UHGV virus genome: UHGV-0039940 | DNA: 17,129 nucleotides | Source of the DNA: a virus | Direction: 5' to 3' (one strand) | Shown here: positions 1 to 17,129 of the stretch, one piece after another | How the letters are laid out: each line of letters starts with the position of its first letter | Position numbering within the stretch: position 1 is the stretch's first letter | Notes under the pieces: generated by a model | The model's database searches: none | Told to the model about the DNA's origin: nothing | What the model saw: only the letters and a program-made list of their open reading frames with translations | Made by a program: the position numbers and the translations under genes

Positions 1-7052: not shown

Positions 7053-7950
7053 TCTTGCAACCGTAACACATTTAAGGCCTTCACAACGGCCTGTGGAGCG
7101 TCGTGTGGCAGAAGTTGAAGATGGTTATACCCGTCTTGCAAATGCCCTGTATGAAGAGCTTATCGGCGCAGATTTAACGAAAAATCAGAGCAAGGTTGCC
7201 CACGCCATATGCCGTAAAACATACGGCTACGGTAAAAAGATGGATCGCATCTCTGATAGTCAGTTAGCTCAAATTACCAGGCTGCCAAGACAGAAGGTAA
7301 ACAAGGCCAAGAATGAGCTTATCGCGATGAAGGTTATCCTTCGCGAAGGCCAGCAAATCGGGCCTAACAAGAACATCGAGGAATGGCAAATCGAAGGGTG
7401 TCACTACTCTGGTGATAATGTCACTGCATTGGTGACAAAAAGTGTCACCAAAACGGTGACAGCGCTGTCACCAAAACAGGGACACACAAAAGAAACTATT
7501 ACAAAAGAAAAAAGAAAAGATTATTCGTCCGAGAATTCTGGCGAATCCTCTGACCAGCCAGAAAACGATCTTTCTGTGGTTAAACCGGATGCTGCAATTC
7601 AGAGCGGCAGCAAGTGGGGAACAGCAGAAGACCTGACCGCCGCAGAGTGGATGTTTGACATGGTGAAGACCATCGCACCATCAGCCAGAAAACCGAATTT
7701 TGCAGGGTGGGCTAACGATATCCGCCTGATGCGTGAACGTGACGGACGTAACCACCGCGATATGTGTGTGCTTTTCCGCTGGGCCTGCCAGGACAACTTC
7801 TGGTCCGGTAACGTGCTGAGTCCGGCCAAACTCCGCGACAAGTGGACCCAGCTCGAAATCAACCGTAACAAGCAACAGGCAGGCGTGACAGCCAGCAAAC
7901 CAAAACTCGACCTGACAAACACTGACTGGATTTACGGGGTGGATTTATGA
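7045..7950 (+). CDS. O: Replication initiator O (chimeric: heterologous N-terminal origin-binding domain, lambda-type C-terminal domain)
   Basis: 301-aa ORF; the C-terminal half (...[49 protein letters not shown]...DWIYGVDL) matches lambda O, the N-terminal half does not. Confidence 0.9.
7391..7525 (+). other. Replication origin inside O: GTGAC/GTCAC-type iterons followed by an AT-rich tract
   Basis: Repeated ggtgac/gtcacc units (ggtgacaaaaagtgtcacc, ggtgacagcgctgtcacc) then acacaaaagaaactattacaaaagaaaaaagaaaagattatt. Confidence 0.6.
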
Positions 7951-8540
7951 AAAACATCGCCGCACAGATGGTTAACTTTGACCGTGAGCAGATGCGTCGG
8001 ATCGCCAACAACATGCCGGAACAGTACGACGAAAAGCCGCAGGTACAACAGGTAGCGCAGATCATCAACGGTGTGTTCAGCCAGTTACTGGCAACTTTCC
8101 CGGCGAGTCTGGCTAACCGGGGCCAGAACGAACTGAATGAAATCCGCCGCCAGTGGGTTCTGGCTTTCCGGGAAAACGGGATCACCTCGATGGAACAGGT
8201 TAACGCAGGAATGCGCGTAGCCCGTCGGCAGAATCGACCATTTCTTCCATCACCCGGGCAGTTTGTTGCATGGTGCCGGGAAGAAGCATCCGTTATCGCC
8301 GGACTGCCAAACGTCAGCGAGCTGGTTGATATGGTTTACGAGTATTGCCGGAAGCGTGGCCTGTATCCGGATGCAGAGTCTTATCCGTGGAAATCAAACG
8401 CGCACTACTGGCTGGTTACCAACCTGTACCAGAACATGCGGGCCAATGCGCTGACTGACGCGGAATTACGGCGCAAGGCTGCCGATGAACTGACCTGTAA
8501 GCACGAATTAACCGTGGTGAGACGATACCTGAACCAGTAA
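7947..8540 (+). CDS. P: Replication protein P, truncated by a frameshift near 8493-8500 (C-terminal residues continue in another frame to 8644)
   Basis: [42 protein letters not shown]... matches lambda P up to ...RRKAADEL, then diverges to TCKHELTVVRRYLNQ-stop; the lambda-like ARINRGE.IPEPVKQLPVMGGRPLNRAQALAKIAEIKAKFGLKGASV is encoded in a different frame ending at 8642-8644. Confidence 0.8.
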   Translation: MKNIAAQMVNFDREQMRRIANNMPEQYDEKPQVQQVAQIINGVFSQLLATFPASLANRGQNELNEIRRQWVLAFRENGITSMEQVNAGMRVARRQNRPFLPSPGQFVAWCREEASVIAGLPNVSELVDMVYEYCRKRGLYPDAESYPWKSNAHYWLVTNLYQNMRANALTDAELRRKAADELTCKHELTVVRRYLNQ

Positions 8541-8640
8541 AACAACTTCCTGTCATGGGCGGCAGACCTCTAAATCGAGCACAGGCTCTGGCGAAGATCG
8601 CAGAAATTAAAGCTAAGTTCGGACTGAAAGGAGCAAGTGT

Positions 8641-8931
8641 ATGACGGGCAAAGAGGCAATTATTCATTACCTCGGGGCGCATAAGAACTTCTGTGCACAG
8701 GACGTTTCCGCGGTAACAGGCGCAACCGTAACCAGTATAAATCAGGCTGCGGCTAAAATGGCGCGGGCAGGAATCCTTGTCATTGATGGTAAGGTCTGGC
8801 GAACGGTGTATTACCGGTTTGCTACCAGGGAAGAACGGGAAGGAAAGGTGAGCACGAACCTGATTTTTAAGGAGTGTCGCCAGAGTGCAGTGATGAAACG
8901 GGTATTGGCGGTATATGGAGTTAAAAGATGA
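8641..8931 (+). CDS. ren: Ren (protects against Rex exclusion)
   Basis: 96-aa ORF MTGKEAIIHYLGAHKNFCAQDVSAVTGATVTSINQAAAKMARAGILVIDGKVWRTVYYRFATREEREGK... matches lambda Ren as I recall it. Confidence 0.85.
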   Translation: MTGKEAIIHYLGAHKNFCAQDVSAVTGATVTSINQAAAKMARAGILVIDGKVWRTVYYRFATREEREGKVSTNLIFKECRQSAVMKRVLAVYGVKR

Positions 8932-9020
8932 CCATCTACATCACTGAGCTTGTAACAGGCCTGCTGGTAATCGCAGGCCTTTTTATTTGGGGAAGAGTAA
9001 TTGGAGGCTTTAAGAAATGA
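8928..9020 (+). CDS. Small hydrophobic peptide (30 aa), translationally coupled to ren and the next gene
   Basis: ATG overlaps the ren stop (ATGA), GGAG 8 nt upstream; MTIYITELVTGLLVIAGLFIWGRVIGGFKK is a single predicted transmembrane segment; its stop overlaps the next ATG. Confidence 0.3.
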   Translation: MTIYITELVTGLLVIAGLFIWGRVIGGFKK

Positions 9021-9232
9021 GTACGATAGCTGAGCTTGTCAGGGCTAATTTTCGTGAAGAGTTGGTGCGTTGGTATCGGTATCGTTCATCGTCCAGTTTG
9101 CCGCTTGATGAGTTGTATGAGCATTCACCTGCCGCACGACGCTATCCGCGTGACCGTGTTCTTCGACGGTTGTTCAAACTCAACAATGAGTTTCAGCGCA
9201 ACAGAATTATCCGGAGTCTGGATTTAAAGTGA
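9017..9232 (+). CDS. Hypothetical protein (71 aa), nin-region small ORF
   Basis: ORF MSTIAELVRANFREELVRWYRYRSSSSLPLDELYEHSPAARRYPRDRVLRRLFKLNNEFQRNRIIRSLDLK in the coupled gene string after ren. Confidence 0.5.
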   Translation: MSTIAELVRANFREELVRWYRYRSSSSLPLDELYEHSPAARRYPRDRVLRRLFKLNNEFQRNRIIRSLDLK

Positions 9233-9242
9233 AGGAGTGAGC

Positions 9243-9479
9243 ATGAGCGACCTATCATTAACCCAGCCAAAGCTAAAAGAATGTCCGTTTTGCGGCGGTA
9301 ATGCTCGTCTGTGGGTTGAGGCCGGAATAAATATTGATGTGTGGGGCTATGCAGAATGTGACCTCTGTGAAGCCAGGGGGGCGTGGGCACCATCAGTTGC
9401 TGCGGCGGCTGAAAAATGGAACCGGAGAGCAGGAGATGAAGCAAACCTTTCTGCTTCGCAACGAAGCAATCAGAAATAA
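9243..9479 (+). CDS. Lar-family restriction-alleviation-like protein (zinc-ribbon CxxC...CxxC)
   Basis: ATG at 9243 after GAAGGA; MSDLSLTQPKLKECPFCGGNARLWVEAG...YAECDLCEARGAWAPSVAAAAEKWNRR has the two Cys pairs and EKWNRR motif typical of Lar/RalR-type proteins as I recall them. Confidence 0.55.
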   Translation: MSDLSLTQPKLKECPFCGGNARLWVEAGINIDVWGYAECDLCEARGAWAPSVAAAAEKWNRRAGDEANLSASQRSNQK

Positions 9480-9882
9480 CGCCATAGACGCCATTCTCTC
9501 ACTACCCATCGACGACAAGTCACCCCACGAAGTCCACGTTAAAGAACCCAAGCGTAGCAAAGCGCAGAATGACCGTATGTGGCCGATGCTGAACGATGTT
9601 TCGCGTCAGGTGCTATGGCATGGTCAACGGCTGGCGCCGGAAGACTGGAAAGACCTGTTCACTGCCCTGTGGCTTAAGACCAAAAAACTGGAGCAACGAA
9701 GTGCGCCTGGTATCGGCGGTGGCGTTGTCATGCTTGGTGTGCGCACCAGCAAAATGCGGAAGGCCAGCATGACTGAGCTTATCGAAATCATGTTCTGGTT
9801 CGGCTCAGAGCGCAACGTGCGGTGGAGTGATGACTCCTGGCGAGAGTATGAATGGTCACAACGAAAAGGGAAGGCTGCATGA
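9436..9882 (+). CDS. ninB: NinB (Orf recombination mediator family)
   Basis: 148-aa ORF from MKQTFLLRNEAIRNNAIDAILSLP... with DVSRQVLWHGQ..., KMRKASMTELIEIMFWFGSERNVRWSD resembling lambda NinB; overlaps the Lar-like gene by 44 nt. Confidence 0.75.
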   Translation: MKQTFLLRNEAIRNNAIDAILSLPIDDKSPHEVHVKEPKRSKAQNDRMWPMLNDVSRQVLWHGQRLAPEDWKDLFTALWLKTKKLEQRSAPGIGGGVVMLGVRTSKMRKASMTELIEIMFWFGSERNVRWSDDSWREYEWSQRKGKAA

Positions 9883-10406
9883 CTATCAAATCAAATACGC
9901 CAGCACACGACAAGGACTGCTGGCAAACGCCGCTTTGGCTTTTTGATGTACTGGATATTGAGTTTGGATTCTGGCTGGATTCGGCAGCGAGCGACAAAAA
10001 TGCTCTGTGTGCTCACTGGCTAACTGAGGCCGACGACGCGCTCAATTCTGAGTGGGTAAGCCACGGTGCAATCTGGAATAACCCACCGTACAGCAATATC
10101 AGGCCGTGGGTGGAAAAAGCCGCTGAGCAGTGCATACAACAACGACAGACGGTAGTGATGCTTGTGCCAGAGGATATGTCTGTCGGATGGTTCAGTAAGG
10201 CTCTGGAGAGTGTTGACGAAGTTCGCATCATCACTGATGGACGGATTAATTTTATCGAACCATCGACAGGGCTGGAGAAGAAGGGAAACAGCAAAGGTTC
10301 CATGCTGCTGATTTGGCGACCGTTCATCAGTCCTCGACGGATGTTTACTACCGTATCCAAAGCGGCATTGATGGCGATCGGGCAGGGCGTCAGGAGGGCG
10401 GCATGA
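9879..10406 (+). CDS. Orphan phage DNA N6-adenine methyltransferase
   Basis: ATG overlaps the ninB stop (ATGA); the protein contains the motif IWNNPPYSN (NPPY catalytic motif of N6-adenine methyltransferases). Confidence 0.8.
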
Positions 10407-10585
10407 GGCGACAGCGACGAAGTATCACCGACATCATCTGCGAAAACTGCAAATACCTTCCAACGAAACGCTCCAGAAATAAACCCAGGCCAATCCCAAA
10501 AGAATCTGACGTTAAAACCTTCAATTACACGGCTCACCTGTGGGATATCCGGTGGCTAAGACATCGTGCGAGGAAAACAAGGTGA
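10403..10585 (+). CDS. ninE: NinE
   Basis: 60-aa [63 protein letters not shown] matches lambda NinE; ATG overlaps the methylase stop. Confidence 0.85.
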
Positions 10586-10645
10586 TTGACGTGATGATTT
10601 ATTCGGGGCTATATTCCTCACGCGCCAGCAAAATCTGGCGTCGGG

Positions 10646-10845
10646 ATTAGGAACCCCGGATAGAAACCGCGACAGAGACACGCCGCGAGCGTGTTTTTTA
10701 TTGTCGTATGCACACGCACATCTGAATTATGGTGGGGCGTATAGGGGAGCTGAAAAGCTCGCCGGTTGGTTTCCCGGTAGTTCCTAACCCTGTACGTCTC
10801 GCCACCCGATGATTAGGAACCTGACGGTGGTGATAGTTTAGAAAC
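10646..10845 (+). promoter_or_regulatory. Repeat-containing leader upstream of the ORF6N-like gene (ttaggaacc motifs in direct and inverted orientation)
   Basis: gattaggaacc at 10646-10656 and 10811-10821, inverted gttcctaacc at 10780-10789; tagaaacc at 10661-10668 and 10838-10845; candidate promoter TTGTCG (10701-10706) / AATTAT (10725-10730). Confidence 0.4.
10678..10700 (+). terminator. Rho-independent terminator after ninE
   Basis: ACACGC-cgcga-GCGTGT followed by TTTTTTATT. Confidence 0.6.
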
Positions 10846-10862
10846 CACTCGAGGGCGTCATT

Positions 10863-11546
10863 ATGACAACTCAAGTTTCTGTTGAAACACTCTCCACGAT
10901 TACTTACAAGCAGATCCCCGTTATCACTACCGAACTTTTGGCGCACCTTTACGGCACAGAAGCTATTCGTATTCGCCAGAATCACCACGAAAACAAAGGT
11001 CGTTTCATTGAGGAAAAACACTTCTTCAAACTTGAAGGTGAAACTTTACGTGAGTTCAAGCACAGAGTAGCTTTTAACTACTCTGTGAAAATTGCCCGTA
11101 ACGTTCGCTCCCTCATCCTATGGACAGAACGCGGCGCAGCCCGTCATGCAAAAATGCTCGAAACCGATCGGGCGTGGGAAGTGTTCGAAAAACTGGAAGA
11201 CTGCTATTTCAGCCAGTGCGAGAAAAATACTGGCAAACAAGAGAAGAAGCCCAACGGGCTTTCCGCAAAAGAAACAGACAGCCTTGTATGGCTGTGGGAT
11301 TATGCCAACCGCTCACAGGCATTGTTCCGTGAGTTGTATCCCGCATTAAAACTGATTCAGTCTGGCTATTCCGGCATATGCCACGACTACGGCTATGAGT
11401 TCTCGTATATCATCGGGAGGGCGAGGGGCGTTTTAATTAATCACACGCGGGATATAGATATTTATGAGCCTGACGGGCCGACGAACCTTCTGGCATGGGA
11501 AAGGCTTAAGAACAAAGAGTTGCCGCCTTCACTGCATCGCTACTGA
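10863..11546 (+). CDS. ORF6N-domain-like protein (antirepressor-associated family), terminator-bracketed moron
   Basis: 227-aa ORF with GAGGG RBS; N-terminal part (...[50 protein letters not shown]...) resembles the ORF6N domain as I recall it; flanked by terminators at 10678-10700 and 11563-11590. Confidence 0.6.
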
Positions 11547-11562
11547 CAATTGACAACTTAAC

Positions 11563-11590
11563 AAACCCAGCTTCGGCTGGGTTTTTTATT
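11563..11590 (+). terminator. Rho-independent terminator after the ORF6N-like gene
   Basis: CCCAGC-ttcg-GCTGGG followed by TTTTTTATT. Confidence 0.7.
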
Positions 11591-11620
11591 GCTGAATTTT
11601 CAATATGAGAGGACATGACA

Positions 11621-12343
11621 ATGAATGAGCTGATAAATAGCAACGTCATCAAAATGACAAGCATTGAAATCGCTGAGTTGGTGGGAAGCCAACACGGTAA
11701 TGTCAGAATATCAATAGAACGTCTGGCAAAGCGTGGGGTGATTCAACTTCCTCCAATGCAAAAAGTTGAAAATAAACAAACAATTAGCCCTAACAAATTC
11801 ACAAGCGTGTATATATTCGAAGGCGAACAAGGTAAGCGAGACAGCATTATTGTCGTCGCTCAGTTGTCGCCGGAATTCACCGCTCGTCTTGTTGACCGTT
11901 GGCGAGAACTCGAAGGGGCAACCGCGAAAATACCACAAACCTTTTCTGAGGCATTGCGCCTTGCGGCCGACCTTGAAGACCAGAAGGCTGAACTGGAGAA
12001 ACAGCTTGCTCTCGCAGCACCTAAAGTTGAGTTTGCCGATCGCGTTGGCGAGGCCAGCGGAATTTTGATTGGAAACTATGCAAAGGTTGTTGGAATTGGT
12101 CCAAACAAACTGTTTGCGTGGATGCGCGATCACAAAATCCTTATTACTTCAGGTGCCCGGCGCAATGTGCCAATGCAGGAATATATGGAGCGCGGCTATT
12201 TCACAGTGAAAGAAACAGCGGTCAACACAAATCACGGAATACAGATATCGTTCACCACAAAAATCACCGGGCGTGGTCAACAGTGGCTGACCAGAAAGCT
12301 GCTCGATAACGGAATGCTGAAAGTAACAGGGGAGGCTGCTTAA
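11621..12343 (+). CDS. roi: Rha/KilA-C family regulatory protein (Roi-like, antirepressor family)
   Basis: [48 protein letters not shown]... (ATG at 11621, 7 nt after GAGAGGA; alternative ATG at 11615); N-terminal Rha-like and C-terminal KilA-C-like segments as I recall HK022 Roi-type proteins. Confidence 0.65.
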
Positions 12344-12948
12344 TGGCTAAACCAGCGCGAAGGAAATGCAAAATATGCAAAGAATGGTTTCACCCGGCAT
12401 TCTCAAATCAGTGGTGGTGCTGCCCGGAACACGGAACTCAATTAGCACTCGAACGACGAAGTAAAGAACGCGAAAAAGCGGAAAAAGCAGCAGAGAAGAA
12501 ACGACGACGAGAGGAGCAGAAACAGAAAGATAAACTGAAGATTCGAAAACTCGCCTTAAAGCCCCGCAGTTACTGGATTAAACAAGCCCAACAAGCCGTA
12601 AACGCCTTCATCAGAGAAAGAGACCGCGACTTACCATGTATCTCGTGCGGAACGCTCACGTCTGCTCAGTGGGATGCCGGACATTACCGGACAACTGCTG
12701 CGGCACCTCAACTCCGATTTGATGAACGCAATATTCACAAGCAATGCGTGGTGTGCAACCAGCACAAAAGCGGAAATCTCGTTCCGTATCGCGTCGAACT
12801 GATTAGCCGCATCGGGCAGGAAGCAGTAGATGAAATCGAATCAAACCATAACCGCCATCGCTGGACTGTCGAAGAGTGCAGGGCCATCAAGGCAGAGTAC
12901 CAACAGAAACTCAAAGACCTGCGAAACAGCAGAAGTGAGGCCGCATGA
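12343..12948 (+). CDS. ninG: NinG (Rap recombination endonuclease)
   Basis: 201-aa [69 protein letters not shown]... matches lambda NinG closely. Confidence 0.9.
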
Positions 12949-12991
12949 CGCTCTCAGTAAAAACCATTCCAGATAACAAGGGAGAAGTCGC

Positions 12992-13510
12992 ATGGGCATA
13001 AGAGAACTAAACCTCACCAAAGAACAGCACGATTGGCTGAATGGCTGGCTTGAACTGTGGGGCGCATGGGTTTATTCAGGTCGTCTGGAAAAGCGCATGA
13101 GCAGCGTAATAGCGAAGTTCATGGAGAGCGTAGAGCCGGGAAGAGTTATGACAAGACCAATGTGTAATGATGATGATGGAATGTTGATTTCTCAGGTCGT
13201 CGATTCCGTCATGTACATTGACAAGAAAGCCTTTGGCATCCTCCTCAGCTACTACGCTCATGGTTCATCTAAGAGAGCAATTGCATCCTACTATCACGCG
13301 ACTGCAAAGCCACGCAAGATGTGTGGACGCGGTGGCGAGGGATGGAGAAAACCTTCACTGGCAACCTGTAGAAACGAAATTGACGATATCCTGAAAGCGT
13401 CATTATTTGTTTTGTACCAACCAATGCAAAATGCTTTCAAAATGCGTAAACGTGTTGAGAAAGTTAAGCATGTTGCTGTTAAAAGCCTTGACATGCAATT
13501 AGCCATTTAG
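12992..13510 (+). CDS. Late-gene antiterminator Q (Q82/QuuD-like family, not lambda Q type)
   Basis: 172-aa ORF after AAGGGAGA; LELWGAWVYSG...RPMCNDDDGMLISQVVD...LLSYYAHGSS echoes the WGAW...RPQCCDDDAMII...LLVDYYV pattern of QuuD-type antiterminators as I recall them; position after ninG fits Q. Confidence 0.7.
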   Translation: MGIRELNLTKEQHDWLNGWLELWGAWVYSGRLEKRMSSVIAKFMESVEPGRVMTRPMCNDDDGMLISQVVDSVMYIDKKAFGILLSYYAHGSSKRAIASYYHATAKPRKMCGRGGEGWRKPSLATCRNEIDDILKASLFVLYQPMQNAFKMRKRVEKVKHVAVKSLDMQLAI

Positions 13511-13599
13511 CCATAATTAGAGGGTAAGCTGCCGTTAGTGACTCTTAAGTTGCAACGGTGGCTTTTTTTATTTGGGTCAGTCGTATAAAGGTCATTACG

Positions 13600-13648
13600 G
13601 AAGGCTGTTAACCTTCTTATCGTGGTTCGATTCCCGCTACCCGCTCCA
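13600..13648 (+). other. tRNA-like fragment (3' two-thirds of a decayed tRNA: anticodon arm with GUU, T-loop, CCA)
   Basis: Anticodon stem-loop gaagg-CTGTTAA-ccttc (13600-13616), T-loop G-TTCGATT-C (13625-13633), CCA at 13646-13648; T-stem and acceptor stem do not close and no 5' half pairs. Confidence 0.3.
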
Positions 13649-13816
13649 GATTTATTATCAGGCTCGCTTCGGCGGGCTTTTTTTGTATCTGCGCCACGCC
13701 CGGCGCATATCAACCACAGAGCCTTTCGGGGGTGAGCTTACGGAGTGGTCAGTGTGACTTTCTCTGTGGGCAGATCGCTCCCGGGCGTTGGCTCACCCAC
13801 CCAAAGGAACGTCACG

Positions 13817-14248
13817 ATGTTTGGTATTTTTGGTAAAAAAGCCCGCCGAGCGGCAGTGGAAATTAAAAAGTTTGAGAAACGTGATCTGGCACAGGCGGTT
13901 ATTAATGCTGCCTATCTGGTGGCCTATGCAGATGGTGAATGTGAGGCTTCAGAGAAAGCGAAGATCGAGCAGGTCTTGCGTAACCAGCCTGCGTTGTCCG
14001 CGTTTACGTCAGAAATTAATGCGATTAGCGCAACCATTATCGGTCAGCTGGATACGAACTTTAAAATTGGTCGTCGAGCGGCGTTACGTGAGATCGAGGA
14101 TGTGAAACACGATACGCGTGAAGCGGAAGACGTGCTGGATGTGGCGGTGGCCATTGCCGAAGCAGACGGCGAAATAGAGCCGGAAGAGCGCAAGGTGCTG
14201 GAAGAGATTGCCGGTGTCCTGGGCCTTCGTCTGGAGAATCATCTGTGA
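13817..14248 (+). CDS. TerB-like (tellurite-resistance TerB family-like) protein, 143 aa
   Basis: ATG at 13817 after AAGGAA; MFGIFGKKARRAAVEIKKFEKRDLAQAVINAAYLVAYADGECEASEKAKIEQVL...VAVAIAEADGEIEPEERKVLEEIAGVLGL shows two helix-ADGE-helix repeats typical of TerB-like domains as I recall them. Confidence 0.55.
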   Translation: MFGIFGKKARRAAVEIKKFEKRDLAQAVINAAYLVAYADGECEASEKAKIEQVLRNQPALSAFTSEINAISATIIGQLDTNFKIGRRAALREIEDVKHDTREAEDVLDVAVAIAEADGEIEPEERKVLEEIAGVLGLRLENHL

Positions 14249-14256
14249 CGGTAAAA

Positions 14257-14409
14257 ATGCGTCTGGCTGTGGTTGCGCTCCTGCTGTTTCTGGTGGTGAT
14301 GGTGGACTTCAGCAGCCGGATAATGTCAGTGCTGGCTGACGGTGTGCTGGTGGCGGGTGTGGTGGTTGTTGCTTTCCCGTTGCTGAAAAAGAAAGCATCA
14401 GGCGATTAG
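14257..14409 (+). CDS. Small membrane protein (50 aa, two hydrophobic segments) coupled to the TerB-like gene
   Basis: MRLAVVALLLFLVVMVDFSSRIMSVLADGVLVAGVVVVAFPLLKKKASGD; an in-frame GTG at 14245 overlapping the TerB-like stop is an alternative start with GGAG 8 nt upstream. Confidence 0.35.
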   Translation: MRLAVVALLLFLVVMVDFSSRIMSVLADGVLVAGVVVVAFPLLKKKASGD

Positions 14410-14648
14410 CAGGGTATCAGTTACCCGTTGAAATTTTTAAATACCTCACAATTCAGGCGGTTGACTGTTGTCTGGTTTGCGGGGAGTTTGTTAAAAGAAA
14501 CTGGCATGGTGAATCCCCCTGTGCGGAGGGGCAATCAGCAACTGGTGTTTTGTCACCGACCCTTATCCTTTCTGTGCGGGTTCAGGTGCTGATACTGAAC
14601 TCACCGGGAGGCACCCGGCACCATGCAATGGCACATAGCGCCACTCTC

Positions 14649-14684
14649 CAGCCCCTCTCCGGAGGGGCTGTTTATATTGATTTT
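14649..14684 (+). terminator. Strong rho-independent terminator
   Basis: CAGCCCCTC-tccg-GAGGGGCTG followed by TTTATATTGATTTT. Confidence 0.6.
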
Positions 14685-14704
14685 GTCAGATGTGAGTAAA
14701 CTCC

Positions 14705-15040
14705 TTATGGACTTTGTTGTTTTAGTCCATAAGGACATATTTGCAGAGTGCAACGGTTATTAAAGCATTCATTCAATACGTTATCTGTATTTGTAGGGCA
14801 TTCCTGGCTGTTTTTGATTAAATTCCAGAATTTTTTATTGAATGGTACTACGTTGTAAATGGTTACAGGTAGCACTTTGTTATTGAGCATGATACCTGTG
14901 TGAGTCAGTGTAAATATACTTTCAGGAGGTAAGAAAGCATCCGATTGATACCAGATTATTAATTTTATTTTACTCCATATGACTGAAAAAGATATTCCGC
15001 ATGATGGCTGGATAACTGTATCAATCACAATCCACTTCAT
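14705..15040 (-). CDS. Hypothetical Cys-rich protein (111 aa) in an AT-rich island, convergent with the late operon
   Basis: ORF with AAGGAAA about 5 nt upstream of the ATG at 15040; strongly AT-rich; no family recognised. Confidence 0.3.
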
Positions 15041-15300
15041 TTAGTTTCCTTGTTTATGTCTTGCTGGTGATGTTCTGAAAAGTATAAATGATATTTTTGA
15101 ATGTAAACCATAGAGCAGAATTATTTTTCTGATGTTGTTTATTGTTTATTTAAATGCAGGGTGGTTTATATCTCGTCTTGTAGTTTACCCATGCATATCT
15201 GCTTGATGATGAGGTTTTTATTTAAGGTATGGTTTTGTGTTTTTTCTGTATTACATGTCAGGTATTTTAAAGAATTATTTTTCAGATGGTGGAAAGAACC

Positions 15301-17129
15301 ATGGCATTTAAACACTATGATGTTGTCAGGGCGGCATCGCCGTCAGACCTTGCGGAGCGACTGACACAAAAACTGAAGGAGGGGTGGCAGCCATTTGGCA
15401 GCCCTGTCGCCATCACGCCTTATACCCTGATGCAGGCCATTGCGGCGGAAGGTGATGTCACCACACCTGTGGTGGTGAAGCCGTCGGATGGAGAAGGCAC
15501 AGTTATCAGCACCACCAGCGAACCGGAGTATTACTTTGTTGTTGTTCTGGCGGGGCAGTCAAACTCAATGTCTTTTGGTGAAGGGCTGCCGCTGCCGGAG
15601 ACATATGACCGTCCGGACCCGCGTATTAAACAGCTGGCGCGTCGCAGTACGGTGACGCCGGGTGGTGCCGCCTGTAAATATAACGACATCATTCCGGCAG
15701 ACCACTGTCTGCATGATGTGCAGGATATGAGTAACCTGAATCATCCTGAAGCGGACCTTAATAAAGGGCAGTACGGTTGTGTGGGGCATGCTCTGCATGT
15801 TGCCAAAAAGCTGCTGCCGTTTATGCCTGCGAATGCGGGTATCCTTCTTGTTCCATGTGGCCGTGGCGATTCGGGATTTACTGCGGGGGCCGAGGGGGCG
15901 TTTAACGAAGCGTCGGGAGCGACCGCAGGCTCGTCCCTGTGGGGGGCGGATAAACCGCTGTATTATGACCTGGTCAGCAGAACCCGTGCGGCCCTGAAGA
16001 AAAATCCGAAGAACGTGCTGTTATCAGTGATCTGGATGCAGGGAGAAAAAGATGTCAGTTCGGGGAGACATGCAGAACACAATGCGCTTTTCCTTGCCAT
16101 GGTAAATCAGTTCCGTACGGAACTGGCAGATGTGGCAGAGCAGTGTACTGGCGGGACAACGGCCAGCGTCCCGTGGATTTGCGGTGATACCACGTACTAC
16201 TGGAAGGAAAGGTATGCAGCGCCGTATGAGGCGGTTTACGGTGGGTATAAAGGCAAAGCTGCGCAGAATATTCACTTTGTGCCGTTGATGACGGATGAGC
16301 ATGGTGTGAATGTGCCGACAAACGAGCCGTCAGAAGATCCGGACATTATCCCGGCGGGATACTATGGCGCTGCGTCACGCACTGCCAGTAACTGGACGTC
16401 AGCCGATCGTAAAACGCACTTCAGTTCATGGGCGCGAAGAGGCCTTGTTTCAGACCGCCTGGCAGGTGCCATTTTGCAGTACGCCGGGCGGACATTATCG
16501 TTCCTTACCGGGCAGAGCGCACCGCAGTCGGGTGGTACAACTCCCGGTGATGATGTCAGTCCGGGGGTACCGGGTGTTGAGAAACCGCAGGATGGCGGTG
16601 TTGCTGGTACTGGTCATGATGAGGCCGTGAGCAGTACCAGGACGGTGGCTGAATATGATGCGAACAGTGGAAATGGTGTATGGACAGAGCAGCAGTGGGG
16701 GGCTGCCGGTGGCAAAGGCACTGTGACTGATGACGGTGGACGGAAAGCGCTGCGACTGGAAAAACAGCCCGGTAAACTGACGTCCTGGAAAATGTTCTGT
16801 ACTGTTGCAGTGGAGGAGGCAAAAAATCTTCTCAGCAAGGGGGGTGAAATTGCCGTACGGTTCAAAATTCCGGACGGAAGCGAACTGGTGAACGGACAGT
16901 TTGTCTTTGGTCTCTACTGGCCGGTGTCGCAGTGGGCGTCAGGCGCGGCAGCAAACAGTATGCTGGCATCATTCTTCCTTCAGACGGATGCATCAAATCT
17001 GAATCTTATGCACCACAAGGGCACGTCGAATGCACAACTGGGTACATTTGGTGCGTTTGACCATAACTGGCATACGGTTGTTTTCCGCTTTGCGGGAAAT
17101 AACAGCGAAAGAGTCGTTCCGGTGATTGA
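15301..17129 (+). CDS. Prophage sialate O-acetylesterase-like protein (NanS-p-like, SGNH/SASA domain), 3'-partial
   Basis: Open frame from ATG 15301 to the window end (over 600 codons, no stop) containing VVVLAGQSNSMSFGEG (GQSN block of SGNH/sialate O-acetylesterase domains). Absent from the ORF track because it has no stop in the window. Confidence 0.7.
   Translation, partial: MAFKHYDVVRAASPSDLAERLTQKLKEGWQPFGSPVAITPYTLMQAIAAEGDVTTPVVVKPSDGEGTVISTTSEPEYYFVVVLAGQSNSMSFGEGLPLPETYDRPDPRIKQLARRSTVTPGGAACKYNDIIPADHCLHDVQDMSNLNHPEADLNKGQYGCVGHALHVAKKLLPFMPANAGILLVPCGRGDSGFTAGAEGAFNEASGATAGSSLWGADKPLYYDLVSRTRAALKKNPKNVLLSVIWMQGEKDVSSGRHAEHNALFLAMVNQFRTELADVAEQCTGGTTASVPWICGDTTYYWKERYAAPYEAVYGGYKGKAAQNIHFVPLMTDEHGVNVPTNEPSEDPDIIPAGYYGAASRTASNWTSADRKTHFSSWARRGLVSDRLAGAILQYAGRTLSFLTGQSAPQSGGTTPGDDVSPGVPGVEKPQDGGVAGTGHDEAVSSTRTVAEYDANSGNGVWTEQQWGAAGGKGTVTDDGGRKALRLEKQPGKLTSWKMFCTVAVEEAKNLLSKGGEIAVRFKIPDGSELVNGQFVFGLYWPVSQWASGAAANSMLASFFLQTDASNLNLMHHKGTSNAQLGTFGAFDHNWHTVVFRFAGNNSERVVPVI

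Follow-up and report, generated by a model that had tools for sequence, protein, structure and literature searches.

Does the replication gene P of a lambdoid prophage of Escherichia coli, read in one frame up to an early stop and continued in another frame, reflect a genuine mutation, an error in the sequence or a means of making one protein from two frames? The question is raised by UHGV-0039940, a stretch of 17,129 nt (the window, i.e. the whole stretch of DNA that was analysed) which represents the early and regulatory half of such a prophage. The initial annotation, made from the letters alone, described P as frameshifted, with its C-terminal domain separated from the rest, and offered the choice between a defective (cryptic) replication module and a sequencing error.

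The order of genes in the window is exo (with a scaffold gap inside), bet, gam, kil, cIII, a gene of the Nmad5 family and N; then three small genes, cI, cro, cII and a DUF2740 gene; then O, P and ren, followed by genes of the nin region (DUF7301, Lar, NinB, Dam and NinE); then two antirepressor-type genes, NinG and Q; and finally TerB, DUF3927, a PmrD-like gene (minus strand) and the start of a NanS-p esterase gene. The closest complete genome is that of E. coli SCU-104 (95% of the window at 98.2% identity). Much of the window is common to Stx1a-converting phages; a search of phage records found none identical to it. Set against the Stx1a-converting and related prophages, the window has TerB, DUF3927, the PmrD-like gene and NanS-p downstream of Q, and within its bounds no stx genes there.

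The lesion in gene P

The truncated P ORF occupies positions 7947–8540 of the plus strand and encodes 197 aa versus 233 aa in the native protein: residues 1–184 are native, the following 13 are out of frame (KHELTVVRRYLNQ) and the ORF is closed by TAA at 8538–8540. The ORF translations bear out the initial description of a frameshifted P that runs from 7947 to 8540 and agrees with lambda P through ...RRKAADEL; in this frame the protein ends with ...RRKAADELTCKHELTVVRRYLNQ (...TCKHELTVVRRYLNQ), directly followed by the stop codon. The lambda-like C-terminal residues, said to be encoded in another frame ending at 8644, are indeed present in the −1 frame, which reads ARINRGETIPEPVKQLPVMGGRPLNRAQALAKIAEIKAKFGLKGASV between two stop codons and whose terminal TGA (8642–8644) overlaps the ATG of ren (8641). 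The out-of-frame remnant (8501–8644, plus strand) comprises codons 187–233 (ARINRGET...KFGLKGASV) together with the original TGA, and its DNA is identical to that of intact alleles.

A net difference of 4 bp had been noticed near 8493–8500. Comparison with intact alleles sharpens it to a clean deletion: the alignments place the junction at 8499/8500 (plus strand), where the four bases TGAC, present in all intact alleles (ACCTGTA[TGAC]AGCACGA in the closest of them), are missing. The absence of TGAC is the sole difference in 125 nt between the window and the closest alleles, those of E. coli O26:H11 11368, Stx1a phages (e.g. PV728), SCU-104 and an NCTC assembly. Since this alignment gives a clean loss at 8499/8500, P of the window can be read as native through residue 184 (T183 and C184). 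Compared with lambda itself, the region of the lesion appears as 14 nt in place of 18 nt, for the most part an allelic difference. Across the site, the 233-aa P encoded by the intact alleles reads ...ADELTCMTARINRGET....

The family of the gene is clear from several comparisons. The truncated product matches Pfam family PF06992 (Phage_lambda_P) with 186.9 bits (cut-off 26) over protein residues 38–183, covering profile positions 1–147 of 162, and its residues 1–182 match lambda P (PDB 6BBM, 8V9S, 8V9T; PF06992) almost throughout. For the intact parental allele, the match to lambda P extends over residues 1–233 (E = 3.3e-150; chains of 8V9T, 8V9S and 6BBM). Hundreds of intact P genes of 702 nt share 99–100% identity with the flanks of the lesion, so the split frame is not a chance pattern; the intact P of Stx1a and other lambdoid prophages (WP_000788927.1, O26:H11 11368) shows the same 99–100% DNA identity around the lesion. 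In contrast to the window, the intact-P prophages (O26:H11 11368 and the NCTC assembly) have TGAC and a 233-aa P. The gene also has the position expected of the lambda P family, between O (with its internal putative origin) and ren, with overlapping stop and start codons. On its sequence, it is a frameshifted derivative of a member of the PF06992 lambda P family and not an intact member.

Two ways in which such a deletion might have come about were considered and dropped. TGAC lies outside any tandem repeat or homopolymer, which does not fit repeat-mediated slippage or phase variation, and the intact sequence TGTATGACAGC, as read, holds no palindromic site that would give a 4-nt overhang, as expected for an engineered deletion at a restriction site.

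The neighbours of P are in good order. The replication initiator gene O (7045–7950, plus strand) is intact, encoding 301 aa (PF04492 Phage_rep_O, 127.9 bits), with the same length as in SCU-104, in the NCTC assembly and in a carrier contig described below (L004). Its stop codon overlaps the start of P (ATGA, 7947–7950). As ori-lambda lies inside O, we note that the putative origin of the window also lies inside O (7399–7523): four iteron-like repeats TGTCAC...GTGACA (7399–7484; families D1, D4 and D8 of the repeat search) are followed by an A-rich stretch (7488–7523), and by comparison with lambda this putative origin appears intact. Downstream, ren (8641–8931, plus strand) is an intact gene of 96 aa with its own Shine-Dalgarno sequence, AAGGAG, 7 nt upstream of the ATG; ‘protein ren’ is the annotation at the homologous positions in two relatives (L002 and L003). 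The window is thus like lambda in its O-P-ren order, in the ATGA overlap of O and P and in the origin-like iterons inside O. It is unlike lambda in that P is native only to residue 184, the C-terminal lasso (193–233) is out of frame and the ren overlap is lost for the translated frame. The initial annotation had the overlap with ren preserved; this is correct for the original stop codon (8642–8644 against the ATG at 8641), but not for the frame that is translated, as ribosomes translating P now stop 100 nt upstream of ren and no longer reach it. Loss of this overlap should at most weaken translational coupling of ren.

Apart from P, the ORF lengths across the 17 kb are those found in relatives, and no further frame-breaking indel is present. 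The early region besides P is intact, with exo-bet-gam, N, cI, cro, cII, O with its origin, ren, the nin genes and Q.

Several RNA elements were seen elsewhere in the window. The lambda cIII thermoregulator RNA element (Rfam RF01804, 88.5 bits) is located at 2140–2198 on the minus strand, at the start of cIII. Just 5′ of the two antirepressor-type genes (10863–11546 and 11615–12343), Rfam models for c4-a1b1 targets (10609–10662), isrK (10622–10699) and C4 antisense RNA (10725–10809) find matches, so that 10609–10809 together with the ant genes resembles a C4 RNA immunity cassette of the P1/P7 style that controls ant, placed within the nin region; this C4/antirepressor segment has many indels and strong divergence with respect to SCU-104. 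In Stx phages, tRNA genes sit downstream of Q. A stretch between Q and TerB (13574–13643), which matches the Rfam tRNA model weakly (32.6 bits; gathering score 29) and is not called by ARAGORN, may be what is left, in degenerate form, of such tRNA genes. The TerB and DUF3927 genes occupy 13745–14409. They are followed by a full-length match to the STnc100 sRNA (14475–14679, 137.6 bits) and by a PmrD-family ORF of 111 aa on the minus strand (14705–15040); the last two fill the slot between Q and nanS-p which is the location of stx in related phages.

Carriers, descent and rarity of the deletion

The exact 197-aa product occurs on at least nine contigs, and the allele is also carried by a contig of 95 kb. 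Six of the nine were fetched and belong to six different sample/assembly accessions (GCA_958337495.1 at NCBI, ERZ28658501 at ENA, and SRR22135744, SRR33441940, SRR31188208 and ERR5263496 in Logan), although these data sets could all go back to a single clone or reference strain that has been sampled widely, which would limit the sense in which they are independent; even so, the deletion would be no error. Five of the six (L005–L009) are 100% identical to the window over their whole length. The sixth, the 17-kb NCBI contig L004, has 2 differences from the window in 15,007 nt. The carriers of the deletion therefore form two sublineages, 2 SNPs apart.

A relative with an intact gene, the NCTC E. 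coli assembly L018 (GCA_900449405.1, UGCV01000008.1), surfaced through a look-up of the 206-aa protein encoded at 3975–4595, a protein found on thousands of contigs, other prophages included. It holds the same prophage, of the same lineage, with 3 substitutions in 11.6 kb. Its P carries the lineage-specific A20 and G59 as in the window, but has TGAC and is intact. At positions 9949 and 14443, L004 agrees with the NCTC assembly and the window differs from both, which places the deletion before the two private SNPs of the window. From these comparisons we infer the order: intact P, then the TGAC deletion, then two further SNPs in the sublineage of the window. The deletion is recent, since the remnant at 8501–8644 is still base-for-base identical to intact alleles.

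The NCTC assembly has features of its own. An IS1 insertion (about 11604–12301 of L018) adjoins its Nmad5 gene, and ∼25 scattered gaps of 1 bp with respect to the window interrupt NinG, Q, TerB, bet and int; these gaps look like long-read consensus errors and not like real lesions.

The allele is very rare. A search with a 71-nt query, for matches without the 4-nt gap, found the deletion in none of the 3,191 P copies of complete E. coli genomes (spread over 2,645 of 5,426 genomes, with up to five copies per genome) and in none of the 149 matched phage records. The exact 34-nt junction had no match in IMG/VR, in JGI metagenomes or among GTDB species representatives. Each of the 152 phage records that have this P gene covers at least 80% of the 698-nt query and, among the matches listed, 40 of 40 phage P genes span 702 nt.

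A second allele without the tail, P0003, was also found. It encodes a P of 208 aa, native to residue 193 and diverging thereafter, which also lacks the C-terminal lasso; it is present on 53 contigs (up to 330 kb) and is absent from the phage collection. Thus no phage record carries either of the two tail-less forms (197 aa or P0003), and the full-length P seen across phage records fits the tail being needed in viable phages.

In a further cluster, P0001, there are many ‘partial’ P proteins of 185–196 aa, encoded on contigs whose ends fall within P near residues 185–196. These contig-end proteins could be mistaken for truncations. A likely explanation is that the 5′-terminal 550 nt of P are common to several co-resident prophages, whose sequences part at ELTCM/ELVHM/ELSCM, where a short-read assembly breaks.

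The lost tail of P and its consequences

P is essential for lytic growth, as established by lambda genetics. Its product is the loader of the DnaB helicase, and four domains have been described: I (residues 1–29, the N-terminal lasso), II (∼30–119), III (∼120–192) and IV (193–233), the last being the C-terminal lasso or ‘grappling hook’ (PMC12661323). In the 2.66 Å B6P5 complex, the lasso helix 211–227 lies next to the DH and LH helices of neighbouring DnaB subunits, where it buries ∼1400 Å2 and shears the DH-LH interface as the DnaB ring opens into a spiral (PMC12661323). The fragment 103–233 of lambda P suffices for robust DnaB binding (PMC6391071). Deletion of codons 9–86 makes P non-functional, a C-terminal fusion to a 66-aa SPA tag still complements, and lambda imm434 Pam3 plates only with plasmid-borne P (PMC3640518).

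The truncated P lacks residues 185–233 in native form, i.e. the end of domain III and the whole of domain IV. It keeps domains I and II and most of domain III, including the N-terminal part reported to bind O. With the C-terminal lasso lost, it is expected to be unable to open and load DnaB at the prophage origin, and an induced prophage would be left without DNA replication unless a co-resident lambdoid prophage supplied an intact P. Such complementation in trans is realistic, with about half of complete E. coli genomes holding a P of this type. Some binding to DnaB by the truncated P may persist, as the contacts of P with DnaB also involve domain III and the N-terminal lasso. Our search of the literature on C-terminally truncated lambda P found no functional experiment. 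By analogy with the solved lambda P-DnaB structures, we infer a loss of P function, which would make the prophage replication-defective with an otherwise intact early region.

The preferred reading, to which we give a probability of about 0.8, is thus that a real, recent and vertically inherited deletion of TGAC has frameshifted the DnaB-loader gene P and presumably disables replication of this E. coli lambdoid prophage. The lesion would be a first step of prophage decay and not part of an old cryptic remnant: a gene of lytic growth carries an inactivating lesion, the P frameshift, and within the 17 kb there is no set of several lesions or IS elements of the kind that would indicate long decay. 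Of the initial proposal of a defective or cryptic replication module, the defective P is retained, as predicted from the structures; ‘cryptic’ overstates the case, as the other genes in the 17 kb are intact and the late region lies outside the window.

An explanation that accepts the deletion as real and differs in its cause is that loss of the tail was selected, either by relieving toxicity of P and replicative killing of the host, or by leaving a fragment that binds O, is inert towards DnaB and blocks superinfecting phages sharing O and P. We consider it unlikely, although there are precedents. P is toxic to E. coli through sequestration of DnaB, and the survivors of induction of a trapped lambda prophage have O or P mutated by small deletions, frameshifts or IS insertions (PMC4926192, PMC3640518). 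Among the RK− mutants of Hayes and colleagues, deletions of 7 bp and 44 bp were located in O, and an IS2 element had inserted at lambda position 39690, inside P (39582–40280) (PMC4926192). Our lesion resembles these in being a small frameshifting deletion in the O-P module of a resident prophage; unlike the window lesion, the RK− mutants were laboratory-selected in prophages unable to excise, whereas the window lesion occurs in a natural lineage, with intact neighbours and no sign of selection. The existence of the second tail-less allele, P0003, and the persistence of the deletion lineage for long enough to gain 2 SNPs also speak for selection. Against it, the deletion is confined to one narrow lineage of a very rare allele, and the remnant, showing neither decay nor compensating changes, fits a recent neutral or mildly deleterious hit. 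The benefit to the host is moreover unclear while the other prophage genes are intact: a P-null lambda prophage still able to excise and lyse does not save its host.

A bolder version, which we regard as distinctly improbable, has the tail-less P retained as a dominant-negative decoy against lambdoid phages sharing O and P, binding O and perhaps, weakly, DnaB, with P0003 as a repeated case of selection for tail loss and with a 29-aa lasso peptide as a possible further product. If this were true, the 197-aa P would be made on induction or superinfection and would bind DnaB without opening the ring.

Error, recoding and the meaning of the allele

The reading of the frameshift as a real deletion has next to be set against a sequencing or assembly error, in which case the true sequence would have TGAC and a single P frame of 233 codons. 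The window is a draft scaffold with a visible fault: in exo (182–721), ten Ns (447–456) separate two perfect 265-nt copies (182–446 and 457–721). In addition, none of the 5,426 complete E. coli genomes has the allele, nor do the collections searched for phages, GTDB, IMG/VR and JGI. The fault in exo had been cited initially as a sign that the record is not error-free. It consists of two overlapping contig ends that were left unmerged, with a scaffold gap between them (exo is a single intact copy of 226 aa in SCU-104, L004 and the NCTC assembly), a scaffolding problem with no bearing on the accuracy of bases. Within conserved coding sequence, the P deletion is the only frame-breaking indel between the window and SCU-104, all remaining indels being in intergenic or strongly divergent segments, and there are no error-like indels elsewhere in the window; the site of the deletion is neither a homopolymer nor a repeat. 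The identical deletion, and the same 197-aa product, recur in six assemblies under six accessions from three sources (NCBI, ENA and Logan) and in two sublineages 2 SNPs apart. Contigs of k-mer graph assemblers contain only k-mers seen in reads; on this principle the junction must exist in the reads. The alternative of an error, left open by the initial annotation, is therefore rejected as highly improbable. An origin of the letters in the 17-kb Sanger record of phage H-19B, which would have favoured an old misreading of gels, is likewise rejected, given the lack of stx downstream of Q, the lack of an identical phage record and the N gap of the scaffold.

The weakest alternative, hardly credible, is that P, in full length or in two pieces, is restored by recoding, be it a programmed −1 frameshift, slippage in transcription or reinitiation at ATG 8555: the shift needed is indeed −1, within an overlap of 37 nt between the −1-frame stop (8498–8500) and the 0-frame stop (8538–8540), and the ATG at 8555 (Met205 of P), 15 nt past the new stop, would open a 29-aa peptide with the lasso helix, but 8501–8537 has no in-phase heptamer X XXY YYZ (the only one in the gene is at 8096, ∼400 nt upstream), the P gene has no homopolymers of six or more, the sequence upstream of ATG 8555 (CAGTAAAACAACTTCCTGTC) has no Shine-Dalgarno motif, and every copy translated, the near-identical NCTC prophage included, is a single uninterrupted ORF. 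Because the relatives all have one uninterrupted ORF, the layout in two frames is a fresh lesion and not a conserved arrangement.

The deletion in P is thus a recent and ordinary case of pseudogenisation in a phage gene that is well known, with no new mechanism. For annotation, the appropriate label for P is that of a frameshifted pseudogene, with several assemblies in support, and it would be wrong to ‘correct’ the frame as an error. The prophage would have been caught at the first step of inactivation, with one lesion in its helicase loader and an early region otherwise intact, and its near-identical intact relative (3 SNPs in 11.6 kb) serves as a comparison. Since the lesion removes the wedge that was identified structurally as opening the DnaB ring, the allele would provide a natural test of the need for the C-terminal lasso of lambda P in vivo.

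Follow-up and report, generated by a model that had tools for sequence, protein, structure and literature searches.

The stretch of DNA analysed here (the window; 17,129 nucleotides of the virus genome UHGV-0039940) carries a block of five small genes, all on the plus strand, as are the other features described below. The block opens with a DUF7301 gene (9017..9232; 71 aa; PF23975, E 3.8e-26; phrog_1785), which PGAP names likewise, and continues with a Lar-family zinc-ribbon gene (9243..9479; 78 aa), ninB, encoding an Orf-family recombination mediator (9436..9882; 148 aa; PF05772, E 9e-48; phrog_72), an orphan phage N6-adenine DNA methyltransferase gene (9879..10406; 175 aa) and, as its last member, ninE (10403..10585; 60 aa; PF05322, E 2.7e-43). 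The HMM E-values of the block genes rule out chance matches, and the gene boundaries are matched by the PGAP annotation of a 99.1%-identical E. coli prophage. The overlapping gene chain around ninB described in the original prediction is present as stated: the Lar gene and ninB share 44 nt (9436..9479), and the ninB/methylase and methylase/ninE pairs each share 4 nt (ATGA). The genes neighbouring Lar, ninB and the methylase encode DUF7301, NinE, antirepressors, NinG and Q. Upstream of the block, a terminator scan located an intrinsic terminator (8957..8989; a stem-loop followed by TTTTTATTT) downstream of ren and inside a 30-aa ORF, which we take to be the counterpart of lambda tR2. The region lies between ren/tR2 and Q in the rightward operon and includes ninB, ninE and ninG, as judged from the annotation of the 99.1%-identical prophage and from comparison with lambda, and this places it in a lambdoid nin region.

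The lambda nin region (ren-tR2-ninB-ninC-ninD-ninE) has the same position and operon logic, with ren, tR2 and ninE being near-identical. The terminator and its flanks closely match the lambda ren-ninB gap; homology to lambda ends near 8997, right after the terminator, and resumes at ninE, whose product shows 95% amino-acid identity to lambda NinE (comparison with lambda-contaminant loci), whereas NinB is 45% identical to lambda NinB in the alignment. Unlike in lambda, DUF7301 and Lar stand between tR2 and ninB, and the methylase replaces ninC and ninD. What is seen here is the usual left end of a nin region from a lambdoid E. coli prophage of the Stx-phage type, occupied by the mosaic module DUF7301-Lar-NinB-Dam-NinE, which, relative to lambda, replaces ninB-ninC-ninD directly downstream of tR2.

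The closest known relatives of the block are found in Shiga-toxin phages. The block is 98-99% identical at the nucleotide level to orf29-orf33 of phage VT2-Sakai (AP000363), from which it differs by only a few point substitutions, and VT2-Sakai, 933W, VT1-Sakai, BP-4795, YYZ-2008 and other Stx phages share all five genes, their order and their overlaps. The flanks differ, being of lambda-type O/P and ren here and of HK022-type O and P in VT2-Sakai. Among 5426 complete E. coli genomes, 482 carry the full five-gene block, and PGAP gives its genes identical names there. It also occurs in 114 phage records and in all 80 of the 80 IMG/VR loci that carry this NinB allele, where the replication, ren and antirepressor modules around it differ from locus to locus. 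Since the NinB search in IMG/VR returned only relatives at >= 97% identity, GTDB genomes and Lar homologues served as the source of diversity; the order DUF7301-Lar-NinB-Dam-NinE was found again in Erwinia endophytica at 37-49% amino-acid identity. The block is therefore already known and annotated, and is an ordinary early-gene block of Shiga-toxin-type lambdoid E. coli prophages.

Taken together, the locus is best explained as a standard Stx-type nin module of probably coupled early genes that includes a likely GATC methylase and a putatively restriction-alleviating Lar protein, a reading to which we assign a probability of roughly 85%. Judging from the position of the block and from what is known of lambda, its genes would be silent in the lysogen and would be transcribed from pR after induction or infection, once N antitermination passes tR2. 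The observed overlaps of 44, 4 and 4 nt suggest that the genes would then be translated as a coupled chain.

The methylase is assigned with high scores. Its product exceeds the TIGR01712 equivalog cutoff (264.8 bits; cutoff 97.05) and matches PF05869 (E 1.5e-64) over 167 of 169 profile positions; the catalytic motif IV, N68-P69-P70-Y71 (codons at 10080..10091), was read from the sequence and is invariant in an alignment of 29 homologues. The original prediction of an NPPY adenine methyltransferase thus holds, and so does the view that it has no cognate endonuclease: profile searches, PGAP and PADLOC revealed no restriction endonuclease beside the methylase, all neighbours being otherwise assigned, and the best PADLOC matches are to "orphan methyltransferase" (oMTase). 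A type II restriction-modification system was rejected on the same grounds, no endonuclease being found among the neighbours. Structural comparison added little; a PDB sequence search gave nothing significant, and a fold search with the AlphaFold2 model (pLDDT 75) found no PDB structure at E <= 0.001, its weak top matches being assorted methyltransferases, including HsdM and METTL3/4, which we treated as uninformative.

The likely target of the enzyme follows from its closest relative. The methylase is identical to VT2-Sakai orf32 at 174 of 175 residues, and orf32, the sole gene annotated as a methylase in VT2-Sakai, is apparently the characterised M.EcoVT2Dam, an identification drawn from the annotation. 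A passage of PMC6602927 that cites Radlinska & Bujnicki 2001 describes M.EcoVT2Dam of prophage VT2-Sa as an orphan methylase with the target GATC. Given this identity, the methylase most likely modifies the adenine in GATC, and the target determination by expression that was originally proposed as a check has apparently already been done on this near-identical enzyme. With M.EcoVT2Dam and the PF05869-TIGR01712 phage "Dam" family, which includes the Dam-like enzymes of T1 and HP1, the methylase shares its orphan status, a length of about 175 aa and the NPPY motif, and the annotation of the 933W copy records similarity to the methylases of HP1 and T1; however, identity to family members from T1-like, Klebsiella and Vibrio phages is only 30-49%, and the sequence is unrelated to that of either E. 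coli Dam or T4 Dam.

Counter-restriction roles for both the methylase and Lar are plausible by homology, resting on GATC methylation for the former and on 36% identity to Rac Lar/RalR for the latter. Fast-replicating phage DNA is left about half-methylated by host Dam, and the methylase probably serves to complete its GATC methylation, which would shield progeny DNA from MutH and from GATC-cutting enzymes that are sensitive to methylation. Expression of orphan methylases on exit is one of the recognised ways in which phages counter restriction (PMC12707154). Against such a role, GATC is the host's own Dam site, and its methylation by the phage is largely redundant in Dam+ E. coli, with little anti-restriction value. 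This point favours a different reading, in which the methylase mainly serves phage DNA metabolism or regulation, through avoidance of MutH/mismatch-repair nicking of replicating DNA that is under-methylated, through packaging or through support of lysogeny alongside host Dam. Among related phage Dam enzymes, that of P1 is required for packaging at pac sites, while the role of the T4 enzyme is unclear (PMC12707154); stable 933W lysogeny needs host Dam, according to a passage of PMC3342100 citing Murphy et al. 2008, and lysogen cultures were found to contain a putative Dam methylase of phage Phi24B, which may belong to the same family (PMC3342100). The location of the methylase downstream of tR2 argues against its expression in stable lysogens. 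Direct counter-evidence to a role in DNA metabolism was not found, and such a role is compatible with protection in hosts possessing MboI/DpnII-type systems. We regard it as a possible, though not a likely, main function.

The Lar gene is preceded by a Shine-Dalgarno sequence, AAGGAG, at 9232-9237, upstream of its ATG at 9243. As originally proposed, it encodes a zinc-ribbon protein of the Lar family: its product exceeds the cutoffs of Pfam PF14354 Lar_restr_allev (E 1.8e-10; 41.3 bits, cutoff 28.6) and NCBIfam TIGR03655 (62.3 bits, cutoff 39.6), and the domain searches reassigned neither this gene nor the methylase. The family signature against which the protein was compared consists of a zinc ribbon, K-P-C-P-F-C-G ... 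C-x2-C, followed by a helix with A-x3-W-N-R-R. In an alignment of 38 homologues, the four zinc-ligand cysteines C14, C17, C39 and C42, as well as K12, F16, A55, W59 and R62, are all present, the WNRR motif is complete, and the sole departure within the zinc ribbon is the replacement of the nearly invariant P13 by E. The conserved domain spans residues 10-63, and the remaining 15-aa tail is encoded by the ninB overlap; the AlphaFold2 model (pLDDT 78 overall) reaches 85-92 in the core and 52-65 in the tail. A PDB sequence search with Lar gave at best weak matches to the zinc-ribbon protein eL43 (E 0.009 or worse), and the fold search with the model found no PDB structure at E <= 0.001, its weak top matches being dsRBD or zinc-ribbon folds. 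The protein is 100% identical to VT2-Sakai orf30 (78/78), and our literature search found no functional study of this allele.

Functional clues to Lar come from two better-known proteins. Lar/RalR of the Rac prophage (E. coli K-12 b1348) belongs to the same Pfam/TIGR family, shares the CPFCG...CxxC...WN(K/R)R motif and the small size, and is likewise encoded by a prophage early gene adjoining recombination genes. However, it lies downstream of recT and is accompanied by the RalA sRNA, whereas the Lar gene studied here lies upstream of ninB, is not accompanied by RalA and has the 15-aa overlap tail. In lambda, ral lies between N and cIII, a genomic position different from that of the Lar gene here, and its product, which relieves EcoKI restriction and enhances EcoKI modification, is outside the Lar family. 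The likely phenotype is nevertheless analogous, a small early phage protein relieving type IA restriction in each case, and Ral turns M.EcoKI into a de novo methylase (PMC3874165). Within the Lar family, it is for Rac Lar alone that relief of type IA (EcoKI) restriction and enhanced modification in vivo have been reported, according to a passage of PMC4041452 citing King & Murray 1995, and the Lar protein described here would most likely act in the same way on the EcoKI family. Identity to Rac Lar is only 36% over 58 aa (E 9e-10), and the score against the RalR equivalog NF007260 (27.6 bits, E 3.6e-6) is far under the cutoff of 113, which makes transfer of function from Rac Lar weak.

Later work identified Rac Lar as RalR, a non-specific DNase toxin (PMC4041452), and this makes the anti-restriction mechanism itself less clear. 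It also raises the question of whether the Lar protein here is a DNase toxin of the RalR type, acting in a type I toxin-antitoxin system or in host takeover, and no restriction alleviator. The homology to RalR and the weak match to the RalR equivalog model favour this reading, but the shortfall from the equivalog cutoff speaks against it. Moreover, no RalA-like antitoxin sRNA was found in the window, where Rfam gave no match and blastn with K-12 ralA gave chance matches of 9-16 nt, and the gene lies in a lytic delayed-early operon with no antisense RNA beside it. We consider a toxin function improbable.

The junction between Lar and ninB was compared among divergent prophages; the original prediction had read the 44-nt overlap as a sign of recent insertion. 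The Shine-Dalgarno sequence of ninB, GGAGAG (9424-9429), and its ATG (9436-9438) lie within the codons for the conserved C-terminal Lar motif W-N-R-R-A-G-D-E (9417..9440), as established by sequence reading, the family alignment and a DNA alignment with Salmonella. The Lar frame simply continues to the first stop codon inside ninB, giving the overlap. The identical 44-nt overlap occurs in Salmonella and Kluyvera prophages, the Lar alleles of which are 45-50% identical to that here; an Enterobacter Lar allele (42% identical) overlaps ninB by 29 nt, and small non-homologous genes that occupy the Lar slot also run into ninB and end at the same TAA. The overlap is thus shared by divergent Lar alleles and by unrelated ORFs in the slot, which marks it as an old conserved junction of this ninB allele type rather than the trace of an insertion, as read from these sequence comparisons.

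The Lar gene itself is not always intact. Frameshifted copies were found in 8 of the 80 related loci, as well as in 933W and Min27, with NinB intact throughout, which points to weak selection or else to homopolymer sequencing errors. The variable site is a run of six G residues (G6, 9376..9381), identified by variant alignment and in-silico frameshifts; in G7 variants, including the 933W gene, which in this respect differs from the Lar gene here, the protein is truncated after the second CxxC pair. A hypothetical G5 run would join Lar residues 1-46 in frame to NinB, and a programmed frameshift at G6 yielding such a Lar-NinB fusion was considered and rejected, as the sequence is no canonical slippery site and no G5 variant was seen. 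Like the G6 run, a 4-bp deletion in gene P (near 8499) may reflect either a real variant or an error of assembly.

The conserved junction invites the further thought that Lar is tied to phage recombination as a partner or regulator of NinB/Orf, comparable to recE-recT-lar of Rac, with the overlap enforcing co-expression. The ninB Shine-Dalgarno sequence and ATG are retained inside the Lar WNRRAGDE codons across 45-50% identical alleles, Lar directly precedes ninB in E. coli, Salmonella, Kluyvera, Enterobacter and Erwinia, Rac-type Lar directly follows recT in both E. coli and Citrobacter, and a Ruminococcus-phage Lar homologue lies about 400 nt from rusA. However, other Lar homologues are found in unrelated early-gene contexts, unrelated small genes that fill the Lar slot show this overlap too, lambda-type ninB functions with no Lar present, and in such dense early regions adjacency is weak evidence. 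The broader speculation that Lar proteins may be obligatorily co-expressed partners of phage recombination functions, such as small factors that process or protect DNA ends, would be consistent with the DNase activity of RalR, and restriction alleviation by Lar would then be a side effect. We hold both the specific link to NinB and this broader proposal to be doubtful.

A further reading, also judged unlikely, is that of a dedicated two-part anti-restriction unit of Lar and methylase in which Lar is a recent insertion, as the overlap had been taken to indicate: despite the plausible counter-restriction homologues of both genes, their joint presence in about 114 of 119 E. coli phage records with this Lar allele and the recurrence of Lar-NinB-Dam in Salmonella, Kluyvera and Erwinia, the overlap is kept with 42-50% identical Lar alleles and unrelated slot ORFs, and all four combinations exist, namely Lar alone, methylase alone, both and neither. 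The methylase is missing beside Lar-NinB in the P0006 loci of Salmonella and in Intestinirhabdus. Conversely, among 244 phage records with this methylase allele (>= 95% identity), about 130 do not have this Lar allele; the same methylase allele stands beside lambda-type NinB without Lar in PhiR63_2 and E. albertii, and in Enterobacter the methylase is located after NinG, away from NinB. Gene content across these genomes identifies Lar and the methylase as independent accessory genes in exchangeable slots flanking ninB, not as an obligate pair, and the functional pairing originally proposed for them is not supported.

The standard Stx-type nin module described here offers little by way of discovery, because public Stx-phage genomes have contained the block from 1999 onwards, its genes are named correctly by current pipelines and the GATC target was already reported for an essentially identical methylase, apparently M.EcoVT2Dam. 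For the Lar-family allele found in many of the Shiga-toxin phages, the label "restriction alleviation" is applied routinely and denotes a putative function only. The block is nonetheless a clean example of lambdoid mosaicism, with an exchangeable gene slot bounded on both sides by short conserved sequences, and it illustrates that a long overlap between genes may be an ancient junction and need not be the scar of an insertion.

Domain searches and the raw sequence bear out the gene content of the original prediction: a Lar-like gene and an NPPY methylase without an endonuclease lie where they were placed, in an overlapping chain around ninB. The ORF listing and raw sequence give six rightward (+) ORFs at 8928-10585: a conserved 30-aa ORF (phrog_5907, 8928-9020), a DUF7301 gene (9017-9232), the 78-aa Lar-family ORF (9243-9479), ninB (9436-9882), the 175-aa phage N6-adenine methyltransferase gene (9879-10406) and ninE (10403-10585), with clear domain matches for DUF7301, NinB and NinE. 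Lar and ninB overlap by 44 nt (9436-9479), and the ninB/methylase and methylase/ninE junctions are each a 4-nt ATGA. The 78-aa protein matches PF14354 (E = 1.8e-10), TIGR03655 (62.3 bits against a cutoff of 39.6) and phrog_599 ('Lar-like restriction alleviation protein'), and the 175-aa protein matches PF05869 (E = 1.5e-64) and the TIGR01712 equivalog (264.8 bits against 97). NPPY occupies methylase residues 68-71 and is invariant among homologues; no endonuclease was found among the neighbouring genes, and under PADLOC the enzyme falls among orphan methylases. Sequence searches found no solved structure resembling either protein, and no fold resembled their AlphaFold2 models at a significant level among solved structures.

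The window is the early part of a lambdoid prophage of E. coli, with the order exo-bet-gam-kil-cIII; cI-like/cro/cII/O/P/ren; nin; Q, as shown by how a 99.1%-identical prophage of E. coli SCU-104 is annotated. PGAP annotated the five block genes in SCU-104 with the same boundaries as in the window, 44-nt overlap included. The full block occurs in 482 of 5426 complete E. coli genomes and in 114 phage records, mainly Stx1a/Stx2 phages, including VT2-Sakai, VT1-Sakai, 933W, BP-4795 and YYZ-2008. VT2-Sakai, sequenced in 1999, shares 98-99% nucleotide identity with the block; its orf30 is identical to the window Lar (78/78), and orf32, its only gene annotated as a methylase, matches the window methylase at 174/175 residues. 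Stx-type lambdoid prophages are already well known to carry this module, which is correctly annotated in them.

In lambda, ren is followed by a 73-nt gap holding a terminator and then by ninB-ninC-ninD-ninE. Near-exact agreement between window and lambda extends across ren and the terminator stem-loop; the two part at ~8997, and homology returns at ninE. Because the lambda match ends there, and because NinB is only 45% identical to its lambda counterpart whereas NinE is 95% identical, the segment from ~8998 to 10402, made up of DUF7301, Lar, a ninB allele unlike that of lambda, and the methylase, is a replacement module directly downstream of the tR2 equivalent. This terminator (8957-8989, +; stem-loop 8957-8980 plus T-run), recognized by near-identity to the lambda ren-ninB gap and presumably corresponding to lambda tR2, sits within the conserved 30-aa ORF. 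By analogy with lambda, the block genes would need N antitermination and would be silent in lysogens. Separately, lambda ninB-ninF was encountered at 100% identity in GTDB species-representative assemblies of many unrelated taxa (loci L106-L121, L133, L141 and L146; among them Pseudomonas, Oceanobacillus, Bradyrhizobium, Shewanella, Nocardioides, Paenibacillus and Veillonella), on ~48.4-kb contigs or on very small contigs of low coverage; contamination of the assemblies with lambda DNA is all but certain.

Several other features of the window were observed. Relative to SCU-104 and lambda, replication gene P (7947-8648) lacks 4 bp (TGAC) after ~8499; the frameshift shortens its product from 233 to 197 aa, and the usual C-terminus is encoded in a different frame. 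Such a change could leave the prophage defective in replication, or could stem from misassembly. Rfam matches to isrK (10622-10699), a c4-a1b1 target (10609-10662) and C4 antisense RNA (10725-10809) lie just upstream of an antirepressor gene (10863-11546), and together they look like a P1/P7 immI-like or Gifsy-1 IsrK-like antirepressor module under antisense-RNA control. Stx phages carry tRNA and toxin genes downstream of Q; here, the Q antiterminator gene is followed by a weak tRNA match (13574-13643, 32.6 bits) and a strong STnc100 sRNA match (14475-14679, 137.6 bits). At 2410-3093 (-), leftward of cIII, the matching prophage is annotated with a putative nucleotide-modification protein, 'Nmad5 family', possibly another DNA-modification or counter-defence gene of the early left operon.

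In a methylome paper (PMC6602927), the M.EcoVT2Dam enzyme of prophage VT2-Sa figures as an orphan methylase 'known to target 5'-GATC-3''. We infer that orf32 is this enzyme, which agrees with the annotation of the 933W copy as 'similar to methylases of bacteriophage HP1 and T1'. Because of its near-identity to orf32, apparently the characterized M.EcoVT2Dam, the window methylase should target GATC, and this target has, on the evidence here, already been reported. Host Dam methylates no more than about half of the lambda GATC sites before packaging (PMC3299994), so a delayed-early phage Dam would finish the methylation. Full methylation would shield the phage DNA from methylation-sensitive GATC cutters in new hosts, 'protective methylation on exit' being a known phage strategy (PMC12707154), and would also protect it from MutH nicking. 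Alternatively or additionally, the methylase may serve packaging, for which P1 Dam is a precedent, or lysogeny stability, given that 933W lysogeny requires host Dam (Murphy 2008, as cited in PMC3342100). GATC is moderately under-represented in the window (46 observed, ~69 expected) and absent over 1.8 kb (8597-10375) covering Lar, ninB and most of the methylase gene; the window holds one EcoKI site.

The window Lar is 36% identical to Rac Lar/RalR over 58 residues (E = 9e-10) and retains all family-invariant residues. Rac Lar relieves restriction by EcoKI and increases modification (King & Murray 1995, as cited in PMC4041452), in which it resembles lambda Ral, which makes M.EcoKI a de novo methylase (PMC3874165). 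Later work on the Rac protein found it to be a toxin that cuts DNA non-specifically and is countered by an sRNA antitoxin (PMC4041452); the window Lar scores far under the RalR equivalog cutoff, and no RalA partner was found for it. By analogy, restriction alleviation is the most likely function of the window Lar, an allele for which the searched literature yielded no experimental work. Lar-family genes repeatedly adjoin phage recombination genes (recT-lar in Rac and Citrobacter, lar-ninB here), and a functional link between the two is, in our estimation, improbable.

The proposed counter-defence pairing of Lar and methylase did not hold as an obligate unit, all four combinations being found. 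Both genes occur in the window block, Salmonella (homologue P0143), Kluyvera, Erwinia and Enterobacter, where the methylase follows NinG. Lar occurs without the methylase in six Salmonella P0006 loci (Lar-NinB-NinE-NinF) and Intestinirhabdus. The methylase occurs without Lar in PhiR63_2, E. albertii and locus L132 (the same allele, 98-99%, adjoining lambda-type NinB), in Escherichia sp. E1V33 (a 97% allele adjoining window-type NinB) and, as more distant alleles, in Serratia and one Atlantibacter; lambda and Buttiauxella have neither. Counts in the phage collection agree: 119 records carry the window Lar allele, 244 the window methylase allele (at least 95% identity) and 1878 some member of the methylase family, these last coming from T1-like, Klebsiella, Vibrio and Gram-positive phages. 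The two genes are frequent neighbours in one successful module, their association loose at most.

The further proposal, that the 44-nt Lar/ninB overlap marks a recent insertion, is refuted by five lines of evidence, among them the travel of the block as a unit, divergent Lar alleles, unrelated ORFs at the same junction and a junction built into the Lar motif. The whole block is present in 80/80 IMG/VR loci with NinB of at least 97% identity, in contrast to the variable ren, replication and antirepressor modules on either side. None of the 80 has a disrupted NinB, whereas Lar is frameshifted in eight of them, and also in 933W and Min27. At least five of these eight, and 933W, have G7 in place of a G6 run (9376-9381, +) inside Lar, truncating it after the second CxxC pair; G5 would join Lar residues 1-46 in frame to NinB. 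These frameshifts reflect either relaxed selection or homopolymer sequencing errors.

The Salmonella P0006 Lar, 49% identical, precedes a 92%-identical ninB with the same 44-nt overlap and an identical tail (...WNRRAGDEANLSASQRSNQK). The DNA is near-identical at the 5' boundary AAAGTGAAGGAGTGAG[C/T]ATGAGC and from TGGAACCGGAGAGC... on, with only ~50% identity in the Lar body between, a classic case of lambdoid cassette exchange at conserved boundary sequences. The 44-nt overlap recurs with Lar alleles of 50% (Salmonella P0143) and 45% identity (Kluyvera P0134), and measures 29 nt in Enterobacter P0141 (42%). In two Atlantibacter genomes, the Lar slot is filled by unrelated small ORFs that overlap ninB by 44 and 41 nt and use the same TAA within it as Lar does. 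In Erwinia endophytica, the DUF7301-Lar-NinB-Dam-NinE order recurs at 37-49% amino-acid identity without an overlap, Lar ending 18 nt upstream of ninB.

Residue 63 (nt 9431) is the last of the Lar domain. The codons of W-N-R-R-A-G-D-E, a motif conserved in the Lar family alignment, contain both the Shine-Dalgarno sequence (GGAGAG, 9424-9429, +) and the ATG (9436-9438, +) of ninB. The 15-aa tail is plain read-through to the first in-frame stop; AlphaFold2 gives it a low-confidence pLDDT of 52-65, against 85-92 for the core. Because the overlap is kept with divergent Lar alleles and with unrelated ORFs and is built into the Lar motif, it is an old, conserved junction. Part of what remains of mild interest is that the ninB initiation region is conservedly embedded in the C-terminal motif of Lar.

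Follow-up and report, generated by a model that had tools for sequence, protein, structure and literature searches.

A C4/IsrK-Type RNA Module Preceding an Antirepressor Gene Between ninE and ninG of a Putative Lambdoid Escherichia coli Prophage

Results and Discussion

Genomic Organization of the ninE–ninG Interval

The window analyzed here, a stretch of 17,129 nucleotides of the virus genome UHGV-0039940, harbors between ninE and ninG a plus-strand gene (10863–11546) that encodes a protein of 227 amino acids. Pfam analysis revealed an ORF6N domain (E 1e-19), as the preliminary description of this DNA had suggested from the sequence, and in addition a P22_AR_C domain (E 3e-24). The protein matched PHROG 377, 'anti-repressor Ant' (E 6e-85), and BLASTP alignment of its N-terminal 126 amino acids with AnrP (STM2616) of the Salmonella Typhimurium prophage Gifsy-1 showed 67% identity (E 3e-55). 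The RefSeq name of the product is 'phage antirepressor Ant'; in the RefSeq records inspected, only this gene is named at the module and no RNA features are annotated. The protein is an antirepressor by family, and its activity against a repressor would be expected by analogy with its homologues. The window also encodes an S24-type repressor (5448–6170).

The position between ninE and ninG given in the preliminary description was borne out by Pfam, which placed NinE upstream of the module and, downstream of it, a Rha/KilAC (Roi-like) gene followed by NinG, with no NinF domain in the ninE–ninG interval. The Roi-like gene (11621–12343, plus strand, start as per RefSeq) is a second antirepressor-type gene with an N-terminal Rha domain and KilAC (Pfam ANT, E 2.5e-32; PHROG 63), and its homologue in phage Nil2 is annotated as Roi. 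It is located 3′ of the second terminator described below and probably lies outside the unit controlled by the C4 RNA. A minus-strand ORF of 107 amino acids (10698–11021) was treated as spurious, having no Pfam match and overlapping both C4 and ant.

Promoter, Terminators, and IsrK-Like Short RNA

A putative sigma-70 promoter (10586–10615, plus strand, 10/12 match) was recognized upstream of the first terminator, with the −35 hexamer TTGACG at 10586–10591, a spacer of 18 nt and the −10 hexamer TATATT at 10610–10615. These hexamers line up with the annotated −35 and −10 elements of the P1 promoter P1c4 (P51b) as well as with the isrK promoter of Gifsy-1 (TTGACA...TATATT). Of 95 related loci, 38 had a promoter match at the fixed spacing of 31 nt from the −10 end to the a1 site (see below); in a coding control, the count was 0 of 98.

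Both terminators of the preliminary description are recognizable. The first has a G+C core, ACACGC/GCGTGT, at 10678–10694 with a U run to 10699, and is the same hairpin in the isrK model and in the minimum-energy fold. The second, an intrinsic terminator which closes the module (11563–11590, plus strand), consists of a 9-bp stem (11563–11584), a UUCG loop and a U run (−15.1 kcal/mol, z = −3.9). The picture of a terminator-bracketed unit with a promoter in its leader did not hold, terminator 1 being internal to the transcription unit and located 63 nt 3′ of the −10 hexamer. The 160 nt between terminator 1 and the gene contain no promoter-like site, the only one being that at 10586–10615.

The region 10622–10699 (plus strand) matched the Rfam family isrK (RF01394) over its full length (model positions 1–77) with 70.1 bits against a threshold of 50. 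The IsrK-like RNA comprises a 5′ hairpin (10622–10641), the a1 hairpin (10642–10658), a single-stranded b1 segment and the terminator stem (10674–10698), and folds with −27.6 kcal/mol (z = −2.6). The family c4-a1b1 (RF03163) matched at 10609–10662, directly upstream of C4, with 47.8 bits against a threshold of 46.7. Judged by its sequence, terminator 1 is the IsrK terminator and is predicted to yield a short a1b1 RNA. A terminator is present between a1b1 and C4 in 76 of 98 related loci.

C4-Type Antisense RNA

Downstream of terminator 1, the Rfam C4 family (RF01695, model positions 1–87) matched at 10725–10809 with 66 bits against a threshold of 45, on the plus strand only, identifying a homologue of P1 c4 and of Gifsy-1 STnc1160. 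Three Rfam families thus exceeded their curated thresholds in the expected order, isrK, c4-a1b1 and C4. Alignment with the annotated 77-nt C4 of P1 predicted a mature RNA at 10731–10806, and the GGU at 10731–10733 aligned with the annotated 5′ end of P1 C4, an RNase P site. By analogy with the homologues, RNase P is predicted to release C4 from a longer transcript.

The C4 region (10725–10809) folds with −43.8 kcal/mol (z = −5.0), and its minimum-energy fold equals the model structure, a three-helix fold with a long closing stem, a tetraloop hairpin and the b′ hairpin. Across 69 sequences, 97.4% of the cells were paired in this fold, compared with 33–53% in slid controls, and 16 of the 27 pairs carried double changes. 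A tRNA-like reading of the fold was rejected, as ARAGORN found zero tRNA. The minimum-energy fold of the 264-nt leader leaves the IsrK hairpins and C4 intact.

Recognition Motifs a and b

The preliminary description had reported ttaggaacc motifs in direct and inverted orientation in the leader, and the motif TTAGGAAC was indeed found twice directly (10647–10654 and 10813–10820, plus strand) and once inverted (10780–10787). Three copies in the window compare with 0.39 expected, and 1 of 200 shuffles reached three. The direct copies extend to GATTAGGAACC (10645–10655 and 10811–10821). A second repeated motif, TAGAAACC (10661–10668 and 10839–10846), which is absent from the preliminary description, is complementary to the C4 loop TTGGTTTC (10766–10773).

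The two motifs can be assigned, by comparison of sequences, to the elements of a C4-type processed antisense RNA, all on the plus strand, and not to arbitrary alternative pairings as had been envisaged. The inverted copy of the first motif corresponds to the a′ segment, GUUCCUAA (10780–10787), in the unpaired junction of C4, and the direct copies to its putative targets. The upstream target or decoy a1 (10647–10654) falls within the second IsrK hairpin, in its loop, and aligns with the annotated a1 of P1, and the downstream target a2 (10813–10820) lies in the ant mRNA leader, as judged by the repeat match and alignment with P1. The b′ segment (UGGUUUC) occupies the loop of the C4 hairpin (10766–10773). 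Its putative partners are the upstream target or decoy b1, GAAACC (10663–10668), complementary to the C4 loop, and the downstream target b2, GAAACCA (10841–10847), at a position equivalent to that of b2 in P1 and in Gifsy-1.

The a′ segment is complementary to a1 and to a2 over 8 nt each, and b′ (10767–10773) to b1 over 6 nt and to b2 over 7 nt; a′/b′ and the targets a1/b1 and a2/b2 are in antiparallel order. Pairing with a1 beyond the 8-nt core requires a 1-nt bulge, and that with b1 is limited to 6 nt. The Rfam C4 match ends 3 nt before a2, and the predicted 3′ end of mature C4 lies 6 nt before it. The b2 site ends 3 nt 5′ of the Shine-Dalgarno sequence GAGGG (10851–10855) and 15 nt 5′ of the ATG, so that it abuts the Shine-Dalgarno sequence without overlapping it.

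Covariation of Antisense and Target Segments in Related Loci

With the C4 core pattern, 111 unique related loci were collected. The a′ and b′ segments were highly variable among them, and their complements nevertheless recurred upstream and downstream. A stretch of 7 nt or more that is exactly complementary to a′ was present upstream in 88% and downstream in 97% of the 111 loci, compared with 6% in swapped controls, and one complementary to b′ upstream in 57% and downstream in 86%, compared with 3–5%. Overall, the a′/b′ complements recurred in 57–97% of loci against 3–6% in swapped controls.

The leader of phage PA2 is 96% identical to that of the window. It could not be counted as a copy of the same specificity, as the alignment shows coordinated differences at the a sites: a1, a′ and a2 are changed together, from TTAGGAAC/GTTCCTAA to TTCGAAC/GTTCGAA, with b unchanged. 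Leaders that are otherwise nearly identical can be told apart solely by concerted changes at three sites.

The genes downstream of the module across the loci are of antirepressor type (ORF6N/P22_AR_C, Rha, Bro-N, AntA, and KilA-N). The median distance from the end of b2 to the downstream start codon was 9 nt (15 nt here). Among 126 sampled C4 copies, about 70 distinct a′/b′ combinations were found, and tandem arrays of three differently addressed units exist. Of 5426 complete E. coli genomes, 1241 contained the module, with a median of 2 and up to 7 copies per genome, and many Shiga-toxin phages are among its carriers. A module 100% identical to that of the window occurs in E. coli NCTC9112.

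Comparison With Known Phage Immunity Regions

Over its whole length, the 285-bp leader aligned with the control region of P1 immI (75% column identity), whose sequence record annotates the a1, b1, a2, and b2 sites. The promoter hexamers, hairpins, C4, and Shine-Dalgarno/ATG coincide, and the differences are concentrated in the a and b sites. The C4 match has 66 bits here and 68.8 in P1, the a1–b1 spacing is 16 nt (14 nt in P1), a2 follows the 3′ end of C4 by 3–6 nt (3 nt in P1), and a2 and b2 are 28 nt apart (29 nt in P1). In both, C4 has the GGU of the RNase P site at its 5′ end, and an antirepressor gene follows downstream. In P1 (P51b–a1 b1–c4–a2 b2–icd–ant1/2), RNase P processes C4, whose b′ segment masks the ribosome-binding site and whose a′ segment confers specificity, and the 77-nt RNA acts in trans (PMC5320573). 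The two systems differ in their recognition sequences and in the Ant protein, which belongs to another family; icd is absent here, C4 standing directly before the antirepressor gene. Between b1 and C4, the window has a strong terminator hairpin, whereas the P1 counterpart reaches only 35 bits on the isrK model. The C1 operator and second promoter (P51a) of P1 are not evident here, and the P1 b2 overlaps the Shine-Dalgarno sequence, whereas b2 here falls 3 nt short of it.

The leader also aligned over its full length with the isrK locus of Gifsy-1 (isrK–STnc1160/orf45–anrP–isrJ), promoter hexamers included, again with the differences at the a and b sites. The promoter is the same and the IsrK terminator is identical in sequence. 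The order of elements is shared as well, namely IsrK (a1b1), the C4-type RNA, a2, b2, the GAGGGCGTCATTATG start region and a terminator at the module end, and the ORF6N N-terminal domain of the downstream protein is 67% identical. The a/b segments at all sites, however, are TTGGCGT/TCACCG in Gifsy-1 and TTAGGAAC/GAAACC here, and the C-terminal domain of Ant differs, being P22_AR_C here. The orf45 frame is shortened to 27 codons here and falls short of the ant start, a match to isrJ is absent, and the module is located downstream of Q in Gifsy-1 but between ninE and ninG here. In Gifsy-1 the IsrK terminator is read through, and short IsrK raises anrP translation more than 100-fold (PMC4825925; Hershko-Shalev et al., 2016). 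The compensatory mutations G28A/C162U and G31A/C159U act as expected, STnc1160 is a stable processed RNA and AnrP triggers prophage induction; activation was modeled by alternative cis structures with orf45 translation coupled to anrP (PMC4825925). Lysogens express both IsrK and STnc1160 at high levels (PMC7067206).

Two further systems are likened to the module. The CI RNA of the satellite phage P4 is likewise a processed small RNA between two complementary targets (seqA and seqC) on one transcript, with a role in immunity, and was cited as a structural analogue by the IsrK authors (PMC4825925). It differs in working via transcription termination and in controlling replication genes, and the likeness carries no claim of homology. 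P22 immI (ant; Mnt, Arc, sar) shares an antirepressor with a related P22_AR_C C-terminal domain and antisense-RNA control, but the template for sar is the strand opposite to the ant leader, whereas the antisense RNA here is encoded on the same strand, 5′ of its target. No Rfam match to sar RNA was obtained in the window, and no arc/mnt-type genes adjoin ant there, its neighbors being NinE and the Roi-like gene.

Proposed Mechanism and Alternative Explanations

With its repeats, the leader belongs to a familiar class of phage RNA switches, the P1 c4/Gifsy-1 IsrK type, and is an already known, not a new, kind of element. All elements are homologous to those of the known systems, with complementary a and b segments, covariation of antisense and target and a conserved C4 fold. 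It is highly probable that a lambdoid E. coli prophage here carries, inserted between its ninE and ninG genes, an RNA immunity module of the immI type, homologous to the c4-icd-ant region of phages P1/P7 and to the Gifsy-1 locus, in which C4 controls ant; the direction of this regulation is adopted from the homologues. Most likely, the small processed antisense RNA blocks translation of the antirepressor gene.

Transcription from the promoter at 10586–10615 would start near 10622, and the majority of transcripts would end at the internal terminator (10699), giving an IsrK-like RNA of ∼78 nt with a1 presented in a hairpin loop and b1 directly after it. Read-through transcripts would contain C4, to be excised, with its 5′ end formed by RNase P at the GGU (10731), as a three-helix RNA of ∼76 nt. 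Its a′ (GUUCCUAA) and b′ (UGGUUUC) segments would pair with a2 and b2, directly 5′ of the ant Shine-Dalgarno sequence, and the antirepressor would be left untranslated in the lysogen. The a1/b1 segments of the short RNA may titrate C4 and relieve this repression, either in trans or, within the long transcript, in cis. Terminator 2 would end the unit ahead of the Roi-like gene, ninG, and Q. Since b2 is separated from the Shine-Dalgarno sequence by 3 nt and from the ATG by 15 nt (median 9), occlusion of the ribosome site is deduced rather than evident. The orf45-type frame beginning at the C4 AUG (10729) stops at 10810–10812 after 27 codons, 50 nt 5′ of the ant ATG, so the orf45-coupling step of Gifsy-1 cannot apply unchanged; in only 4 of 92 related loci did such a frame end 10 nt or less from the start of the gene downstream.

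Duplex energies calculated for whole RNAs (RNAduplex) did not separate cognate from non-cognate targets of C4 among those of the window, Gifsy-1 and P1. Compared with shuffles, the a2b2 region was no better (182/500) and IsrK mildly better (31/500), a test that is uninformative because it ignores the intramolecular C4 fold and because G+C-rich RNAs always pair. For the mismatches beside the pairing seeds, a strand-specific comparison of RNA pairing with a DNA operator counted 19 A·C and 3 G·U, too few independent events, since nearly all came from the 1-nt bulge at a1 (GGGAUU against AACCC). The downstream leader alone (10810–10880) showed no significant structure (z = −0.17), leaving an intrinsic hairpin sequestering the ribosome-binding site unsupported.

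A purely cis-acting leader switch, in which alternative folds (a1b1:a′b′ versus a′b′:a2b2) hide or expose the ant ribosome-binding site without an excised C4, appears unlikely, and is in any case compatible with C4-mediated control, not exclusive of it. It corresponds to the alternative pairings named in the preliminary description and to structures A and B of the Gifsy-1 model. All the elements lie on a single transcript, and the middle of IsrK (10641–10670) can form a nearly continuous duplex of ∼30 nt with the a′/b′ region of C4 (10760–10793), matching helix b-I, which is backed by the Gifsy-1 compensatory mutations (PMC4825925). Helix b-I, however, would need to unfold the strongly conserved, covarying three-helix fold of C4; the minimum-energy fold of the full leader retains C4 together with the IsrK hairpins, the P1 RNA works in trans and STnc1160 is a stable processed RNA in Gifsy-1. 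Less probable still is that C4, like P4 CI, acts mainly on transcription and not by blocking ribosomes, its pairing with a1/b1 or a2/b2 of the nascent RNA forcing transcripts to terminate either at the IsrK hairpin or, in a Rho-dependent manner, within ant. Such an action would fit the terminator between a1b1 and C4, seen here and in most related loci, and translational repression of icd in P1 reportedly leads to premature termination upstream of ant, a point ascribed to Biere, Citron and Schuster in 1992. The Gifsy-1 authors themselves raised this possibility with the P4 seqA/CI/seqC analogy (PMC4825925). The b2 site nevertheless stands beside the start codon in nearly all loci, which indicates translation as the primary target, constitutive STnc1160 left IsrK-mediated toxicity unreduced in Gifsy-1 (PMC4825925), and polarity would follow from translational repression and not replace it.

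The preliminary description had left the choice between RNA pairing, which was supported, and a protein-binding operator, which was not. That the repeats serve as DNA operators for an autoregulating protein, such as the ORF6N or Roi-like protein, is hardly credible. ORF6N and KilA-N-type domains are DNA-binding folds, direct and inverted 8-bp copies lie near the promoter-proximal leader, and the coordinated change of all copies in PA2, taken alone, fits a protein operator too. Against this, the inverted copy falls exactly in the unpaired junction of a conserved, covarying structured RNA, and the P1 and Gifsy-1 experiments assigned the function to RNA (PMC5320573, PMC4825925). The same architecture also precedes unrelated proteins (Rha, Bro-N, AntA, KilA-N, and small ORFs), a finding for which a single protein-operator pair cannot account. 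The interpretation as a moron stood in so far as the unit is autonomous, with its own promoter (10586–10615), its 3′ terminator (11563–11590) and an antirepressor-type gene; it occupies a variable position within the nin region, and other phages have it elsewhere in the genome, downstream of Q in Gifsy-1 and close to int in PA2. A classic moron in the sense of a lysogenic-conversion gene benefiting the host, unrelated to phage regulation, is nonetheless very improbable: the gene comes from antirepressor families, its Gifsy-1 homologue AnrP triggers prophage induction and the P1 immunity system has the same RNA elements. The unit is a phage immunity/induction module and not conversion cargo.

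Implications for Prophage Regulation

The main value of the analysis lies in annotation: two small RNAs are encoded in the leader, and production of the antirepressor probably depends on them. The comparison makes explicit that IsrK/STnc1160 of Gifsy-1 and a1b1/c4 of P1 are the same system, which a 2025 review still treats as separate entries, and shows that the orf45 coupling step is not conserved in it. The module is ordinary, since it is common in E. coli prophages; as roughly one complete E. coli genome in four and many Shiga-toxin phages carry it, it is relevant to prophage induction and toxin release. It is conceivable, though we hold it only tentatively, that the a/b segments constitute a combinatorial RNA 'address code', with the short IsrK-like RNA as a dedicated sponge for its own C4, forming an SOS-independent induction toggle without orf45 coupling. 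If true, such a code would let co-resident lambdoid prophages gate their antirepressors independently, or deliberately cross-talk.

Identification of the leader RNAs and organization of the locus

The ∼285-bp leader (10586–10870) between ninE and ninG matched three curated Rfam families, each above its gathering score and all on the + strand, namely, c4-a1b1 (10609–10662; 47.8 bits, threshold 46.7), isrK (10622–10699; 70.1 bits, threshold 50), and C4 antisense RNA (10725–10809; 66 bits, threshold 45). C4 RNA carries two unpaired recognition segments, a′ and b′, with complementary targets upstream (a1/b1) and downstream (a2/b2). Motif search confirmed the copies of TTAGGAAC noted in the preliminary description, with direct copies on the + strand at 10647–10654 and 10813–10820, both extending to the 11-mer GATTAGGAACC, and an inverted copy at 10780–10787 (three matches against 0.39 expected by chance; three were reached in 1 of 200 shuffles). 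Owing to the Rfam matches and the homology to P1 and Gifsy-1, the inverted copy is assigned to a′ of a C4-type RNA, with the direct copies as targets a1 and a2. Likewise, a second motif, TAGAAACC, present at 10661–10668 and 10839–10846, is assigned to b1/b2 and is complementary to b′, the hairpin loop of C4 (UUGGUUUC, 10766–10773).

Both proposed terminators, a hairpin with a U run ending at 10699 (terminator 1) and a strong terminator at 11563–11590 (terminator 2), were present, as was the ORF6N-like gene (10863–11546), whose product, Ant, contains the Pfam domains ORF6N and P22_AR_C. The only promoter-like site, TTGACG-18-TATATT (10586–10615), precedes terminator 1, and the 160-nt stretch after terminator 1 is without such a site; the reading of a terminator-bracketed unit with its promoter inside the leader is not supported. 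The second motif and the promoter position were the two points overlooked in an otherwise correct observation of an element that is known, whose identity the preliminary description, made from sequence alone, could not recognize. An imperfect 11-nt inverted repeat (10565–10575/10614–10624; 82% complementary) lies on either side of the promoter and could be due to chance or be a regulatory site.

The module is flanked upstream by NinB, Dam methylase, and NinE and downstream by a Rha/KilAC (Roi-like) gene, NinG, and Q. The remaining window is a lambdoid early region encoding RecT, the cIII thermosensor, N, an S24-type repressor, Cro, CII, O, P, and Ren. The lambda cIII thermoregulator element was matched over its full length (2140–2198, − strand; 88.5 bits), which confirms a lambda-like leftward early operon. 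Within this operon, the interval between N and cIII holds an ORF whose product has a nucleotide-modification-associated domain, Nmad5 (2410–3093, − strand; E = 2e-70). A full-length Rfam STnc100 match (14475–14679, + strand; 137.6 bits, threshold 47), located ∼1 kb past the gene for the Q antiterminator (12992–13510), is probably the leader or an early-terminated RNA of the late operon. The weak Rfam tRNA match just after Q (13574–13643, + strand; 32.6 bits, threshold 29) may be a degenerate tRNA remnant, as ARAGORN reported no tRNA in the window.

A stretch of E. coli NCTC9112 matches the module at 100% identity; the RefSeq annotation of that stretch names a "phage antirepressor Ant" alone, with no RNA feature. 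Of 5426 complete E. coli genomes, 1241 contained matches, with a median of two locations in each, and matches also came from 267 phage records, mostly of Stx phages. The element is already known, since its RNA families are published: the P1 RNA has been in the literature since 1990, and IsrK appeared there in 2008–2016. The c4 and c4-a1b1 motifs date from 2010 (PMC2864571).

Comparison with P1 and Gifsy-1

The GenBank record of P1 annotates, in order, promoter P1c4 (P51b), a1, b1, a 77-nt C4 RNA, a2, b2, icd, and ant, and this stretch aligned end to end with 10586–10870, with 75% of columns identical. The alignment superimposes the −35/−10 hexamers, both 5′ hairpins, C4, the Shine-Dalgarno sequence, and the ATG, and the differences are concentrated in the a and b sites. 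In P1, too, a hairpin with a U run that resembles IsrK, albeit weaker (35 bits), separates b1 from C4. The order of elements is the same, with spacings of 14 nt (P1) and 16 nt (window) for a1–b1 and of 29 and 28 nt for a2–b2; a2 begins 3 nt past the annotated C4 end in P1 and, in the window, 3 nt past the Rfam match and 6 nt past the predicted mature 3′ end. Unlike P1, the window lacks icd, and unlike in the model systems, b2 ends 3 nt before the Shine-Dalgarno sequence and 15 nt before the ATG. In P1, RNase P excises C4 from a longer transcript at GGU, the 5′ end of the closing stem; the b′ loop occludes the ribosome-binding site, a′ confers specificity, and Ant synthesis is repressed (summarized in PMC5320573, PMC8546580).

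The Gifsy-1 prophage harbors the same three families between Q and STM2616 (AnrP), in a leader collinear with that of the window and with an identical terminator sequence; the N-terminal domain of AnrP is 67% identical to that of the window protein. There, the isrK promoter yields short terminated IsrK and a translationally silent read-through mRNA, short IsrK raises anrP translation >100-fold in trans, and AnrP expression induces the prophage (PMC4825925). The IsrK a1-hairpin changes G28A and G31A and the compensatory C162U and C159U behave as a base-paired helix (PMC4825925), the latter positions falling in the C4 a′ region by Rfam. From the region downstream of IsrK, a further RNA, STnc1160, accumulates as a stable, processed species (PMC4825925); lysogens contain both IsrK and STnc1160 in abundance (PMC7067206).

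The frame published as "orf45" opens with a conserved AUG located at the 5′ end of C4 (Gifsy-1 34076–34210, − strand; window 10729–10812). It ends on the anrP start codon in Gifsy-1, but comprises 27 codons in the window, stopping 50 nt before ant, and 14 codons in P1. Conservation does not extend to the translational-coupling step, because the frame varies from 14 to >200 codons across related loci and ends ≤10 nt from the downstream start in only 4 of 92.

Conservation of pairing across related loci

Using a pattern of only the invariant C4 core positions, 120 viral contigs were retrieved, in which the a′/b′ segments were highly variable (∼70 combinations). Exact complements of ≥7 nt were sought in 111 unique loci, with segments swapped between loci as control. 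For a′, 88% of the loci had such a complement upstream and 97% had one downstream; for b′, the corresponding values were 57% and 86%. Swapped segments gave 3–6%. The C4 fold was paired in 97.4% of cells across 69 sequences (33–53% for slid partners), with both-side changes in 16 of 27 pairs. The clearest single case is phage PA2 (KP682371.1), whose leader (1400–1740 in the examined stretch, ∼5 kb from the record start) is 96% identical and carries a coordinated change, TTCGAAC at a1 and a2 (window TTAGGAAC) and GTTCGAA at a′, with b unchanged. The PA2 copy occupies a different genome neighborhood, beside a HigA gene and another antirepressor.

A terminator-like hairpin separated a1b1 from C4 in 76 of 98 loci, the median distance from the end of b2 to the start codon of the next gene was 9 nt, and a promoter match at fixed distance from a1 occurred in 38 of 95 loci (0 of 98 in the coding control). 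The genes following C4 leaders were of antirepressor type from several families (ORF6N/P22_AR_C, Rha, Bro-N, AntA, and KilA-N), besides some small ORFs; ORF6N/P22_AR_C followed in 23 loci, including the window. In IMGVR_UViG_2671181028_000005 (9700–11270, − strand), each of three tandem 656-bp units matches both IsrK and C4 and has an ORF that includes the ∼128-aa Rha-like protein family. Their a′/b′ segments differ from unit to unit, so that the C4 modules of this array each have a different address.

Proposed mechanism of regulation

The repeats had been considered either as alternative RNA pairings or as a protein operator. The former is supported, in the form of C4-type a′/a1/a2 pairing; an operator is very unlikely, given that leaders with this RNA architecture stand before genes for unrelated proteins and that regulation in the homologues is exerted by RNA. 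A leader switch acting purely in cis is compatible with C4-type regulation but leaves the conserved, excisable C4 fold unexplained, and a P4-like termination role for C4 is possible as a secondary effect. The view of the module as a moron fits its autonomous promoter–terminator layout but not its function.

For C4-type antisense control, we infer the following steps by analogy. Transcription would start near 10622, and the majority of transcripts would stop at 10699, giving a1b1 RNA. Read-through would produce C4 (predicted mature form 10731–10806), which would pair with a2/b2 just upstream of GAGGG (10851–10855), leaving Ant untranslated unless C4 is titrated by a1b1 RNA. In the lysogen, terminator 2 would insulate the Roi-like gene, ninG, and Q from the module promoter. 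During lytic growth, early-promoter transcription antiterminated by N, which this phage encodes, would pass both terminators.

Follow-up and report, generated by a model that had tools for sequence, protein, structure and literature searches.

The window (the whole 17,129-nt stretch of DNA analysed here, from UHGV virus genome UHGV-0039940) covers the early-right region and the start of the late region of a lambdoid E. coli prophage, and harbors the gene pair tciA-tciB between the genes for a late antiterminator and a sialate esterase. The gene 5′ of Q encodes NinG (12343–12948), and Q itself (12992–13510, + strand) encodes a protein of 172 aa, which matched Pfam Phage_antitermQ (PF06530) with E=1.3e-25 and is labelled 'antiterminator Q family protein' by PGAP in a 99.9% identical record, in agreement with the Q-type antiterminator assigned to this position in the initial annotation. 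Downstream of the pair is a full-length STnc100-family sRNA (14475–14679, + strand; Rfam RF02076, 137.6 bits against a gathering score of 47) with its own terminator at 14649–14670, and this sRNA forms the 3′ boundary of the tciAB cargo. It is followed by a gene for an IraM-like anti-adaptor of 111 aa (14705–15040, − strand; NCBIfam NF007393, 162 bits against a cut-off of 121), which is convergent with the late operon and located inside a 626-bp segment missing from the closest relative, and by the 5′ part of nanS-p, encoding a SASA-family sialate esterase (15301–17129, + strand), a frame of 609 codons open to the window end that aligns to the 'SASA family carbohydrate esterase' of L001. The families found around the pair, with seven neighbouring ORFs scanned, were NinG, Q, DUF3927, IraM-like and SASA esterase.

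The ORF of tciA opens at a GTG at position 13745, with the supported start being the ATG at 13817, which has an AAGGAA Shine-Dalgarno sequence 7 nt upstream; from there the gene runs to a TGA stop codon (13817–14248, + strand) and encodes a single-domain TerB protein of 143 aa. The initial annotation described the product as TerB-like, and domain searches bore this out, with a match to Pfam TerB (PF05099) over profile positions 2–109 of 118 (E=3.9e-16, 59.8 bits against a gathering score of 24.4) and to the TerB of Klebsiella pneumoniae (PDB 2JXU) across residues 15–137 (E=6e-8). TciA also belongs to phrog_632 (E=3e-69), which is in the PHROG category 'moron, auxiliary metabolic gene and host takeover'. 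AF2 gave a confident model made up of helices throughout (pLDDT 86.7, with a lower-confidence N-terminus), and the best Foldseek matches in the PDB were the TerB-like structures 2h5n and 2ou3; as these had weak E-values (0.012 to 1.1), the fold membership of TciA comes mainly from sequence. The protein contains a duplicated acidic motif, A-x-ADG-x5-E, present as AYADGECEASE (residues 36–46) and AEADGEIEPEE (residues 114–124), in which G118 and E124 do not vary among 14 distant phage homologues, most of which also have D39, G40 and D117. The TerB domain is preceded by a conserved hydrophobic-then-basic N-terminal motif, MFGxFxKK, which reads MFGIFGKK in the window. Matches to other models were partial or marginal: the NCBIfam DjlA model (E=8e-7) stayed far below its family cut-off, DUF533 (E=4e-5) was below its gathering score, and the only PADLOC model found was PDC-S48, at E=0.0032 over 35 residues.

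The second gene, tciB (14245–14409, + strand), starts at a GTG with a GGAG sequence 8 nt upstream, ends at a TAG and encodes a protein of 54 aa; its start overlaps the TGA stop of tciA by 4 nt (GTGA), in keeping with the translational coupling noted earlier for the pair. The length of 50 aa given in the initial annotation was counted from an internal ATG at 14257 and needs correction. PGAP uses a CDS of 165 nt, and the TciB protein of phage P1 gives a gapless alignment from residue 1, with Ala at position 5 where window TciB has Met, which supports the 54-aa form as the right one. TciB matched Pfam DUF3927 (PF13064) with E=4.8e-20 (71.7 bits against a cut-off of 25), and phrog_1470 ('TciB-like') was its sole PHROG match. 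Hydropathy analysis recovered the two hydrophobic segments that had been described, at approximately residues 7–20 and 26–47, with Lys and Arg residues flanking both ends, and TciB is predicted to form a two-helix hairpin in the inner membrane with both termini in the cytoplasm. Searches against holin and antiholin families gave no match even at E≤10, with DUF3927 alone being found, and PADLOC models likewise gave no match. The TciB family is small, comprising 53 representative clusters in a set of 1.84 billion proteins.

Full-length alignments showed that window TciA and TciB are 53% and 44% identical to TciA and TciB of P1, respectively, and that protein identity to the lambdoid phage JLK-2012 (JQ347801) is 99% for TciA and 100% for TciB. 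Judged from sequence, the locus is almost certainly a lambdoid-phage copy of the P1 tciA-tciB module. The pair is already known: it is named, belongs to Pfam and PHROG families, and is annotated in public records, with the JLK-2012 record placing tciA and tciB at the same position after Q and tRNAs, and PGAP naming the products 'tellurite resistance TerB family protein' and 'DUF3927 family protein' in hundreds of genomes. The tci names are derived from homology with the TerB protein encoded in the ter cluster of R478 (PMC4319500), and tciA, tciB and tciC were non-essential in P1 in a genome-wide CRISPRi screen of plaque formation (PMC10695390). The pairing had been put forward as one not recognised as characterised; this holds for its function, as the literature searched (DUF3927, tciA/tciB, and TerB with phage contexts) contained no functional study of TciA or TciB, but not for its novelty, given the names in P1 and the annotation at the same position in JLK-2012.

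The interval between Q and tciA

The initial annotation placed the pair immediately downstream of Q. It is located downstream, but 306 nt separate the Q stop codon from the tciA start, and this interval (13511–13816) is occupied by several elements. A late promoter resembling pR′ (TTGACA-18 nt-CATAAT; 13488–13517, + strand) overlaps the 3′ end of Q; it is the sole 11/12 consensus match within 13300–15300, and appears to be placed like lambda pR′. It is followed by a tR′-like intrinsic terminator (13526–13570, + strand) consisting of a long hairpin and a U7 run, with the fold of 13518–13575 reaching −21.1 kcal/mol (z=−3.5), and the sequence of this terminator is identical in phage JLK-2012, although the promoter region differs there. 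By analogy, a promoter followed by a hairpin and U7 run is the lambda pR′/tR′ layout, and this terminator would stop a short pR′ transcript when Q does not act.

Next to this terminator is a decayed chimeric tRNA (13574–13643, + strand), in which the 5′ part of a tRNA-Asn(GTT) is joined to the 3′ end of a tRNA-Gly. The Rfam tRNA match was marginal (32.6 bits against a gathering score of 29) with mispairs, and ARAGORN called no tRNA. The alignment with JLK-2012, which has an Asn-Thr-Gly tRNA array at this position, explains the marginal match: the window is deleted from the T-arm of the Asn tRNA to the T-arm of the Gly tRNA, which left a chimeric relic, and a functional tRNA at 13574–13643 was rejected on the basis of this alignment and the Rfam match. 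A second intrinsic terminator (13660–13686, + strand), with a GC-rich stem of 8 bp and a T7 run, is located within a segment (13651–13816) that matched in 79 of 80 IMG/VR loci of close relatives. The 130-nt leader of tciA also contains a long, conserved hairpin (13719–13794, + strand), which was obtained by folding 13650–13835; the z-score of this fold was −3.26 and was equalled by none of 200 shuffles, and the hairpin was without a match in Rfam.

A simple consensus scan of the + strand from 13518 to 13817, which could miss a weak or non-σ70 promoter active in the lysogen, detected no σ70-like promoter. Since the pR′-like promoter and two terminators precede tciA and no σ70-like site was found before it, read-through mediated by Q is the simplest reading, and transcription of tciAB is probably Q-dependent and late. 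The earlier proposal that Q drives expression of the pair is plausible from the arrangement of these elements.

Conservation of the pair and its place in the Stx cargo slot

Homologues of tciA were present in 131 of 50,697 phage records, from phages with varied hosts and lifestyles, which include virulent N4-like and jumbo phages. We compared 14 distant phages, and in 12 of these, virulent ones included, the TerB gene is directly followed by a gene for a small membrane protein; a TerB gene with a tiny membrane protein is on this basis a conserved unit. The TciB homologue starts between −7 and +5 nt from the TerB stop codon in 10/14 phages (lambdoid, P1, Erwinia jumbo, N4-like, siphophage, Actinobacillus, Pantoea and Pseudomonas phages), while two Pseudomonas phages have another small, single-pass membrane protein (phrog_27356) after TerB; in the remaining two, Vibrio phage K479 and Sinorhizobium phage phiM5, no small membrane ORF was detected beside TerB. 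The TciB consensus consists of a hydrophobic run followed by (I/V)DF(T/S)-x3-(M/I)S-x-LADG-x-LV-x7-WP(L/I)(I/L)K, with the window having FP in place of WP. Fusions of TerB to DUF3927 were sought as a sign of physical association and no genuine one was found, with the candidate natural fusions P0127, P0185 and P0258 looking like artefacts of frameshifts or gene calling.

Closer to the window, the −3 overlap between tciA and tciB is kept in 78 of the 80 IMG/VR relatives. The dN/dS ratio was 0.02–0.05 for tciA and 0.22–0.36 for tciB, at dS values of up to about 0.77, and tciA is under very strong purifying selection; these ratios and the IMG/VR counts are based on relatives at 97–100% identity only. 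Searches of large databases with TciA and TciB mostly returned near-identical E. coli sequences, and the proteins of the pair are identical to sequences in many genomes. In a megablast census with the two genes alone as query, a complete copy (≥80% of the query) was found in 803 of 5426 complete E. coli genomes (approximately 15%), as many as 8 places matched in a single genome, and a further ~1560 E. coli genomes had a best match covering <80% of the pair; in the two partial-match genomes checked, CFT073 and KOL-1, tciA is gone and part of tciB is left. What is new here is the pairing of TerB with a small membrane protein across distant phages, the selection on tciA, and the absence of Ter or defence partners nearby.

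The position of the pair had been likened to the slot in which Stx phages carry their toxin genes, and the flanking order upholds this comparison. In an Stx2a phage, Q is followed by tRNA-Met/Arg/Arg, stx2A, stx2B, iraM (− strand), yjhS/nanS-p, holin and endolysin genes, and in the window by the tRNA relic, tciA, tciB, STnc100, the iraM-like gene (− strand) and nanS-p, with DNA homology to Stx2 phages from ~14446 onwards, just after tciB and upstream of STnc100. Among the close IMG/VR relatives, 70 of 80 have tRNAs upstream, and 62 of those 70 have the Met(cat) and/or Arg tRNAs, the same set that precedes stx2 in the Stx2a phage; on an O157:H7 chromosome the order is Q, tRNA-Ile/Arg/Arg, TerB, DUF3927, SASA esterase and holin. 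As the flanks match those of Stx2 phages, one and the same slot takes tciAB or stx2AB as its cargo: both follow Q and a tRNA-Met(Ile)/Arg/Arg array and precede iraM, nanS-p and the holin gene. Expression of stx2 is Q-dependent. The cargo proteins themselves are unrelated, with the tciAB products lacking a signal peptide and a toxin domain. This slot is medically the most important phage slot of E. coli, and tciAB is among its commonest cargoes. The role of the pair, once known, would indicate what lambdoid prophages without a toxin gain from the slot.

Possible roles of TciA and TciB

We propose that translation of tciA and tciB would be coupled on the late transcript starting at pR′, and that their products would be made together with those of nanS-p and the lysis genes. 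Since two terminators precede the pair and no separate promoter is detectable, it would be made only under Q antitermination, and hence during lytic growth. TciA would be cytoplasmic, with TciB holding or partnering it on the cytoplasmic side of the inner membrane, an arrangement that would mirror TerB-TerC of the ter operons and the anchor-plus-TerB layout of DjlA; we consider a TciA-TciB membrane complex slightly favoured. Once tethered, the TerB domain would monitor or stabilise the membrane of the infected cell, and would guard the productive infection against an early membrane failure brought about by pore-forming colicins, by superinfecting phages or by abortive-infection effectors that act on membranes. 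It would not confer resistance to tellurite. Such a protective or exclusion role is suggested tentatively, and is the weakest step in the proposal, as it is extrapolated from whole ter operons, in which TerB has never been shown to be sufficient. Taken as a whole, a Q-dependent, membrane-tethered TerB module of lytic growth that protects the membrane is our best explanation, with roughly even chances of being right. In a more far-reaching version that we regard as doubtful, TciA and TciB may form an inner-membrane phage weapon, which neutralises TerB-based immunity of the host or shields against colicins, abortive infection or superinfection; if true, this would explain why the pair has spread over phages of both temperate and virulent lifestyle, and why its sequence is so extremely conserved.

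The name given by PGAP points to lysogenic conversion instead, with tciAB being expressed in the lysogen and providing the host with resistance to tellurite, metals or oxidative stress. The TerB domain of TciA, its PHROG category, and the abundance of the pair in pathogenic E. coli, where a single genome can have as many as 8 matching places, would fit such a role, but the seven neighbouring ORFs and the PGAP annotation of the near-identical locus contain no terC, terD, terE, terZ or terA, while tellurite resistance maps to terCDE and not to terZAB in Yersinia pestis (PMC4633105), and TerC-TerD is reported as the minimal unit for this resistance (PMC12054061). Moreover, two terminators and no promoter-like site in the consensus scan precede tciA, homologues are present in strictly lytic phages, and tciA is wholly lost from the two reduced prophages checked (CFT073 and KOL-1). 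A role in the lytic phase fits the virulent phages, the loss from these reduced prophages and the position behind terminators better than lysogenic conversion does, and such a conversion role, tellurite resistance included, is very unlikely. The pair could also be a functionless passenger that hitch-hikes with the tRNA array by recombination, as tRNA genes adjoin it in lambdoid phages, P1, the Erwinia jumbo phage and Pseudomonas phage ZY21, and the window itself has recombined across tRNA T-loops. Neutral hitch-hiking is nevertheless extremely unlikely, in view of the strong purifying selection on tciA and the conservation of the pair and its motifs over distant phage lineages.

Division arrest, lysis timing and a decoy function are the remaining rivals to a membrane-protecting module of lytic growth. 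TciA and TciB may arrest host division or remodel the envelope for phage production, as the 'i' in Tci would have it: expression of Y. pestis terZAB or of the terZABC part of R478 causes filamentation in E. coli (PMC4633105), and the P1 literature groups tciA, tciB and tciC with division-control genes. Filamentation has never been assigned to TerB alone and lethality was mapped to terZA (PMC4633105), an arrest minutes before lysis would be of little benefit, and neither Pfam nor PHROG showed similarity to known division inhibitors, and we therefore consider inhibition of growth or division improbable. We judge a contribution to lysis timing equally improbable, with the two membrane helices and charged C-terminus of TciB acting with TciA to modulate holin triggering. 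Three unrelated phage types have holin and endolysin genes downstream of the pair: these follow it directly in Actinobacillus pPE4, after two small ORFs in Escherichia phage CharmingMan, and at a greater distance in the late operon of lambdoid phages. The pair is not beside lysis genes in P1, N4-like, jumbo and Pantoea phages, TciB is without a match to holin or antiholin families at E≤10, and the lambdoid position is simply that of the general cargo slot. Finally, TciA could be a counter-defence decoy that competes with host TerB for TerC, or jams the 'Phi' phage inhibition of Ter or the Shango, Bunzi or Dionysus systems. Its length (143 aa, against 153 aa for the aligned TerB chain in the PDB), the presence of TerB domains in validated defence systems, and the spread of homologues through virulent phages of many hosts are consistent with a decoy, but the idea is purely speculative, the single PADLOC match was marginal (E=0.003), and it is not obvious why a decoy should require a conserved membrane partner of its own, which makes this reading quite improbable.

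Comparison with P1, related prophages and other TerB systems

The Tci genes of P1 have the same order and the same tight start/stop junction as the window pair, and are preceded by tRNA-Asn and tRNA-Thr genes, as in JLK-2012. P1 differs in having tciC, encoding a single-helix protein of 35 aa, after tciB, whereas the window is without a tciC-like ORF and has STnc100 at this place; tciC is likewise not annotated in JLK-2012. The genomic context also differs, being the dmt-ban region in P1 and the Q-dependent late operon of a lambdoid prophage in the window. The pairs of JLK-2012 and of O157:H7, O55:H7 and other prophages are located, as in the window, before nanS-p and the lysis genes, and the terminators and leader of JLK-2012 are the same as those of the window, which in comparison with JLK-2012 has lost most of the tRNA array and gained the iraM-like insertion downstream.

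The defence systems Bunzi, Shango and Dionysus contain TerB domains, and TerB is described as membrane-associated, with a proposed role in surveying the membrane. We found no convincing match of TciA to any PADLOC model, and no partner genes of such systems, for example for a helicase/ATPase or a pore-forming toxin, near tciAB. YebE/DUF533 is a further TerB-like family, of which the match to TciA was below threshold. TerB of terZABCDE (R478 and the O157 ter island) has the same domain as TciA, a similar size and the same acidic ADG...E motifs. TerC, TerD, TerE, TerZ and TerA were missing both from the seven scanned ORFs and from what PGAP annotates at the near-identical locus, and TerB by itself is not expected to give tellurite resistance (PMC4633105), which sets tciAB apart from the Ter system. 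The ter cluster has also been linked to resistance to channel-forming colicins and to phage propagation (PMC4319500).

In the ter operon, TerB partners the multi-pass membrane protein TerC, with TerB-TerC being described as a core membrane complex (PMC12054061), whereas in tciAB the candidate partner is the 54-aa hairpin of TciB. A TerB-like domain also follows a membrane helix in DjlA, where the anchor is fused to the domain; in tciAB the anchor would be a separate polypeptide, and the J-domain is absent. Once its role is known, the pair would also provide a simple system of two proteins for studying the TerB domain, which is poorly understood and which it shares with ter operons and several anti-phage defence systems.

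Promoter-proximal transcript, tRNA relic and tciA leader

In the lysogen, the lambda-like late promoter pR′ (13488–13517) and the first terminator behind it would be expected to give a short transcript of ~45 nt from the interval 13518–13570 (+ strand). By its position, we take this transcript to be analogous to StxS, an sRNA of Stx phages, or to the 6S RNA of lambda. The sequence of 13518–13570 is identical in the lambdoid phage JLK-2012, yet the Q gene and promoter region of that phage are different. The terminator is followed by a chimeric tRNA relic (13574–13649, + strand), composed of the 5′ two-thirds of a tRNA-Asn(GTT) and the 3′ end of a tRNA-Gly, with the junction formed by a deletion across the GGTTCGA T-loop common to both tRNAs, through which the tRNA-Thr formerly located between them has been lost from the window. 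The relic shows that tRNA genes are recombination points in this cargo slot. Further downstream, the tciA leader contains a long, stable hairpin (13719–13794, + strand, z = −3.3), for which an Rfam search gave no match, and the leader segment with this hairpin has matches in 79 of the 80 close relatives, even where the upstream Q/tRNA region differs.

Partners of TerB and remnants of the pair

The tRNA gene clusters of the unrelated phages ChrisDB (Erwinia), P1, ZY21 (Pseudomonas) and JLK-2012 repeatedly contain or adjoin a TerB-TciB pair. In the Pseudomonas phages AF and Zuri, the TerB gene is not followed by tciB, but by a gene for a conserved single-pass membrane protein of 67–73 aa (phrog_27356; 1932–2153 of the AF locus and 1943–2146 of the Zuri locus), which carries the motif YGxQTERETxYAxFVGCMV; the start of this second gene lies either 3 nt upstream or 5 nt downstream of where the TerB gene ends. 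The product names in the Zuri record appear to be one gene out of register.

The prophages of E. coli CFT073 and KOL-1 have lost tciA entirely and retain a truncated tciB, annotated as 'DUF3927 family protein' (2969–3100 of the CFT073 locus and 3004–3120 of the KOL-1 locus), with residues 23–51 remaining in CFT073. Only a partial match to the tciA/tciB pair was found in ~1560 complete E. coli genomes, which may be in this same state.

Replication gene P and the 3′ flank of the pair

The gene for replication protein P (7947–8540) has a 4-bp deletion compared with the closest relative, which shifts the frame at 8499/8500 and shortens the product to 197 aa versus 233 aa, and the prophage may therefore be replication-defective.

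Directly 3′ of tciB lies a full-length STnc100-family sRNA with its own terminator (14475–14679, + strand; Rfam RF02076, 137.6 bits against 47), which is found in most of the close relatives, and the homology to Stx2-phage DNA starts just upstream of it. Convergent with the late operon is an intact, AT-rich gene encoding an IraM-like anti-adaptor of 111 aa (14705–15040, − strand; NCBIfam NF007393, 162 bits against 121), contained in a 626-bp segment (14674–15299) that is absent from the closest relative. In an Stx2a phage, the same IraM-like gene comes after stx2B.
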